A DNA stretch of 47,470 nt. Source: a virus. The stretch is taken from IMG/VR virus record IMGVR_UViG_3300045988_055181, positions 1 to 47,470 of that record. The stretch is one strand, 5' to 3'. The position numbers were made by a program, and so were the translations under genes. Positions within the stretch are counted from its first letter, which is position 1. The number at the start of each line of letters is the position of its first letter. Positions 1-47,470 of this stretch are shown here, piece by piece. The notes under the pieces were generated by a model. That model did not search any database, was not told the DNA's origin, and saw only the letters and a program-made list of their open reading frames with translations.

Positions 1-92
1 TCGCCCGTGTTCGTGGCGGCGCTCTGGTTGCCCGTGTTCGTGGCGGCGCTCCAGTTGCCCGTGTTCGTGGCGGCGCTCTGGTCGCCCGTGTT
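1..92. repeat. 27-bp tandem repeat GCCCGTGTTCGTGGCGGCGCTCyrGTy (left end of the array that also covers 47319..47470)
   Basis: Direct reading. Positions 1-55 are identical to 47416-47470. Confidence 0.95.
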
Positions 93-461
93 ACTCTCTT
101 TCGCGCTCTTAAAATCCACTTTTTCCAGAATGGACTTCACGCCAGCCTGAATCAGCCCCGAAAGGCCAATCTCTGTTTCAATCTTGATTTTTTTTCCAAC
201 CCGCTTGCTGTCCTTCTCAGTCTGCTCGTTAGTATCCAAATCTACCTCGCAGTAACGCGAATCTGCCGGGTTGTAGTATCCGAATACGTCCATCGGGTTC
301 TCGCAGGCGAGGAAACCCTTGCGGCAAATATCCGCCGCGTTTTCCTCGTACTCTTTGCCGATTTCGTACTGAAAACCACGGCATTTCAAGTCCTTGTCAA
401 AGCCTTTGTAGCATTTCACTTGCTTTTTCTCCTCTCCGGTGCTATAATCACCGTGAAACAT
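1..461 (-). CDS. N-terminal part of a 253-aa nonapeptide-repeat protein that spans the contig junction (continues 47415..47115)
   Basis: Minus-strand ATG at 461, open to position 1. The frame continues exactly across the 55-nt end overlap. Translation: MFHGDYSTGEEKKQVKCYKGFDKDLKCRGFQYEIGKEYEE..., then (SAATNTG[DN][WQR]) repeats. The RBS is weak. Confidence 0.65.
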   Translation of the reverse strand, partial: MFHGDYSTGEEKKQVKCYKGFDKDLKCRGFQYEIGKEYEENAADICRKGFLACENPMDVFGYYNPADSRYCEVDLDTNEQTEKDSKRVGKKIKIETEIGLSGLIQAGVKSILEKVDFKSAKESNTGDQSAATNTGNWSAATNTGNQSAATNTG

Positions 462-510
462 TTTTTCTTTGCCGCTGATTGGGTATCCTACCACCCGTCA
501 GCGGCTTTTC

Positions 511-786
511 TCATGCCTGTTCCGGGATTTCCAGTTTTCCGGTGATCGGTGCAAAGCACTGCGGGTATGTGTTGCCACAGCCGTCCGACCAAAACAGGAA
601 CATCCAGCCCATCCGGTTTACCGTCCAGTGCTTGAACCCTTGCTTCTCAACGTATTTCTGCTGTGCTTTCAGCGATTCGCGGGAGCAAATATCGTCCGGC
701 TGAAAATCCAAACCGCCCTTGCGTCGCGGTGCAAACCGCATCACCCGCTCAGTATCAAACACCGATCCGTTGATTTTTACAATCAT
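511..786 (-). CDS. hypothetical protein (91 aa)
   Basis: GGGAGG RBS. ATGA overlap with the stop of the upstream gene. Starts MIVKINGSVFDTERV... Confidence 0.6.
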   Translation of the reverse strand: MIVKINGSVFDTERVMRFAPRRKGGLDFQPDDICSRESLKAQQKYVEKQGFKHWTVNRMGWMFLFWSDGCGNTYPQCFAPITGKLEIPEQA

Positions 787-1418
787 TTGATTTCCTCCCA
801 TTCGAACGACCCGTGACCGCCGTTCCTCCACTGGCCGATGCCGCGCAGCGCTCCGTAGTCCAACCACTCACGAACCGCTTTCTCGTGGTTCTCGTCCAGC
901 AACAGGACGGTAAACTTACAAGTCGTGCCCGCCGGTACTTCCTCGCTGGAACTTAGCGCCACCCGCTCGCCCTGTGCCGTCTGCGCACGCAGCGGACGCT
1001 GGCAGATGGTAATGTCCTTGCCCTCCGGCAGTTCCAACACAATCTTTCGCGGCTGCACGAAAATCAGTCCGTCGATGACCTTCTTGTACGCCGTCAGCTT
1101 GCCGGACTCGTTTACCGCCTTTTTCTTCTTGCCGGTCTCGGGGTCCTTGCCGGTCAGACGCGCCAGCATCGAGCAGGCGTCTTTGAAAAACCCCTTTACC
1201 TGATAGTCGTACAGGAACGGCTTGCCGTCCTCGTCACGGGGGAATACCGTTGTGCCGCGCTCAACCACCGCGTCAGAACCGAGTGCCGCGACTTCCTCGG
1301 GCAGCGTTGCCGCGTCCGGTGCCTTACCGCCGATAAAGCGGGTGTAGATTTCCTCGTCTGCCGGACTGGTTCCCAGCAGACTTTCGGTGAATGTCAGCTT
1401 AATGTTCAGTTTCTTCAT
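783..1418 (-). CDS. early protein of unknown function with RAMP/Cas7-like motifs (211 aa)
   Basis: AGGAGGG RBS 8 nt before the ATG at 1418. Motifs: LNIKLTFTESLLGTSP, VFPRDEDGKPFLYDYQVKGFFKDA, and the C-terminal glycine loop GIGQWRNGGHG. The CDS call is solid. The fold assignment is only an inference. Confidence 0.7.
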   Translation of the reverse strand: MKKLNIKLTFTESLLGTSPADEEIYTRFIGGKAPDAATLPEEVAALGSDAVVERGTTVFPRDEDGKPFLYDYQVKGFFKDACSMLARLTGKDPETGKKKKAVNESGKLTAYKKVIDGLIFVQPRKIVLELPEGKDITICQRPLRAQTAQGERVALSSSEEVPAGTTCKFTVLLLDENHEKAVREWLDYGALRGIGQWRNGGHGSFEWEEIK

Positions 1419-1451
1419 GTTTTTTGCCCTCCTGTTTTTTCTGTTTGTCAT

Positions 1452-1870
1452 TGTGTTGCTTCGCCATTCCCTCGCAGAACTTTGCTCCGTATCGCCATGC
1501 CATTGCTTTGCCTTGGCAGTTCTCTGCTTTGCTCAGTTGCTCTATGCTCTGCCTTCGCAGTGCGGTGCGACGCCTTGCCATTCAGTTGCAATGTGTCACG
1601 CTGCAATGCTGTCTTTGCTGTCGCCTCGCATGCCCGTGCTGTGGTGCCTTGCTTTTGTCATGTTTGGCATATCTCAGCTTAGCCACTGCTCTGTTCTTCG
1701 TTGTGAGGCCGTGCTATGCCCTCGCTATGCTCTGCGTTGCTTAGCCGATCTATGCCCTCGCTACGCATTGCTTTGCTGTGCTGTGCTGTGCCTTTGCTCT
1801 GTTCTTCTCAGCCTTACAGTGCTATGCCCTCGCTACGCTCGGCGATGCTATGCCTTTCCGTTGCAACGCT
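1452..1870. other. strand-asymmetric (A-poor on the + strand) tract with direct repeats and no convincing ORF
   Basis: Hand count gives about 43 A in 420 nt (1441-1860). CTATGCCCTCGCTAyGC occurs at 1714, 1750 and 1822. A 45-nt imperfect repeat occurs at 1687-1731 and 1795-1839. CATTGCTTTGC occurs at 1501 and 1766. Confidence 0.8.
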
Positions 1871-1987
1871 GATCTTCTTCGCGCTCTCGCGCATTTGCAA
1901 GCCGTACTTAGCCGCCGTCATCGCCTTGCCGATAACCCGGCGCTGCATGTCTTTGACTTTCAGCGTCTTGCGTCTTGCTTCCGTCAT
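1814..1987 (-). CDS. small basic protein (57 aa)
   Basis: GGGGAG RBS. Starts MTEARRKTLKVKDMQRR... Its 3' end runs into the repeat tract, so the call is uncertain. Confidence 0.4.
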   Translation of the reverse strand: MTEARRKTLKVKDMQRRVIGKAMTAAKYGLQMRESAKKISVATERHSIAERSEGIAL

Positions 1988-2003
1988 ATCCTGTTTTCTC
2001 CCC

Positions 2004-2201
2004 TCAGCGATATCTCTGCCGGTGCTCATAGGCCGCAAGCAGTACGCTTGCCCTTGCGGCTACAAATCCGACTGCCAGCAGCGCCAGCATGATAGCCGCA
2101 CCGCTGAACAGGTCAATGCGGCCATTCTCAGTCATGCCACCAGAGAGCAGGACACCGAGAAAACACATTCCTGCAAGCCATCCATAGCGTCTGTAGGTCA
2201 T
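2004..2201 (-). CDS. small membrane protein (65 aa, two hydrophobic helices)
   Basis: AGGGGA RBS 9 nt upstream of the ATG. Sequence: MTYRRYGWLAGMCFLGVLLSGG...AAIMLALLAVGFVAA. Confidence 0.55.
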   Translation of the reverse strand: MTYRRYGWLAGMCFLGVLLSGGMTENGRIDLFSGAAIMLALLAVGFVAARASVLLAAYEHRQRYR

Positions 2202-2230
2202 TGGTTTCAATCCCCTTTCGCGGTTTCTTG

Positions 2231-2275
2231 TAACCCTCTCACTACGTTCGAGGGTTATTCTTTTCTTTCTTTCTT
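2231..2275 (+). terminator. stem-loop (TAACCCTC/GAGGGTTA) followed by a T-rich tract
   Basis: 8-bp stem at 2231-2238/2250-2257, then TTCTTTTCTTTCTTTCTT. No credible + strand gene lies upstream, so its function is unclear. Confidence 0.35.
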
Positions 2276-2357
2276 AGAAAGTTAAATTAATATATATTCG
2301 ACCGTAGGGAGAATATATATATACTTCTTTTCTTTCTTTGTTACTTTCTTTCTTAAG
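2258..2357. repeat. AT-rich inverted repeat flanked by direct polypyrimidine repeats
   Basis: ATATATATTC (2290-2299) and GAATATATAT (2311-2320) are separated by an 11-nt spacer. TTCTTTTCTTTCTTT occurs at 2258-2272 and 2325-2339. Confidence 0.8.
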
Positions 2358-2362
2358 CCTCG

Positions 2363-2383
2363 GTGTGTTATCTGTGTGTTATC
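2363..2383. promoter_or_regulatory. two tandem 11-bp iterons GTGTGTTATC
   Basis: Copies at 2363 and 2374. The same motif is found in the 2644-2698 array. Confidence 0.6.
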
Positions 2384-2400
2384 GGTCTGTTGTTGGAGTG

Positions 2401-2622
2401 TTAAGCAGACGCTTCCGCCTGCACCAATCGGTTAGCCACATCGGCCACATGATAGCGACCGCCAGTTAAACGCGGAACACCATCTAGATAACGCTGTACG
2501 GTACGATAACTAACGCCAAACCAGTCTTTTAACTGTTTTGTGGTAATATATTCGCACCCTGCGAACGTGCGTAAACGGCCTTCAACCGTGCGCCTGCGGT
2601 TGCTTAATTCCGTTGCTGTCAT
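2401..2622 (-). CDS. small helix-turn-helix DNA-binding protein (73 aa; excisionase- or regulator-like)
   Basis: GGAGGG RBS. HTH-like segment ITTKQLKDWFGVSYRTVQRYLDG. Confidence 0.6.
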   Translation of the reverse strand: MTATELSNRRRTVEGRLRTFAGCEYITTKQLKDWFGVSYRTVQRYLDGVPRLTGGRYHVADVANRLVQAEASA

Positions 2623-2643
2623 TCGTTCAACCCTCCGCTTTCT

Positions 2644-2698
2644 GTGTGTTATTGGTGTGTTATTAGTATGTTGCTTAGTGTGTTGATGGTGTGTTATC
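2644..2698. promoter_or_regulatory. five 11-bp phased iterons (GTGTGTTAT and variants)
   Basis: Copies start at 2644, 2655, 2666 (degenerate), 2678 and 2689, directly upstream of the HTH gene. Confidence 0.6.
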
Positions 2699-2804
2699 AC
2701 TCATCATCGTCGTTGCCACAACGCAGCATCGCACACACAATAAGCAGCGCCATTTCAACGCCCAGTGTTGCCAGCACTCCGGCAACAAAAGGTGGAATAT
2801 ACAT
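2697..2804 (-). CDS. 35-aa hydrophobic micro-protein
   Basis: GGAGGTG RBS 7 nt before the ATG. Sequence MYIPPFVAGVLATLGVEMALLIVCAMLRCGNDDDE. Too short to appear in the ORF track. Confidence 0.4.
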   Translation of the reverse strand: MYIPPFVAGVLATLGVEMALLIVCAMLRCGNDDDE

Positions 2805-2819
2805 CGGTGTTCACCTCCG

Positions 2820-2848
2820 TTGTGTGTCCTCTCTCGGCGTGTTATAAT
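2820..2848 (+). promoter_or_regulatory. sigma70-type promoter TTGTGT-17-TGtTATAAT (extended -10)
   Basis: -35 at 2820-2825, TG at 2840-2841, TATAAT at 2843-2848. It sits 22 nt upstream of the 2871 ATG. Confidence 0.55.
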
Positions 2849-2870
2849 GACCGAGAAAGGAGGTGTTGTC

Positions 2871-3110
2871 ATGCGTTTACCATTAGGTCCTCAACTCAAA
2901 AACATTGAGCAGGAAGCCGAATTGGAGTTCCGCGAATCCATCCAAAATCAGATGGACGAAGAACGCCGCTTGCGTGAAGAATCAGACGAAAAAGAACATA
3001 AATTCACGCTGAAATGGAACCGTATCAATTTAACGGTTGCGCTTATCGGCGTCCTATTTGGAATTGCCGGTTTTGTTGTCGGATTGCTTGCTCTCCTCGC
3101 TACGCATTAA
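2871..3110 (+). CDS. 79-aa C-terminally membrane-anchored protein (opposite strand to its neighbours, own promoter)
   Basis: AAAGGAGG RBS. Charged coiled N-terminal region, then the TM segment LTVALIGVLFGIAGFVVGLLALLA. Confidence 0.6.
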   Translation: MRLPLGPQLKNIEQEAELEFRESIQNQMDEERRLREESDEKEHKFTLKWNRINLTVALIGVLFGIAGFVVGLLALLATH

Positions 3111-3200
3111 CATGATCTGATAGACCACGCTGCACGAGCACCAACCAATCGAAAAAGCCGACAGGCAAAGGGCGATAATCTTTAGTGCCACGCTCTCACC

Positions 3201-3440
3201 TCATTCCGTAGAGCCGAAGTCCGGCCGCGCCTGAACGATCAATCGCGGTTTTCCGCTTTCATCGTCACCGTTGTACTGTACGCTGCCGCACGTTACTTCA
3301 AGTGTCAGCAAAGGCATTTGACCGCCCTTGTGCTCCAGTTTGTAGCCCATGCAGCCATACCGCATATCTACGCCGTCAACCGACAGCTCTTGACACTTTC
3401 CGTCGCGGTAGCTGATCTTGACATTTCGGAATTTTCCCAT
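3201..3440 (-). CDS. hypothetical protein (79 aa)
   Basis: GGAGGTG RBS. ORF-track entry. Confidence 0.6.
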   Translation of the reverse strand: MGKFRNVKISYRDGKCQELSVDGVDMRYGCMGYKLEHKGGQMPLLTLEVTCGSVQYNGDDESGKPRLIVQARPDFGSTE

Positions 3441-3457
3441 GTCCTTCTCACCTCCGC

Positions 3458-3667
3458 TTATGCGCTCTCGTTGTCATGGCGGTCGATACCCAGCAGATAA
3501 TCAACCGAGCAATTGAACAGTTCCGCCATTTTTTCAAGAACATCCGAAGAAATCGGGGAACCATTTACATACTTGCCGTATGTTTTCTGAGAGATGCCCA
3601 GTTTTTCGGAAAGCTCATTTTTCGTCATGCCCGCACGGGCACGCTCAGCCTCGATATTCATTCTCAT
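3458..3667 (-). CDS. Cro-like XRE-family HTH regulator (69 aa)
   Basis: GGAGGTG RBS. Sequence ...RARAGMTKNELSEKLGISQKTYGKYVNG... Divergent from the CI-like gene. Confidence 0.8.
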   Translation of the reverse strand: MRMNIEAERARAGMTKNELSEKLGISQKTYGKYVNGSPISSDVLEKMAELFNCSVDYLLGIDRHDNESA

Positions 3668-3712
3668 AATATTCACCTCCTCGAAATTTGAGTATCTCGA
3701 ACCTTTAACTAT

Positions 3713-3741
3713 ATGATATTCTATTTACTCGAATTTGTCAA
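3713..3741 (-). promoter_or_regulatory. early lytic promoter TTGACA-17-TATCAT
   Basis: Read on the minus strand: -35 = 3736-3741, -10 = 3713-3718. A CTCGAA box (3728-3733) lies in the spacer. Confidence 0.6.
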
Positions 3742-3784
3742 CCCCTTACCAGAAAAAAAGTTCGAGCAGATAGAATTTTTTGTG

Positions 3785-3816
3785 TTGACTTAGGTCACAA
3801 TAAGGTATACTATATA
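3785..3816 (+). promoter_or_regulatory. promoter for the CI-like gene (TTGACT plus a TATACTATATA -10 region)
   Basis: TTGACT at 3785-3790. Overlapping -10 candidates at 3806-3816. Confidence 0.5.
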
Positions 3817-3839
3817 AGCAAGAGGAAGGAGTGAACAGA

Positions 3840-4265
3840 ATGAGCACAAGAATAGCCGACGCTCGCAAAGCCATAGGTATGACGCAACGGACTTTAGCAG
3901 AAAAACTCGGGATTGCAGCAAGTACATTAAACGGCTATGAGAAGGGAAATCACAAGCCGGATTCGGATGTACTGATCGCAGTATCATCTATAACAGGATG
4001 TACCATAGATTATCTGTTGAACCGGGTCGATGGATTCCACGACTATTACGGCAAAGAAAAAGCCCCTGCCCCGGCCAAAGCCGAAACAGGGGAAGTAACT
4101 GCAGAACAGATCATGCAAGCCTTTGTATCAGCAGGATTTGTGCCTGCTGGACAGGATTTGACGGATGAGGATTTACGGTTCCTTCAATCCATCTTTGCAG
4201 CTATCGCAAACTGGTTCGCCAGCCGCGATGCACGATCGGCTGACAGCGACAAAAGCACGCAGTAA
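3840..4265 (+). CDS. CI-like XRE-family repressor (141 aa)
   Basis: N-terminal HTH IGMTQRTLAEKLGIAASTLNGYEKG plus a C-terminal extension. Position is typical for a lysogeny repressor. Confidence 0.8.
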   Translation: MSTRIADARKAIGMTQRTLAEKLGIAASTLNGYEKGNHKPDSDVLIAVSSITGCTIDYLLNRVDGFHDYYGKEKAPAPAKAETGEVTAEQIMQAFVSAGFVPAGQDLTDEDLRFLQSIFAAIANWFASRDARSADSDKSTQ

Positions 4266-4434
4266 CCGCTGCGGATTATCAAAAGTATTGAGATAGGCCG
4301 CGAGTGCCTGATAATTGGGATACTGATTTTCCATGTTGGTTTCCTGCCTCTCTTGATACTTCTTGATACTATGGTATTACCAATATAAGGCAATATCAAG
4401 TGAAATCGTCCGTCAAGTTATGACAATATTATAT

Positions 4435-4452
4435 ATCGAACATTTGTTCGAT
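4435..4452. promoter_or_regulatory. perfect 18-bp palindrome ATCGAACA-TT-TGTTCGAT
   Basis: Direct reading. It shares the TCGAAC half-site with boxes at 3696-3702 and 3760-3766 in the switch region. Confidence 0.5.
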
Positions 4453-4523
4453 TCAAGGGCGAGTTTTCAGATTACAAGTAAAGTCCAATAAACAGGACTT
4501 ATGCAACACGGGAGAGTGTCAAA

Positions 4524-5609
4524 ATGAGTTACGAGGTTTGCTTTTACAACGGACGTATATCATTCATCTTTCCCAAACCTGCTGGTGCTCTTTATGACAA
4601 TCGAGATATTATCTACGATGCAGAAAGAATATCCGTAGATGGTGAAGCGCATGATTTAACATCTATTTCGTCCATTGAATCTATTCCAGTTCCTACTTTT
4701 GACAATTCAATATCGGTGCACGATGGTTTAGGTGTCACCGGTTCGTTGGAATATGTTCTAAGGATGCATGCAAGCAGGCTGTGGAAAATTGAAAAGTACG
4801 ACTTAGCACTTGCATGTATAGAGAAAGCAACCGAAATCATGTTTGAATCGCCCATCGGTTGGAGTGAAAACGATTTCTACCGCGTCGTGCAATGGTACGA
4901 GGAAATCGGAAGATTTTCCAAAGCCTTAGAGTGGCAGCATAAAATCGAGGAAAACTCAAATAAAATCTCGGTTGGCGCTACACTCAGAACCCGCATCTAC
5001 AATGAGGTAAAAATCAACTGTCTGGCCATGGGCACAGATCTTGTTTTGATTCCATGGGAAAACGGAAGAAGTGCAGTGTCTGCCAAATATCAAGGGCGTG
5101 TGTATACCATGCACGGAAATGATTGGCGTTTCCCTAAGCTCCCGAAATTCATTCTAAAGACCGGATATGTAGAGCCAGACGGCGCGTTCGTTCGATTCCC
5201 TATAGTCTTTTTCGACGACAGAAACCAAGATAGGATTTATTATAAAGGCGAAGAACAGCCTATGCTTCACACAAGCTGGAGGCCGTTTGTTGATGATCGA
5301 GACGAAGACGAGATCGAAGTATACAACGAATTGCAGCGCAGGATTCGTCACGACAAAGAGCGTAGGTTAAACCACAGTATATATTACCGTGTAAGGTATC
5401 TTCTTCCTGACCTATGTCCTAAATCTCTCAGCGGATTCACTCGTATAAAAAATCAGAACTCCGCCAAATATCAAAAGCTGGTAGAGGAACTAAGCGGTCT
5501 CGGCTTTACGATTCCAGATACTACAATAGCGATTGAAGAACCAATAGACCCGGAACCAAACTACCACGGAGGACGGATTATAAAACCGTTTATTCTGCCG
5601 TGGAAGTGA
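4524..5609 (+). CDS. orphan 361-aa protein, visibly AT-richer than the rest of the genome (accessory or moron gene)
   Basis: Long ORF between the repressor and the integrase. Possible TPR-like helical stretch (LALACIEKATEIMFES...WYEEIGRFSKALEWQHKIEE). No catalytic motif recognised. Confidence 0.75.
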   Translation: MSYEVCFYNGRISFIFPKPAGALYDNRDIIYDAERISVDGEAHDLTSISSIESIPVPTFDNSISVHDGLGVTGSLEYVLRMHASRLWKIEKYDLALACIEKATEIMFESPIGWSENDFYRVVQWYEEIGRFSKALEWQHKIEENSNKISVGATLRTRIYNEVKINCLAMGTDLVLIPWENGRSAVSAKYQGRVYTMHGNDWRFPKLPKFILKTGYVEPDGAFVRFPIVFFDDRNQDRIYYKGEEQPMLHTSWRPFVDDRDEDEIEVYNELQRRIRHDKERRLNHSIYYRVRYLLPDLCPKSLSGFTRIKNQNSAKYQKLVEELSGLGFTIPDTTIAIEEPIDPEPNYHGGRIIKPFILPWK

Positions 5610-5619
5610 TACGCGAAAT

Positions 5620-5890
5620 AAAAGGGTGTCGCGTTTCGCTACTCCCCATCGAATAGCGTCGCGATTTGCGACGGAATACCGTCGGTTTAAGCTACGGTAC
5701 TTTCGAGTAAAAATGTCCGTAACTGCAACCCGGTCAAAATTGTCTGGGTTCGGTGATGGGGTTTTGCTCAATTTTGAGCAAAAGGGTAAGGGTATAAGTT
5801 GAACTGACACCCCTCGGTTATGAGTCCCTGATTTAGGGGCTCAGTTAAACCGGACAGCGTTTCGCACAAAAATGTGCGAAAGTATTTTCA
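5620..5890 (+). ncRNA. candidate structured RNA or 3' UTR element ending in an intrinsic terminator
   Basis: Nested long-range helices GGGTGTC (5624-5630)/GACACCC (5806-5812) and CCCCATC (5644-5650)/GATGGGG (5755-5761), plus at least 6 local hairpins. A U-G pair (5825/5839) in one hairpin favours the + sense. Confidence 0.4.
5860..5890 (+). terminator. intrinsic terminator (TTTCGCACA-AAAA-TGTGCGAAA, then GTATTTTC)
   Basis: 9-bp stem followed by a T-rich tail. Confidence 0.55.
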
Positions 5891-5944
5891 AAGCCCATGA
5901 CACAGTAGGCATGGCTCGAAGCCAATCTAAAAGGCTTAGAGCGT

Positions 5945-6118
5945 ATGCAAAACTCAATCGAATTCATGCTGCACGATCTCGCGCAGTATGATGAGACACA
6001 AAAAATCGCCCGTCAATCTCGGCTGACGACAATATTCAATCAGCTTACCGAGGACGGGCAGGAAAAAGCATTGGATTTCCTTGAAATCATGCTCGGAAAT
6101 CCGAAGTATAAGAAATAA
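5945..6118 (+). CDS. 57-aa hypothetical protein
   Basis: ATG to TAA. Sequence MQNSIEFMLHDLAQYDETQKIARQSRLTTIFNQLTEDGQEKALDFLEIMLGNPKYKK. Weak RBS. Too short to appear in the ORF track. Confidence 0.35.
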   Translation: MQNSIEFMLHDLAQYDETQKIARQSRLTTIFNQLTEDGQEKALDFLEIMLGNPKYKK

Positions 6119-6133
6119 AAGGGAAGTGGAATT

Positions 6134-6766
6134 ATGTTTTGCACGAATTGTGGCACGGAATTCGAGGGAAATTTTTGCCCGAACTGCGGAACAAAGGCTG
6201 GTGAACAACTACCTGCACAAACCGTTGCCCCAAAGGAAACGCACGAGTATTACGATAAAGAGGGCGATTTAATCGACCTCTCCACGATCTACGGCGTTTA
6301 CAAGGACAGAACCGGCATGTCTGCATTCTTCCGCAAATGCACCGATTACGATTCTGTCACTATCGGTAAAGCGTTAGACTATATCGAGGATAACGTAAAG
6401 CCGAAGGAATACGGCATGCTGGATGCAATCCGCATGAAGCGTCAGATTGAAGCACCGATTGAGAAGATCATAAAAGTGCAAGCAGTGAACGACCCTTCGG
6501 TTAAATTACAAAAGGCGCAGCTTTCCGAACTGAAAAAGGCGAACAAACTACAGCAAAAAGAAATGAACGCACAAGCGCGTTGTCCGCGTTGCGGCTCCAC
6601 TTCCCTTTCTGCGCATAAGAAGGGATTCGGCATCGGCAAGGCCGTGGTAGGCGCAGCCGTGACCGCGCCGCTGGGGCTGGGATTGATCGGTGCCGTAGCC
6701 GGAAACAAGGGCGCGAAAAAAGTCCGCGTCACTTGTTTGAAATGCGGAAAACAATTTTGGGCATAA
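6134..6766 (+). CDS. double zinc-ribbon protein with a glycine-zipper membrane segment (210 aa)
   Basis: CTNCG..CPNCG at the N-terminus and CPRCG...CLKCG at the C-terminus, flanking GIGKAVVGAAVTAPLGLGLIGAVAG. Confidence 0.7.
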   Translation: MFCTNCGTEFEGNFCPNCGTKAGEQLPAQTVAPKETHEYYDKEGDLIDLSTIYGVYKDRTGMSAFFRKCTDYDSVTIGKALDYIEDNVKPKEYGMLDAIRMKRQIEAPIEKIIKVQAVNDPSVKLQKAQLSELKKANKLQQKEMNAQARCPRCGSTSLSAHKKGFGIGKAVVGAAVTAPLGLGLIGAVAGNKGAKKVRVTCLKCGKQFWA

Positions 6767-6868
6767 AAAACGCCCACCGGCGGCAACCGGCGGACGTTAT
6801 ACGGGGGTAGAAATCTTGTGCAACGGAATTCTACCCTCTTATTATATCGAAAATAGGAGGAAAATGCA

Positions 6869-8047
6869 ATGCCACGTCGAAAAAAAGACCCTCGCGGATT
6901 TGTCCGCGAGACCGGAACGTATATGGGAAAGCACTACGACCTGAGAGCAAAAACCGAAAAGGAACTCAACGAGAAAATCAGGGCAAAACGCGCAGAAATC
7001 GAATCCGGAAGTAAACTCATTGAAGCCGGTGTTACCGTAAAGGAATGGGGAAAACGCTGGGTAGAAACCTACAAGTCCGGCGTGAAGGAATCCACGCGAA
7101 GGCTGATTGAGGGACGGCTTGTGAACTACGTCTATCCCTACATTGGGGATATCCCCGTTAGCAAAGTGCGGCCGCTGAACTGTCAGGAAGCGCTTAACTC
7201 TGCGGAAGGACGTGCGCCGGACACCGTAAAGAAGGTGCAGCAGGCAATCGAGCAGATGTTCCGCGCAGCCAAGCAGAACGGCTTGTGCGTCAATAATCCT
7301 GCGGAAGATTTGAAAATGCCCCGTACTGGCAAGCAGACGAGCCACAGGAGCATTACAGACCGCGAACGTGTTATTTTACTGGAAACTGCAAAGACGCATA
7401 CTGCGGGGCCGTGGGTGCTTACTCTGCTGTATAGTGGCTTGCGTCCGGCGGAAAGCCTTGTGCTGACATACGCCGATATTACAGGCGGTATGATTACTGT
7501 TGACAAGGCGTACGACCGGGACACCCGCGCCGAGAAATACCCCAAGTCAGACGCAGGCGTTCGCAAAATCCCGATCATCCCCCAGCTTGCCGCAGTCCTG
7601 CCGAAAGCCGGTTCGTTCGGTGAATTGGTTTTTCCGCGTAACGGGCACTTGTACGATGATAAGTCCATGCGTGCCATGTGGCAGGGTTTCCGCGCCGCTA
7701 TGGATGATACCGAACGTGAGTTGATCGCGGCGGGGAAAATCTCACCCATTGCCGAGCAGCTGCCGCCTATCGTTCCCTACGATCTGCGCCACACGTTCTG
7801 CACAGATTTAGAGCGCGCGGGCGTACCGCTCAACGTCGCAAGCAAACTCATGGGACACGCATCTATCGAGATTACCGCCAAGATTTACACGCATACCGGC
7901 GAGGATATGATCGAGCGTGCAGGTGAGCAATTAGCCGCCTTGTTCAGTCCCACATTTAGTCCCATTAACGAAGTGCAAAAAACGCCTATGGCTGACATTA
8001 TGCGAGAGCTGCAAGAACTTCGTGCAGCAGTGCTCAAAGCCGTATAA
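6869..8047 (+). CDS. int: tyrosine site-specific integrase
   Basis: C-terminal catalytic region ...YDLRHTFCTDLERAGVPLNVASKLMGHASIEITAKIYTHT (R, HxxR and Y motifs). Confidence 0.9.
   Translation: MPRRKKDPRGFVRETGTYMGKHYDLRAKTEKELNEKIRAKRAEIESGSKLIEAGVTVKEWGKRWVETYKSGVKESTRRLIEGRLVNYVYPYIGDIPVSKVRPLNCQEALNSAEGRAPDTVKKVQQAIEQMFRAAKQNGLCVNNPAEDLKMPRTGKQTSHRSITDRERVILLETAKTHTAGPWVLTLLYSGLRPAESLVLTYADITGGMITVDKAYDRDTRAEKYPKSDAGVRKIPIIPQLAAVLPKAGSFGELVFPRNGHLYDDKSMRAMWQGFRAAMDDTERELIAAGKISPIAEQLPPIVPYDLRHTFCTDLERAGVPLNVASKLMGHASIEITAKIYTHTGEDMIERAGEQLAALFSPTFSPINEVQKTPMADIMRELQELRAAVLKAV
7944..7964. promoter_or_regulatory. pair of putative arm-type integrase sites T(C/T)AGTCCCA, 12 bp apart
   Basis: Copies at 7944-7952 and 7956-7964. 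The same 9-mer pair occurs at 8208-8228 on the other side of the core. Confidence 0.45.
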
Positions 8048-8058
8048 AATAACAAAAA

Positions 8059-8099
8059 AGCCTTGTTTCAATGGATTTACCAAAGAAACAAGGCTTTTT
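8059..8099 (+). terminator. intrinsic terminator after int
   Basis: AGCCTTGTTTC/GAAACAAGGCT stem flanked by an A-run and a T-run (bidirectional shape). Confidence 0.7.
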
Positions 8100-8103
8100 A
8101 ATA

Positions 8104-8156
8104 TGGAGCTGCTAACCAGATTTGAACTGGTGACCTCATCCTTACCAAGGACGAGG
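8104..8156 (-). other. putative attP core: 3' portion of a tRNA-Thr(GGU) (anticodon arm to CCA), not a complete tRNA
   Basis: Minus strand reads CGTCC-TTGGTAA-GGATG AGGTC ACCAG-TTCAAAT-CTGGT TAGCAGC T CCA. No matching 5' acceptor or D arm lies upstream. Confidence 0.6.
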
Positions 8157-8207
8157 TGAAATTCCGAAACCCCACAGTATGTCTGAACTTTTGACACTTC
8201 AAAAATT

Positions 8208-8228
8208 TTAGTCCCATGTTTAGTCCCA
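8208..8228. promoter_or_regulatory. pair of putative arm-type integrase sites TTAGTCCCA, 12 bp apart
   Basis: Copies at 8208-8216 and 8220-8228. Confidence 0.45.
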
Positions 8229-8276
8229 CTTGACCTATACATTGTACCACAGATAGCGCGGGACTTCAACACCGCA

Positions 8277-8306
8277 ATGAAGGGAGGGCATTTGCCCTCC
8301 CTTCAT
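8277..8306. terminator. 14-bp-arm hairpin ATGAAGGGAGGGCA/TGCCCTCCCTTCAT immediately after the stop of the 8307 gene
   Basis: Direct reading. No U-tract. Confidence 0.4.
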
Positions 8307-9008
8307 TCAATGCTTCACAACATACCGATAGTATGCCGCTTCCTTATTTTTCACTGCGTCCTTGTCTTCGAGCCAGAACGCACAAGCAGCGTCAACATAG
8401 TAATCAATGTTGCGGATGCCGTGTTTCTCGTTGACCTTGCCAAAGTCGGAGTATACAGCGTTCATTGCCACCCAGAATTCTACCGGGTCGTAATTCAAGT
8501 TGTGCTGCTGCATTACCTGCTTGCACTGTTCAAACGTCCAGTGCGGGCCGGTCGTGCCATCAGCGTTCTGCATGTTGTGCAGCCATTCGTCCGCCATGTC
8601 CTTAGTCATACGCCCGGTGTGCGTGCTGGACGCATAGCCCATAGTGCGCTCAGAACCGTGCGTCTTGTCGCCTACATAAGAAGTATCCCCCATGTAAGCA
8701 TCATCGTCACGAAAGCCAATAGGGCGCATTTCGTCCTCGTAATCGGGGTACTCGTCATACTCCGGATATTCCATGCTGCTTTTGGGTGCAAAGCGTCCGT
8801 CAGAATAACGGCGATAATTCCGCATCTCCGGTTCGCCGCCGTGAATACGCTCGTCATAGTAACCGTAAGGCTCAATATGATTGTAACGATACCGCACGCC
8901 GTAATGCTGGCGATCTTCGGGGTACGTCTTGCGGATTCTCCATTCCTCCGGCGAAGCATTCTCTCGGCGGGTGTGCTGCATCAACAGCATTCGGGTTCCT
9001 CGTTTCAT
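8307..9008 (-). CDS. hypothetical cargo protein (233 aa): Y/E/D/R-rich N-terminal half, conserved-looking C-terminal domain
   Basis: AAGGGGG RBS. No function recognised. Confidence 0.65.
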   Translation of the reverse strand: MKRGTRMLLMQHTRRENASPEEWRIRKTYPEDRQHYGVRYRYNHIEPYGYYDERIHGGEPEMRNYRRYSDGRFAPKSSMEYPEYDEYPDYEDEMRPIGFRDDDAYMGDTSYVGDKTHGSERTMGYASSTHTGRMTKDMADEWLHNMQNADGTTGPHWTFEQCKQVMQQHNLNYDPVEFWVAMNAVYSDFGKVNEKHGIRNIDYYVDAACAFWLEDKDAVKNKEAAYYRYVVKH

Positions 9009-9020
9009 GATGATACCCCC

Positions 9021-9407
9021 TTACACCGTCGGCGCTGTGCCGTTAATAGACCGAAGCGTGTCAGAATGAGAGCAGCAGGAATTACCGAGCATTCGGAAAC
9101 TGCCGCCGCTGGACGAAGTGACAACGCGACACAGGTATTTGTGACGGGTGTCCAGATTAAACACTGTCGCCTGTGCGCCGTTGCATTTCAACAGCGGATA
9201 CGTTACCGTTCCGTCGCCGATTGTGATTACTACCGGTGCGCCGATAATCGTTGTGCTCGGAATGTTCTGAGCGATTACGATTCCGTATACGCAGCCGTTC
9301 TGGTAGTCCCCCGCCGGAATATTTACCGTCAATACTCCGCTTGCGTAGGTCACGCTCTGTGAGATACGCAGGTTCGGGCAAAGTTTCTGTACAGGCTTGC
9401 AAGCCAT
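9021..9407 (-). CDS. hypothetical Cys-containing beta-rich protein (128 aa)
   Basis: AGGAGG RBS 8 nt before the ATG at 9407. Confidence 0.6.
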   Translation of the reverse strand: MACKPVQKLCPNLRISQSVTYASGVLTVNIPAGDYQNGCVYGIVIAQNIPSTTIIGAPVVITIGDGTVTYPLLKCNGAQATVFNLDTRHKYLCRVVTSSSGGSFRMLGNSCCSHSDTLRSINGTAPTV

Positions 9408-9460
9408 AATCAAAACCTCCTATCAAAGCCGGGGGAATGTCCCCCGGCTGAACGTATCCC

Positions 9461-10264
9461 TCACATGCCGCAGCAGGTGTTGCAGCCGCAGCCGGAAAAC
9501 TGGTAAGGTGCCGGAACCGGGAACGCCGGTACCGGAGCCGGGCGGAGTGTCTGAACCAGATAGTTGTTCTGCGCCTCCTGAGATGCGGCAAACTTCAAGG
9601 TCTGGTTCTCGTTCTGGAGCGCCGCGATCTTTTCCGCCTGACGGGTGTTTTCCATCTGGTCAAGGCGTGCAATGATGCGGTCGGTGTCGTTGTGTGCAGT
9701 CTGGATAATGTCACGCGCATTGGTAGCCGCGTTGTAGTTGGTCTCGCAGAAACCGCGCTCGATCTGACGCTGCGTGTCGCAGCAGCAGGAAGCCATCTGC
9801 GTACCCAGTGCGGTAAGGCCAGCAGTTACGCCGTTAAAGCCAGTGTTCATGTTCTGGTTTACGCCGTTGATAAGCTGTGCGTTCTGGTAGCCGAGCTGAC
9901 AAATTGCGTTGTCTACACCGTGGAAGCCGTTAGAAACCGCGCTGCCGAGCGTGTTGAAGCCGGTAAGCATACCGTTATTCACGGCGTAAAAGCCGTCACA
10001 AAGGCCGTTCTGAATGCCGAGAACCGAACGCGACAGGTCGTTGAAGTTGAACTCGCTGCACAGGTCAGAACGAGTTACTGCGCCCTGATAGCCTGCGCCG
10101 CTTGCTCCGCCGTTGTTGCCCCAGCCCCAGCCGTTGCCGCCGAAGATCAGCGCGATAATCAGAAACGCAAAAATCCAAGAGCCATCGCCACCCCACATAC
10201 CGTTGCCGGAGTTGTTGTTGTCCTGACCCAGTGCATAGCCCAGAGCCATCGAATCGTCACTCAT
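9461..10264 (-). CDS. Gly/Asn-rich membrane protein with coiled coil and a Cys-rich C-terminus (267 aa)
   Basis: TM segment WIFAFLIIALIFGG, repeated NGF/NGV motifs, CCC at mid-protein, C-terminal SGCGCNTCCGM. Confidence 0.65.
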   Translation of the reverse strand: MSDDSMALGYALGQDNNNSGNGMWGGDGSWIFAFLIIALIFGGNGWGWGNNGGASGAGYQGAVTRSDLCSEFNFNDLSRSVLGIQNGLCDGFYAVNNGMLTGFNTLGSAVSNGFHGVDNAICQLGYQNAQLINGVNQNMNTGFNGVTAGLTALGTQMASCCCDTQRQIERGFCETNYNAATNARDIIQTAHNDTDRIIARLDQMENTRQAEKIAALQNENQTLKFAASQEAQNNYLVQTLRPAPVPAFPVPAPYQFSGCGCNTCCGM

Positions 10265-10373
10265 AGTTTAATTCTCCTTTTCAGTTATATTTGATCGGAA
10301 CCGTACGCTTTCCGAACATGACAAATTCACGCCGGATTTTCGTCAAGATTCCGTCAAAACTGAAAATGGATAT

Positions 10374-10601
10374 TTACTTGATGTTCATGCCAAACTGCTG
10401 TGCAAACTGATCGAGGTCGATTCCTCGTTCCTTTGCAATGTTCATTGCCATCTGTCGCAGCGCGTCCGGGCTTTTGCCCTGCATGGATTTCATTAGGGTG
10501 CTCACCATAGGATTATTGCCGGTCATTTGGTTCAGCATCATCATAGGATTCCCGCCGTTCCTCATAAGCTGCAACACCTGCATCATCGGATTATTTACCA
10601 T
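10374..10601 (-). CDS. Met/Asn-rich small protein (75 aa)
   Basis: GGGAGGTG RBS. Starts MVNNPMMQVLQLMRNGGNPMMML... Confidence 0.5.
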   Translation of the reverse strand: MVNNPMMQVLQLMRNGGNPMMMLNQMTGNNPMVSTLMKSMQGKSPDALRQMAMNIAKERGIDLDQFAQQFGMNIK

Positions 10602-10989
10602 CGTTTGCACCTCCCAGTTGTTCACATAACTTGTTAAACCGTCGGATAAGCTCGTTGAATTCCGTTCTCGGAACATAATCTGACAAATCTATTTCCGAAG
10701 GTTTATTCGTTTCCGGCTCCTGTGCTCTGCGATACATCACAAAGTCAGCACAGCCGGTTTGCAAATTAAGCTGTTTGGTGTAGATCGCGCCGTGCGCCGT
10801 GTCCGGCATGATAGTAAGCGCACCGGAAAAGTCCGTCTGTACCGCGCGCGCTTCCTCCACGCTTGCCACAGGTCGAACAATATGCTGTGGAGATTGCACC
10901 TGCTGTTGCATTGGTGTCTGCATTGGCTGTTGCGGGTACTGCTGTTGATACTGCGGCGTGTAGCCAGTGTAACCATAGGGATATGCCAT
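10591..10989 (-). CDS. hypothetical protein with Q/P/Y-rich N-terminus (132 aa)
   Basis: GGAGGTG RBS. TAATG coupling to the upstream ORF. Confidence 0.6.
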   Translation of the reverse strand: MAYPYGYTGYTPQYQQQYPQQPMQTPMQQQVQSPQHIVRPVASVEEARAVQTDFSGALTIMPDTAHGAIYTKQLNLQTGCADFVMYRRAQEPETNKPSEIDLSDYVPRTEFNELIRRFNKLCEQLGGANDGK

Positions 10990-11159
10990 TAACCCAGCAC
11001 CTCCGTAACGTGTTCGCTGATGGATTTACTTACCGCCTCTTTGTAGGATATATACTCCTCTAAGCAATCTGTATTGCCTGCGTTGCGGTAAACTGCTACA
11101 ATGCGACGAGCGCACTCAGGGTCATACCCCATGCGTTCAAGTCTCTGTTCGTAACTCAT
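10989..11159 (-). CDS. 56-aa hypothetical protein
   Basis: Starts MSYEQRLERMGYDPECARRIVAVYRNAGNTDCLEEY... Stop overlaps the next ATG (TAATG). Confidence 0.45.
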   Translation of the reverse strand: MSYEQRLERMGYDPECARRIVAVYRNAGNTDCLEEYISYKEAVSKSISEHVTEVLG

Positions 11160-11233
11160 GCGATCACTTCCTTATGCTTTCAGTATAAGGTCTGCCGGGC
11201 GTGAAAACCTGTCACAAATCTGTCAACTTGCTG

Positions 11234-11434
11234 TCACAGCACGCGCAGCATTTTGCATTTGATGCTGTTCAACCGACGATGCACCGTGCTTTCGCTCATG
11301 TGCAGCGTCATGCAAATCTGAGTAATAGAGCGCGCCGATGTTCGTAGGTCAAACACGGCGCGTTCTTCTGGTGTAAAATTGCACTCACGCCGGAAGTATT
11401 CCACCTCCGGCCTTGTAAATTCCGTTAATTTCAT
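11234..11434 (-). CDS. small sigma-70 region-4 / LuxR-type HTH regulator (66 aa)
   Basis: Sequence FTPEERAVFDLRTSARSITQICMTLHMSESTVHRRLNSIKCKM. Confidence 0.5.
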   Translation of the reverse strand: MKLTEFTRPEVEYFRRECNFTPEERAVFDLRTSARSITQICMTLHMSESTVHRRLNSIKCKMLRVL

Positions 11435-11651
11435 GCGGTATCCCCTTGTTATGGTGTCACCGCATATCTTTCCCCTTGTATAAAAAAATCGGGTGCGACA
11501 CACTTTCGCGCTTCGCACCCTATAAAAACACACCGTCCCGTGTCCTCTACGTCAATACCATATGTAGGTTCATAAGGCTTCGAGGAGCGCAGGAACAATG
11601 CACTTTTTCAATATTGATAGAATTATACCATCTTTTATGTCCGTCCGCAAC

Positions 11652-12389
11652 TTAGCCGTAAAGGTGCGCACGGTCGTTGATAACCAGCAGGCGCAGCAAG
11701 TCGGTCGTCAGTGCGAGCTTGCCCTGATCGTCGCCCTGCAAAAAGCCCTTGTTCACCAGCTTCTGTACGGTTGCCTTGCCCCATGCAGGTACTGCGTCTA
11801 CCGTGTCGTAAACCTTCTTTTCCTTCTCAGCGTTTGCAATCTCCTGCTTGGCGATTGCGCGGGTCTGTGCTTCCGTCATGTCTTCAACCTCTTTCTCTGT
11901 CAGCATGGTTTTGAATTTTTCCCACAGCCTCGGATTTCTCACCCACGGCTCCGGGCAATCCTTGTGCGTCACATCATAGTGACGACACACGCGCGATACC
12001 GGCACGTGGTGCTTTGCCATCAGCTCGCGGGTCAGCTTTGCGGCGTTCTGCATCGTCGCTTCGGGGATAACGTACACGCCATTACGGATAACGCTGCACA
12101 TCTCGATTCCAATGCTGTTTGCGTTCCGGCAGTCGTTGTAGTAACTGCCGCCGCGTTCCTTGCCGCAATGCCATGCCGTGTCGCCGTCCTTTACGCTCTG
12201 CACAACGCCGTTCGGGTCTACAAAGTAGTGCGCACTGGCACGCAGGCCGCTTTCTCTTGCAAAAAAGTCCGCATTGTTCTGTGCCGTATCGCCGTTATTC
12301 GCGGTGAAATGCAGAACAATCCAGTGCACGGGGAACTCTCTGCCCTTGCGGTAGTTGCTTGGGTTACAGCCCTTAAAAGTGATTTTCAT
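11652..12389 (-). CDS. endolysin, N-acetylmuramoyl-L-alanine amidase (Amidase_2/PGRP type)
   Basis: Sequence HWIVLHFTANNG...ASAHYFVD...DTAWHCG...NSIGIEMC. Lies directly downstream of the holin. Confidence 0.85.
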   Translation of the reverse strand: MKITFKGCNPSNYRKGREFPVHWIVLHFTANNGDTAQNNADFFARESGLRASAHYFVDPNGVVQSVKDGDTAWHCGKERGGSYYNDCRNANSIGIEMCSVIRNGVYVIPEATMQNAAKLTRELMAKHHVPVSRVCRHYDVTHKDCPEPWVRNPRLWEKFKTMLTEKEVEDMTEAQTRAIAKQEIANAEKEKKVYDTVDAVPAWGKATVQKLVNKGFLQGDDQGKLALTTDLLRLLVINDRAHLYG

Positions 12390-12844
12390 TTTTCCTCATC
12401 TCCGATTTTGTCCACCGCGTCCTTTGCGGCCGCAAGTGCCTTTTTCAGCCATGCCGGACACGGCGCGCCGAGCGAAACTGCGTTCTCCACGATAGAGCCG
12501 AGTTCGGTCAGCGTGTACCAGACTACCACCAGCGGGCAAAGCAGCACCGTGTATTCAAACGGCAGCGTTACGCCCGGCAGATGGTCTACAATCATTCCAA
12601 TCAGCAAGTCCGCGCCGCCTGCGACCGCAACGACCACAATAGAGCCGACCTTGTGAAAGATACCGTCTCTCGCTTCCTTGCTCGACCAGTTGCCCTTCTG
12701 CATAGCCGCCGCCGTGCCGGTTAGATAGTCCACCGCCATCGCTGCCACAAACAGCACAACCAGCCAGCCGAACCACCCCCAAAGTGCGGTAAGCACCGCA
12801 ATGCCCGCCGCAACAGCGGCCTTAAATTCGTTTACATTGTTCAT
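12386..12844 (-). CDS. holin (phage_holin_4 / toxin-secretion holin type)
   Basis: Multiple TM helices, with the motifs AMAVDYLTG and VVWYTLTELGSIVENA. ATGA overlap with the endolysin. Confidence 0.75.
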   Translation of the reverse strand: MNNVNEFKAAVAAGIAVLTALWGWFGWLVVLFVAAMAVDYLTGTAAAMQKGNWSSKEARDGIFHKVGSIVVVAVAGGADLLIGMIVDHLPGVTLPFEYTVLLCPLVVVWYTLTELGSIVENAVSLGAPCPAWLKKALAAAKDAVDKIGDEEK

Positions 12845-13073
12845 TTTATTCTCCCTTGCGCGTTATTTCTCTTTACGCGTATGTTTTACAGCCCCAGCCG
12901 CTGCTTAATTACTCTCCAGTTTTACTTCGACCCATTTAGGGTTTTCTGCGCCGGGCTTCTTCGGCTTACTTGTGTTCATAATCATGCCGCACCGCCTTTT
13001 GTGCAATGCGACGAAGCAGCGTTAGGAGCTGCCCCCCGATTTTAGTATGCTTAAGTTGTGCATATTGTCCTCC

Positions 13074-13421
13074 TTACTGTTTCACAGCGTTTGCCTGTAG
13101 CCATTTGAGCAGGTCGCCGGTAGGCGGCTCAAGGAATGTGATTGTACGAAGTGAATCAGATAACCAGCCCGTAAAGTAAACAAGCAGACTGTCCCCAGCG
13201 GAATATACGATATCGTCAGCATGGTTAAAGCCTATATACGCTATGCTATGTCCCATCTTTCCACCAGCATAAAGAAAAATTCTGTCGGATTCTTTGGTTA
13301 CACCATTGTACTCATATGTGAATTTGATACTCACATCAAGATTCGTAGTTGTTGGAGTGCTGTTAATAATCCACATATTTTCAGGATTATTTGTCCGCTT
13401 CCTCGGAAAATTATAAATCAT
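13074..13421 (-). CDS. hypothetical protein (115 aa, AT-richer)
   Basis: ORF track. Lies at the end of the tail-fibre block. Confidence 0.55.
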   Translation of the reverse strand: MIYNFPRKRTNNPENMWIINSTPTTTNLDVSIKFTYEYNGVTKESDRIFLYAGGKMGHSIAYIGFNHADDIVYSAGDSLLVYFTGWLSDSLRTITFLEPPTGDLLKWLQANAVKQ

Positions 13422-13430
13422 CTGGATACC

Positions 13431-13841
13431 TCACGAAAAGCTAACCGGCGTAACCGTCACATAAACGTCGATAGCCGCCGTCGGAACGGTATCCGCCGTA
13501 AACGTCAGTTTGCCTGCCGCCTGTGCGGTACACTGGATACCCGCATCGTTGTACGCCGTCATGCTTGCCGCCGCAGGCATCGGAAGGATAAGCTGTGCCG
13601 TTTCATCCGCCACAACGTCAGCAACCGCAACCGTCTGCTGTTTTGTCGAGCTGTTCCAACCCGCAACCGTCAGCGATACCTTGTGCGCCTTGACCTTGAG
13701 AGCCGTCAACTGTCCCGGTGTTGCATAATCCGTTCCGGGGGTCAGCTTGTTCTGCTTACCGTCCCATGTAGATTCCTTTTCGATTACCGCACCTACCGCA
13801 GAATCAATCTGCGCGCCGGTGTGCGAAGAATTGTAAGCCAT
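13431..13841 (-). CDS. tail-fibre-associated protein (136 aa)
   Basis: N-terminal HTGAQIDSAVG motif, common in phage fibre proteins. Confidence 0.45.
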   Translation of the reverse strand: MAYNSSHTGAQIDSAVGAVIEKESTWDGKQNKLTPGTDYATPGQLTALKVKAHKVSLTVAGWNSSTKQQTVAVADVVADETAQLILPMPAAASMTAYNDAGIQCTAQAAGKLTFTADTVPTAAIDVYVTVTPVSFS

Positions 13842-13845
13842 GCCA

Positions 13846-14223
13846 TCACTCCTTCATGCAAAGAAATTCGTTTCCGTCTGCATCCAGCATGGTTTCGTTG
13901 CTGTCAGACGGAATAAAGCCCCAGTTGTCGTTCCAACTGCCATCCATACCCTGTGCATAGAGGGAAATGCGGTAAATGCCGTCACCGGAAAGCAAGAAAT
14001 CGTCGTAGACTTCAAACTGTCGTTGTGTTGCGGCAGGAGTCTGGGAGAAGGATGCAATAAGCGTCCCTCTCCCTCTGCCCCATTCCTCGTCCGACTTCGT
14101 AGCGCGGCACTCGAATGCCTGATACGGAATGTCCGACTGAAATGCAACAATAACTTTGTCGAAGCCAGAAACCGCCGAAATCCTCTCTCCCGTGATGGAA
14201 AAAGTCAGATTCGGAGCTGCCAT
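13846..14223 (-). CDS. hypothetical tail-associated protein (125 aa)
   Basis: ORF track. Tightly packed in the fibre block. Confidence 0.5.
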   Translation of the reverse strand: MAAPNLTFSITGERISAVSGFDKVIVAFQSDIPYQAFECRATKSDEEWGRGRGTLIASFSQTPAATQRQFEVYDDFLLSGDGIYRISLYAQGMDGSWNDNWGFIPSDSNETMLDADGNEFLCMKE

Positions 14224-14886
14224 TTACGCCACGCTCCAAGTACCAGCGGCGTTCTTTACAAACACCTTGATAATCTTCACGCCATCACCCGCCGAAGCAG
14301 TTTCAAGGTCAGCACCGTTGATCGTAACATTGATTGCGGTCTGCGCCTTGTAGCCGCCAGTCTTGCCGCTGGTGTTGGTCGAACCTGCAGTAGTCGGAAT
14401 CTGCGTACCGGCAGATTCAAGGCTGGATTCGCTCGGAACAACCTTAATCTTGTATTCCTCGAAATCAACGTCAGATGTAAACGAGAATGCCGAAGTGTTG
14501 AACGAGGCAACCTTGGAAATCTTCGTCTTGTCCGGGCCTGTGATAGTAACAACCGGAACGGCGGTGTTCAGCGTGATAGTTGCGGATACCGCTGCGGTTT
14601 CGTTGCCTACATCATCGCGCACCTTGATATGAACGGTTTTCAGACCGTCACCCGTCGGCAGCGTGAGCGACTTGCTCTTTGCAAACGAACCCCACGAAGC
14701 GTCAGCTTCAGTCGCTGCACCGGAAACGCCCCAGATTTTCATCTGATAGCCGGTCGTTGACGTGTCGCTTACCGCGATTGCCGCCGTGACTGTGGCGCTT
14801 GTGGTGTACTGTGCGCCGTTGTTCAGTTTGAGGGTAAGCCCGGCAGGCGCGGTCGTATCCAGTGTTAAGTTAAAGAAAGATGCCAT
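14224..14886 (-). CDS. tail/fibre protein with Ig-like beta-sandwich-type repeats (220 aa)
   Basis: T/S/A/V-rich beta-strand pattern. Assigned by position. Confidence 0.4.
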   Translation of the reverse strand: MASFFNLTLDTTAPAGLTLKLNNGAQYTTSATVTAAIAVSDTSTTGYQMKIWGVSGAATEADASWGSFAKSKSLTLPTGDGLKTVHIKVRDDVGNETAAVSATITLNTAVPVVTITGPDKTKISKVASFNTSAFSFTSDVDFEEYKIKVVPSESSLESAGTQIPTTAGSTNTSGKTGGYKAQTAINVTINGADLETASAGDGVKIIKVFVKNAAGTWSVA

Positions 14887-14889
14887 GTT

Positions 14890-15027
14890 TTACACTCCTT
14901 TTGTGTTTAATTCAAGATAAAGGTAGGAACTTTTGCGGCGATAGAGCAATTCATCGCCCAAATACGCCTCGTAAATTCCCATCTTTCCTAAGAAATACGC
15001 GATAATGCTTTTGTCTCCGATATACAT
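14890..15027 (-). CDS. 45-aa hypothetical protein
   Basis: Starts MYIGDKSIIAYFLGKMGIYEAYLGDELLY... Starts 4 nt after the upstream stop. Confidence 0.4.
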   Translation of the reverse strand: MYIGDKSIIAYFLGKMGIYEAYLGDELLYRRKSSYLYLELNTKGV

Positions 15028-15031
15028 TCCG

Positions 15032-15673
15032 TCACCCCGTTATCAGATAAAGCACAGTTTCATCGTGCTTTTCGATTGCGTCATACTCTGCACGGGTCAA
15101 GACGCGAATAGCGGAAACATCATTTGAAAACACGTTGCCATGCCCACCGCCCGATGCGGGTACACCGGTATCTTCTTCGCCAATCCACCAGTTTCCGTTG
15201 TCGCCGATGAACGGAGTTAAGCCCTTCGCGCTTACGCCCGTGTCCTTGCCCGCAATTACCCAGTTGCCGTTATCGCCAATGGTCGGGTAAGTGTTGGCAA
15301 GCGCTTGCATTCGCTTTTCCAATGCGGTAAACGCTGTCGGAATTTCCGGCCAGTGTGCGTCACCGCTCATCGTAGGCGGGATGTATACATGAATCCTGTT
15401 TGTGCTGCGCGTTTTCTTGCCTTGCGTGCCGTGCAGCTCGAAAGCATATTCGCCTGCAACGGGAAGATTCTGCGCAGTCAGCAACACCGAGATTCCGGTT
15501 TCGTCCTGCTGCATCGGCAGGATATCCATGTTCCCACCTGCTGACACATACATTTCCCACGTCCAGTCAGGCGGGAGATCACCTGTAACTGTGATGGAGC
15601 GCGTCAGATTATCATGCTGGCGGGCAAGCACTTCACAATCTGCGGTCAGCTCCCAGTTGTTGAAATAGATCAT
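15032..15673 (-). CDS. tail fibre / baseplate upper-type protein (213 aa)
   Basis: Repeated GDNGNWxIxxxDTGV motif. Assigned by position. Confidence 0.45.
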   Translation of the reverse strand: MIYFNNWELTADCEVLARQHDNLTRSITVTGDLPPDWTWEMYVSAGGNMDILPMQQDETGISVLLTAQNLPVAGEYAFELHGTQGKKTRSTNRIHVYIPPTMSGDAHWPEIPTAFTALEKRMQALANTYPTIGDNGNWVIAGKDTGVSAKGLTPFIGDNGNWWIGEEDTGVPASGGGHGNVFSNDVSAIRVLTRAEYDAIEKHDETVLYLITG

Positions 15674-15825
15674 GTGTTCTTGCCCTCCAATGCCGCGACA
15701 CGCGCAGTCAGTGCGTCTAATGCCGCTTTGAGTGCATCGTTCCCGGCTGAGGGGTCGTTTACTTTATCGACTGCATTATCAATGTCCTCACCGCCGTACC
15801 GGCTTGTATAGTAAGTATCAGCCAT
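15670..15825 (-). CDS. 51-aa fibre-associated protein
   Basis: Starts MADTYYTSRYGGEDIDNAVDKV... Coupled to both neighbours (TAATG and ATGA). Confidence 0.45.
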   Translation of the reverse strand: MADTYYTSRYGGEDIDNAVDKVNDPSAGNDALKAALDALTARVAALEGKNT

Positions 15826-17993
15826 TAAACAACCAACCTCCTTCCGTATTTGTCTAAAATGATTTTGCCGTTCTTGTCATGGACTGCGCCAGAAGCAAGT
15901 GTTTTGGGCAACCGATAGTAAACCAGAACACAACCGGAAGCGCCATCGCCGCCGTTTGAACCAATCCCACCATCGCCGCCTTTTCCTAAAAGAGAAATTT
16001 CTGTACCATGGTTCCATGTCTTAGTCACATTGGTCGCTCCTGTGCCACCCCCGCCGCCTCCTCCGTTGCCGCCGTTGCCGCCAGAACCATACGAGGTTTG
16101 AGTTTTGGGGGGTGCTGCGTTTGCGCCTGCGCCACCGTCGCCAGTCGTAAAATCGCGTATATTATCTCCTTTGAGCGACACTAAACCATTTCCGCCATTT
16201 CGACCGACCGCGGCGCCTCCTCCTGTGCCGCCGTAACACCACGCATTTTGATTCCGTGTAATATTTTGGTCCGCTTCGCCACAGTGCCATACAATTCCGT
16301 CTTGATCTGTAATATTGAATTCATCGATGTCAAGCGGAGAACTGACTTGTGTTGTTTTTCCGCCAGACCCTTTTCCCCCACTCACGCCGTCCACACCATC
16401 TACGCAATATCTAAGTCCTAATATTGGGTCCATATATCCGTTATTTGTCGGCTGTGACCCGTTTGCAGAGGAAAAATCCCCGAATATTGTATTACCTCCC
16501 AACATTCCACTTGCGTTATCCTGTGATGCACCAAATCCGCCAGCCCCAATTACATAAGCAATCTGCATTCCCGGAACTACTTTTAATTCAGTAGTAAATA
16601 TATTCCCTCGTTCTCCTTTTCGGCCTGCCTCTCCGCCATTTCCTCCATAAGCAGCAGAATACCATAAAACACTTCCCGAACTACTCCGAATTAGTGTGCA
16701 ATGTTTGTAGTCTGATTGATTATTTCCATTCTCTCCGTTTTTCCCTTTGGTTCCTCCTTGACCGCCACCAATCAGTACGATTCTCACCGAGGTTACATTT
16801 TCCGGCACAGCCCATATTCCGCTTTTCGTCAGCACTTCGACCGTATCGTAATATTCTTGTTCTCCAATATCCTGTGGCTTATATCCGACCAGTACGCTTT
16901 CCTCTGCCGCGAGTTTGCCGGATACCGTAATATCCACACTTTCGATGGAGCCGGAGACTGTACCGCCGTAAGGATGCGCAATCTGCACCACATCGCCGGG
17001 AATTTCGCGTTTGGTTGCAATTTTGTAATTGATACGCTCATTGTGGCTGTAATACTCTGCAAGGCGTTCCGCGATAGCATTTGCATTAACAAGTGATACA
17101 AGAGTTGCTTTCTCTACCTTTATGGCGTTACCTGATTGATTCACAAGTGATCGCGTCTTAGGCTTAATTTGTTGCGTTACCTGTCGTGTAACGTGGGTGT
17201 ACTTCTTGCCATTCAGCACACCGGAACCGGCGGTAACGATAGCGTAGTTTGCGCCGCTTTCCTTGATTTCAAAGCCTGTGGCTTCGAGATCATAGCAGGG
17301 GGAATTAAACGTAATTTTATCGTCTTCCGCAGTCGTTCCGTTGAAAAGTTTAGTGACTTCTGTCGGACTCTGCGAATAGGCGTGCTCGGTTACGATAACC
17401 TCTGTAACCGGCGTTGCATATTCTACCGAGCCGCCTGCATACATTTCACTTGCAGTGATTTCGCTGGACTGTCCGTCCCACAAACCCTCAATGCGGATTG
17501 CGCCGTTGTAGTCCACTTTCAGCGTTGCGCCGACAGCAAACAGCACTTGCGCAAGGTTTTCGCGCCGAGTTGCAATAGGCAACCAACCGTAAAGTTTGAT
17601 GTTGGCAATGTTGGACTTAACATAGCAGGTCAGCGGTGAGCAAATGTCCGTACAAACTTCGCGCACGGTTTCACCGGTATAAATACCGCCGTCGTGGTAG
17701 GTTTCATCCAACAGACCAACGGTCGAGGTGCAAGTAAAGTGGTAAGTGTTGATAGATGTGCGAGAGATTGTCTGCACATAAAAAATCCCCATCTGATTTC
17801 CGTCATGGTAGAAAGTCAGTGGGGTGTTACGGATAAACTCCGTTAAACTGGTATCATCCGACTGCACATCAAAGGAAAACGTGTCGATTTCCAGCGAGGC
17901 ACTGTTCAGCGGACGCGCATAATACGCATTTCCGCTGATTACATCGTGCGCATCGAACGTGCGATCAAGATATGTGATTGTATTTGTTCCCAT
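15825..17993 (-). CDS. tail tip / minor structural protein with a glycine-rich C-terminal half (722 aa)
   Basis: Size and position after Dit and the tape measure. Multiple GGxGGxG tracts. Confidence 0.6.
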   Translation of the reverse strand: MGTNTITYLDRTFDAHDVISGNAYYARPLNSASLEIDTFSFDVQSDDTSLTEFIRNTPLTFYHDGNQMGIFYVQTISRTSINTYHFTCTSTVGLLDETYHDGGIYTGETVREVCTDICSPLTCYVKSNIANIKLYGWLPIATRRENLAQVLFAVGATLKVDYNGAIRIEGLWDGQSSEITASEMYAGGSVEYATPVTEVIVTEHAYSQSPTEVTKLFNGTTAEDDKITFNSPCYDLEATGFEIKESGANYAIVTAGSGVLNGKKYTHVTRQVTQQIKPKTRSLVNQSGNAIKVEKATLVSLVNANAIAERLAEYYSHNERINYKIATKREIPGDVVQIAHPYGGTVSGSIESVDITVSGKLAAEESVLVGYKPQDIGEQEYYDTVEVLTKSGIWAVPENVTSVRIVLIGGGQGGTKGKNGENGNNQSDYKHCTLIRSSSGSVLWYSAAYGGNGGEAGRKGERGNIFTTELKVVPGMQIAYVIGAGGFGASQDNASGMLGGNTIFGDFSSANGSQPTNNGYMDPILGLRYCVDGVDGVSGGKGSGGKTTQVSSPLDIDEFNITDQDGIVWHCGEADQNITRNQNAWCYGGTGGGAAVGRNGGNGLVSLKGDNIRDFTTGDGGAGANAAPPKTQTSYGSGGNGGNGGGGGGGTGATNVTKTWNHGTEISLLGKGGDGGIGSNGGDGASGCVLVYYRLPKTLASGAVHDKNGKIILDKYGRRLVV

Positions 17994-17996
17994 GTG

Positions 17997-18374
17997 TCAC
18001 GTCCTTTGCGGTGCCATTGCGATAAACTGAACGGAAAGTCCCGTCCAGTATGCTTCTCCGGGTTTCTTGCGAATGAGGTTATCTTGTCCAGCAGTAACAT
18101 ATGCGTTAAACGTAAGCGTGCTCTGTGCATACGGAACAACAATTCTGTGACTGTCCTGCGGTGCACTCAGAACCTCGTACAGCGCATCGTAGTCGCCGTA
18201 CTTGCCAACTGCGGGAAGAATCGTAATCTCATAGTTGTAAAACGTACCGATAATGTCGCGAATCATTGCGCCGCTGAGCGTTCGCTCTGCGTTCTCGCCG
18301 TCAAGCACCTGAAATTTACGGGTAAGGCTTGTAACAAGGACGTTGTACTTCTTGCCGTCTACGGTAAGTTCCAT
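17997..18374 (-). CDS. distal tail (Dit-like) protein (125 aa)
   Basis: Lies immediately downstream of the tape measure. Confidence 0.45.
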   Translation of the reverse strand: MELTVDGKKYNVLVTSLTRKFQVLDGENAERTLSGAMIRDIIGTFYNYEITILPAVGKYGDYDALYEVLSAPQDSHRIVVPYAQSTLTFNAYVTAGQDNLIRKKPGEAYWTGLSVQFIAMAPQRT

Positions 18375-21128
18375 TTATGCACCTCCTGTTACAAGACTCA
18401 CGCCGCGCCGCCGCGTTTCGCCGCTGTTGTACGGGCCGGTAATGCGTGCAAACTTCGCGCCGTCGATGTAAAGCTCGATAGGCTGACTGCTGTTACCCGT
18501 GCCGCCGCGTGCGTCCAGTGCCGCGTTAAACGCATCAATCATGGTAGACAGCGGGGTTTCCACGTTCACGCCGCTTTTCTGATCGCCCAACAGAGCGAGA
18601 AATTCGCTGTTCGGGCTGATAACCGCACCATTTGCAAGGGCAGGAATGTCAAGCGAATACGCAGCAGCTGGAGAATCCAGCGAAAATGCGCTTAATCCGC
18701 CACCCAATGCGCCAACAAGCGACGAAATACCACTTCCAATGCCACTTCCGATTTTGCTAATCAGGTTGATGACAAAAGAAAGAGCGTCGCCCAGTTTCGT
18801 AATGGTATCTGTCAGTCCCTTGATAATAGAAATAACAGAAAAACCGATGAACTGAACGATAGGTTTGATAATGCTCCAAATCGTTTGCAGAATCGGAGCC
18901 AGCGCAGATACTACCTTATATACTGCCTGTAACGCCGCTGCAAGAAGATTGAGAACTGCCGGAGCGGCTTCTTCGATAGTCCAGCTCGCAAGCGGAAGTA
19001 AAACGTTCTCCCATGCCCACGCAAGGCCGTTCATAATCAGGTCTACAACCGGTTCGAGCGCTGCCATGAAATTGTTAAATGCCGTGACAAGAGGTTCAAA
19101 ATTCAAACCACTTGCCCAATCCGCCGTTGCCTGTGACATTTTATCAATTCCGGCTAATACATCATCAATAATTTTGAGGATGCTCTCCCAAACAGCTACG
19201 CCATTCCCGTTGTATTCCCACGCAGATTGCAGGTTTTCAGCCAGTGATTTTATCGCATTCTCTATATTCGTGATGATGGAAAGAATATTCGAGAAGATAC
19301 TTTCGCCTAATCCTGCGTCAGTCCAAGCCGCAATAAACGCTTGACCGATAGAATTAACGAGGTTTACAACCGCCGTAATCATTTGTATCAAGGTGTTTAT
19401 CATCGTTTGTCCGGCATTACCATCATTCCACGCAGCTAAAAACGCTTGACCGATTGCGTTAATTGCCTGAACCACCGTGGTAATGAGGGTCATAATGCTT
19501 TGCAGCATGATTTGTCCCGCGTTACCATCGTTCCATGCCGCAATGAATGCTTGACCAATAGAGGTGATAATCTGAATGATCGTATTCAGCAAGTTCATAA
19601 TTGCTTGCAACATCTGTTCGCCTGTGTTGTTCGTGTTCCACGCATTGGTAAACGCCGTTGCAATGGCGGCAATCAGATCGAAGATGGTTTGCAGCATCAG
19701 TTGAATGTTGTTAAGCGTTTCAAGTCCAGTTCCGTTCGTCCAGATTGCCATAAACGACTGACCGATAGCGGAAACCATGTCTTTCAGCGCAGAAAGAGCG
19801 TTCTTTGCGCTTTCAATGGTCTGCTGTCCGTACTGCGCCCACGAATCCTGAAATACTTTCCAGAAGTCAGTGAGCCATTGCGGTGTCTGATTTTTTACTG
19901 CGGAATAATCCGTATCAAACTTAGGTGCGCTCGGGTCGGTCGTGTTATTGCTGTTATTGGTTAATTTCTGGACTGTATCAAACGATGCAAGAGCCTTTTC
20001 AGCTTTCTTCGCAGACGATGCCGTGGAATCCAGTGCATCCGTTTGCTTGTTCAGTTCCTTTGCATTTTCCTGTGCCTGCTGTGCGGTCGTACCGAACACA
20101 GACGCGATAAACTGCGCCATCTGTGCCGTTACCTGTGCAAGAGCCTGCATCAGCTTATTCAGCCATGGGATGATAGATTCATAGATAGGCTGAAACGCCG
20201 TCAGCAGGTTGCTTTTCACCTGTCCGAACGACTTTGCAAACGTTTGGTTCGCAAGCAGAGCCTTGCCCAAACGGTCAGCCATTGCCGTAAGCGCTTTGGA
20301 AATCAAGTTGAAGAACAACGCGCCCGCAACGATAGATCGCAGACGCACACCGAACGACTGTACGCCGCCCGTTGCTTTCTTCATGGACTTTTGGCTGGAA
20401 CGTCCGAAATTGGCGAATTTGGCTTTGAGCTTGTCAATCGCTGCGCCCAATTTGCCGCCGAGAAAATTTTGCAGACTTCCGACAGACGTTTTCAAGCCAG
20501 CGCCCAAACCCGCAATAACTCGTTTCAGCTTAGCCATTTTGGAATTTGTCTGACTTACGAAGTCATTCATTTCCGACTTGGACTGTTTCAGCCCGGCCTT
20601 CATGTTCTCTAACTGCGTGGTCTCATTGGCAAGGCTTTGCCGTACATTCTGACCGGCGCTGCTCATCGTGGACGATTGCTTGATCTCGGCAAGCTGTTGT
20701 TTCAGTTGTGCCGCTTTATCATCTGCGTTTCGCAGAGCTTCGCCCAATTTATCCGATTCAGCAACAAGCGAATTCAGCTTTTGCGCCGATTCCGAGAATT
20801 CCTCCTGTGGGATTGCGCCCGTTGCCGCCTGTTTCAGTTTGGTGTTGTAATCACTCTGAGCCTTTTCAATCTCAGCGTTTACTTCATCCAACCGAGCAGC
20901 CAGACGTGCGGCTTCTTTCTCCGTTGCGGCAAGGTCGGCTTGCATTTTAATGCCCTTCGTTCCGCCAGCGGCTACCTTGTTCCACTGTTCAGCAAGTTTA
21001 TGTACCTTTGCGGCTTGTTTATCTACGGCGGCTGATTGCTTTTCAATGTCTTTCGTCATTTGTGCAATCTGCTTTTTCGCTTGTTCGTCGCTTACAGTAG
21101 CGTCGATTCTGATAGAGCCATCCGCCAT
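18375..21128 (-). CDS. tail tape measure protein (917 aa)
   Basis: Long coiled-coil protein rich in A/Q/L with repeated ...IGQAFIAAWNDGNAGQ... segments. Canonical position. Confidence 0.85.
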   Translation of the reverse strand: MADGSIRIDATVSDEQAKKQIAQMTKDIEKQSAAVDKQAAKVHKLAEQWNKVAAGGTKGIKMQADLAATEKEAARLAARLDEVNAEIEKAQSDYNTKLKQAATGAIPQEEFSESAQKLNSLVAESDKLGEALRNADDKAAQLKQQLAEIKQSSTMSSAGQNVRQSLANETTQLENMKAGLKQSKSEMNDFVSQTNSKMAKLKRVIAGLGAGLKTSVGSLQNFLGGKLGAAIDKLKAKFANFGRSSQKSMKKATGGVQSFGVRLRSIVAGALFFNLISKALTAMADRLGKALLANQTFAKSFGQVKSNLLTAFQPIYESIIPWLNKLMQALAQVTAQMAQFIASVFGTTAQQAQENAKELNKQTDALDSTASSAKKAEKALASFDTVQKLTNNSNNTTDPSAPKFDTDYSAVKNQTPQWLTDFWKVFQDSWAQYGQQTIESAKNALSALKDMVSAIGQSFMAIWTNGTGLETLNNIQLMLQTIFDLIAAIATAFTNAWNTNNTGEQMLQAIMNLLNTIIQIITSIGQAFIAAWNDGNAGQIMLQSIMTLITTVVQAINAIGQAFLAAWNDGNAGQTMINTLIQMITAVVNLVNSIGQAFIAAWTDAGLGESIFSNILSIITNIENAIKSLAENLQSAWEYNGNGVAVWESILKIIDDVLAGIDKMSQATADWASGLNFEPLVTAFNNFMAALEPVVDLIMNGLAWAWENVLLPLASWTIEEAAPAVLNLLAAALQAVYKVVSALAPILQTIWSIIKPIVQFIGFSVISIIKGLTDTITKLGDALSFVINLISKIGSGIGSGISSLVGALGGGLSAFSLDSPAAAYSLDIPALANGAVISPNSEFLALLGDQKSGVNVETPLSTMIDAFNAALDARGGTGNSSQPIELYIDGAKFARITGPYNSGETRRRGVSLVTGGA

Positions 21129-21143
21129 TTATTCACCGCCTTT

Positions 21144-21677
21144 CTAATTGATCTGCGCCCAGAAAGCGTCAATAGCTTCCTTTTCCTCCTCGGAAAGTGC
21201 GGGTGCAGGGGTTAAATTACGTTTGAGACGTTCGTATTCCTGTTTCTGTTTTCCCTTCATTTTGCTTGTGTCCGTGCCTCTGATTTGCAGGGCATGAGAC
21301 ATTGCCGAATCTTCGTTAAGGCTTTCCATCATTGCCATAAACTCAAACCAGTGCAGATTGACCTTGTGCAGCTCAATGCCGAACGTCTGCCGGAACGATG
21401 CGTACAACCGTGCAGAATCGAAATCGAACCACATCATGCGTTTACCGCCGGGTTCAATCTCTCTATCGTCGCCACAGCGAATAAACCACTGCAAACCTTC
21501 CAGTGCAATGTCAATGGGTGGCATCCCTGCTCCGTAAAGCAAGGATAATGCCACCCATGCACGGTCATTATCGCTTAAATTCGGGTCGTCCAGTGCAAGG
21601 GAAATCTGAATGCCGATTCTGTAATCCGTGCGAATCAGATACCCCTTGTAAGAGCTTGGCAGGCGATCGAGCAGCAT
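21144..21677 (-). CDS. Gp15-like tail assembly protein
   Basis: Starts LLDRLPSSYKGYLIRTDYRIGIQISLAL... An alternative GTG start at 21695 is possible. Confidence 0.5.
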   Translation of the reverse strand: MLLDRLPSSYKGYLIRTDYRIGIQISLALDDPNLSDNDRAWVALSLLYGAGMPPIDIALEGLQWFIRCGDDREIEPGGKRMMWFDFDSARLYASFRQTFGIELHKVNLHWFEFMAMMESLNEDSAMSHALQIRGTDTSKMKGKQKQEYERLKRNLTPAPALSEEEKEAIDAFWAQIN

Positions 21678-21678
21678 G

Positions 21679-22071
21679 TTAAACACTGCCGACACGCTCC
21701 GCGCTGTACTTGCTCATGTTTGCTGCACGCTTCTCAACGTGGCTGTCAATGATGGGGGTAAGCTGTGCGAAGAAATCAAGGAACTGGTCGGAGGACGGAA
21801 GCACCGCACCAAACACCTTCGCGCAAGTATTTTCGCCAATCAGCGCGTCGATTTTGTCCCTAACGTCTTTGTCAAACGCTACGATATCGTCCAGAGTGTC
21901 CAGAACGTCGCCTTTCTTCTCAGAAATAGCCGTTGCCTTGTCTTTGATTTCATTCAGCAGGTCGAAAAAGCCTTTGACAAAGCTATCATCAGACAGCGGA
22001 AGGGAGATCGTCTCTCCCTTGTCGTTGACTTCAATAACCTTTACGCCGCTGTTTACGCGGATACTATCCAT
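21679..22071 (-). CDS. tail assembly chaperone (130 aa)
   Basis: Acidic small protein between the major tail protein and the tape measure. Confidence 0.5.
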   Translation of the reverse strand: MDSIRVNSGVKVIEVNDKGETISLPLSDDSFVKGFFDLLNEIKDKATAISEKKGDVLDTLDDIVAFDKDVRDKIDALIGENTCAKVFGAVLPSSDQFLDFFAQLTPIIDSHVEKRAANMSKYSAERVGSV

Positions 22072-22085
22072 TCCTCGTTACCTCC

Positions 22086-22607
22086 TTATACGGATACGTT
22101 CGCAGTGAATACCGGTGCGCCGCCGGTGATCTTAACAGTGCCCGGAATCGGGTCGCCTACATAGTTCAGCGTATATTCCAGCGTCGGGGATTCGCCGCCT
22201 GCACCGCCGTAGGTATCAACCTGTACAGATACTTCCTGTACTTCTGCAACATAAGTCGCAGTGTCACTATCACTGGTAGCATTCCACATGTCCACGTTCA
22301 GCAGCCATGCGTGAGAATCTGCCAGAGTAGCACGAGCGCGACGCTTCTTGTCGATAAACTCAAACACACCGTCGCCCTTGGTGCACTGCTGAGAAACGCT
22401 CATGGTCGGCTGATAGCCGGTAATCTCAGTAGTTGCAGAATCAGAGATAATATCCTGCTCGGTCTCAGTCTGTGCACCGTAGTCCGTAGATGCTTCGGTT
22501 ACGTTCTTGCCGATTCGTGCCCACTTTGCATCCGAATACTCGCCCATCTTGTCGGACGTATCCAGAAAGTGTGCAATCAGAGGACGTTTAATCTTTTCAG
22601 TTGCCAT
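22086..22607 (-). CDS. major tail protein (173 aa)
   Basis: Position and size. Confidence 0.6.
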   Translation of the reverse strand: MATEKIKRPLIAHFLDTSDKMGEYSDAKWARIGKNVTEASTDYGAQTETEQDIISDSATTEITGYQPTMSVSQQCTKGDGVFEFIDKKRRARATLADSHAWLLNVDMWNATSDSDTATYVAEVQEVSVQVDTYGGAGGESPTLEYTLNYVGDPIPGTVKITGGAPVFTANVSV

Positions 22608-22609
22608 TT

Positions 22610-23041
22610 TTACACCTCAACTTCATAGTTAATGGTTAAGAGGATTTGGTAATCCTCGGTTAAATCTTCGTATCGAGCGATAAGCCCCGCAGGGGTCGTT
22701 CGCTCAACAGATGTGACGGTCATTCCCTCGCCGAGATCAGGCAGGTTTTCTTCCGCCCATGCTCCCAGCTCATTCAGCAAGGATTCAACGTCGAGACGTT
22801 CCTCGCTGTCGGTCGGCAGGGCGCGATACATCACGCCGAACGGGTACTGTGCAGCATATCCGCCGTCAATGTACTGTGCGGTTTTATACGCGCTCTGTAC
22901 ACTGGTAAGCATCATGCCTGACCGTTCCGGCGGGAGATATTCAAACTCGATTTCGGGAGCATAGCCTTTCAGCCATAAAAGAACAGCCCGTGAAACACCG
23001 TCTTGTTCACGAGCTGTTACCGTGTTCAATTTCTCACTCAT
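22610..23041 (-). CDS. tail completion / head-tail joining protein (143 aa)
   Basis: Position in the connector block. Confidence 0.4.
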   Translation of the reverse strand: MSEKLNTVTAREQDGVSRAVLLWLKGYAPEIEFEYLPPERSGMMLTSVQSAYKTAQYIDGGYAAQYPFGVMYRALPTDSEERLDVESLLNELGAWAEENLPDLGEGMTVTSVERTTPAGLIARYEDLTEDYQILLTINYEVEV

Positions 23042-23432
23042 CGGTCAAAATCTTGCGCACTCCTTCCCTCCAGTGTCCCTCGTTCACCGCGCGGCTTGCC
23101 TCAAACCAGTGCGATTGCGCGTGTTTGTGCACCGCCTTACTGTATTGAAGGTCGCGCTCGGTCAACACCTTGCGCACGCCCTTAGGCGCGAATGTGCTTC
23201 CTGTTGCCGGGTCGATCATCACCTTGACGTAATACTGAAAACGTGCATACGGTGAGGCATACACGATGGTATGCCCGTGCCGCTGCACGTTCATTGCCAG
23301 TGCTCTGGTTCGCGCCGGAACAAACGGGTCGGTGTCCTTGATGATCTCCTCAACAAGCCACGCGTTCGCCTTTTCCACGCGCCTATCAAGCACGTTGTTT
23401 GGCAAGTGCAACTTCATAGAGTAACGTATCAT
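23034..23432 (-). CDS. HK97 gp10-like head-tail joining protein (132 aa)
   Basis: Sequence DTDPFVPARTRALAMNV...IVYASPYARFQYY. Confidence 0.45.
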   Translation of the reverse strand: MIRYSMKLHLPNNVLDRRVEKANAWLVEEIIKDTDPFVPARTRALAMNVQRHGHTIVYASPYARFQYYVKVMIDPATGSTFAPKGVRKVLTERDLQYSKAVHKHAQSHWFEASRAVNEGHWREGVRKILTDE

Positions 23433-23740
23433 CGTCCGCCCACCTCCAAATGCTGCAACAGGCCGTAGTCATAGCGCGAAACGCTTGTCACCCGGTATGT
23501 CTCGTGCTTCTCACGGCATTTCTGGTAACTGCCCTCGTCCGGAACGTCACCACGGGCGAAATAGTCCTTTTCAGACGATAGCGTAAGTTCGCACGGCAGA
23601 GGGATATGCAGCGTGACGGAATCCGCGCTGTTAAGTGCGGTTTTCGTCGTCGCTGTGCCTCTGGTGCTTTCCAGCAACACACCTGTAAGCACTGTTCGGC
23701 CGGACGGCTGAAAGATTGTCACAGTGTGCGGTAATTTCAT
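23429..23740 (-). CDS. head closure / adaptor protein (103 aa)
   Basis: Position. ATGA coupling. Confidence 0.4.
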   Translation of the reverse strand: MKLPHTVTIFQPSGRTVLTGVLLESTRGTATTKTALNSADSVTLHIPLPCELTLSSEKDYFARGDVPDEGSYQKCREKHETYRVTSVSRYDYGLLQHLEVGGR

Positions 23741-24912
23741 GCTGTCACCTTTGCCCTTTCAAACTGTGTCGGCAATTCTGCCGCTTCGGAAAACGCCTTG
23801 TATTCGCGCCGTAACGCTTGCAGACGTATCTTTGCATTGTCTGCTTGCTCGGTATCCCCAGCGGCTTCAAACGCCATCCTACGCCGTGTCTGCTTCCGCA
23901 TAGCTGTTTCCAACTTGCGCTGCATCTGCGTCGCTTCGTAGGCGGTGTAAGTCTTGCCCTGATACTCAAACGGCGGCGGGTCGATGTTCTTTAGTTCATC
24001 GTCCGTATAGACGCGCTCAGAAACGCCCTCCAAAAACGGATGCCGATGGTGGTGGCAGTTAGCGCCCTCCAGACCGTCAACCTGTCCCAATCCGCAAACC
24101 TTGTAGATATTCGGGTACTTGCTGCTGTCTTTCGTGGCGTATACCTTGCCTTGCCAGCGCTTATGATTTGACCAAACGTGCGGTTTGTCCTTATCGCGTG
24201 CTCCACGATGGGCGGTCACTTCGTATAAGTCGGTTTCCAACACCTCGGCCGCTTCTTCGGCATACTTGGATGTAACCTGATTCAGACCGGTTACAATAGC
24301 ACGCCGCGCCGCAACGTCTGCATGGTTCATCCAACCGGACGCATAATCAACGGTGCGAATACCGCTGTCAGCCAGTTCCCGTACAGCATCTTCAAGTGCC
24401 TGCTGCACCGTAAATCCGCCGGAGTAAACCTTCATTTCTGCCTTATCAAGCACAGCCTGATAGGCTTTTGCAATAGGACGGAACACGATTTCGCCGTTCG
24501 TCTGCACAGCAAAACCCAAAGAACGGGTAATGTTGCGGTACTCATCGAGCATTTGCTTGCGAATCAGTTCAATTTCTCGTGCCGTCACGATTTCAAGTGG
24601 CATTGTAATACCTGCCTTGTCGGACAACTCGCCGTAATACTCGCGGTTTAGCTTTACCGCACGGTCAAGCGCGCTCTGCACTTCCTCCGTGCTGGTCTTG
24701 GTATGATTTGCGATACGCCGTTCGATGGTATCCATATCCAGACCGTATGCTTTCAGCGTGCGTATGTCGTTGATCGTTACCTCATTCAGTTCGCCGGTCA
24801 GCTTGAATCGGGAGCAAATCTCACGCAACAGGTCATCTTCCATTGCGAGGATTGCTTTCACAAGCGGTTTAGGCGCGTTTTCAAGGTATTCCGGAGTAAT
24901 AGGATACTTCAT
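23737..24912 (-). CDS. head morphogenesis protein (SPP1 gp7 / Mu F-like minor capsid protein)
   Basis: Sequence ...VTAHRGARDKDKP..WQGKVY...GANCHHHRHPF. Start is coupled to the upstream stop (TGATG). Confidence 0.55.
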   Translation of the reverse strand: MKYPITPEYLENAPKPLVKAILAMEDDLLREICSRFKLTGELNEVTINDIRTLKAYGLDMDTIERRIANHTKTSTEEVQSALDRAVKLNREYYGELSDKAGITMPLEIVTAREIELIRKQMLDEYRNITRSLGFAVQTNGEIVFRPIAKAYQAVLDKAEMKVYSGGFTVQQALEDAVRELADSGIRTVDYASGWMNHADVAARRAIVTGLNQVTSKYAEEAAEVLETDLYEVTAHRGARDKDKPHVWSNHKRWQGKVYATKDSSKYPNIYKVCGLGQVDGLEGANCHHHRHPFLEGVSERVYTDDELKNIDPPPFEYQGKTYTAYEATQMQRKLETAMRKQTRRRMAFEAAGDTEQADNAKIRLQALRREYKAFSEAAELPTQFERAKVTA

Positions 24913-25304
24913 CAGCCGATACCGCCATAGAGTAGGCCAGTACCGCACAAATACTGTGCGATAAGTCGTTTTTGCCGATCTTCAATGCTCTGCACCTGTG
25001 CAGCAATAGCAGAGTTAGCGCCGTAACTGCGAGACCACGAGCCGACACTCTCAGAGGATACCGCGCCGCCGTCCGTAGAAAAGACGGCGGTTTCTGCGGT
25101 TTCCTGATTGTGCATGACTTCTGCCAGCGCACAGTTAAGGCGTTTTACCCGGTGCATTACAGTGTCGCTCAGAACGCCGTCAGAGCGTCCGAGCGTTGCG
25201 CAAGAGATAATATCCGCCGCTCTCCCTGCTACGCGGTCGTAATCCTTCTCATCAATCTGATTACCCTTGTAACAGGTGCGGTAAAAGTCATAGTTTGCGT
25301 ACAC
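24912..25304 (-). CDS. head-tail connector protein (130 aa)
   Basis: Lies after the major capsid gene. Confidence 0.4.
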   Translation of the reverse strand: MYANYDFYRTCYKGNQIDEKDYDRVAGRAADIISCATLGRSDGVLSDTVMHRVKRLNCALAEVMHNQETAETAVFSTDGGAVSSESVGSWSRSYGANSAIAAQVQSIEDRQKRLIAQYLCGTGLLYGGIG

Positions 25305-25322
25305 GGCGGATTGCTCCTTTCT

Positions 25323-26369
25323 TTACGACGGCAGGGTTACAGTTGCAATGTACAGGCCGTTCGGGTCGGGCAGAACCGGGATAAACATACCGGATGCCTT
25401 AGTCCAGATTGCAACCGGGTCAGGGGTCTGCCACTGGGTCATGGTGATGTACTGGTTCTGCGATGCAGCAGTAAATGCGCCCTGTGCTTCCTCTTCCGGA
25501 GTTACACCCCACAGACCAGCGCCGAACGAACCGTTTGCCATAGTTGCGAGGAACGCAATCTTGTTCTTCGGGAAGTAGCGCTGAGTAGTCAGCGTGCCAT
25601 CTGCCTTTTCGTAGTTGTAAACCTGATCGTTTACAGTGATTCGCTCAATGCCGAACAGACGGGAGAACAGGCTCGTAATCTCGTCCTGAGTTGCCAGACG
25701 GCCCGCAAAAGCAGAGCCGAAAAGCGCGTTCTGGATAACAGCGCTCTTAGCAAGCAGGCTGAGAACAGCAGAGCTGGTGACGATCTCGCGCAGTACGCGG
25801 CCGGTTGCAATAGCAGCGTCGCGTACGCCCTGAATATCGTCGAGGATGGTCTTTGCCTTTGCCTCGGTAGACCAGTCGAAAGTCTTGTTCGTGTGGTCGG
25901 TCGGAACGCCGAAGTCGATAGTGGTATTGACGTGGTTCTCGTTGATGGTCATCTTGCCGGTTGCAAGAAGCTCCTGCTTTGCAACCTCGGTACGGGTCTT
26001 TACACCCTCGGCCAGACGCGCCATATCGTCAAAGATATAGTCGAGAATCTCGTTGTTGGTGCTTACGCCGTGGTTGCGGAGCAGGCGGACACGCTCAGAA
26101 AGGTTGATCTTGCGCTTGATGAGCAGCTTCTCAACGGTTACGATGCTTGCAGTCGGGCGGGAGCCGATCTGTGCCTCTGCGTCGAGCGCGTGCACGGTTG
26201 CCATGGTCGGCAGGTATGCGCTGTCAGACATTGCGAGGTACTTTGCGGTGATATTCTGGGTCTTCTGGTCGGGGAACAGACGGTCGCCGGACAGCTCCGG
26301 GCGTGCAATTTTGAAATTCTGACCGAAGTCCAGCAGGTCAGCTTCTTTCAGCAGTTCTACAAATTCCAT
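25323..26369 (-). CDS. major capsid protein (lambda gpE-like family)
   Basis: 348 aa. N-terminal ...DLLDFGQNFKIARPELSGDRLFPDQKT... Lies downstream of the scaffold and decoration genes. Confidence 0.75.
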   Translation of the reverse strand: MEFVELLKEADLLDFGQNFKIARPELSGDRLFPDQKTQNITAKYLAMSDSAYLPTMATVHALDAEAQIGSRPTASIVTVEKLLIKRKINLSERVRLLRNHGVSTNNEILDYIFDDMARLAEGVKTRTEVAKQELLATGKMTINENHVNTTIDFGVPTDHTNKTFDWSTEAKAKTILDDIQGVRDAAIATGRVLREIVTSSAVLSLLAKSAVIQNALFGSAFAGRLATQDEITSLFSRLFGIERITVNDQVYNYEKADGTLTTQRYFPKNKIAFLATMANGSFGAGLWGVTPEEEAQGAFTAASQNQYITMTQWQTPDPVAIWTKASGMFIPVLPDPNGLYIATVTLPS

Positions 26370-26383
26370 AGGTTATTACTCCT

Positions 26384-26749
26384 TTACGCTCTGGTGGTTT
26401 CCGGCGCGTTAACAAAAACAACGCCGCTCTTTTCGAGGGTGGACTTTGCGCCAGTCTTGGAGCTATCGTCCGCGCTCGGCTGTGCGGGCAGGCGGTTTGC
26501 ATATACACGGCCAGCAACAATAACAGCAGCTACACGGTCGCCGTTGGTTACGTCCACGTCCTCAAACACAATGCCCTCTGCGGTGTTGTCGTTCAGCGGG
26601 AAGATAGTGCCCTGCTTGACAACCTTTCGATTGCCGTCAGCGGTGCCGAGGGTTGCAGGAATGAGACGGGTCTTGGTAATCAGACCAACTTCGCTTGCGA
26701 GGATAGACGGCTTGCGTGCACCGTCAACTTTGTTTACATAAGTGCCCAT
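26384..26749 (-). CDS. head decoration-type protein (121 aa)
   Basis: Small beta-rich protein immediately upstream of the capsid gene. Confidence 0.45.
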   Translation of the reverse strand: MGTYVNKVDGARKPSILASEVGLITKTRLIPATLGTADGNRKVVKQGTIFPLNDNTAEGIVFEDVDVTNGDRVAAVIVAGRVYANRLPAQPSADDSSKTGAKSTLEKSGVVFVNAPETTRA

Positions 26750-26756
26750 AGGTTAT

Positions 26757-27341
26757 TTACTCCTTTCCTTTGGGTGCGAACTGTGCGGAATACCGCTGTG
26801 CAGCCAGACCAGCAGCACTTACCGTATGCGGTGCGGGATTCTGAATCGGATTTGCAAACGTCGGAGCGGGTTTTTCGCTTTGAAATGCCGCCGGGTCGGA
26901 TTCCTGCTGCTTCTTGCAGTAATCGTCAAAGCCGGTCAGCGTGCCGTCCTTCATTTCCAGTTTGTTTGCGGTCAGGTCAGCGATAAATGCCTTTTCTGCC
27001 GCCTTGGAGGTAAACTTAATGCCCTTTGCAGTGATACCGGCGCGTACTGCGTCCGCATAATCGCGGGCATCGAGCTTGCTCTGGAATTCTGCGGTGTCGG
27101 TGTCGTACTTCTTCTGCAAGGTGTCGAGCTTGGTCTTCAAGTCGTCCGCGTCACCCGCATTCTTCTTCAAGTCCTCAATGTCCTTGTCGCGCTGGGTGAG
27201 CTGGTCGCGCAGGTCGGTAACGTCTTTCTTGGCTTCTACCGCCTGCTGCTTGTACTTCTCAACATCCTTGCCGTTCAGTGCAAAAACCTTGTCTGCCTGT
27301 TCGTCAGTCAGACCGATTTCCAACAGTTCTTCTTTCTTCAT
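26757..27341 (-). CDS. scaffolding protein (194 aa)
   Basis: Charged coiled coil starting MKKEELLEIGLTDEQADKVFALNGKDVEKYKQQ... Confidence 0.7.
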   Translation of the reverse strand: MKKEELLEIGLTDEQADKVFALNGKDVEKYKQQAVEAKKDVTDLRDQLTQRDKDIEDLKKNAGDADDLKTKLDTLQKKYDTDTAEFQSKLDARDYADAVRAGITAKGIKFTSKAAEKAFIADLTANKLEMKDGTLTGFDDYCKKQQESDPAAFQSEKPAPTFANPIQNPAPHTVSAAGLAAQRYSAQFAPKGKE

Positions 27342-27452
27342 GTGTGTACTCCTTTCAGATTAGGCGTTTTAGGTGGTCGCCGTCACCGATCTGCCTGCAC
27401 TTTTAGGCTTGCAGGATAGCCAATTTCCGTAGTTTAATGCCGTTGCGGGCAT

Positions 27453-27474
27453 GAAAAAAGCGCCTTTCGGCGCT
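27453..27474 (-). terminator. intrinsic terminator AGCGCC-GAAA-GGCGCT followed by U6 (minus sense)
   Basis: Direct reading. Lies between the portal-proximal small gene and the scaffold gene. Confidence 0.65.
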
Positions 27475-27528
27475 GGATTCACTTTATCAAAGTGTGCTAT
27501 GCGATTTTCAAAACCGATTATTCGATTT

Positions 27529-27723
27529 TCAAAGTTGTTCGATTTCGTCCCAAGAAACGCAGCCGATTTTGATTTCTACGTCACGTTCGGGCGAAATAAC
27601 CAGCTCATAACGTGCTGTGGGATTTGCTCCCAAAACCGATTCGCAGAATGTCTGTTCGACAGAGATTAAATCGCCTTCATACCCTCTGCACCTTACGCGG
27701 GGTAAAGAATTGTGTTTATCCAT
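27529..27723 (-). CDS. 64-aa hypothetical protein
   Basis: AGGAGGA RBS. Starts MDKHNSLPRVRCRGYEGDLISVEQ... Confidence 0.5.
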   Translation of the reverse strand: MDKHNSLPRVRCRGYEGDLISVEQTFCESVLGANPTARYELVISPERDVEIKIGCVSWDEIEQL

Positions 27724-27745
27724 GTTCCGTCCTCCTGATATCCGG

Positions 27746-29164
27746 TCATTTCTCGTCATCTATTAGCTTTTCAGCACCCGGCATCATTGCTCTTGCTTCT
27801 TCCTCGGTTACGCCGTACTTCTTTGCAATGTACAGCTCGCCTCGAATAAGACCGGCAGAAACGTCATTGCGCATATCCGCAAGTTCTTTCTGCTTGCTCT
27901 CGGTGTCCTGCACAACGCCGTCTCCCCAATCGCACTGCAAGTCCCAATCACCAGCAGGTGCAAGACCGTAAAGCGTGGTGTATACGTCCATGCCGTACAA
28001 CAGGCCGTTCAGAGCGTGTTCAAGTGCCGCCTGCGTATCCCTCACAGTGACGTACATTGTCTGCTTACTGGATACGATCTCGGTTGCGGTTGCGTTTACC
28101 GTCTGCGGGTCAGACAGCGTTCCGAAAGACAAGCCGCAGTTCAGCTCGATCATCTTCAATGTGTCTTGGAAGCCTTTGTATAGCGCATCGTTGCGGAATT
28201 CCGGCGAAAACTCCTGATAGAAGTCTACGTCTTCAAACGGCATCCGGCGGAACATACGGTCACGGAGCAGCGGGTTCGTGTGCGATAGTCCGTGCTCATC
28301 TACAACGCGCTGCGGAATCGCAGAATCACTCATCAGGATACGGCGTTCGCCGCTTTCATATTCCCACATGAGACGTTCCCACTGCTGGTCAGCCTGCCGG
28401 ATGAGGTCAACTGCTGCGCCGCTGTAAAGCGACACACCGAGTGGACTTTCCGGCTCGATGTTGTTTGCAATCGGCACCTTGAAAAAACCGAAAAGCGGGC
28501 GTTCTACGTTCTGAATCGTCGTTTCCGGCGCAATCTGTGCCCAGTCCTCTACAGTATTCAGCGGTACTTCCGAGCCGATACTACCGTTCTTGTCGGAGTT
28601 GTACGCCTTGTTCTTGATGGTGTACACGCCGCTTTTCAGTTCGTGGTACTCCAATTTGGTATAATATCGGTTCTTTTCTCGCTTGGTATCCGCGAATACT
28701 GCTGCTGTGATCTCTCCGTTGCTGTCAACGCTGACCGGGTACGCGCTGCCGACTGTGTTAAAGTCCACAAGCACACGGTTCTCTGATACAAACGGCTTGT
28801 AGAAGAAACCGCCGACCGAGAGACCCTTTTCAACGTCAATTCGCATGTGTGGAATCATACCGCGCAGGCTTTCGTTTAGGAATTCTGCTCGTGCGCCGCC
28901 ATCAACAGTGATGGTGCTTTCAATGGTGGTTGGGCGTGCTACTGCTCGGCAGATAGCCGACGGCAGACCGCAAGACGTAACATTCCGGTTGCCGTGCTGA
29001 CCGAGCCACTCGGCATCGTCCATATACATCCGTCGCCACAGGTCAATGTTTGACTGCATCGTGGAATCATAGACCGCCGTCGCCCCTGTCAGTTCTTCAA
29101 TTTTGTTTGCCGGAATCATTGCTTGCCTCACCGCCTTTATTAACTGCTTCAACCGTTCAAACAT
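27746..29164 (-). CDS. portal protein (SPP1 gp6-like)
   Basis: 472 aa, directly downstream of terL with an overlap. Confidence 0.8.
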   Translation of the reverse strand: MFERLKQLIKAVRQAMIPANKIEELTGATAVYDSTMQSNIDLWRRMYMDDAEWLGQHGNRNVTSCGLPSAICRAVARPTTIESTITVDGGARAEFLNESLRGMIPHMRIDVEKGLSVGGFFYKPFVSENRVLVDFNTVGSAYPVSVDSNGEITAAVFADTKREKNRYYTKLEYHELKSGVYTIKNKAYNSDKNGSIGSEVPLNTVEDWAQIAPETTIQNVERPLFGFFKVPIANNIEPESPLGVSLYSGAAVDLIRQADQQWERLMWEYESGERRILMSDSAIPQRVVDEHGLSHTNPLLRDRMFRRMPFEDVDFYQEFSPEFRNDALYKGFQDTLKMIELNCGLSFGTLSDPQTVNATATEIVSSKQTMYVTVRDTQAALEHALNGLLYGMDVYTTLYGLAPAGDWDLQCDWGDGVVQDTESKQKELADMRNDVSAGLIRGELYIAKKYGVTEEEARAMMPGAEKLIDDEK

Positions 29165-30437
29165 TCACAAGCCCCCTTGCTCTAACCTCTCGGCGCACTA
29201 TCGTCTGGAAGTAATAGCGTGATGTGTCCATATCATGGTCGAATTTCTTGATGACCGCATCTTCGGGGGATTTATCGTCCCACATATACATGCCGAATTC
29301 GTCGATTGCCCCGGTACAGCTTGCATTGTACTGTGCATAACCAGCAGCAAGCAGCGTTCCCATCAGGCGGATACCGTCAAGCACGCTGTTGTCTGCGTCA
29401 CGCACACGGAATTTACCGTGTCTGCGGATTGTTTCCTTGAACGATGCAGCCGAGGGGTCAATAATGATCGCCTCGATATACTGACCACCAACGAACGTTT
29501 CAAGATCGGCGTAGTATTCCTCATCTGTTTTCTGTTTCTTCTCCTTGCGGCTGTCGTGCCGATACGCACGCACGCAAGTTGATTTGCAGGTCATTTCATC
29601 AAACCGCCAAAGCTGGAACACGGTCGGGTTAATCGTGCCGTAGTCACAGGCCACAAACCAGCGATTGCCGGAACCTTCACCATCCGTAACGTGCAGTTCG
29701 GTCGAGAACATAGGATAAACCAGACCCTCTGCAACACGTCGCATACCGAGGATATCACGCTGATACCAGATGCTCTTGCGGTCGTATGTCGCAAGGATTT
29801 CTTTCAAGCGTTCATCCGATACGGAAAGGTTGTCTGCAATGGTGAAATGTCCGTAGTTGAAACCGTAGTTTGGGTTCTCCCGCTGCTTCTCCATATGGAA
29901 GTTGAGCACGTCTGTGTAGTACGGGTGGTTCTCGCCCTTCGGGTTAAGATCGTGATAAATGCCACGGTCGCCGCTCGTCATGGTACGGTCAAAGACTTCC
30001 TGAACAAACTTCGGGTGACACTCGTTCGCCTCAGTAATATACGCAAGGCCGTAGGTGTTGCCCTTGATGTTCTTCTCGTCACCGTCTTTACGGCCGCCGG
30101 AAACGAGCACGATCTTCTCGCCTACCGGAGTTCGCACATAAATGCAATCGCGATTCTGATACTTGCCTACCCGACAGTTTTTCTCGCCAAAGTAGTTAAT
30201 CATGCCGTATCCGTCGCAATCGATGATATTCAGCATCGCCGATGCAGTGGACACGCCCGCAATCAGGTGGAAGCGATTCGGGTGCTTTTCCAATCGAGCG
30301 CAAAACGCCGTTGTTTGCAATACGTTCTTACCGCCACGTTTTCCGCCCTCAGCCACGTTGAACCAGCTATGAAGCGAACGATAGAAGTAATCCACTTGCT
30401 TCTTTGTAAAGGGTGCGGGGATATTATCCATCTTCAA
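29157..30437 (-). CDS. terL: terminase large subunit
   Basis: 426 aa. Walker-A-like segment AEGGKRGGKN. C-terminal nuclease-type region. Position. Confidence 0.85.
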   Translation of the reverse strand: MKMDNIPAPFTKKQVDYFYRSLHSWFNVAEGGKRGGKNVLQTTAFCARLEKHPNRFHLIAGVSTASAMLNIIDCDGYGMINYFGEKNCRVGKYQNRDCIYVRTPVGEKIVLVSGGRKDGDEKNIKGNTYGLAYITEANECHPKFVQEVFDRTMTSGDRGIYHDLNPKGENHPYYTDVLNFHMEKQRENPNYGFNYGHFTIADNLSVSDERLKEILATYDRKSIWYQRDILGMRRVAEGLVYPMFSTELHVTDGEGSGNRWFVACDYGTINPTVFQLWRFDEMTCKSTCVRAYRHDSRKEKKQKTDEEYYADLETFVGGQYIEAIIIDPSAASFKETIRRHGKFRVRDADNSVLDGIRLMGTLLAAGYAQYNASCTGAIDEFGMYMWDDKSPEDAVIKKFDHDMDTSRYYFQTIVRREVRARGLVNV

Positions 30438-30795
30438 AATCCTTTATGTCTCTGTCCGGTGCGGGCTTCATCAGCATATCAACGAGCGGCTGCACGCCGT
30501 TGTCGTTGTCGCTTTCCATCGGTGCAGGGGTATCGCTCTGCCCGAGGTACTGCCTACCTAACCAGATCAGCATTTGTATATTTCCACCTTTAGCCGCCTG
30601 TACCTGCCAATGTCTCAAACGCAAGCGCATCTGTGACACGCCGCGCACATAAGCCGCCCTTACATCCTTGCGATTCAGAAAGTTTCCTCTCGCAAAGTCC
30701 AGAGCGTCCGCAATGTCCGCTTGGGTGTTGCCCTCTGCGGCAAGTTCTTCGACGGCTGCAAGATCAATTACTTTCTTCGGTCTGCCTCTCGGCAT
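30424..30795 (-). CDS. terS: terminase small subunit (HTH)
   Basis: AAAGGAGG RBS. Starts MPRGRPKKVIDLAAVEELAAEGNTQADIADAL... Overlaps terL. Confidence 0.7.
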   Translation of the reverse strand: MPRGRPKKVIDLAAVEELAAEGNTQADIADALDFARGNFLNRKDVRAAYVRGVSQMRLRLRHWQVQAAKGGNIQMLIWLGRQYLGQSDTPAPMESDNDNGVQPLVDMLMKPAPDRDIKDFEDG

Positions 30796-30820
30796 TTCAT
30801 AACCTCCTTTCACCCAATAG

Positions 30821-30846
30821 AAAAGCACCGGGAAAGTCTCGGTGCT
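30821..30846 (-). terminator. intrinsic terminator AGCACCG/CGGTGCT followed by UUUUCUAUU (minus sense), about 25 nt upstream of terS
   Basis: Direct reading. Confidence 0.6.
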
Positions 30847-30868
30847 TTGTCTGTTGAGTTGTGTTTGC

Positions 30869-30994
30869 TTAGGTCGAGGACGAGCGAGCGCCACGAGCGC
30901 CAGCCGCACGACGGCCAACCGCTACGCTACGACGGCGCACACCGCCAGAACGACCACGGTTTGCAAGTCTGCCACTACCATAACCACTACCCAT
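30869..30994 (-). CDS. 41-aa Arg/Gly-rich peptide
   Basis: GGAGGTG RBS. Sequence MGSGYGSGRLANRGRSGGVRRRSVAVGRRAAGARGARSSST. Confidence 0.4.
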   Translation of the reverse strand: MGSGYGSGRLANRGRSGGVRRRSVAVGRRAAGARGARSSST

Positions 30995-31059
30995 GCTTCA
31001 CACCTCCTTTCAAATATACAAAAAGGACTATCTTTCACAGATAATCCTTTCCGTTATAT

Positions 31060-31425
31060 TTATTCACCAATGATTTTGCTCAAATATTCTTTTGAGCCTT
31101 TGCCGATTCTCGCAAACTTCATATCTTCGGTTTTAATCGGACGCTTGACCGCCCGCGCGAATTCCTTGCCTTCGATATACTTTAGATCAGTATCGAATTC
31201 GAGGGATGCAAGAAATTCCTCTTTCTGCGCTCTACTGGTAAAACAGATACAGCACCAGTATTCAGTGTCGCACATATCACGGAATCGCTTGTTCTCAGCG
31301 CCCATGCGCTCACGGAAACTCTTTTCTACGTCTCCCAGTTCATCGAGGCACTCGCTTTCGAGCTGCTCTAATTCAATGTGATCATCTTTTGTTTCCTTAA
31401 CTTCGTCGTCGTTCCAATATCCCAT
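31060..31425 (-). CDS. hypothetical protein (121 aa)
   Basis: TAATG coupling to the upstream gene. Starts MGYWNDDEVKETKDDHIELEQ... Confidence 0.55.
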   Translation of the reverse strand: MGYWNDDEVKETKDDHIELEQLESECLDELGDVEKSFRERMGAENKRFRDMCDTEYWCCICFTSRAQKEEFLASLEFDTDLKYIEGKEFARAVKRPIKTEDMKFARIGKGSKEYLSKIIGE

Positions 31426-32132
31426 TACAGTTCGCCCCTCCTGAATAACTCCAACTCTGCCAGCGGGAACCATGTGATAATCTTCTCATAGTCTCGCGGG
31501 AAATTCTCCTTGATCGGCTTCAAGAACCGATAATCAATACCATCGAACGTTCTGCCGAACAGCTTATAGTCTACCGGCAGCCGAACACCGCTTGCATCAA
31601 ATTCGCGCAGCAGGTCGGCCTTTACCCAGTCGAACACCGGATAGAACCGCTTTGCATTGTGGTTGATCGCTCCATGTGTTTTCATGGCGATACGCCGCAT
31701 TGGGCTGTCTGCCATTCTAACGCCGGTCGCAGTGTATACGCATTCCGGCAGACGCTTGCATTCGCGGATGATCTCGCCAATTTCGGCATCGTCATATTCT
31801 TCGCCCGGCAAATCCAGCGCCTCGATCTTGGTTACATGCTCCGGCGATTGGAAGACCAGATTTCGCAGCAGCCGGTACAGTGATCTGTGCGGCAGTCTGT
31901 AAATGTGAGTGCCGAAAAAATCCTCATAGTATGCGAGGCTGTTTTCGACGAATTCCAGACCCGGCACAGTGTAACAATAATACGGGATTACATGCTTGAA
32001 ATACTTCCTCAACTGCAACCACGCTGCAATGCTGTCCTTACCTGTGGAAAATGCTAAGATCGCGGTATCGCATTCCTCTGCCATAGTACGGCACAGGCTC
32101 TCGCCGCTGCTTGCATCTACTCTATCATACAC
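31425..32132 (-). CDS. PAPS-reductase / ATP-pyrophosphatase family protein
   Basis: PP-loop-like AILAFSTGKDSIAAW. GTG start after an AGGAGGA RBS (TAGTG coupling). Confidence 0.6.
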   Translation of the reverse strand: MYDRVDASSGESLCRTMAEECDTAILAFSTGKDSIAAWLQLRKYFKHVIPYYCYTVPGLEFVENSLAYYEDFFGTHIYRLPHRSLYRLLRNLVFQSPEHVTKIEALDLPGEEYDDAEIGEIIRECKRLPECVYTATGVRMADSPMRRIAMKTHGAINHNAKRFYPVFDWVKADLLREFDASGVRLPVDYKLFGRTFDGIDYRFLKPIKENFPRDYEKIITWFPLAELELFRRGEL

Positions 32133-32332
32133 TACGCTTTGTCCTCCTCTTTGTCTCGCTCCATCTGGCAATCAATCGCACGGGCGATAAAGCCATTCAC
32201 GCTTTCTCTCCGGCCTTCTACATGGGATTTGATTTCTTCTTTCTTGCCTTTCGGCAGGGTCAAATTAACCCGGTCATAAGCCTTGTTGATGTACTTATTT
32301 GTTGCTTTCTGCTGTGCCTTGCTGGATGACAT
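32132..32332 (-). CDS. ribbon-helix-helix (Arc/CopG-like) DNA-binding protein (66 aa)
   Basis: AGGAGGTG RBS. Sequence ...YDRVNLTLPKGKKEEIKSHVEGRRESVNGFIARAI. Confidence 0.5.
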   Translation of the reverse strand: MSSSKAQQKATNKYINKAYDRVNLTLPKGKKEEIKSHVEGRRESVNGFIARAIDCQMERDKEEDKA

Positions 32333-32403
32333 ATAACAGCACCTCCTAACGATAGCTATTATACGCCTCATATATATTTGTGTAAATATACACAATCCAC
32401 AAA

Positions 32404-32456
32404 TATACTTGCGCAAATATAGTTATTTTGCCCATTGCTATACTTGCGCAAATATA
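32404..32456. promoter_or_regulatory. two copies of the near-palindromic operator TATACTTGCGCAAATATA, 35 bp apart, in a divergent control region
   Basis: Copies at 32404-32421 and 32439-32456. A TGTGTA-AATA-TACACA palindrome lies just upstream. Confidence 0.6.
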
Positions 32457-32507
32457 TTATACTATAGTCACAGTAAAGGAAACGAACACCGAAAGGAAGT
32501 AATCAAT

Positions 32508-32738
32508 ATGACCGCAACCGAGAAAATCGCAATCTCCAAAATCGCAAGCCTGACCGATGATCAGCTTTTCGCTACATGGGAAAGCACCGAGAAGTACGAC
32601 AGAGAAAGCCACATGGCACAGGTAATGCTTCGCGGCTGGTGCATGGATGAGATCGAGAAGCGCTACCCGGAAGGCTTCGATGAATGGCTCGATTCTGACG
32701 CACTGGACAGCGAGCTTCGCCACTACTGCATTAAGTAA
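32508..32738 (+). CDS. hypothetical protein (76 aa)
   Basis: GAAAGGAAG RBS. First gene of the plus-strand island. Confidence 0.55.
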   Translation: MTATEKIAISKIASLTDDQLFATWESTEKYDRESHMAQVMLRGWCMDEIEKRYPEGFDEWLDSDALDSELRHYCIK

Positions 32739-32751
32739 GGAGGTAACTACA

Positions 32752-32862
32752 ATGGCCGCAACGCTCAACCCCATGTGCATCAACTGCGCCAAACTCAACA
32801 AAAGCTGTAACGGCACGACAAACCAAGTATGGACTGGCTGTATCTACAAGGAGGTAAAGTAA
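32752..32862 (+). CDS. 36-aa Cys-containing peptide
   Basis: AAGGAGG RBS. Sequence MAATLNPMCINCAKLNKSCNGTTNQVWTGCIYKEVK. Confidence 0.45.
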   Translation: MAATLNPMCINCAKLNKSCNGTTNQVWTGCIYKEVK

Positions 32863-32863
32863 A

Positions 32864-33058
32864 ATGATGAATTTCGAACTGACCCGCGGTGATAGCCTCT
32901 GTGTAACAATGGCGCTGACAACAGTTATCTGTAATCTGATCAGGGAGCAGGAAGACCCGAACACCACCGCCGATCGGCGGGAGGTAGTCGAGGAAAGCAT
33001 TGAGATGTACAAGCGGATACGCGCAGAAATCAGAGATCAGCGCAACGCACAAGAATAA
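32864..33058 (+). CDS. hypothetical protein (64 aa)
   Basis: AAGGAGG RBS. Confidence 0.55.
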   Translation: MMNFELTRGDSLCVTMALTTVICNLIREQEDPNTTADRREVVEESIEMYKRIRAEIRDQRNAQE

Positions 33059-33120
33059 CGGTTCTCGCGGGTTCACCCTTAAAGCCCGCACCCATAAATT
33101 TTAATTTGGAGGTACACACC

Positions 33121-33321
33121 ATGACTTACACCTACGAGATCGAGCGCCGCATCTGCACTGAGTTCTGCAACAAGTACTCATTCGCCCACTGTGAAAGCTG
33201 TCCGCTTTACAAGGCGTGCTGTGGATTTGAGAACGACATGAGCAAGACCACCGAGGAGAACGAAAGACGCTTTGAAGCCGGACTTGTAAACGCCCTCGCC
33301 GCTTACGACGCACAGCACTAG
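33121..33321 (+). CDS. Cys-rich small protein (66 aa)
   Basis: GGAGG RBS. Starts MTYTYEIERRICTEFCNKYSFAHCESCPLYKACCGF... Confidence 0.55.
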   Translation: MTYTYEIERRICTEFCNKYSFAHCESCPLYKACCGFENDMSKTTEENERRFEAGLVNALAAYDAQH

Positions 33322-33375
33322 CGGAACATATCAAAAATACTTTTACGCAAAAGTATTAACTTCCGCATAAAAGTA

Positions 33376-33404
33376 TTGACTTTCGTGTAAAAGTTTGCTA
33401 TAAT
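33376..33404 (+). promoter_or_regulatory. consensus sigma70 promoter TTGACT-17-TATAAT overlapped by AAAAGTATT repeats
   Basis: -35 at 33376-33381, -10 at 33399-33404. The palindrome AATACTTTT-ACGC-AAAAGTATT and two further AAAAGT(A/T)TT copies lie just upstream or overlapping. Confidence 0.65.
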
Positions 33405-33448
33405 AAAAATACAGAAAGAGATAAGACACAAAGCAGGAGGTAATTATT

Positions 33449-34138
33449 ATGTTAGCAACTCTCACTCTGTTCTGCGAGCCAGCCGAACGCCTCGACGAAG
33501 CAAAATCCACGCCGAACTATCCCGTCAAAAAGTATGACGCTTTTGTCGTTACCGAGGACAGCGTGGAATCCGACCGTCAGGTCGGTAGACTTGGTTGGAG
33601 CACCTACGGCGGCTCTATTGCCTTGCGGCGTGTCCTTATCGAGATACCGGAAGGTGTGCATTACGGCCGCTGCAATTTCGGCGGCTATCATAGTACGGGG
33701 ATGGAATACTACGGCGACTACGACGCGCACGACGGCAATCTTTGCTTAGTGCCTGTCACTGTCGGCAAGCCTGCCAGCCTGCGCGAGCACGGCGAAAACC
33801 TCGAAGCCGCATTCGATGCCGCGATTGATTCCGGTATCTTTTTCTCCATCCCGAACGAGGACGGCGGCCGACACACGGAACGCGCCCACATTTACAAGGT
33901 CGGCGAGGTCATGGATAAGGCACACGGCGATAAATGGCCAAAAGGCAAAATCTCCGTTGCAGATATCCGCGAAGCCGCAGGCTTAACCCAGCAGCAGCTT
34001 GCAGACGTGACCGGCATCCAGCTGCAAACCTTGCAGCAGATCGAAGCCGGTAAGATCACCGCCTACGAGGCAGGCGAGAATTACCGCGAGAAGATCGCCG
34101 AAGCGCTGAACTTTTACGACTATCAGAGTATTTTCTAA
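33449..34138 (+). CDS. two-domain protein: unknown N-terminal domain plus C-terminal XRE-type HTH (229 aa)
   Basis: C-terminal ISVADIREAAGLTQQQLADVTGIQLQTLQQIEAGK. Confidence 0.65.
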   Translation: MLATLTLFCEPAERLDEAKSTPNYPVKKYDAFVVTEDSVESDRQVGRLGWSTYGGSIALRRVLIEIPEGVHYGRCNFGGYHSTGMEYYGDYDAHDGNLCLVPVTVGKPASLREHGENLEAAFDAAIDSGIFFSIPNEDGGRHTERAHIYKVGEVMDKAHGDKWPKGKISVADIREAAGLTQQQLADVTGIQLQTLQQIEAGKITAYEAGENYREKIAEALNFYDYQSIF

Positions 34139-34159
34139 TCTCGAAAGGAGCACCCAACA

Positions 34160-34609
34160 ATGAATAAAGTAATCCGCGGCAAGCGCTACAACACAGAGAC
34201 CGCGAAGCTGGTTGGCACGTGGGAAGCCAACGAGCCGGAAAACTCAGACTTCTGGGAAAAGGAAGAACTCTACCAGAAGCGAAGCGGCGAATTCTTCCTG
34301 ATCGGTCAAGGCGGCGCACAAACGCAGTATGCACGTTTTTCTATGAGCGGCGAAAGTAAGCCGGGCATTGAACTCCGTCCGATCGAGCCGGAAGAAGCGT
34401 CTGACTGGGCCGAGGAACATCTCACGGCCGATGAATACGAAGCACTTTTCGGGCCGGTTGCCGAGGATGGCAGCCGCGGCCGCATTACTCTAACACTGCT
34501 CAACTCCACCATTGACACCGTGCGCCGCGAAGCGCAGCGTCGAAAAATGAATTTTAACGAGTACCTCGAGAAGCTGATCGCTCAGCAGATGAAGGAGGAC
34601 CAGAAATGA
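34160..34609 (+). CDS. hypothetical protein with a C-terminal RHH-like segment (149 aa)
   Basis: Starts MNKVIRGKRYNTETAKLVG...GEFFLIGQGGAQTQYA... C-terminal ITLTLLNSTIDTVRREAQRRKMNFNEYLEKLI. Confidence 0.6.
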   Translation: MNKVIRGKRYNTETAKLVGTWEANEPENSDFWEKEELYQKRSGEFFLIGQGGAQTQYARFSMSGESKPGIELRPIEPEEASDWAEEHLTADEYEALFGPVAEDGSRGRITLTLLNSTIDTVRREAQRRKMNFNEYLEKLIAQQMKEDQK

Positions 34610-34887
34610 AAGTTCAGTTATTCTCCACGCCTTCCGCGTATCCCGCGTATTATCTCCGCTTGAAAGATGGCGTTTACGATCGAGTAAACGCATTCCCCGC
34701 TCCTTGTACCGCACCGGGAACGCCGATCGACCAGCGCTATGCACGCGCAATCGACAAAGACAGATATTTTCCGGTTATCACCTCATCGCATGACGGATAT
34801 ATCTTTTTCGGTCTGCCGGAAGGTGCCGAAGTTTACACCGCAGCCGAGGTGGCCGCCATTGACCGCCCGAACCGCGTCAAAGAATAA
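34606..34887 (+). CDS. hypothetical protein (93 aa)
   Basis: ATGA coupling. Last gene of the plus-strand island. Confidence 0.55.
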   Translation: MKVQLFSTPSAYPAYYLRLKDGVYDRVNAFPAPCTAPGTPIDQRYARAIDKDRYFPVITSSHDGYIFFGLPEGAEVYTAAEVAAIDRPNRVKE

Positions 34888-34904
34888 AATACCTTGTTTC
34901 TCTA

Positions 34905-34950
34905 TGACAAACCCCGCTCACCAAAGCCATAAGGTGAGCGGGGTTTGTCA
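34905..34950. terminator. 18-bp-stem hairpin TGACAAACCCCGCTCACC/GGTGAGCGGGGTTTGTCA
   Basis: Direct reading. Closes the plus-strand island and borders the ORF-free locus. Confidence 0.65.
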
Positions 34951-36033
34951 TTATACGACTGTTTCGGTTTTGCAGGACTCGCACCCGCTTTCAGCCACTA
35001 TGCAAACCGGTATACCTCCACAGGGAGGTATGAACGCTATCGTCGCGTCTGTACGTCGGGCTTTTACCGAGGCTTGCGCCGCTGTCCAGAACGGTTTGTA
35101 TGAAATCCAGAGAGGTAATAACCTCACTTTCGCAAGTTTACTTGTGTTCCGTCCTGTGTGATTAGGTATGCCTATCGCAAGAGATAAACAGGCTGGTGCT
35201 CTTTCGCGGCGTGTACTTAGCCGCCCGAAAGCGCCATATCGGCTTTGTTCGCGCCGGTTGTTTTGCTCTCGGCTCACTAAGTCCGTGTGAGTGCTTATCC
35301 GGGCAGCACTCGCCCTCTCATTATGGGCTGTTCGGCGTTGCTCTCCGTCGTGTCGCAGTTGCTATCGGTCTGTAATCCGGCTGATTCCCTCGTAAGGTTA
35401 CAGCGGGGAGCGACCCCGGTTGCGGCGTGCCTGCAAGCACCCGCTGAACTCTGCAAAGCCGTTGCAGCAGCTTCACAGGCGTTCGGAAACAGATTGTCCG
35501 TCTTTCCGGACCGCCAGAATATTATCGTCCTCGTTGGAGGCGTTGCGCTCCCTCTGCCTCATGCAGCTTCGGGAGCAGATCACCTTGCACGTTGTCCACC
35601 ATGCAAGGCTTGCCAAAAGTCCGCTACGTTACCCGTCCGGCTTCATGCAGCCATCCGGGCATGTTTGCGGTGTCTGTTGCCCGCAGACACCGCACTCCAT
35701 TCTCAATTTTTTAGCGTGAATGTTATTACTCCGTCACCCTCATGCAGGCTTCGGAGCATATCGGCGTGCCGCGCAAAAGACACGCCGAAAGAATAGAAAG
35801 GATAATCAATGCCTTCGTTCCGCGAAAGGCGTCTTGCTCCTCTGCCCTCATGCAGACTTTGGAGCAGGTCAGCGGCAGGTCTCCCCACCGCTTTAAGTAG
35901 GTATTTGGGGTTAAACAGAAAGGCTTGTCACCCGTCAGCCCTCACGCAGGCTTCCGGGCGTGTACCCGCCTTTCGGCGGGCTGAAAGCGGAGGAACGAAA
36001 CTCCGTGATTCCGCCCTTTAGGGCTTTTATCAC
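34951..36033 (-). ncRNA. candidate large structured ncRNA locus (strand tentative)
   Basis: About 1.1 kb without a credible ORF in an otherwise gap-free genome. At least 20 local hairpins, five covarying motif copies, and an extended -10 promoter at its minus-strand 5' edge. Confidence 0.45.
35537..35960 (-). repeat. five dispersed-tandem copies of a 30-32-nt hairpin motif with an apical UGCRUGAR loop
   Basis: Copies at 35537-35566, 35630-35661, 35728-35757, 35835-35866 and 35929-35960. Details are in the findings. Confidence 0.75.
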
Positions 36034-36039
36034 GATATC

Positions 36040-36069
36040 ATTATACCACCATTCTTTGTAGTATTGTGT
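36040..36069 (-). promoter_or_regulatory. extended -10 promoter TGgTATAAT (minus strand)
   Basis: The + strand reads ATTATACCA at 36040-36048. The -35 is weak. It lies just after the stop of the 36088 gene. Confidence 0.45.
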
Positions 36070-36087
36070 AGCCCGTTTTCCACAATG

Positions 36088-36360
36088 TTATGCACAGCCT
36101 GTGCGTATATGTTCTACTGCCCGTAATGCCCGTGCGTGCATCTTTCCGCGAACGTGCACTTCGTTGTAATTCATTCTCTCGGCGGTCTCTCTCCACGTTC
36201 TACCGTTCACGTAATGTTCGATCAGCAGCGCCCGCAGCGCCGCATCCTGTACCTTAGCCGTTGTGCTGATAATCTCGGCCTTAATCAGTGCAAGCCGTTC
36301 CTGCTCTCGCTGTATCTTCTCGGACAGGGCAAGATACGCATCCGCCTTGTTTGCGGTCAC
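36088..36360 (-). CDS. sigma-70 region-4-like phage transcriptional regulator (90 aa)
   Basis: Sequence ALLIEHYVNGRTWRETAERMNYNEVHVRGKMHARALRAVE. GTG start. Confidence 0.5.
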   Translation of the reverse strand: MTANKADAYLALSEKIQREQERLALIKAEIISTTAKVQDAALRALLIEHYVNGRTWRETAERMNYNEVHVRGKMHARALRAVEHIRTGCA

Positions 36361-36490
36361 GTCACCGCCGCCGCCCGGCGTGTCCTTGATCGTCGCTGTT
36401 GCGCTTGTCGCCCGCGTCCACGCCCTTACTCGTGCTTCTTCCAGTGCAGAGATTGATTTTTCAAGGTCAATCCCTCGTCTGAGCCATTCT

Positions 36491-36706
36491 TTAGTCGTCG
36501 TGCGCCACTACCTCCTCCGTACCGTGTTGTGTATATCGCCTACGACGGCTTATTCTCGCCGCCTTGCGGACGCAACCTACACCCGGTTCACATCCGCGCG
36601 ATTTCCCCGTGTCGATCAAATAATGACGCGCCCATAGCTTAGGGCCTTGGCTTGTACCCAGTACCCGCCAGTATGCGCACCCAGCGCATTCGCTTTTCTT
36701 TTTCAT
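36491..36706 (-). CDS. Cys-rich small protein (71 aa)
   Basis: Starts MKKKSECAGCAYWRVLG...HYLIDTGKSRGCEPGVGC. Confidence 0.55.
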   Translation of the reverse strand: MKKKSECAGCAYWRVLGTSQGPKLWARHYLIDTGKSRGCEPGVGCVRKAARISRRRRYTQHGTEEVVAHDD

Positions 36707-36972
36707 GCTAATGCTATTCCATTCTCCCGCAGTTCTTCAATCAGATCGTCGATTTTAACGTATTTTCGGGCGATACTGTCTGCGAGGTAGTTTGTTTCAT
36801 CCCATATCCGACGTAATCGGTCATAGTCGTACCCTTCTTTATCCCGTAGAACGCTAAACATAATTGCCCATGTAGACGCAACCGCCGTGTTCGTTGCGTC
36901 GCGTTTGGCTTTTTCTATGTCACCCTGCGTCGCCGGTATTCGGTATGGGTTGACTTTCTTTTTCTTCGCCAT
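36703..36972 (-). CDS. hypothetical protein (89 aa)
   Basis: GGAGG RBS. Starts MAKKKKVNPYRIPATQGDIEKAKRD... Confidence 0.55.
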   Translation of the reverse strand: MAKKKKVNPYRIPATQGDIEKAKRDATNTAVASTWAIMFSVLRDKEGYDYDRLRRIWDETNYLADSIARKYVKIDDLIEELRENGIALA

Positions 36973-37041
36973 TTCCGTACCTCCAATTTTCATACCGCCG
37001 CATCTCGTTCAGATACTGCCGCATCTCCGCGCTGTACCGTT

Positions 37042-37371
37042 TCACTTCTCGTACTCGGCTACGTTCTGGTTAATGACAATACTGCGCTTTTCTTTCTCAG
37101 CAATCCCCGCAAGCAGCCAGTTCACCTCGTCCTGCGCCATGTCGTCAACAGCTGACAACCAATCAGGTTCCATCCGCATTTTCGGGTTGATGTATCGCAT
37201 CAGCTTGTAATGCACGCGTAGTGTATATTCACATATCGCATAAAAAAGCCGCATCGTGTCTGCATCCTCTTGCGGTCTGCCGTGACAGTAAGCGTACTTG
37301 TGCGCGATCTTGATTGCATCCGCCGTCGTCAATCCCTCACAGGTGCTAAACGTGTACATATCTTTCTTCAT
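37042..37371 (-). CDS. hypothetical protein (109 aa)
   Basis: ORF track. ATGA coupling upstream. Confidence 0.55.
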   Translation of the reverse strand: MKKDMYTFSTCEGLTTADAIKIAHKYAYCHGRPQEDADTMRLFYAICEYTLRVHYKLMRYINPKMRMEPDWLSAVDDMAQDEVNWLLAGIAEKEKRSIVINQNVAEYEK

Positions 37372-37685
37372 TCTTTCTCATCCTCTCCGAGCATATCAAG
37401 GTACTTTCTCGCCATCGCCGCCACCTGAATTGCCTCGCAAGCCGCCGCTTCGGCGTACTGTTCAACGAGAGCCACATGCTGCGCCGTCTGGATACCATCA
37501 CGGATGCGGTGCCATAGCTGCTCCATTGCCATTTCGATACTGGTGCATTCTTCTTGCAGTTCCTCGGCTTCTTCCTGCATTACCGCCCACCCCTCATGCG
37601 GGCTATGGAACTGTGGGAACCGCTCATTTGCAGCTTCCAGTTCCTTTTCCACGAGCTTTTCAACATCTTCACTCACTGCGTTCAT
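37368..37685 (-). CDS. all-helical protein, possibly MazG-like NTP pyrophosphohydrolase (105 aa)
   Basis: Sequence FPQFHSPHEGWAVMQEEAEELQEE. Family assignment is weak. Confidence 0.35.
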   Translation of the reverse strand: MNAVSEDVEKLVEKELEAANERFPQFHSPHEGWAVMQEEAEELQEECTSIEMAMEQLWHRIRDGIQTAQHVALVEQYAEAAACEAIQVAAMARKYLDMLGEDEKE

Positions 37686-37845
37686 CGTTTTCCTCCTGCG
37701 TAAACGCCGCTCCGCAATTTGCGCAGAATCGCGGCTGTCGATACCTTTCGTTCATCGTCATCATCGTATCCGCACTGCAAGATATACACTTGTAAACCTC
37801 GGTGTACCATTCCTCCACGCCCATCTTGATGTACTTAGCCGTCAT
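37669..37845 (-). CDS. 58-aa zinc-ribbon protein
   Basis: AGGAGGA RBS. Sequence ...YKCISCSADT...RFCANCGAAF. Confidence 0.45.
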   Translation of the reverse strand: MTAKYIKMGVEEWYTEVYKCISCSADTMMTMNERYRQPRFCANCGAAFTQEENDERSE

Positions 37846-37961
37846 GCAAATCCTCCTAACGCTGCTCTAAGCAGCATAATCGCCAGTGCTGCTAACGTGC
37901 AGCCTGTAAATACCAACAACATTCCGATCAATACGCGGAACGCAATTTCTTCAAAATCCAC
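37842..37961 (-). CDS. 39-aa hydrophobic peptide (GTG start)
   Basis: GAGGTGA RBS. Sequence VDFEEIAFRVLIGMLLVFTGCTLAALAIMLL... ATGA coupling downstream. Confidence 0.3.
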   Translation of the reverse strand: MDFEEIAFRVLIGMLLVFTGCTLAALAIMLLRAALGGFA

Positions 37962-37970
37962 CGTATCACC

Positions 37971-38336
37971 TCAAACACAAATCATCGGCGGGTGCGGAAT
38001 CTCCGTATCTACCGGTCTCCACAGGTGCAGGCAGTACGGATGGTTATTGATGTACTCCGACTTAGGCGGGTGGAATTGCATAACGCGCTCGTCCTCGCCG
38101 AAAAACATATCCTTAATAGCGCACATCTCGTCCCACGTCGGGCAGCACTTGCGCTGTGCAGAGCCGGGCGAAACGCTGACGTGCTCCCATCCCATGCCGT
38201 TGCTTGCGATCACCCGGAACGACTTGCCGCCGACATACACCTTGAAAACACCGTTTCCGCTGTCGCCGGTGCATCCGTAAAACTCGCGTTCTCTGTCTTT
38301 CAGTCGGAACTTGTCCAGCTTGTGCAGGTCAATCAT
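37971..38336 (-). CDS. conserved phage protein of unknown function (121 aa)
   Basis: Sequence ...GMGWEHVSVSPG...PTWDEMCAIKDMFF...MQFHPPKSEYINNHPYCLHLW. Confidence 0.6.
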   Translation of the reverse strand: MIDLHKLDKFRLKDREREFYGCTGDSGNGVFKVYVGGKSFRVIASNGMGWEHVSVSPGSAQRKCCPTWDEMCAIKDMFFGEDERVMQFHPPKSEYINNHPYCLHLWRPVDTEIPHPPMICV

Positions 38337-38586
38337 ACAGGTTCACTCCTTCAATCTCCGCACGGATTTCCAACGTATACAGATAGTCAGACATGTGCTC
38401 ACGCTGTGCTTTTAGCAGCTCGATAGGGCATTTCAGCGTAAAATCAAGCGTGCCCGCCGCGTGCTTAACAAGTAGCCGATTCAGCTTTTCATAGCGTTCC
38501 TTCGTCTCGTGGTACTCGCGCTTCATGCGCTCCTGCCATGTGTCCGGCGTAACGCCCATCTGGGCGGCGATTTCAGCGATGGTCAT
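38329..38586 (-). CDS. hypothetical protein (85 aa)
   Basis: GAGGA RBS 8 nt before the ATG at 38586. Confidence 0.5.
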   Translation of the reverse strand: MTIAEIAAQMGVTPDTWQERMKREYHETKERYEKLNRLLVKHAAGTLDFTLKCPIELLKAQREHMSDYLYTLEIRAEIEGVNLYD

Positions 38587-38890
38587 TGTGGTAATCCTCA
38601 ATCACATCAATACCGTATTCAATCGCGCACTCGTTCTCGATACGGCAACCGCGATACTGTTCCCAGTCTTTCGCAAAATACGCCACATCAGCCGTTGACA
38701 GCAGTTCCAGCGACTTAGCCAGATACCAAAGCGGACGCGCGTCATGCGGTGCGCTCCGGAAGAACGAATCAATCACTTCCACCGGCTCACCAAGTTCACG
38801 CTCTGCGGATTCGATAGCTTTTGCGCGGACTGCGAGAATTTCTTCGTCCGTTCTGCCCTTCATAGGCTGAGAAATAAATAACTTTTTCAT
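38573..38890 (-). CDS. DUF4406 / nucleoside deoxyribosyltransferase-like protein (105 aa)
   Basis: Starts MKKLFISQPMKGRTDEEI...ADVAYFAKDWEQYRGCRIE. Confidence 0.45.
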   Translation of the reverse strand: MKKLFISQPMKGRTDEEILAVRAKAIESAERELGEPVEVIDSFFRSAPHDARPLWYLAKSLELLSTADVAYFAKDWEQYRGCRIENECAIEYGIDVIEDYHNDHR

Positions 38891-38982
38891 TTTTCTACCC
38901 TCTCATACGTTTTCTCGAAAATATCCGGCTTGCCCGTCCACCGGATAGCCTCAACCACAATAGGTTTCTTTCTGTACTTCAT
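38887..38982 (-). CDS. 31-aa peptide
   Basis: ATGA coupling at both ends. Sequence MKYRKKPIVVEAIRWTGKPDIFEKTYERVEK. Confidence 0.35.
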   Translation of the reverse strand: MKYRKKPIVVEAIRWTGKPDIFEKTYERVEK

Positions 38983-39548
38983 TCCGTTACTCCCTCACAT
39001 TCCGCCCCGCAAGCCGCATAGCCTGCAAGATCAATCCAACTGTCAGCCTTTCCGCCGCCTGCCGCAATACGCGCAATCTTGAGCAGCGCCATCATTACAG
39101 CAACGTCCTTTTCATCTACGATCGTATTTCCGTGTTTGCCTACGCTTATCCGGTCAAGGTATACGCTCCACAGCTCCGCAATCGCTTTGAAGTTATCCTC
39201 CGGCGTGCCGTAGTCCTGCTCGCGCTGTCCGCATACGCACTTCTCTGCCGCGTGCAGGATGTCCGCACGGGTCAGCTTGCGCTTCACGTCCTCGCTGTGC
39301 TTTGCGGCCGTCTCGGCAATGTCGGGCGTGTCGTCCTCGATTACCTCATAGCCCATGAGTTTTGCGTTCAGCCGTACGCGCCCCATATCTGCGTCCTCAT
39401 ATGCCCGTATCATACTCTGTCGCGCATTGCCCGCGAATGCTATTCCCCTCTTTTCGCCATTATAAAACATCTTGCGATCTCCGAGAAAAAATGCGTTCAC
39501 AGCGTCCTCGAAGCTCTCGTAAACCTTCCCGTCTTTCTTAAATTTCAT
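38979..39548 (-). CDS. hypothetical protein with a conserved C-terminal phage domain (189 aa)
   Basis: GGAGGG RBS. C-terminal ...CGQREQDYGTPEDNFKAIAELW...DVAVMMALLKIARI...DSWIDLAGYAACGAE. Confidence 0.55.
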   Translation of the reverse strand: MKFKKDGKVYESFEDAVNAFFLGDRKMFYNGEKRGIAFAGNARQSMIRAYEDADMGRVRLNAKLMGYEVIEDDTPDIAETAAKHSEDVKRKLTRADILHAAEKCVCGQREQDYGTPEDNFKAIAELWSVYLDRISVGKHGNTIVDEKDVAVMMALLKIARIAAGGGKADSWIDLAGYAACGAECEGVTE

Positions 39549-39792
39549 CGTCCGCCCTCCTGTTCCATGCTTCAACAGCTTCTTCGTATCTATCCCTGTT
39601 GGTAACAGGTGCTATATATTCTGCTCGTGAAATTACACTGTTCTGCCGAAAATAAATTCCGCATTTTTCACAACCGACACGACATTCGATGGTGAAAATA
39701 GGCATACTCACCATATACAGATAGTTCGCTTTGCGTTCACAAGAAGCGGATGCCTCTCCCCCGCAGAACGGACAAGATTTAAGTTCAATCAT
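39538..39792 (-). CDS. Lar-family restriction-alleviation-like protein (84 aa)
   Basis: CPFCGG near the N-terminus and EAVEAWNRRA near the C-terminus. Confidence 0.5.
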   Translation of the reverse strand: MIELKSCPFCGGEASASCERKANYLYMVSMPIFTIECRVGCEKCGIYFRQNSVISRAEYIAPVTNRDRYEEAVEAWNRRADDEI

Positions 39793-40069
39793 TGTCTGCA
39801 CCTCCGTCTATTTTTTGTTCCAATTCATCCTTGTTCTTTTCATAAAAGTCATTTAATACTTTTATGGCTTCGCAGAAATGTTCTTTGCAAAGATAAATAG
39901 TCGTATATCCGATAATTAAACAAATTTCACTGTCTTTGCAGTGAAACCCGCCATTCTCTATGCAACGCTGGCAACATCCCTTGGTAATATCAATATGCTT
40001 TGGCGACTCGGGAGGCTTGACTTCATGTGTCGGAATACCGAGAAATTTTCTAATCTTATTCCACATCAT
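39785..40069 (-). CDS. Cys-rich hypothetical protein (94 aa, AT-richer)
   Basis: ORF track. Confidence 0.5.
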   Translation of the reverse strand: MMWNKIRKFLGIPTHEVKPPESPKHIDITKGCCQRCIENGGFHCKDSEICLIIGYTTIYLCKEHFCEAIKVLNDFYEKNKDELEQKIDGGADND

Positions 40070-40205
40070 TTTCCTTCACCCTTCTTTCTTCCGCTTCTTT
40101 CAGCGCAAGAAACACCATCACATACACATGCCTCGAATACGCATTGTCAATGGGAATCAAAGGCGCTATAAAGTGCCAACAATCCATGTAAGTAATTTCA
40201 GCCAT
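40056..40205 (-). CDS. 49-aa hypothetical protein
   Basis: GGAGGA RBS. Starts MAEITYMDCWHFIAPLIPIDNAYSRHVYVMVFLAL... Confidence 0.4.
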   Translation of the reverse strand: MAEITYMDCWHFIAPLIPIDNAYSRHVYVMVFLALKEAEERRVKENDVE

Positions 40206-40265
40206 CGTTTTCCTCCTTGATCGTCACGAGTAGTTCAACCGCTCGGCCATCTTTTATTTTTCGGT

Positions 40266-40400
40266 TCACTCATCTCTCATCGCCCTTGCTACAAGCTCCT
40301 GCAGTAGCTCCATCGTGCTGTACTTACTCAAATCCGGCTTTTCGTCTTTCGGCTCGTCTACCAGCTCTGCGGACTTGCGCCGCAGCTCGTTAACCGTCAT
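40266..40400 (-). CDS. 44-aa acidic peptide
   Basis: GGAGGA RBS. Starts MTVNELRRKSAELVDEPKDEKPDLSKYS... Confidence 0.4.
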   Translation of the reverse strand: MTVNELRRKSAELVDEPKDEKPDLSKYSTMELLQELVARAMRDE

Positions 40401-41109
40401 CGCTTTCCTCCGGCATATCATCCATCTTAATGCGTTCCTTCGCCATTTCGATTGCAAGGCGGTATACCTTGGCGTGTGTGTTATCTCCGTGCGTTTTCTG
40501 TACTGCGGCGGCAAACTCGTCCAAATCTCCGAAAAAGCAACCTACAATTACTTTGATTTTTTTATCCCGGCAGGCGAAGAAAGTTGCCGTGTCATCGCGC
40601 GAACCAACATTGGAAATCCAGAAAATCGCACCGCGCTTGTAAACCCGTGCGTTGCCGGAAACCCGTGCGTCGCCGTAAACCCGTGCGTTGCCGTAAACCC
40701 GTGCGTTGCCGTAAACCCGTGCGATGCCGTAAACCCGTGCGTTGCCGAAAACCCATGCGTCGCCGCAAACCCATGCGTTGACGAAAACCCATGCGTCGCC
40801 GTAAACCCGTGCGTTGCCGGAAACCTGTGCGTCGTCGCAAACCTGTGCGTCGCCGTAAACACATGCGTTGCCGGAAACCTGTGCGTCGTCGCAAACCTGT
40901 GCGTCGCCGTAAACCTGTGCGTTGCCGGAAACCTGTGCGTTGCCGGAAACCCATGCGTTGCCGGAAGCATCAAGGTTTTCCTCTTTTTCAATCCATCCGC
41001 CCAGTTCCCCAGCTCCGACTTTCCCGAACGAAATCAACGCCCGAATGCGATGCAGGGTATTCCCTAAAATCGCTTTGGTTTCTCCGGTAAATTCAAACTT
41101 TTTATTCAT
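40390..41109 (-). CDS. hexapeptide-repeat (beta-solenoid/bactofilin-like) protein with a distinct C-terminal domain (239 aa)
   Basis: GGGAGG RBS. 18 consecutive G[ND]AxVx units, then ...ISNVGSRDDTATFFACRDKK... Confidence 0.7.
   Translation of the reverse strand: MNKKFEFTGETKAILGNTLHRIRALISFGKVGAGELGGWIEKEENLDASGNAWVSGNAQVSGNAQVYGDAQVCDDAQVSGNACVYGDAQVCDDAQVSGNARVYGDAWVFVNAWVCGDAWVFGNARVYGIARVYGNARVYGNARVYGDARVSGNARVYKRGAIFWISNVGSRDDTATFFACRDKKIKVIVGCFFGDLDEFAAAVQKTHGDNTHAKVYRLAIEMAKERIKMDDMPEESDDG
40637..40977. repeat. 18-bp tandem repeat array (about 18 units) inside the hexapeptide-repeat gene
   Basis: GTAAACCCGTGCGTTGCC and variants. All six frames are open here. Confidence 0.9.
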
Positions 41110-41233
41110 TGTTTTCCTCCCATTCTCCGCAACCGCTTTCCGCGTCCATAAAATCCGCCCCGTGCTCGCTGTCACCGTTGCAGCAGACACCGCAAAACGG
41201 TTCGTACCACTTGCAGGTTTTGCAGGTTTTCAT
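41102..41233 (-). CDS. 43-aa Cys-rich (zinc-finger-like) peptide
   Basis: GGGGAGGA RBS. Sequence MKTCKTCKWYEPFCGVCCNGDSEHG... ATGA coupling. Confidence 0.45.
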   Translation of the reverse strand: MKTCKTCKWYEPFCGVCCNGDSEHGADFMDAESGCGEWEENNE

Positions 41234-41890
41234 GCGTTTCCTCCCCATTGTTCAGCCATAGCTTTTGCAATGCCCGGGAACGTCTTGCTTCTCGCCTTGG
41301 CGCGGTCTGTTGTGAACATCCCCTTATATCGCTCGTCGTGCTTGTGGCTGTAACTTCCGCTTGGGCACCATGTTGCAACCGGATCAACAACATTTGTCGG
41401 GGTTAACATCGGTAGATTTTTCAGCCACAGGCACGTTTTTTTGGTGTACGGATGCCCGAACTGATACGGCTGTACAGTCTGTGTATAGTCCGGCATAGCA
41501 AACACCTTACTCGGTATTGGGTTTTCCACCGCGACCCGTGGAACTCGTGCGTTATAAAATGCCATGAAAAAGTCTCTTGCCTGAATTCCAAGCATAACGC
41601 GGTCAGCTTGGAGCTGATGGTTTTTCCAAAGATGTCGCGCCCCGGCGTTGCTGAGGTATGTGCACGGCGGATGAGCGATCAGCAAGTCCCACCTGCCCAC
41701 TTCATGTGTCTGTCCGTCCATGGTGATCAACTGCCCCCCCCTCGATAGCCTTGAGTGCATCTCCGAGGATATGCCACTCAGGATGACCGCCGGACGGCTC
41801 CTGAATATCGCAGGAGTAGGCTTCGTGTCCTTTTTCGCGGAACGCCTTGCAAACCGTCTGTGATTCCTCACAGGCAACTAAGACCTTCAT
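41230..41890 (-). pseudogene. C5-cytosine-methyltransferase-like gene split by a frameshift in a G8 (plus-strand C8) tract
   Basis: The N-terminal ORF (MKVLVACEESQ...AIEGG) and C-terminal ORF (QLITMDG...LIAHPPCTYLS...AVENP...) join in frame if 41733-41740 were 7 nt instead of 8. Confidence 0.6.
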
Positions 41891-42709
41891 TTACACCACA
41901 CCCTCCAACCCAATCTGCACCGTTTCCGGTTCTTTCAGCATTTCATCTTTGGCAAGCCGGTAAAACTGCTTGTCCAGTTCAAAGCCATAGCTGTTTCTTC
42001 CCAGCTCCCGCGCCGCTCTGAGCGTCGAACCGCTCCCGGCGCATGGGTCAATTACCGTGTCGCCCGGGTCTGTGAAAATCTCAATCAGCTTTTTCAGCAC
42101 CTTCACCGGCTTCTGCGTCGGGTGCAGCTTGGGAATCTCTCTGCCGTCCCGTTCCCAGTCGATATGGTCAAACACCATCTTTCCGCTTCCGCGAATGACC
42201 TTGCCGTCCTCGTCGTACTGCCTGCCGTTGTTAAACTTCGGCAACTTGTCGCGATACAGTACAACCGCAAATTCGGTTGCGCCTACAATGCGCATATTGG
42301 CTTTGAGCACCTGCGCCGAGTAGTTTTTTGTGAAAAACAGCGGATAGCTGTTCTTGAACCCGTACCGCCTGCCGTACTCCATCACTGTTTGTATCTGGTC
42401 GAACGCGCAAAATACAATCATTGCCGGTGCGGCGTTCTTTTCCTTCGGTTCTTTCTTCAAAAGCCGATTACAGAAGTGCATATACTCTGCAATCTTGAAA
42501 TAGCCGTCAGTCCGAAAGAAGCTGCTCTTTGCCTTCTTGCTCTCGCCGTTCTTGTTATCTCCGCCAACATACCACATCGGGTTGCTCCCGTAAGCGTCCG
42601 CGCCGATGTTATACGGAATATCCGCAATAACAAGCTGCGCTTTCGGGATGCCGTACCGCTTGTAATTCTGGAAATTGTCGTTGAACAGCTCGCATTTCAG
42701 CTCCTTCAT
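41891..42709 (-). CDS. N6-adenine/N4-cytosine DNA methyltransferase (beta class)
   Basis: N-terminal ADIPYN (DPPY-type) motif and C-terminal DPCAGSGST SAM motif. Confidence 0.8.
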   Translation of the reverse strand: MKELKCELFNDNFQNYKRYGIPKAQLVIADIPYNIGADAYGSNPMWYVGGDNKNGESKKAKSSFFRTDGYFKIAEYMHFCNRLLKKEPKEKNAAPAMIVFCAFDQIQTVMEYGRRYGFKNSYPLFFTKNYSAQVLKANMRIVGATEFAVVLYRDKLPKFNNGRQYDEDGKVIRGSGKMVFDHIDWERDGREIPKLHPTQKPVKVLKKLIEIFTDPGDTVIDPCAGSGSTLRAARELGRNSYGFELDKQFYRLAKDEMLKEPETVQIGLEGVV

Positions 42710-43077
42710 TCTTCGTCCCTCCCAATAATCTCGATCTCCACCCGCGGATTTTTTGAATCTACATAAAAGTGGTCTTCAAATCCGATAATGTTCTTCCAAC
42801 CGTCATTCTTAAGGAACCGCGCCTTAACAAGCGCATCCTGAATGACCTTGCGGCCAAACGCACAAATGTTATCCTTATCCCGCCGCCGGTCTTTCTCGTA
42901 CCAGCGATAAATCATGTACACCGGCTCCTGAAACTCCGCACCGCCAAGTTGCCGTGCCGCGTGCATCACAACGGTTTCGCACTGCTTTTTCAGCCGCGCC
43001 CCCTCCTGCCGGTGTCGTCTCTCTGCCTCGATCAGCTCATTCAGTCCCGGCAGCGGGCCTTTTATTACAAATTTCAT
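42706..43077 (-). CDS. rusA: RusA-type Holliday junction resolvase
   Basis: Sequence ...RRDKDNICAFGRKVIQDALVKARFLKNDGW... ATGA coupling at both ends. Confidence 0.65.
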   Translation of the reverse strand: MKFVIKGPLPGLNELIEAERRHRQEGARLKKQCETVVMHAARQLGGAEFQEPVYMIYRWYEKDRRRDKDNICAFGRKVIQDALVKARFLKNDGWKNIIGFEDHFYVDSKNPRVEIEIIGRDEE

Positions 43078-43793
43078 CTTCTGCTCGCTTTCACTCGTGC
43101 CGCCCACTCACTTTCCCAGTCACTGGCGGCGGGCGCACCGTTAAACATCGGCGCATCCGTTTTGGTTTTCTTCGGCTTGTCTCCGATTCTGTCCCAAATG
43201 ATACCCTTCCAACCTTGCGACATACTCAGCCGGATAACCTCGGCTACTGCCTGTTCTCCGTGCTGCTTTACGCGGTTCTCTATCATCGTGAGAAGGTTTC
43301 TGAGGCCAGTTGGCTCGTATGCATCCCTGCGCTCCTTCTTGTATCTAATCCAATCTTGAACCGCCGAACATACCGGTTCCGAAAATCGTTCAGTTAGGTC
43401 GAGTTTCTTATCGGCTTCTTGGGCTTTGGGCTTCGGTTTAGGCTTTGGCGAACATTTTGCCGGTGTCGTCACTTCGTCGCGTTCGGTGCTCTGGTACTCG
43501 TCGTACTTGCTAACCGTGATAACTGTATAGTGCCGATTGGTTTCCACCGTGATTTCGCCGGTCTTTTTCAGTTTACCGAGCGCCGTCCGTACCTGCTGCA
43601 CAGACAGCCCGCTTTCCGCCGAGAGTGCCGCATAACTTGTTGCAAACGCACCACGCGGTATTTCTATACCCTTCCACTCACAAGCCTTGTAATTGGCTCT
43701 CAGCAGGACGTGCAGCCATAGCTTGCAGGTGGGGAGGTCTTTGTACCATCCCCACTCCGTAAGCGCACGGTGCAGTTTTATGTGCCCGTTCAT
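43074..43793 (-). CDS. replication organizer / initiator-like winged-helix protein
   Basis: Sequence IKLHRALTEWGWYKDLPTCKLWLHVLLRANY...GLSVQQVRTALGKLKKTGEI. KP-repeat linker. Confidence 0.55.
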   Translation of the reverse strand: MNGHIKLHRALTEWGWYKDLPTCKLWLHVLLRANYKACEWKGIEIPRGAFATSYAALSAESGLSVQQVRTALGKLKKTGEITVETNRHYTVITVSKYDEYQSTERDEVTTPAKCSPKPKPKPKAQEADKKLDLTERFSEPVCSAVQDWIRYKKERRDAYEPTGLRNLLTMIENRVKQHGEQAVAEVIRLSMSQGWKGIIWDRIGDKPKKTKTDAPMFNGAPAASDWESEWAARVKASRR

Positions 43794-43809
43794 CGTCCCT
43801 CACCACCTG

Positions 43810-44202
43810 TTAAAACGGCAGTTCGTCATCGTCCGCCTCGTCGGTCGGAATAAAATCGCTGTTCTCCTTCGGCTTGCCCTCGCTCTTGCCGCCGCAGAAG
43901 TCGATGCTTTCGCACTGTACTTCCCACGATCGACGCTTATTGCCGTTCTTGTCCTGCCAATCGCGGCTTTCCAAACGGCCGGAAACAATGCACATATCGC
44001 CCTTGTGGAACCATGTGCTTGCGTGCTCTGCCAACTTGCCCCACAGGACAACGGAACAGAAGTCGCTCTGATATTCTCCGTTGTTATCCTTTCTGCTGCG
44101 TTGTACCGCAATCGTACCGCTTGCTACAGCCGTATTAGACTGCGTGTGTCGCAATTCCAAATTATCTGTTAATCTTCCTTGTAAAACGATCTTGTTAAGC
44201 AC
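43810..44202 (-). CDS. ssb: single-stranded DNA-binding protein
   Basis: OB-fold pattern and an acidic C-terminal tail DEADDDELPF. Confidence 0.85.
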   Translation of the reverse strand: MLNKIVLQGRLTDNLELRHTQSNTAVASGTIAVQRSRKDNNGEYQSDFCSVVLWGKLAEHASTWFHKGDMCIVSGRLESRDWQDKNGNKRRSWEVQCESIDFCGGKSEGKPKENSDFIPTDEADDDELPF

Positions 44203-44767
44203 TTGTATTCCTCCGTTTGTTGCATTTTTTCAATCCATTATGCAATTTCGCATGTTCTGATCGGGTCAGGACCACGATATTTTCTGGATTGTTGTTTGTC
44301 TTATTGCCGTCAATGTGATGTACAATGTCCGAAGATGTCAGCTTTCTTCCGTATTTCTGTTCAGCTACAAGCCTATGTTCCAGCACAAACCCGTGTTTAT
44401 CTGCTAAGTGGTTGTCTGGTCGATATACAAGAATATACCCGCTTGAGTGTTTCTTTCTTCCTCCGGACCAGTGATAATTTTTATCTCCAGCCATTGCTTC
44501 TCTCAGCTTTTGTTTGGTTTCATCTGACATCTTGCGTCCGTACGTCGGGCACAAGCTACCGGTTTTCCCAATGTGCGGATGTTTATGATTTTTCCACAGG
44601 AATTTTACGCTTTCAATTCGCGTAGGAACTCTCATGCCTGCTTTTTTCATCTCTCTTGAGAGTTTTTGTCGCTCAATTCCGATTTCGTTCTCAAGCATTC
44701 GCAAGCTCGCGCCTTCCGCAATCCGGGTTTCGATGTATTCCCGATATTTTTCTAAATCAACTTTCAT
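44195..44767 (-). CDS. HNH homing-type endonuclease
   Basis: Sequence EHRLVAEQKYGRKL...VHHIDGNKTNNNPENIVVLTRSEHAKLH. Confidence 0.8.
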   Translation of the reverse strand: MKVDLEKYREYIETRIAEGASLRMLENEIGIERQKLSREMKKAGMRVPTRIESVKFLWKNHKHPHIGKTGSLCPTYGRKMSDETKQKLREAMAGDKNYHWSGGRKKHSSGYILVYRPDNHLADKHGFVLEHRLVAEQKYGRKLTSSDIVHHIDGNKTNNNPENIVVLTRSEHAKLHNGLKKCNKRRNTSA

Positions 44768-45069
44768 CTCCCTGTCTCTTTGGTATACTTCTGGTTTCCC
44801 TCACTCCACAGCGGATAAATGCTCTGCAGGTACTCCCGCATTTCCCGCTTGATTTCCTTGCCGTCGCCCTGGTCCATCTCCCGATGGCACTCTGGGCACA
44901 GCATGACTAAATTCGTCGGAATACCCATGCCGCCGCGTGCTCTCGATACAAAATGGCACGCTTGCAGAACTCCGCCTTTCCCGCAGTGGCGGCAAATGCC
45001 GCCGTCCCGCTCCCAGCATTCGCGCCATACCGCCGGGCTAATGCCGGTAAACTTGGTCTGCCGTCTCAT
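44764..45069 (-). CDS. Cys/His nuclease-like protein (NinG/HNH-like, 101 aa)
   Basis: Sequence CRHCGK...CHFVSRARGGMG...LVMLCPECH. Confidence 0.45.
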   Translation of the reverse strand: MRRQTKFTGISPAVWRECWERDGGICRHCGKGGVLQACHFVSRARGGMGIPTNLVMLCPECHREMDQGDGKEIKREMREYLQSIYPLWSEGNQKYTKETGR

Positions 45070-45233
45070 TCTTCCATGTCCTTTCTCGCCGCGCGTTCCA
45101 ACCTGCGCTTTGCCCTTCGTCTGTAGTCCTTCTTCATCTTCGCCCATCCGCTGTGATTTCGTGCCCAGCAGGCGAAGCGATAGCCTATTTTCCAGTCCGC
45201 TGGTACAAAGCGTTTGTATGTCGTAAACCTCAT
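45066..45233 (-). CDS. 55-aa basic protein
   Basis: ATGA coupling at both ends. Confidence 0.4.
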   Translation of the reverse strand: MRFTTYKRFVPADWKIGYRFACWARNHSGWAKMKKDYRRRAKRRLERAARKDMEE

Positions 45234-45781
45234 ACGCAGCGTTCCTTTCTTCCGGTCTCCCACTCGTCTTTCAACTCGCTTAACAGGCTTGGTGACGCGG
45301 TTTCCACTCCGGCGTTTTTGCAATCCTGAATGCAGTTGTCAATCAACTGGGACATTTGCCTCTTGTCAAAATCGCTTGAACCATAATACGCAAGCACTGT
45401 TGTGCAACCGTTGATTTTCGATGCTCTGGTTTCAATAAATCTTCCAATATGGTTGCTCGTCCACTTTTGACCGAAACTCGCTACTGCCTGTGTCTGCATA
45501 CACAGTACTTCATAGTTGCCAATGTCTTTGATATGTCGTCTGTAAATGCACTCCGGTGGTTCACCCATGGCCTTAGCCAGTTTTCCGCACAGCGCCCAGT
45601 ACATCGCATTTGCGTCAAGGTCTCGTCTTTCCTGCTTAGGCGCGATCTTGGCGGTATACACCTTACCATCTTTGAGTTTTTCGCACTCAACTCGTGCCAT
45701 AGGTGCATTGCTGATGTGAAGACACAACCAATTTCCGAGATCGTTGTGTATTACCTGCGCATGATCAAACTCATGCGTCAT
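45230..45781 (-). CDS. NinB/Orf-like recombination mediator
   Basis: RRDLDANAMYWALCGKLA resembles lambda NinB RSLDQNRKLWACLGDVS. Confidence 0.45.
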   Translation of the reverse strand: MTHEFDHAQVIHNDLGNWLCLHISNAPMARVECEKLKDGKVYTAKIAPKQERRDLDANAMYWALCGKLAKAMGEPPECIYRRHIKDIGNYEVLCMQTQAVASFGQKWTSNHIGRFIETRASKINGCTTVLAYYGSSDFDKRQMSQLIDNCIQDCKNAGVETASPSLLSELKDEWETGRKERCV

Positions 45782-46644
45782 GGCATAGCCTCCATTGCCT
45801 TCTGATGGTCTTTATCGTCCATCTTCTTGTTCAGCTCTACCATCAATGCGCCGAAATCATTCATTTTCAGTTTCGGAAGATCATCCAGCGGAAAACCGAT
45901 GGTTTCTTCAAACTTCTTTTTCGTGGTTGCGCCCAGCGCTTTTGCAATCTTCTTAATGGTGGTTGTTTCCACCTCACCAATCACATCTTCTGGCGGCTTT
46001 TGCAGCGCCAGCTCCCGCTCGATTTTTTTAAGCGCAAAATGATATTCGTCATACGTTACCTCGGACGTAGTACGGCAGCCGGTAAGTCGCATAAGGTGTT
46101 CTTGTGCCTTGTCATTGCCGTAGACCTGTTGTAGCCTGTGCGCAAATGCCTGACAATCGCGTTTAATCAGCTTATCCGTACCTGCCCGCTCGGCTTCTCC
46201 AGAATACTTAGTCTGATCTTCTCGCACGCTATCATCGTTCCAGTATACATCTGCGCCAGCGCCGAGCATCTTTGCAGCAACCGAGATAGCGTCAGTATAT
46301 GCCATCTTCCAGCATTCGTCTGATACCTGCGGGCCGTTTCTGGTCTGCGAAACAAACTGACTGCCGCCCGTGCCTGGAATAGCGTCAGACCATTCGCCTT
46401 CCACCTTGACAAACAGATTGATATTGCAGAATGCACACACAACGCCGTCATGCGTTTCAAGCCACTGTTTGACAATCTCGGTTTTCCAGCCCATGCCGCA
46501 CGGCCCGAATTGCTCCGTCAGCGCCTTAATTCGCCACATGGGGTTAATGTCGGTAAAACCTTTCAGCTTTCCAGCCTGAATCTCCTTTTTGGCTGTCTGC
46601 GGCACTGTGCGCAGCGCATTATACAGCGTCAGATTGTCACTCAT
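45778..46644 (-). CDS. Rad52/Sak-like single-strand annealing protein
   Basis: Sequence ...GFTDINPMWRIKALTEQFGPCGMGWKTEI... Confidence 0.6.
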   Translation of the reverse strand: MSDNLTLYNALRTVPQTAKKEIQAGKLKGFTDINPMWRIKALTEQFGPCGMGWKTEIVKQWLETHDGVVCAFCNINLFVKVEGEWSDAIPGTGGSQFVSQTRNGPQVSDECWKMAYTDAISVAAKMLGAGADVYWNDDSVREDQTKYSGEAERAGTDKLIKRDCQAFAHRLQQVYGNDKAQEHLMRLTGCRTTSEVTYDEYHFALKKIERELALQKPPEDVIGEVETTTIKKIAKALGATTKKKFEETIGFPLDDLPKLKMNDFGALMVELNKKMDDKDHQKAMEAMP

Positions 46645-46859
46645 TCTTCATCCTCCTGCTCAAAGTCATAAACCGCCATTCTCAAATCATCGAGAAAGCT
46701 CTTGATTTCCTGCGGAAACAAATCCGTGTAATCTTCCAGATACAAGCCAATAGCAGTCTCGGCTTCCCACATATCCTGCAACCGGTTAAGTCGCTCCTGA
46801 TCTGCCCTCTCCGGCGGCTCTAACGCCCGCTCGGGGCATCCGGTGATAGTATCACGCAT
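46641..46859 (-). CDS. acidic hypothetical protein (72 aa)
   Basis: GGAGG RBS. 8-nt overlap with the upstream stop. Confidence 0.5.
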   Translation of the reverse strand: MRDTITGCPERALEPPERADQERLNRLQDMWEAETAIGLYLEDYTDLFPQEIKSFLDDLRMAVYDFEQEDEE

Positions 46860-47115
46860 TGCGCAGTGCCTCCAAAACGTCCTCGTCATGCACGATTTCC
46901 GTTTTTCCGTCTTTCGTTTTCGCCCATGCCTCATCACCAATGCGGGTATAATATTCCTTTGCTCCAGTGATCTTTTTGTCTTCGACATTCATCAGCCAAA
47001 CCGAAGCGGTATATCCCAGTGTAGAAACATTCATGTCAATGCCTGTATCCGCTTCGCTGTCCTGTTTTTCAAGAACCAGATCAAGCAGGCTGTGAAACAG
47101 CTTCTTGTCTTTCAT
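46852..47115 (-). CDS. hypothetical protein (87 aa)
   Basis: TAATG coupling to the junction-spanning gene. Confidence 0.55.
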   Translation of the reverse strand: MKDKKLFHSLLDLVLEKQDSEADTGIDMNVSTLGYTASVWLMNVEDKKITGAKEYYTRIGDEAWAKTKDGKTEIVHDEDVLEALRNA

Positions 47116-47470
47116 TATTCATCCACCTCTATAATCGCGCCGTTTTTCAGCATATAAAACGTATCCGCTTTGATGGTTTCTCCATCTACGCAAACAGCCT
47201 GAACGCCTAAAATGTGCATTTTTTCATCACGTTCCGTGAGCACCAGCCAACAGCCGACAGCACCTTTCGCTTTGCTGCCATACCCGGTAACGACCGCAAT
47301 GCTTTCCGCTCCTCCAACCGTGGCGGCGCTCCAGTCGCCCGTGTTCGTGGCGGCGCTCCGGTTGCCCGTGTTCGTGGCGGCGCTCCGGTCGCCCGTGTTC
47401 GTGGCGGCGCTCCGGTCGCCCGTGTTCGTGGCGGCGCTCTGGTTGCCCGTGTTCGTGGCGGCGCTCCAGT
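47115..47470 (-). CDS. C-terminal part of the junction-spanning nonapeptide-repeat protein (47416-47470 duplicates 1-55)
   Basis: Sequence ...SAATNTGDWSAATVGGAESIAVVTGYGSKAKGAVGCWLVLTERDEKMHILGVQAVCVDGETIKADTFYMLKNGAIIEVDE, stop at 47115-47117. Confidence 0.65.
   Translation of the reverse strand, partial: WSAATNTGNQSAATNTGDRSAATNTGDRSAATNTGNRSAATNTGDWSAATVGGAESIAVVTGYGSKAKGAVGCWLVLTERDEKMHILGVQAVCVDGETIKADTFYMLKNGAIIEVDE
47319..47470. repeat. 27-bp tandem repeat (right end of the array shared with 1..92)
   Basis: Direct reading. Confidence 0.95.

What the first reader, a model, noticed from the sequence alone, without database searches (positions are those of the whole stretch)
34951..36087. 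1.1-kb ORF-free, hairpin-dense locus between convergent operons: candidate large structured phage ncRNA
Genes elsewhere in this genome abut or overlap, and the next largest gap is about 420 nt. Here about 1,137 nt carry no ORF with an RBS or plausible composition. The track ORFs (35287-35796+, 35420-35719+, 35703-35888-) are low-complexity and lack an RBS.

The tract is GC-rich and packed with perfect local helices:
- TACCTCC/GGAGGTA (35012-35029)
- CTGCAA/TTGCAG (35451-35467)
- CGGAAA/TTTCCG (35484-35508)
- CCTTGCA/TGCAAGG (35582-35607)
- GCGGTGTCTG/CAGACACCGC (35667-35693)
- CGGCGTG/CACGCCG (35762-35787)
- CCCGCC/GGCGGG (35965-35980)
- CGGAG/CTCCG (35988-36006)

It is bracketed by an 18-bp-stem hairpin (34905-34950) and by a sigma-like regulator gene plus an extended -10 promoter (36040-36048). 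Large ornate RNAs of unknown function (the ROOL and GOLLD classes) are known to reside in Firmicutes prophages. This could be a member of such a class or a new one. I cannot tell from memory.
Basis: partly seen in the sequence, partly recalled or inferred. Interest (0 to 1): 0.85.

Follow-up and report, generated by a model that had tools for sequence, protein, structure and literature searches.

The report
New modular structured RNA in gut phages
The 1.1-kb "empty" stretch is a gene for a large, highly folded non-coding RNA carrying five copies of one conserved hairpin; it matches no catalogued RNA family, recurs at the same spot in many human-gut phages, and its function is still unknown.

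Summary

Window 34900-36033 encodes a non-coding RNA of about 1.13 kb on the minus strand. It starts at an extended -10 promoter (TGGTATAAT, 36040-36048) and ends at the 19-bp hairpin (34904-34951).

There is no conserved ORF, and substitutions show no codon periodicity (22/23/22, against 7/2/43 in a flanking gene).

The RNA is modular:
- a 5' clamp hairpin;
- five tandem modules, each a stable variable hairpin followed by a conserved two-tier hairpin (purine-rich internal loop, U-G closing pair, GCRYGA loop);
- a GAAAGA hairpin;
- a 3' core of about 580 nt.

Covariation is strong in both the repeated hairpin and the core. G-U pairs far outnumber A-C mismatches (101:3 and 69:12), which fixes the strand.

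I found 61 distinct complete relatives in human-gut phages, 0.83-1.15 kb long, with 2-5 hairpin copies by a strict scan. All sit directly after a zinc-ribbon/arginine-rich gene and a sigma-region-4-like regulator gene, and on the same strand as the late genes where these could be checked.

No Rfam 15 family matches, so it is not ROOL or GOLLD.

The function is inferred only. I favour a multivalent protein- or RNA-polymerase-binding platform in late-transcription control. A trans-acting decoy is nearly as likely.

The parts
36040..36048 (-). Extended -10 promoter TGGTATAAT of the RNA. No clear -35 element. Inferred transcription start near 36033.
   Evidence: Exact match. The same element (TGGTATAAT, TGATATACT, TGATACAAT, TGGTATACT; L404 has a plain TATAAT without the TG) sits at the same place in all related loci. 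Promoter function itself is inferred.
34900..36033 (-). The non-coding RNA, about 1.13 kb. Both ends are inferred from the promoter and the terminator hairpin.
   Evidence: No conserved ORF and no codon periodicity. 87-99.8% identical over the full length in about 70 loci. RNAalifold predicts 265 pairs. G-U far exceeds A-C in the paired cells.
36004..36035 (-). 5' clamp hairpin: outer helix CGUGAU/AUCACG enclosing GCCC-UAAA-GGGC.
   Evidence: Compensatory variants occur in divergent relatives: CGUGG/CCACG with GCUCC/GGAGC (L053), UGUGG/CCACG with GCAC/GUGC (L426), UGUGAA/UUCAC with GCCCC/GGGGC (L430).
35925..35964 (-). Conserved two-tier hairpin, copy 1 in RNA order: CGCCCG-GA-AGCCU-GCGUGA-GGGCU-GA-CGGGUG.
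   Evidence: Covariance model R1, 50.2 bits.
35831..35870 (-). Conserved two-tier hairpin, copy 2: UGCUCC-AAA-GUCU-GCAUGA-GGGC-AGA-GGAGCA.
   Evidence: R1, 52.7 bits.
35723..35762 (-). Conserved two-tier hairpin, copy 3: UGCUCCG-AA-GCCU-GCAUGA-GGGU-GA-CGGAGUA.
   Evidence: R1, 52.7 bits.
35626..35665 (-). Conserved two-tier hairpin, copy 4: UGCCCG-GA-UGGCU-GCAUGA-AGCCG-GA-CGGGUA.
   Evidence: R1, 51.8 bits.
35542..35581 (-). Conserved two-tier hairpin, copy 5: UGCUCCC-GAA-GCU-GCAUGA-GGC-AGA-GGGAGCG.
   Evidence: R1, 46.3 bits. The next best hit anywhere in the window scores 15 bits.
35965..35980 (-). Variable hairpin of module 1 (CCCGCC-GAAA-GGCGGG), 3-5 nt upstream of its conserved hairpin.
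35871..35892 (-). Variable hairpin of module 2 (AGCGGUGGG-GAGA-CCUGCCGCU).
35762..35787 (-). Variable hairpin of module 3 (CGGCGUG...CACGCCG).
35667..35693 (-). Variable hairpin of module 4 (GCGGUGUCUG...CAGACACCGC).
35582..35608 (-). Variable hairpin of module 5 (CCUUGCAUG...GUGCAAGG).
35496..35511 (-). Second conserved hairpin type: GUCCG-GAAAGA-CGGAC. Present in 2-3 copies in some relatives.
   Evidence: Compensatory switch GUCCG/CGGAC to GCUCG/CGAGC, 21 against 13 sequences. Conserved in all RNA classes.
34952..35527 (-). Conserved 3' core domain. It holds many helices, including GGGGUCGCUCCCC, ACCGAUAG...GUGACACGACGGA, CAUACCUCC/GGAGGUAU and CGGUUU/AAACCG.
   Evidence: 135 predicted pairs, 35 with changes on both sides in 8 diverse sequences. 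94.5% of cells paired against 87.3% in shuffles. 35 covarying pairs against 15.5+-2.6 in shuffles (0 of 500 reach it). Slid controls give 8-11 pairs.
34904..34951 (-). 19-bp terminator hairpin at the RNA's 3' end. In this window it is shared, back to back, with the reverse-oriented module.
   Evidence: A-U to G-C and G-C to G-U changes in L282 keep it paired in the RNA sense. At the same position classes B, D and E carry canonical intrinsic terminators.
36088..36504 (-). Context: regulator of about 135 aa with a sigma-region-4-like C-terminal domain, directly upstream of the RNA in every relative.
   Evidence: phrog_36, E 2e-12. Weak Sigma70_r4 and Phage_antitermQ hits. Foldseek matches ECF sigma region 4, TM 0.65-0.79 normalised to target length. 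Synteny.
36491..36706 (-). Context: 71-aa protein with CxxC...Cx5C followed by an arginine-rich tail. Conserved directly upstream of the regulator and overlapping it.
   Evidence: Alignment of six divergent homologues: C7, C10, C39 and C45 invariant, followed by an RRRR tract.

Best explanation
Window ~36033 to ~34900 (minus strand) is a gene for a structured non-coding RNA of about 1.13 kb, of a family not yet catalogued.

Shown:
- It is non-coding and conserved.
- It folds into a 5' clamp hairpin, then five tandem modules, then a GAAAGA hairpin and a covarying 3' core of about 580 nt. It is bounded by an extended -10 promoter and a terminator hairpin.
- Each module is a stable, sequence-variable hairpin followed 3-5 nt later by a conserved two-tier hairpin. 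That hairpin has a 5-7 bp outer stem, a purine-rich internal loop (GA/GA, AAA/AGA), a 3-5 bp inner stem, a U-G closing pair and the loop GCRYGA.
- It always lies directly after a zinc-ribbon/arginine-rich protein gene and a sigma-region-4-like regulator gene. Where the late genes could be located it is on their strand.

Inferred mechanism:
- The repeated hairpins are multivalent binding sites, held out on rigid variable stems. They would bind either the co-encoded small basic proteins or the host RNA polymerase and its elongation factors.
- The RNA would then be the RNA half of the phage's late-transcription control unit. This resembles nut, put, conAn2 and canT RNAs and the lambda Q-PR'-6S-tR' unit.
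- Without the partner, transcription stops at the terminator and yields the discrete RNA. With the partner, polymerase reads on towards the late genes.

My confidence that this is a genuine structured RNA on the minus strand is about 0.9. My confidence in the late-transcription platform mechanism is about 0.35-0.4.
For: Non-coding.

Five hairpin copies, all on the minus strand, 46-53 bits against 15 bits for the next best hit.

Hairpin covariation, 49 distinct copies:
- 96.7% of cells paired against 82% in shuffles.
- 71 cells changed on both sides against 28 in shuffles; no shuffle reaches either observed value.
- Slid controls give 32-51% paired.

Strand: G-U to A-C is 101:3 in the hairpins and 69:12 in the core.

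Core covariation. Whole-RNA covariation within class A.

Promoter. Terminators at the 3' end.

Fixed order of zinc-ribbon gene, regulator gene, RNA, even where the regulator is only 62-70% identical (L403, L404, L426, L430) and in class B, where the upstream zinc-ribbon protein is 44% identical to the window's.

In L282 the RNA is followed directly by terS on the same strand. In L053 terS is preceded by an intrinsic terminator with no promoter between them, so this phage group needs read-through.

A single module sits inside an early operon of an unrelated AT-rich phage, downstream of a strong promoter and the first gene. That fits a cis-acting element.

Precedents for large antiterminator RNAs next to small protein genes in Gram-positive mobile elements: conAn1/conAn2 (PMC8191782) and canT, 452 nt (PMC11658703).
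Against: No expression or binding data exist; promoter, ends and partner are all inferred.

In most relatives, including this window, a reverse-oriented accessory module lies between the RNA's terminator and the late genes. It spans roughly 32750-34887, from its leftmost small + strand ORF read. Read-through would have to run antisense across about 2.1 kb.

A good sigma-70-type promoter lies at 32358-32386 on the minus strand, at the head of the late genes, so these may not need upstream transcription.

The regulator resembles sigma region 4, not a Q antiterminator.

Terminator-like sites in the late operon are not enriched over shuffles.

The unrelated phage with one module shares no detectable protein with this phage in the 6-15 kb held. 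If a protein partner exists it may be a host factor.

The copy number of the hairpin varies (2-5 by strict scan). That fits a decoy at least as well.
Confidence: 0.4

Rival explanations
1. A trans-acting decoy or scaffold RNA. The 2-6 identical-type hairpins soak up or organise several copies of one RNA-binding protein, as CsrB/RsmZ do for CsrA or repeat-mimic RNAs do for Cas proteins. The protein could be a host factor, a defence protein or the phage's own regulator. The RNA would be a stand-alone product ending at its terminator.
For: It has its own promoter and a conserved, often canonical, terminator.

Reverse-oriented genes follow the terminator in most relatives.

The copy number of the hairpin varies between close relatives, from 2 to 5.

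The hairpins are insulated by stable variable stems.

The site just downstream is an accessory hot spot that in L403 carries an AcrVA2-like gene.
Against: No partner has been identified.

The loops lack the GGA motif of CsrA sponges.

The strict co-orientation and adjacency with the regulator genes, and the single module embedded in an mRNA of an unrelated phage, are not explained by a free decoy.

The large conserved 3' core is not needed for a simple sponge.
Confidence: 0.28
2. A precursor that is cut at or near each conserved hairpin into several small RNAs of about 100 nt, or an mRNA processing and stability element. The hairpin would be the constant handle for a host ribonuclease, as with RNase III sites between the early genes of T7 and SP82.
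For: The layout is regular and modular, with a spacing of 83-115 nt.

A single module lies in an intergenic spacer of an operon in an unrelated phage.

The variable parts evolve faster than the constant hairpin.
Against: The stems total 9-12 bp, which is shorter than classical RNase III substrates (my own knowledge).

The variable parts show no complementarity to the phage genome beyond chance: the longest match is 13 nt, the same as in shuffles.

The conserved 3' core is unexplained.
Confidence: 0.12
3. A self-assembling 'ornate' RNA like ROOL or GOLLD, whose near-palindromic loops (CAUG, CGCG, CGUG) form loop-loop contacts within or between molecules.
For: Its size, phage location and multi-helix architecture fit. 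CAUG and CGCG are self-complementary, and CGUG is so with G-U wobbles. ROOL and GOLLD form RNA-only cages (PMC12286853).
Against: No Rfam match.

The loop CACG is not self-complementary. It occurs twice in class B RNAs that have no complementary CGUG loop, so loop pairing does not covary.

The only long-range inverted repeat, 34985-34996 with 35979-35990, is broken by one-sided changes.
Confidence: 0.08
4. Not an RNA. It would be a DNA-level feature (packaging site, origin, protein-binding repeats, REP-like elements) or a decaying repeat-protein gene on the + strand.
For: It lies between the regulator and the terminase region, where cos/pac sites often lie (my own knowledge).

The + strand carries long ORFs in many relatives, up to 269 aa.

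The hairpin motif translates in one frame to a recurring P-H-A-x-x-G-A peptide.
Against: The stem halves change in a compensatory way rather than keeping one sequence, which is not how a DNA-binding protein site evolves.

G-U to A-C is 101:3 and 69:12 on one strand only.

There is no codon periodicity, and ORF position and length are not conserved.

Frameshifts of 91 and 94 nt separate the repeat copies.
Confidence: 0.04

Closest known systems
ROOL and GOLLD (also OLE, raiA, HEARO): large ornate bacterial and prophage RNAs
   Same: It is more than 0.8 kb, non-coding, phage-borne, built of many helices with covariation, and of unknown function.
   Different: It has no sequence or structure homology: no Rfam 15 hit at gathering score or at E<=10. 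Its architecture is beads-on-a-string with a repeated hairpin module rather than one compact fold. It is restricted so far to one lineage of human-gut temperate phages.
Processive antitermination RNAs: HK022 put, Bacillus EAR, pLS20 conAn2 (with the protein ConAn1), Tn916 canT
   Same: It is a structured RNA placed just downstream of a promoter and of a small regulatory gene, at the head of a long operon of a mobile element, with terminators downstream. The module of two adjacent hairpins recalls put. Its size is comparable to the larger examples (canT is 452 nt, PMC11658703; the conAn2 region is about 300 bp, PMC8191782).
   Different: It is much larger and has 2-6 repeated modules. It shares no sequence with any of them. 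Read-through activity has not been tested. A reverse-oriented module often separates it from the late genes.
Lambda late control unit (Q gene, PR' promoter, 6S RNA, tR' terminator) and nut sites (boxA/boxB with N)
   Same: The order is the same: regulator gene, promoter, terminated leader RNA, late genes. A small arginine-rich protein is encoded next to hairpins with purine-rich loops.
   Different: The regulator has a sigma-region-4 fold, not a Q fold. The RNA is 1.1 kb and under strong structural selection, whereas lambda 6S is about 190 nt (my own knowledge). The hairpin is unlike boxB.
Multi-hairpin protein sponges (CsrB/RsmZ) and repeat RNAs (ToxI antitoxin, RNA anti-CRISPRs)
   Same: Several copies of one hairpin type sit on one transcript, and the copy number varies between relatives.
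   Different: There are no GGA loops. The units are 83-115 nt with variable parts, not 34-36-nt near-identical repeats. There is no toxin or Cas gene nearby. Any resemblance to host CRISPR repeats could not be tested.

Membership tests
ROOL (Rfam) | Match to the family covariance model | tested here: not met
   cmscan of the whole window at gathering score finds only GP20-b, elsewhere. The gap at E<=10 gives only noise. The same holds for the class B homologue.
GOLLD, HEARO, OLE, raiA (Rfam) | Match to the family covariance model | tested here: not met
Large structured non-coding RNA (as a general kind) | No conserved ORF and no codon-position substitution pattern | tested here: met
Large structured non-coding RNA (as a general kind) | Base pairs kept through compensatory changes, above controls | tested here: met
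   Hairpin. 3' core. Class A full length.
Large structured non-coding RNA (as a general kind) | A stable transcript with defined ends | not testable with these tools
   Only a conserved extended -10 promoter and terminator hairpins are seen.
Processive antitermination RNA (put, EAR, conAn2, canT) | Promoter-proximal and on the same strand as a long downstream operon that contains terminators | tested here: inconclusive
   On the same strand as the late genes where these could be located (window, L053, L106, L282). terS follows directly in L282. A terminator sits immediately before terS in L053. But reverse modules intervene in most loci, and a separate promoter lies at 32358-32386.
Processive antitermination RNA (put, EAR, conAn2, canT) | Causes read-through of downstream terminators in cis | not testable with these tools
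   Needs a reporter assay.
Lambda nut site | boxA plus a boxB hairpin (5-bp stem, GNRA-like pentaloop) bound by an N protein | tested here: not met
   The hairpin is two-tier with a GCRYGA hexaloop. Only loose boxA-like pyrimidine tracts were seen by eye.
CsrB/RsmZ-type sponge | Many GGA motifs in hairpin loops | tested here: not met
   The loops are GCAUGA, GCGUGA, GCACGA or GCGCGA.
Type III antitoxin (ToxI-like) | Near-identical tandem repeats of 34-36 nt directly upstream of an endoribonuclease toxin gene | tested here: not met
   Units are 83-115 nt with variable hairpins. No defence or toxin family among the neighbours.
CRISPR array or RNA anti-CRISPR | Identical repeats at constant spacing, or mimicry of the host's CRISPR repeat | tested here: inconclusive
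   It is not an array: the repeats differ and the spacing is irregular. Mimicry could not be tested because the host is unknown. The one I-C repeat sharing the 10-nt core (L305) was selected by the search pattern itself.
Protein-coding gene | An intact ORF conserved in relatives, with third-position bias | tested here: not met

The most novel reading that the evidence does not exclude
This is the founding member of a new class of large modular phage RNA. A conserved core of about 580 nt carries a variable number of 'display' modules. Together with the co-encoded zinc-ribbon/arginine-rich protein and the sigma-region-4-like factor, it forms a ribonucleoprotein switch for late transcription. That would be a phage counterpart of the bipartite conAn system, or a multivalent RNA decoy against a host factor.
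Probability: 0.35. Interest if true: 0.8.

Novelty: new variant of a known kind. Interest (0 to 1): 0.66.

Why it matters
Few large structured RNAs are known in phages, and almost none has a known function.

This one is common in human-gut viromes. I found it in more than 100 IMG/VR contigs, in Hadza and other gut assemblies, and in one prophage on a 288-kb bacterial contig.

It has a clear modular design and a fixed genetic partner set, which makes it experimentally tractable. It gives a concrete test of whether Gram-positive phages use RNA-based or RNA-plus-protein control of late transcription, as conjugative elements do. The alternative it would test is whether they carry multivalent RNA decoys.

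The repeated two-tier hairpin (GCRYGA loop, U-G closing pair, purine-rich internal loop) is itself a new portable RNA motif that can be searched for elsewhere.

Tried and rejected
1. Genome-collection scan with a two-core pattern. The pattern was too unspecific for 596 Gb. No genuine hairpin array was found among the 120 returned loci.

2. Metagenome scan with a three-core pattern. Only 9 of 119 rows are real: 6 class A and 3 class B, and the named ones are human-gut assemblies. The rest are unrelated tandem repeats and a CRISPR array. No new class was found.

3. The 12-nt perfect long-range inverted repeat, 34985-34996 with 35979-35990. Rejected: one-sided changes break it, and its 3' arm sits in a local covarying hairpin.

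4. Antisense targets in the phage. The longest complementarity is 13 nt, equal to shuffles.

5. Coding potential, including the recurring P-H-A-x-x-G-A peptide on the + strand. Rejected by the absence of periodicity and by frameshifts between copies.

6. Resemblance to the sarcin-ricin loop, a tRNA minihelix or anticodon arm, a K-turn, an ANTAR substrate or a Cas12a/Cas13d repeat. I considered these by eye and dropped them, because the shared parts lie in stem positions that covary freely.

7. Type I-C CRISPR repeat mimicry. The only match was selected by my own pattern, so it stays a weak lead.

8. A shared protein between this phage and the unrelated phage carrying one module. None found.

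9. GenBank phages and PLSDB plasmids. No occurrence of the RNA (phages only) or of the hairpin.

10. Viral scans with regulator homologues P0016 and P0013. They returned nothing new.

11. Q-antiterminator fold for the regulator. Not found; the fold is sigma region 4 instead.
Full report
**What is there**

The window is a temperate phage genome. It has a tyrosine recombinase at 6869-8047, a repressor-like gene at 3831-4265 and a terminase large subunit at 29157-30437. The nearest terminase relatives are uncultured human-faecal phages.

The flagged gap lies between two blocks:
- minus-strand early and regulatory genes that end at 36088;
- a + strand module that ends at 34887.

Among 37 distinct relatives they change position and length, and in some the longest is under 110 aa.

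In an alignment that includes the flanking genes, variable sites fall 7/2/43, 8/5/19 and 69/29/30 by codon phase in the three real genes. Inside the gap they fall 22/23/22 and 15/19/13. The gap is therefore non-coding.

The right half of the gap holds five direct copies of a 40-nt element, spaced 84-108 nt apart. I built a covariance model from eleven variants.
- It finds exactly five copies in the 47-kb window, all on the minus strand, at 46-53 bits. The next best hit scores 15 bits.
- It finds 375 copies in 100 sources, 99 related contigs plus the window.

Read in the minus sense each copy is a two-tier hairpin:
- an outer stem of 5-7 bp;
- a symmetric purine-rich internal loop (GA/GA, AAA/AGA, GAA/AGA);
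- an inner stem of 3-5 bp;
- a nearly invariant U-G closing pair;
- the hexaloop GCRYGA, seen as GCAUGA, GCGUGA, GCACGA and GCGCGA.

I tested pairing on 49 distinct copies:

| Measure | Observed | Shuffled | Shuffles reaching observed |
|---|---|---|---|
| Cells forming a standard pair | 96.7% | 82.2% | 0 of 500 |
| Cells changed on both sides | 71 | 28 | 0 of 500 |

Sliding the pairing partner drops pairing to 32-51%. Individual pairs switch freely:
- UA 27, CG 16, UG 6;
- CG 27, GC 18;
- GC 19, CG 16, UG 7, AU 3, UA 3.

This alignment was fitted to the model, so it leans towards the structure. Even so, the slid controls and the many pair types make the hairpin secure.

Each conserved hairpin is preceded, 3-5 nt upstream, by a strong hairpin of unrelated sequence, often with a GNRA or UUCG loop. 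The repeating unit is therefore 'variable hairpin plus conserved hairpin plus linker'.

**Strand and ends**

G-U pairs outnumber A-C mismatches 101:3 in the repeated hairpin and 69:12 in the 3' half. One-sided transitions are thus tolerated only when read on the minus strand.

Folding energy agrees for the module half but not for the other half:

| Region | z, minus strand | z, plus strand |
|---|---|---|
| 35525-36035 (modules) | -7.5 | -4.4 |
| 34952-35524 (3' half) | -3.75 | -4.26 |

For the 3' half the pair statistics decide the strand.

Upstream lies TGGTATAAT at 36040-36048. It is conserved as an extended -10 in nearly every relative (L404 has a plain TATAAT). Next comes a conserved start, GAUAUCGUG, and a clamp hairpin whose two helices change in a compensatory way between classes.

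At the other end sits the 19-bp hairpin at 34904-34951. More distant relatives carry textbook intrinsic terminators at the same position. The inferred RNA is about 1.13 kb, from ~36033 to ~34900.

**The 3' half**

From 35527 down to 34952 the sequence is the best conserved part across classes. RNAalifold on eight diverse sequences predicts 135 pairs, 35 of them with changes on both sides. Controls:
- 94.5% of cells paired, against 87.3% in shuffles;
- 35 covarying pairs, against 15.5+-2.6 in shuffles (0 of 500 reach it);
- 8-11 covarying pairs and about 40% paired when partners are slid.

Clear examples:
- GUCCG/CGGAC switches to GCUCG/CGAGC around a GAAAGA loop.
- GGC-GCAA-GCC, CGG-GAAA-CCG and UGA-GAGA-UCA replace one another.
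- CGGUUU/AAACCG switches to CGGCCCU/AGGGCCG.

The 12-nt long-range inverted repeat seen is not supported.

**Distribution**

The hairpin pattern hits 102 IMG/VR contigs, and the regulator gene finds 58 loci. About 70 loci carry the whole RNA at 87-99.8% identity, with whole modules gained or lost.

Among 61 distinct complete loci a strict scan counts 2-5 hairpins: 3 in 19 loci, 4 in 12 and 5 in 29.

More distant forms:
- Class B (L053 and relatives) is about 970 nt.
- L403, L404, L426 and L430 have regulators only 62-70% identical. Where the end is held, their RNAs range from about 830 nt (L426) to about 1.1 kb (L403), with 2-5 modules.

The real metagenome hits I could attribute are from human gut, including Hadza samples. 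L282 lies on a 288-kb contig, so it is an integrated prophage.

The RNA is absent from GenBank phages, and the hairpin is absent from GenBank phages and PLSDB plasmids. No Rfam 15 family matches any class. Two large catalogues of candidate structured RNAs in microbiomes and phages came up in a literature search. I searched only the main text of the phage one (PMC10690425) and found no mention; I opened neither the supplements nor the other paper (PMC8040213).

**Context**

In every class the RNA directly follows two genes.
- The first is a 70-80-aa protein with invariant CxxC...Cx5C and an arginine-rich tail.
- The second, overlapping the first, is a regulator of about 135 aa (phrog_36, E 2e-12). 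Its C-terminal part models as sigma region 4.

Downstream, the content varies:
- nothing but 150 nt and then terS in L282;
- a reverse-oriented module in this window;
- other reverse modules in L053 and L426;
- a reverse module with an AcrVA2-like gene in L403.

The RNA belongs to the conserved backbone. The spot after its terminator is an insertion hot spot.

One more occurrence is telling. An unrelated AT-rich phage (L027 and relatives) carries a single module in a 125-nt spacer inside an early operon, after a strong promoter and the first small gene. I found no shared proteins in the DNA held.

**How it probably works**

This part is inferred. Several copies of one hairpin, each held on a rigid stem, are the hallmark of a multivalent binding platform. 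Two readings fit.

(a) Part of late-transcription control, acting on the polymerase that makes it. This would resemble nut or put RNAs, or the protein-plus-RNA conAn system and canT of Gram-positive conjugative elements (PMC8191782, PMC11658703).
- For: the fixed order regulator genes, promoter, RNA, terminator; the shared strand with the late genes where these could be located; a terminator with no promoter right before terS in L053; the single module inside an operon of another phage.
- Against: the reverse modules that usually intervene; a separate good promoter at 32358-32386; the sigma-like rather than Q-like fold of the regulator.

(b) A free decoy or scaffold for a protein.
- For: its own terminator, the varying copy number and the neighbouring accessory hot spot.

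I put (a) at about 0.35-0.4 and (b) at about 0.28. Processing into small RNAs is about 0.12, self-assembly about 0.08, and a non-RNA explanation about 0.04.

**Verdict**

This is a new family of large structured phage RNA with an unusual modular build, not a member of any catalogued class. Its function is open but directly testable.

Noticed in passing
window 36480-36510 (minus strand): The regulator's reading frame is open from 36504 and matches phrog_36 from its second residue. It has no ATG, GTG or TTG before 36360. Where class B has ATG ACG GCA AAG, this phage has ACG ACG ACT AAA. The upstream 71-aa ORF ends GAC GAC TAA, overlapping in the -1 frame. The start is therefore either a non-canonical codon or a +1 shift at the stop. 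Gene callers give 90, 118 or 167 aa in relatives.
   Followed up: partly
window 27361-27421 (-) and 27459-27474 (-): An Rfam GP20-b RNA motif (57.6 bits) lies inside the late operon, just downstream of a clean intrinsic terminator (AGCGCCGAAAGGCGCT followed by TTTTT). Both sit between the portal-region gene and the next gene.
   Followed up: no
window ~32750-34887 (+ strand); L403:4853-7013; L053:3414-4433; L426:3750-5074: The site just after the RNA's terminator is an insertion hot spot for reverse-oriented accessory modules that differ between relatives. Here the module holds several small ORFs, a 229-aa protein with a C-terminal HTH, and 149-aa and 93-aa proteins with no family. It has its own strong promoter at 33376-33404. 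In L403 the module contains an AcrVA2-like protein (PF26125). In L282 there is no module.
   Followed up: partly
L027:7454-7530 (also L015, L029, L048, L050, L086): A single module (hairpin GCGGAAGCGCAUAACUUCCGC followed by UGCUCCAAAGUCUGCAUGAGGACAGAGGAGUA) lies in an intergenic spacer of an unrelated AT-rich phage of 80-126 kb. It is 30/32 identical to copy 2 of this window, which suggests recent horizontal transfer of the module.
   Followed up: partly
L106:6497-6530 (also L128, L005, L058 and other class A loci); absent from the window: In relatives without the reverse module, a different hairpin shows the same UGCGUGAG loop (CUCUGAC-G-CGGG-UGCGUGA-GCCGG-GCGGGAG). It lies just after the RNA's terminator, about 340 nt upstream of terS.
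   Followed up: partly
L305 (metagenome contig Ga0272444_10103903): This is a CRISPR array of at least 34 repeats. Its repeat is GTCGCCCCTCGTGCAGGGGCGTGGATTGAAAT, which I recognise as type I-C from my own knowledge. Its reverse complement contains the hairpin core CTGCACGAGG. It was picked up only because the search pattern contained that core.
   Followed up: no
L282:379-765 and 758-1123; L403:2750-3115: The early regions of relatives encode proteins with the Pfam families Sequestin (PF21825) and DUF7694 upstream of the regulator genes.
   Followed up: no

Follow-up and report, generated by a model that had tools for sequence, protein, structure and literature searches.

Gene context and architecture of the locus

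The window analysed here is a 47,470-nucleotide (47.5 kb) stretch of viral DNA (IMG/VR record IMGVR_UViG_3300045988_055181). At the boundary between the early and late genes of a siphovirus-like prophage, its minus strand carries a regulator gene (36088-36501) and, starting about 50 nt past the regulator stop codon, a non-coding RNA of approximately 1,130 nt (34905-36036, measured from the inferred transcription start to the terminator). An array of five conserved hairpins forms the 5′ half of this RNA and is no stand-alone element; the other parts are a predicted promoter, a conserved central domain, a tRNA-like acceptor/T-arm minihelix near the 3′ end and an intrinsic terminator.

The regulator gene is found directly upstream of the RNA in every locus examined, and the array lies approximately 142 nt downstream in all 61 of the 61 viral loci that encode a regulator homologue. 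The product of approximately 137 amino acids is composed of a long helical hairpin and a C-terminal sigma-70 region-4-like helix–turn–helix. Pfam gives weak matches to Phage_antitermQ (3.7e-4) and Sigma70_r4_2, NCBIfam gives weak sigma-factor matches, and the protein falls into PHROG 36, annotated as 'transcriptional regulator'. Neither a PDB sequence profile search nor a Foldseek search with the AlphaFold model (pLDDT 78.7) returned a significant match, the best Foldseek matches in the PDB being non-significant ones to ECF sigma factors. Only 20 close homologues are present in 5.8 billion proteins.

The putative promoter of the RNA (36040-36086, minus strand) shows an extended −10 element, TGgTATAAT, with TATAAT at 36045-36040. 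It has no consensus −35 element, and the CACAAT half of a conserved inverted repeat, ATTGTG (36086-36081)/CACAAT (36068-36063), sits at the −35 position. A simple sigma-70 consensus scan missed this promoter because there is no −35 match. The blocks TGTGGAWAA ... CACAATA ... TATAAT/TATACT ... ATCGTG recur in two further sequence subtypes of the RNA (subtypes 2 and 3), and we infer a promoter function from reading the sequence of this segment.

The initial annotation had proposed that the region contains five copies of one hairpin, read in the minus sense, and a pattern scan, a structure scan and a covariance model agree on this. The pattern CTGCRTGAR occurs five times in 47.5 kb, always on the minus strand between 35558 and 35949, and the structure-aware scan of the window returns five hairpins on the minus strand and none on the plus strand. 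With a covariance model trained on related hairpins, including the window's own five, the copies score 44-47 bits (E about 1e-9) and the next match in the window 12 bits. Copy A (35929-35960, 45.8 bits) has the loop UGCGUGAG; copies B (35835-35866, 47.3 bits), C (35727-35758, 46.7 bits) and E (35546-35577, 44.5 bits) have the loop UGCAUGAG; copy D (35630-35661, 47.4 bits) has the loop UGCAUGAA and an inner stem swapped to GGC/GCC. Each of the copies A-D, folded alone, adopts the two stems proposed for it, at z-scores between −3.1 and −4.8. The position first given for copy E, 35566-35537, is 10 nt off and this stretch does not fold; the hairpin is at 35577-35546 in its 32-nt form, or at 35576-35547 when counted as 30 nt. 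The copy spacings of 93, 98, 107 and 94 nt also have to be replaced, since the loop-to-loop distances are 94, 108, 97 and 84 nt. The compensatory stem changes among the five copies and the five G-U pairs are as first described.

A different stable hairpin had also been claimed for each interval, and one is indeed found 3-5 nt upstream of each conserved hairpin on the same strand. These sequence-variable hairpins precede copy A (35964-35981; 7 bp, 100% paired, with a GAAA loop), copy B (35871-35892; 9 bp, 100% paired), copy C (35761-35788; 10 bp, 100% paired), copy D (35666-35694; a perfect 11-nt inverted repeat) and copy E (35582-35609; 10 bp, 100% paired). The module of the array is a stable variable hairpin followed 3-5 nt later by a conserved one. 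The sequences of these 'variable' intervals are kept between orthologous positions in related phages and do not vary in the manner of CRISPR spacers. Depending on the phage, an array has three, four or five copies, and modules are gained, lost and recombined with no change in step in the 3′ two-thirds of the RNA. For example, locus L121 is without modules A and C and its 3′ half is nearly identical to that of the window, and L149 carries a chimeric A/B hairpin. Hairpin matches are confined to the arrays in 260 kb of related loci, and none occurs elsewhere in the window.

The array is preceded by a 5′-terminal hairpin (36004-36034, minus strand), whose outer 6-bp and inner 4-bp stems are 100% and 99% paired in subtype 1; subtype 2 has a hairpin of like architecture and other sequence. 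Downstream of the array, the central domain (35345-35525, minus strand) aligns across all three subtypes and contains a second hairpin type, CCG-GAAAGA-CGG (35511-35496). Compensatory changes are present at 7 of the 34 predicted pairs of this domain, including 3 of the 5 in the GAAAGA hairpin. The tRNA-like minihelix (34965-35009, minus strand) is composed of a 6-7-bp helix (35009-35003 with 34971-34965), a 13-15-nt linker and a T-arm (34988-34972) of 5 bp with the 7-nt loop UGCGAGU, with no gap between the T-stem and the 3′ strand of the helix. This architecture is common to the three subtypes, the T-stem covaries, and the helices CGGUUU/AAACCG, GCAGCC/GGCUGC and CGGCCCU/AGGGCCG differ completely. 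ARAGORN detects no tRNA or tmRNA in the 47.5-kb window. The module would suggest a link to tRNA-processing or tRNA-binding machinery. Finally, the terminator hairpin (34906-34949, minus strand) has 16 bp followed by UUUGU, and a gene on the plus strand converges on it with its 3′ end; related phages cease to be homologous at the nucleotide level at 34904, i.e. at the terminator. In subtype 2, another canonical intrinsic terminator takes its place. The DNA past the terminator is variable between phages and is opposite-strand in the window, L121 and L299.

Distribution, selection and novelty

The RNA is found in three sequence subtypes on well over 100 human-gut viral and metagenomic contigs, and its carriers are temperate siphovirus-like phages of human-gut Oscillospiraceae. 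A genome scan found it in two MAGs, and a Subdoligranulum MAG is among the hosts. Scanning viral contigs with a two-loop DNA pattern gave approximately 26 true loci and many chance matches, which were removed by a structure filter; the extras of a three-loop scan were unrelated pentapeptide-repeat genes with a 15-nt periodicity. Core-motif scans of metagenomes and viral contigs recovered the same subtypes only, all from the human gut, and no distant relatives. The regulators adjoining the three subtypes share just 43-65% identity, and the loop consensus does not differ among the subtypes.

In the conserved hairpin, an outer stem of 6 bp leads through a small purine-rich internal loop to an inner stem of 3-5 bp, which carries the hexaloop GCRYGA. 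The apical loop had been described as UGCRUGAR. Its conservation holds, but positions 1 and 8 of this octamer pair with each other (U-G in most copies, U-A in copy D of the window and C-G in the third subtype), so the apical loop is a hexaloop whose closing Y-R pair covaries and is followed by an invariant C-G pair. All 51 of 51 variants have the GCRYGA loop and none has a GGA-motif loop. The internal loop, first given as 3x3 and purine-rich, is 2x2 or 3x3 in the window but is absent in one subtype-2 paralogue, which has a bulge only. Likenesses to an anticodon loop, a K-turn, a hammerhead core, a sarcin–ricin loop and a type I-C CRISPR repeat were rejected because of misfits in loop size or flanking motifs.

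Among 46 distinct variants from related phages, 95% of the stem cells are paired, compared with 79% in shuffles and 32-53% with slid partners; G-U pairs make up approximately one fifth of the paired cells. Compensatory double changes occur at 6 of the 10 stem pairs, and the covariation score is exceeded by none of 500 shuffles; because the members all belong to a single narrow lineage of phages, shared descent inflates some of these covariation counts and of the co-occurrence counts given above. The stems drift in sequence and covary, and the loop is nearly invariant. These comparative patterns confirm that the hairpins are minus-sense RNA structures under selection.

The predicted fold of the region shows the same strand preference. 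For positions 35180-36040, the minus strand reaches a minimum free energy of −369 kcal/mol (z = −8.3) and the plus strand −341 kcal/mol (z = −3.7), a difference of 28 kcal/mol in favour of the minus strand. RNAalifold predicts 54 helices with 334 pairs from 31 subtype-1 sequences; these helices are each 82-100% paired, with at least 91% in all except one 3-bp helix. Covariation supports RNA modules kept across the three subtypes. Comparative sequence analysis establishes the existence and structure of the RNA, and its transcription is predicted from the promoter-like and terminator-like sequences.

The RNA fits the GOLLD/ROOL kind, i.e. phage-encoded, longer than 500 nt, non-coding and with extensive conserved secondary structure, and it is apparently undescribed so far. 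Searched at the gathering threshold, Rfam 15, whose models cover GOLLD, ROOL, HEARO, OLE, abiF, CRISPR-DR and tRNA/tmRNA, gives no match to the RNA, and the sole match in the window is GP20-b (27361-27421). Relaxing the threshold to E ≤ 10 yields noise only for the RNAs of the window, of L021 (subtype 2) and of L122 (a mosaic). A blastn search of the region against 50,697 deposited phage genomes gives no match, and the literature search found the loop sequence in a relevant context in no paper. The motif is likewise absent from the available portion of the supplements to a survey of structured RNAs in the human microbiome (PMC8040213).

Proposed docking by the hairpin array and alternative explanations

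Our tentative preference is for a new large structured phage RNA whose array serves as a multivalent docking platform, with a partner that is probably a protein. Docking of a protein or RNA by the hairpins is suggested by the combination of an invariant loop, a copy number varying from 3 to 5 and a rest of the RNA that stays unchanged with copy number. The array would present equivalent recognition loops, and one RNA molecule would bind several copies of one partner, most likely a protein, which could be supplied by the host or be a conserved late protein of the phage. The RNA may then act as a scaffold or sponge, in which the variable hairpins could be folding insulators. The invariant loop is equally compatible with an RNA receptor. 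No recognisable RNA-binding domain was found among approximately 35 ORFs either side of the RNA with Pfam, PHROGs, NCBIfam or PADLOC, each ORF having been run against fewer than all four. Because the promoter has a conserved inverted repeat and no −35 element, the adjacent regulator probably turns on transcription of the RNA, and such a switch would make the RNA abundant in lytic growth.

A simple sponge model leaves the large conserved 3′ domain unexplained. This domain and the tRNA-like minihelix may provide a second activity, or a function in end processing or stabilization. A bolder form, which we regard as doubtful, would be a new class of giant phage-encoded scaffold RNA with three parts, namely a copy-number-variable array whose identical loops gather several copies of one host or phage protein, a conserved 3′ domain with a catalytic or architectural role, and an end that mimics tRNA. 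If true, the virus would make a kilobase RNA in lytic growth to sequester or organize protein, this would be the first large RNA of the sponge or assembly-platform type described in a bacteriophage, and the 'ornate' phage RNAs, to which no function has so far been assigned, would gain a functional handle.

It is rather unlikely, in our judgement, that the RNA has a GOLLD/ROOL-like 'ornate' architecture that folds, and perhaps multimerizes, without protein, with the GCRYGA loops and the tandem G-A internal loops forming kissing-loop, loop–receptor or A-minor contacts. Its size, phage origin, extreme predicted structure and variable 5′/conserved 3′ layout resemble GOLLD, and no RNA-binding protein was found nearby among the ORFs scanned. 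The loop core CRYG is self-complementary as CAUG and CGCG and, with wobble, as CGUG; however, in subtypes 2 and 3 two of the hairpins have CACG loops that lack self-complementarity, and a CGUG loop does not occur in those RNAs, so the kissing-loop idea is weakened. Nor does any subtype-1 column covary convincingly in a Watson–Crick manner with the variable loop positions of copy D, and a mutual information search for a tertiary partner of the loop bases gave linkage-type signals only. In addition, copy number changes from 3 to 5 without a compensating change elsewhere, which sits poorly with one precise fold or with a symmetric cage, and the Rfam models of GOLLD and ROOL themselves remain without a match even at the relaxed threshold.

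We consider it improbable that the RNA is a cis-acting leader of late transcription. Such a leader would be the promoter-proximal transcript of a late promoter under the control of the neighbouring Q-like or sigma-4-like protein, and its nut/boxB-like or put-like hairpins would load an antitermination factor or act on the polymerase, leading to readthrough of the terminator at 34906-34949 into the genes beyond it. The order of elements in lambda is Q – PR′ – 6S RNA – tR′, and the place of the RNA after a gene with a weak Phage_antitermQ match resembles it. By analogy, the two-hairpin module may also be likened to HK022 put RNA, which has a two-stem layout. A hairpin-like element with the same loop and orientation lies downstream of the RNA in many loci, and in L021 the first late gene is 107 nt past the RNA terminator and has no promoter of its own. 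In every informative locus other than L021, however, 1.1-3.8 kb separate the RNA from the late operon. The intervening cargo is variable and, where read (window, L121 and L299), lies on the opposite strand. In these loci the late operon comes with a consensus sigma-70 promoter of its own, TTTACA-17-TATAAT, and a palindromic operator; in the window this promoter is at 32.35 kb. Hairpins and a terminator would be enough for a leader, and such a role does not account for the conserved 3′ domain of 600 nt or for the tRNA-like minihelix. A boxA-like single-stranded motif is not recurrent beside the hairpins, and the regulator fold gives nothing Q-specific, its ECF-sigma matches being non-significant.

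We give still less credence to a processing array, in which the hairpins would be cleavage signals of the CRISPR (Cas6-like) or ToxI type that free small RNAs or RNA antitoxins. The layout is repeat–spacer-like with a period of 84-108 nt, and the antitoxin RNAs of Type III and AbiF systems are also repeated hairpin motifs upstream of a terminator (PMC12373285). However, identity between the repeats is only 65-78% and they do not adjoin one another, and the 'spacers' are structured and conserved at orthologous positions, in line with the initial annotation, which had set the locus apart from CRISPR and ToxI arrays. A search for antisense targets of the RNA elsewhere in the phage gave chance 12-13-mers only, Rfam gives no CRISPR-DR or abiF match, PADLOC matches no defence system among the neighbouring cargo proteins, and no cas-like annotation is found among the neighbouring ORFs. 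Since the post-terminator DNA is variable, and convergent where read, it offers no candidate same-strand toxin or nuclease gene.

It is hardly credible that the array is not an RNA element but a degenerate coding repeat or a set of DNA repeats (iterons, an origin or operators): plus-strand stop-free stretches do reach 171 codons, and the frame L-x-x-S-L-H-E-G, raised at first as a possible remnant of a repeat protein, fits the 108-nt B-C spacing, but variable sites are spread 39/42/43 over the three codon positions, indels of 1, 2, 7, 10, 25, 26 and 28 nt occur often and homologues differ in their longest ORF, which has between 34 and 225 codons, so that coding readings, including those with recoded stop codons, were rejected and no coding signal was found, and dsDNA operators keep their half-sites, whereas here the arms vary and cov­ary, the asymmetric loop is fixed and G-U pairs form on one strand only.

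Comparison with known systems

To our knowledge, large structured bacterial or phage RNAs without homology to a known family are rare, and OLE, GOLLD, ROOL, HEARO and raiA each opened a line of research. The 3′ minihelix is by analogy similar to the tRNA-like domain of tmRNA, to MALAT1 mascRNA and to the bacterial Y RNA YrlA in stacking an acceptor-like 6-7-bp helix on a T-arm, and its 7-nt loop UGCRAKY fits the T-loop pattern. The tRNA-like modules of tmRNA, mascRNA and YrlA recruit tRNA-processing or tRNA-binding enzymes. Unlike these, the minihelix lacks both an anticodon arm and a D arm, its helix is not followed immediately by CCA, and ARAGORN is negative.

The array shares with ToxI, CptI, RCd22 and CRISPR arrays a phage or prophage location and repeated hairpins followed by a terminator. 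In the Type III toxin–antitoxin RNAs (ToxI, CptI) and the abiF-motif RNA RCd22, repeated hairpin motifs precede the terminator (PMC12373285). Here, by contrast, 50-75 nt of conserved structured RNA separate the copies and no toxin or cas gene follows, and the tandem abutting repeats of 34-50 nt of ToxIN, CptIN, TenpIN and AbiF are absent. As in lambda nut and HK022 put, small hairpins with a conserved loop are promoter-proximal, beside a regulator gene and before a terminator. The number of copies is 3-5, compared with one per operon arm for lambda nut, and there is neither a boxA nor a GNRA-like pentaloop; unlike in both lambda nut and HK022 put, the late operon in most cases lies kilobases away and has a promoter of its own.

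The CsrB and RsmY/Z sponges of the Csr/Rsm type, and other RNAs that sequester protein at multiple sites, resemble the RNA in having their own promoter (putative here) and terminator, many hairpins with the same loop and drifting stems, and a hairpin number that varies between relatives (3-5 here). However, the loop is GCRYGA and not GGA, the RNA is phage-encoded, and it has an extra large conserved domain and a tRNA-like module.

Finally, GOLLD and ROOL are phage-encoded RNAs whose cages are held by kissing loops together with A-minor contacts; GOLLD levels increase during lysis (PMC12286853). The RNA is similarly phage-encoded, densely structured and without an ORF, at 0.8-1.15 kb; it has, like GOLLD, a more variable 5′ part before a more conserved 3′ part (PMC12286853), and some association with tRNA-like sequence, here an internal minihelix only. 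It differs from GOLLD and ROOL in having no detectable sequence or structure homology to them (Rfam, E ≤ 10) and no tRNA genes nearby, whereas RNAs of the GOLLD/ROOL kind often adjoin tRNA genes or tRNA islands, and in its array of 3-5 hairpins with near-identical loops and variable copy number, which is not described there. The RNA is abundant in human-gut viromes and occupies a defined regulatory position by a putative late regulator. It offers a handle that GOLLD and ROOL lack, namely a short hairpin with an invariant hexaloop, in 3-5 copies, that is usable as bait or can be mutated copy by copy. A partner, if found, could show the purpose of at least one giant phage RNA.

Conservation of a repeated hairpin on the minus strand

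The initial annotation described five copies of one hairpin in minus-sense RNA. Consistent with this, the motif CTGCRTGAR occurs five times in 47.5 kb, always on the minus strand (35558-35949), and a scan of the whole window that also requires both stems returns five hairpins on the minus strand and zero on the plus strand. These copies, A to E in RNA sense, are spaced 94, 108, 97 and 84 nt from loop to loop. Copies A-D adopt the proposed shape when folded alone, with z-scores of -3.1 to -4.8. The stretch originally assigned to the fifth copy is displaced by 10 nt and therefore fails to fold; the true copy E lies at 35577-35546 (-). Under a hairpin covariance model trained in part on the window's own copies, the five score 44-47 bits and the rest of the window 12 bits or less.

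The proposed compensatory stem changes were examined in a gap-free alignment of 46 distinct variants, in which 10 pairs were tested. Standard pairs fill 95% of the cells, compared with 79% in shuffles, and sliding the 3' partner leaves only 32-53% paired. Both sides have changed in six pairs, and the observed covariation score is reached by none of 500 shuffles, so this claim holds. Examples are CGCCCG/CGGGUG, UGCUCC/GGAGCA, UGCCCA/UGGGUA and UGCUCG/CGAGCA in the outer stem, and GCC/GGC, GGC/GCC, AC/GU and GCGUC/GGCGC in the inner stem. Loop positions 1 and 8 pair with each other (U-G, U-A or C-G); thus, the conserved loop is a hexaloop, G-C-R-Y-G-A, over an invariant C-G pair. The purine-rich internal loop is retained in most copies, but one paralogue in sequence subtype 2 keeps only a bulge. 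G-U pairs specific to the minus sense, as first noted, account for about one-fifth of the paired cells and would read as A-C mismatches in the plus sense. The region folds 28 kcal/mol better as minus strand than as plus strand (z = -8.3 versus -3.7).

Each array holds three, four or five copies. The related locus L121 is without modules A and C, each a stable variable hairpin plus a conserved one, and the remainder of its RNA is nearly identical to that of the window. One related locus (L149) carries a hairpin chimeric between A and B, and another (L143) has a deletion beginning within the loop of copy D; therefore, the array copies recombine. No further copy of this hairpin was found outside the arrays in 260 kb of related phage DNA. 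The loop consensus is unchanged between subtypes whose regulators share only 43-65% identity, whereas their late genes are about 93% identical in nucleotides.

Many related loci have a sixth hairpin-like element with the array loop, 3' of the RNA terminator and on the RNA-sense strand (L013:4766, L086:5446, L034:3446, L121:~5345 and the mosaic L122:~2135); this element is not present in the window. It adjoins the terminator of a convergent gene (for example UCCGCCGCAGG-UGCGUGAG-CCGGGCGGG) and receives no score from the covariance model at E <= 0.01. The deletion in L143 fuses the copy-D loop to this element.

Architecture and distribution of the non-coding RNA

The array forms the 5' half of an element of about 1.1 kb that is conserved, non-coding, strand-specific and highly structured, with promoter-like and terminator-like ends. 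The nucleotide homology that related phages share extends from the upstream gene across the array as far as window position 34904, where it ends. About 45 nt past the stop codon of the upstream gene is an extended -10 element, TGgTATAAT (36048-36040, -). No -35 match was found at this putative promoter; in its place is a conserved inverted repeat, ATTGTG...CACAAT, with its right half at the -35 position. These promoter-like blocks are found again in other subtypes. A terminator-like 16-bp hairpin followed by UUUGU (34949-34906, -) closes the conserved region; the subtype-2 RNA has another terminator at its end, of canonical intrinsic type. The predicted length of the transcript is about 1,130 nt for the window and 0.8-1.16 kb for relatives.

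For 31 subtype-1 sequences, RNAalifold predicts 54 helices with 334 pairs, the long-range helices being tentative; except for one 3-bp helix, all are 91-100% paired across the sequences. Four parts are common to all three subtypes. First, a hairpin forms the 5' terminus. Second, the array follows, with a different stable hairpin 3-5 nt upstream of each conserved one. Third, 7 of the 34 predicted pairs of the central domain are compensatory; it contains a second recurrent hairpin, YCCG-GAAAGA-CGGR (35496-35511, -; three of five pairs compensatory), of which subtype 1 has one copy and subtype 2 has two. Lastly, a tRNA-like acceptor/T-arm minihelix (34965-35009, -) lies near the 3' end. Its 6-7-bp helix, unrelated in sequence between the three subtypes, surrounds a linker of 10-15 nt plus a T-arm (5 bp, T-loop-like loop UGCRAKY), and the 3' strand of the helix abuts the T-stem. 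This minihelix could protect the RNA end or act as a substrate for RNase P, RNase Z or CCA-adding enzyme.

The element is new relative to Rfam 15 families and deposited phage genomes: no RNA part of any subtype matches Rfam even at E <= 10, and deposited phage genomes hold no match to the RNA region. Scanning viral contigs for a two-loop DNA pattern, with a structure filter on the hits, yielded about 26 homologous loci. With the upstream protein as query, 61 further viral contigs were recovered, and in all 61 the array lies about 142 nt past the stop codon. Such counts overstate independent events, since every member comes from a single narrow lineage. The third subtype was reached through a regulator homologue of 62-65% identity. 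In metagenomes, 46 of 47 core-motif matches are true, and human gut is the source of every match whose record names one. Two genome-derived loci are labelled Subdoligranulum variabile MAG (Oscillospiraceae) and Coprococcus eutactus. The portal protein shares only about 40% identity with C. difficile siphophage portals.

The adjacent regulator and its genomic setting

In minus-strand order, early genes (methyltransferase, RusA, HNH endonucleases) precede the regulator gene (36088-36501, -) and the RNA. The regulator, of about 137 aa, matches Phage_antitermQ weakly, contains a helix-turn-helix resembling sigma-70 region 4, and is limited to this phage group (20 homologues in 5.8 billion proteins). 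Its predicted model consists of a small helical domain and two long helices; the top PDB matches are ECF sigma factors and do not reach significance. Where subtypes 2 and 3 have a start ATG (MTAKEW...), the window and all subtype-1 loci have ACG (36499-36501, -), and a strong ribosome-binding site, GGAGGAGG, lies upstream of the start in the window. The first in-frame ATG, GTG or TTG in subtype 1 is 47 codons further in. The protein may therefore be translated from ACG or another non-canonical codon, or be N-terminally shortened.

Between the RNA and the late operon lies a plus-strand gene block that differs between phages (32409-34887, +), encoding an HTH protein (33449-34138) along with several small ORFs. 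Related phages carry other DNA here, with homology breakpoints at 34904 and ~33124, and the block 32409-34904 looks like a cargo or moron hotspot. PADLOC found no defence system in it, only weak HTH-domain matches on the 229-aa protein. Within it, 68 bp (33057-33124) are 90-99% identical in many loci and the flanking DNA on both sides is not; they hold a GC-rich hairpin and the ribosome-binding site/start of a small Cys-rich ORF (33121-33321, +).

The late operon follows on the minus strand, with a small gene at ~32331, a PAPS-reductase-like gene, large terminase and portal. Its promoter, TTTACA-17-TATAAT (32335-32420, -), lies within the palindrome TATATTTGTG...CACAAATATA and is conserved in both subtypes; TATCGT directly follows the -10, as in the RNA promoter. 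The sole Rfam family detected in the window is the GP20-b motif in the head-gene region (27361-27421, -; 57.6 bits, E = 2.8e-10).

Interpretation of the array and comparison with known systems

Paralogous hairpins arrayed in the 5' half of the RNA retain both structure and loop. We infer that the RNA is transcribed and that the adjacent regulator probably controls this. Tentatively, we favor a reading in which each hairpin would be an independent, equivalent recognition site, so that one RNA would bind several copies of one partner. This partner would most likely be a protein, because loop bases 4 and 5 vary by transitions only, no convincingly covarying alignment column was found for the variable loop bases, and copy number varies freely.

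An RNA-only architecture like that of GOLLD and ROOL, with which the extensive predicted folding is compatible, seems unlikely; CACG loop cores are incapable of self-pairing. Rather improbable is a cis-acting, nut/put-like leader of late transcription. In L021 (subtype 2) alone, the late operon begins 107 nt after the RNA terminator and is without promoter; in nearly all loci it lies 1.1-3.8 kb past that terminator and has its own consensus sigma-70 promoter and palindromic operator. Nut-site membership fails on at least one tested defining feature. We give little credence to a processing array; the array is, as stated initially, neither CRISPR nor ToxI-like, since CRISPR and type III toxin-antitoxin each fail at least one tested defining feature.

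A coding or DNA-level repeat is scarcely credible: the longest ORFs vary among homologues (34-174 codons in RNA sense, 79-228 antisense), variable sites in the longest plus-strand ORF are spread 39/42/43 over codon positions 1, 2 and 3, indels of 1, 2, 7, 10, 25, 26 and 28 nt are frequent, and recoding one stop codon opens no conserved gene-sized frame. Three long ORFs overlap the RNA, at 35287-35796 (+), 34739-35161 (+) and 34951-35277 (-), of 169, 140 and 108 aa. They are almost certainly spurious because they lack family matches and conserved length or frame; one spans the homology breakpoint and the terminator. In L299, the gene caller placed a 597-aa gene over the RNA 3' half.

GOLLD and ROOL are large 'ornate' phage-encoded RNAs near tRNAs, of unknown function; in GOLLD the 3' region is conserved and the 5' region variable (PMC12286853). 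They are the closest known kind to the RNA of the window; however, homology to them is undetectable, and the repeated-hairpin array has not been described for either. The design of the array comes closest to that of Csr/Rsm-type sponges, but it lacks their defining GGA loops. Because homology to GOLLD/ROOL is undetectable and at least one tested defining feature is lacking for each of Csr/Rsm, CRISPR, type III toxin-antitoxin and nut sites, we file the RNA as a new large phage RNA family whose modular, multivalent 5' half is unusual.
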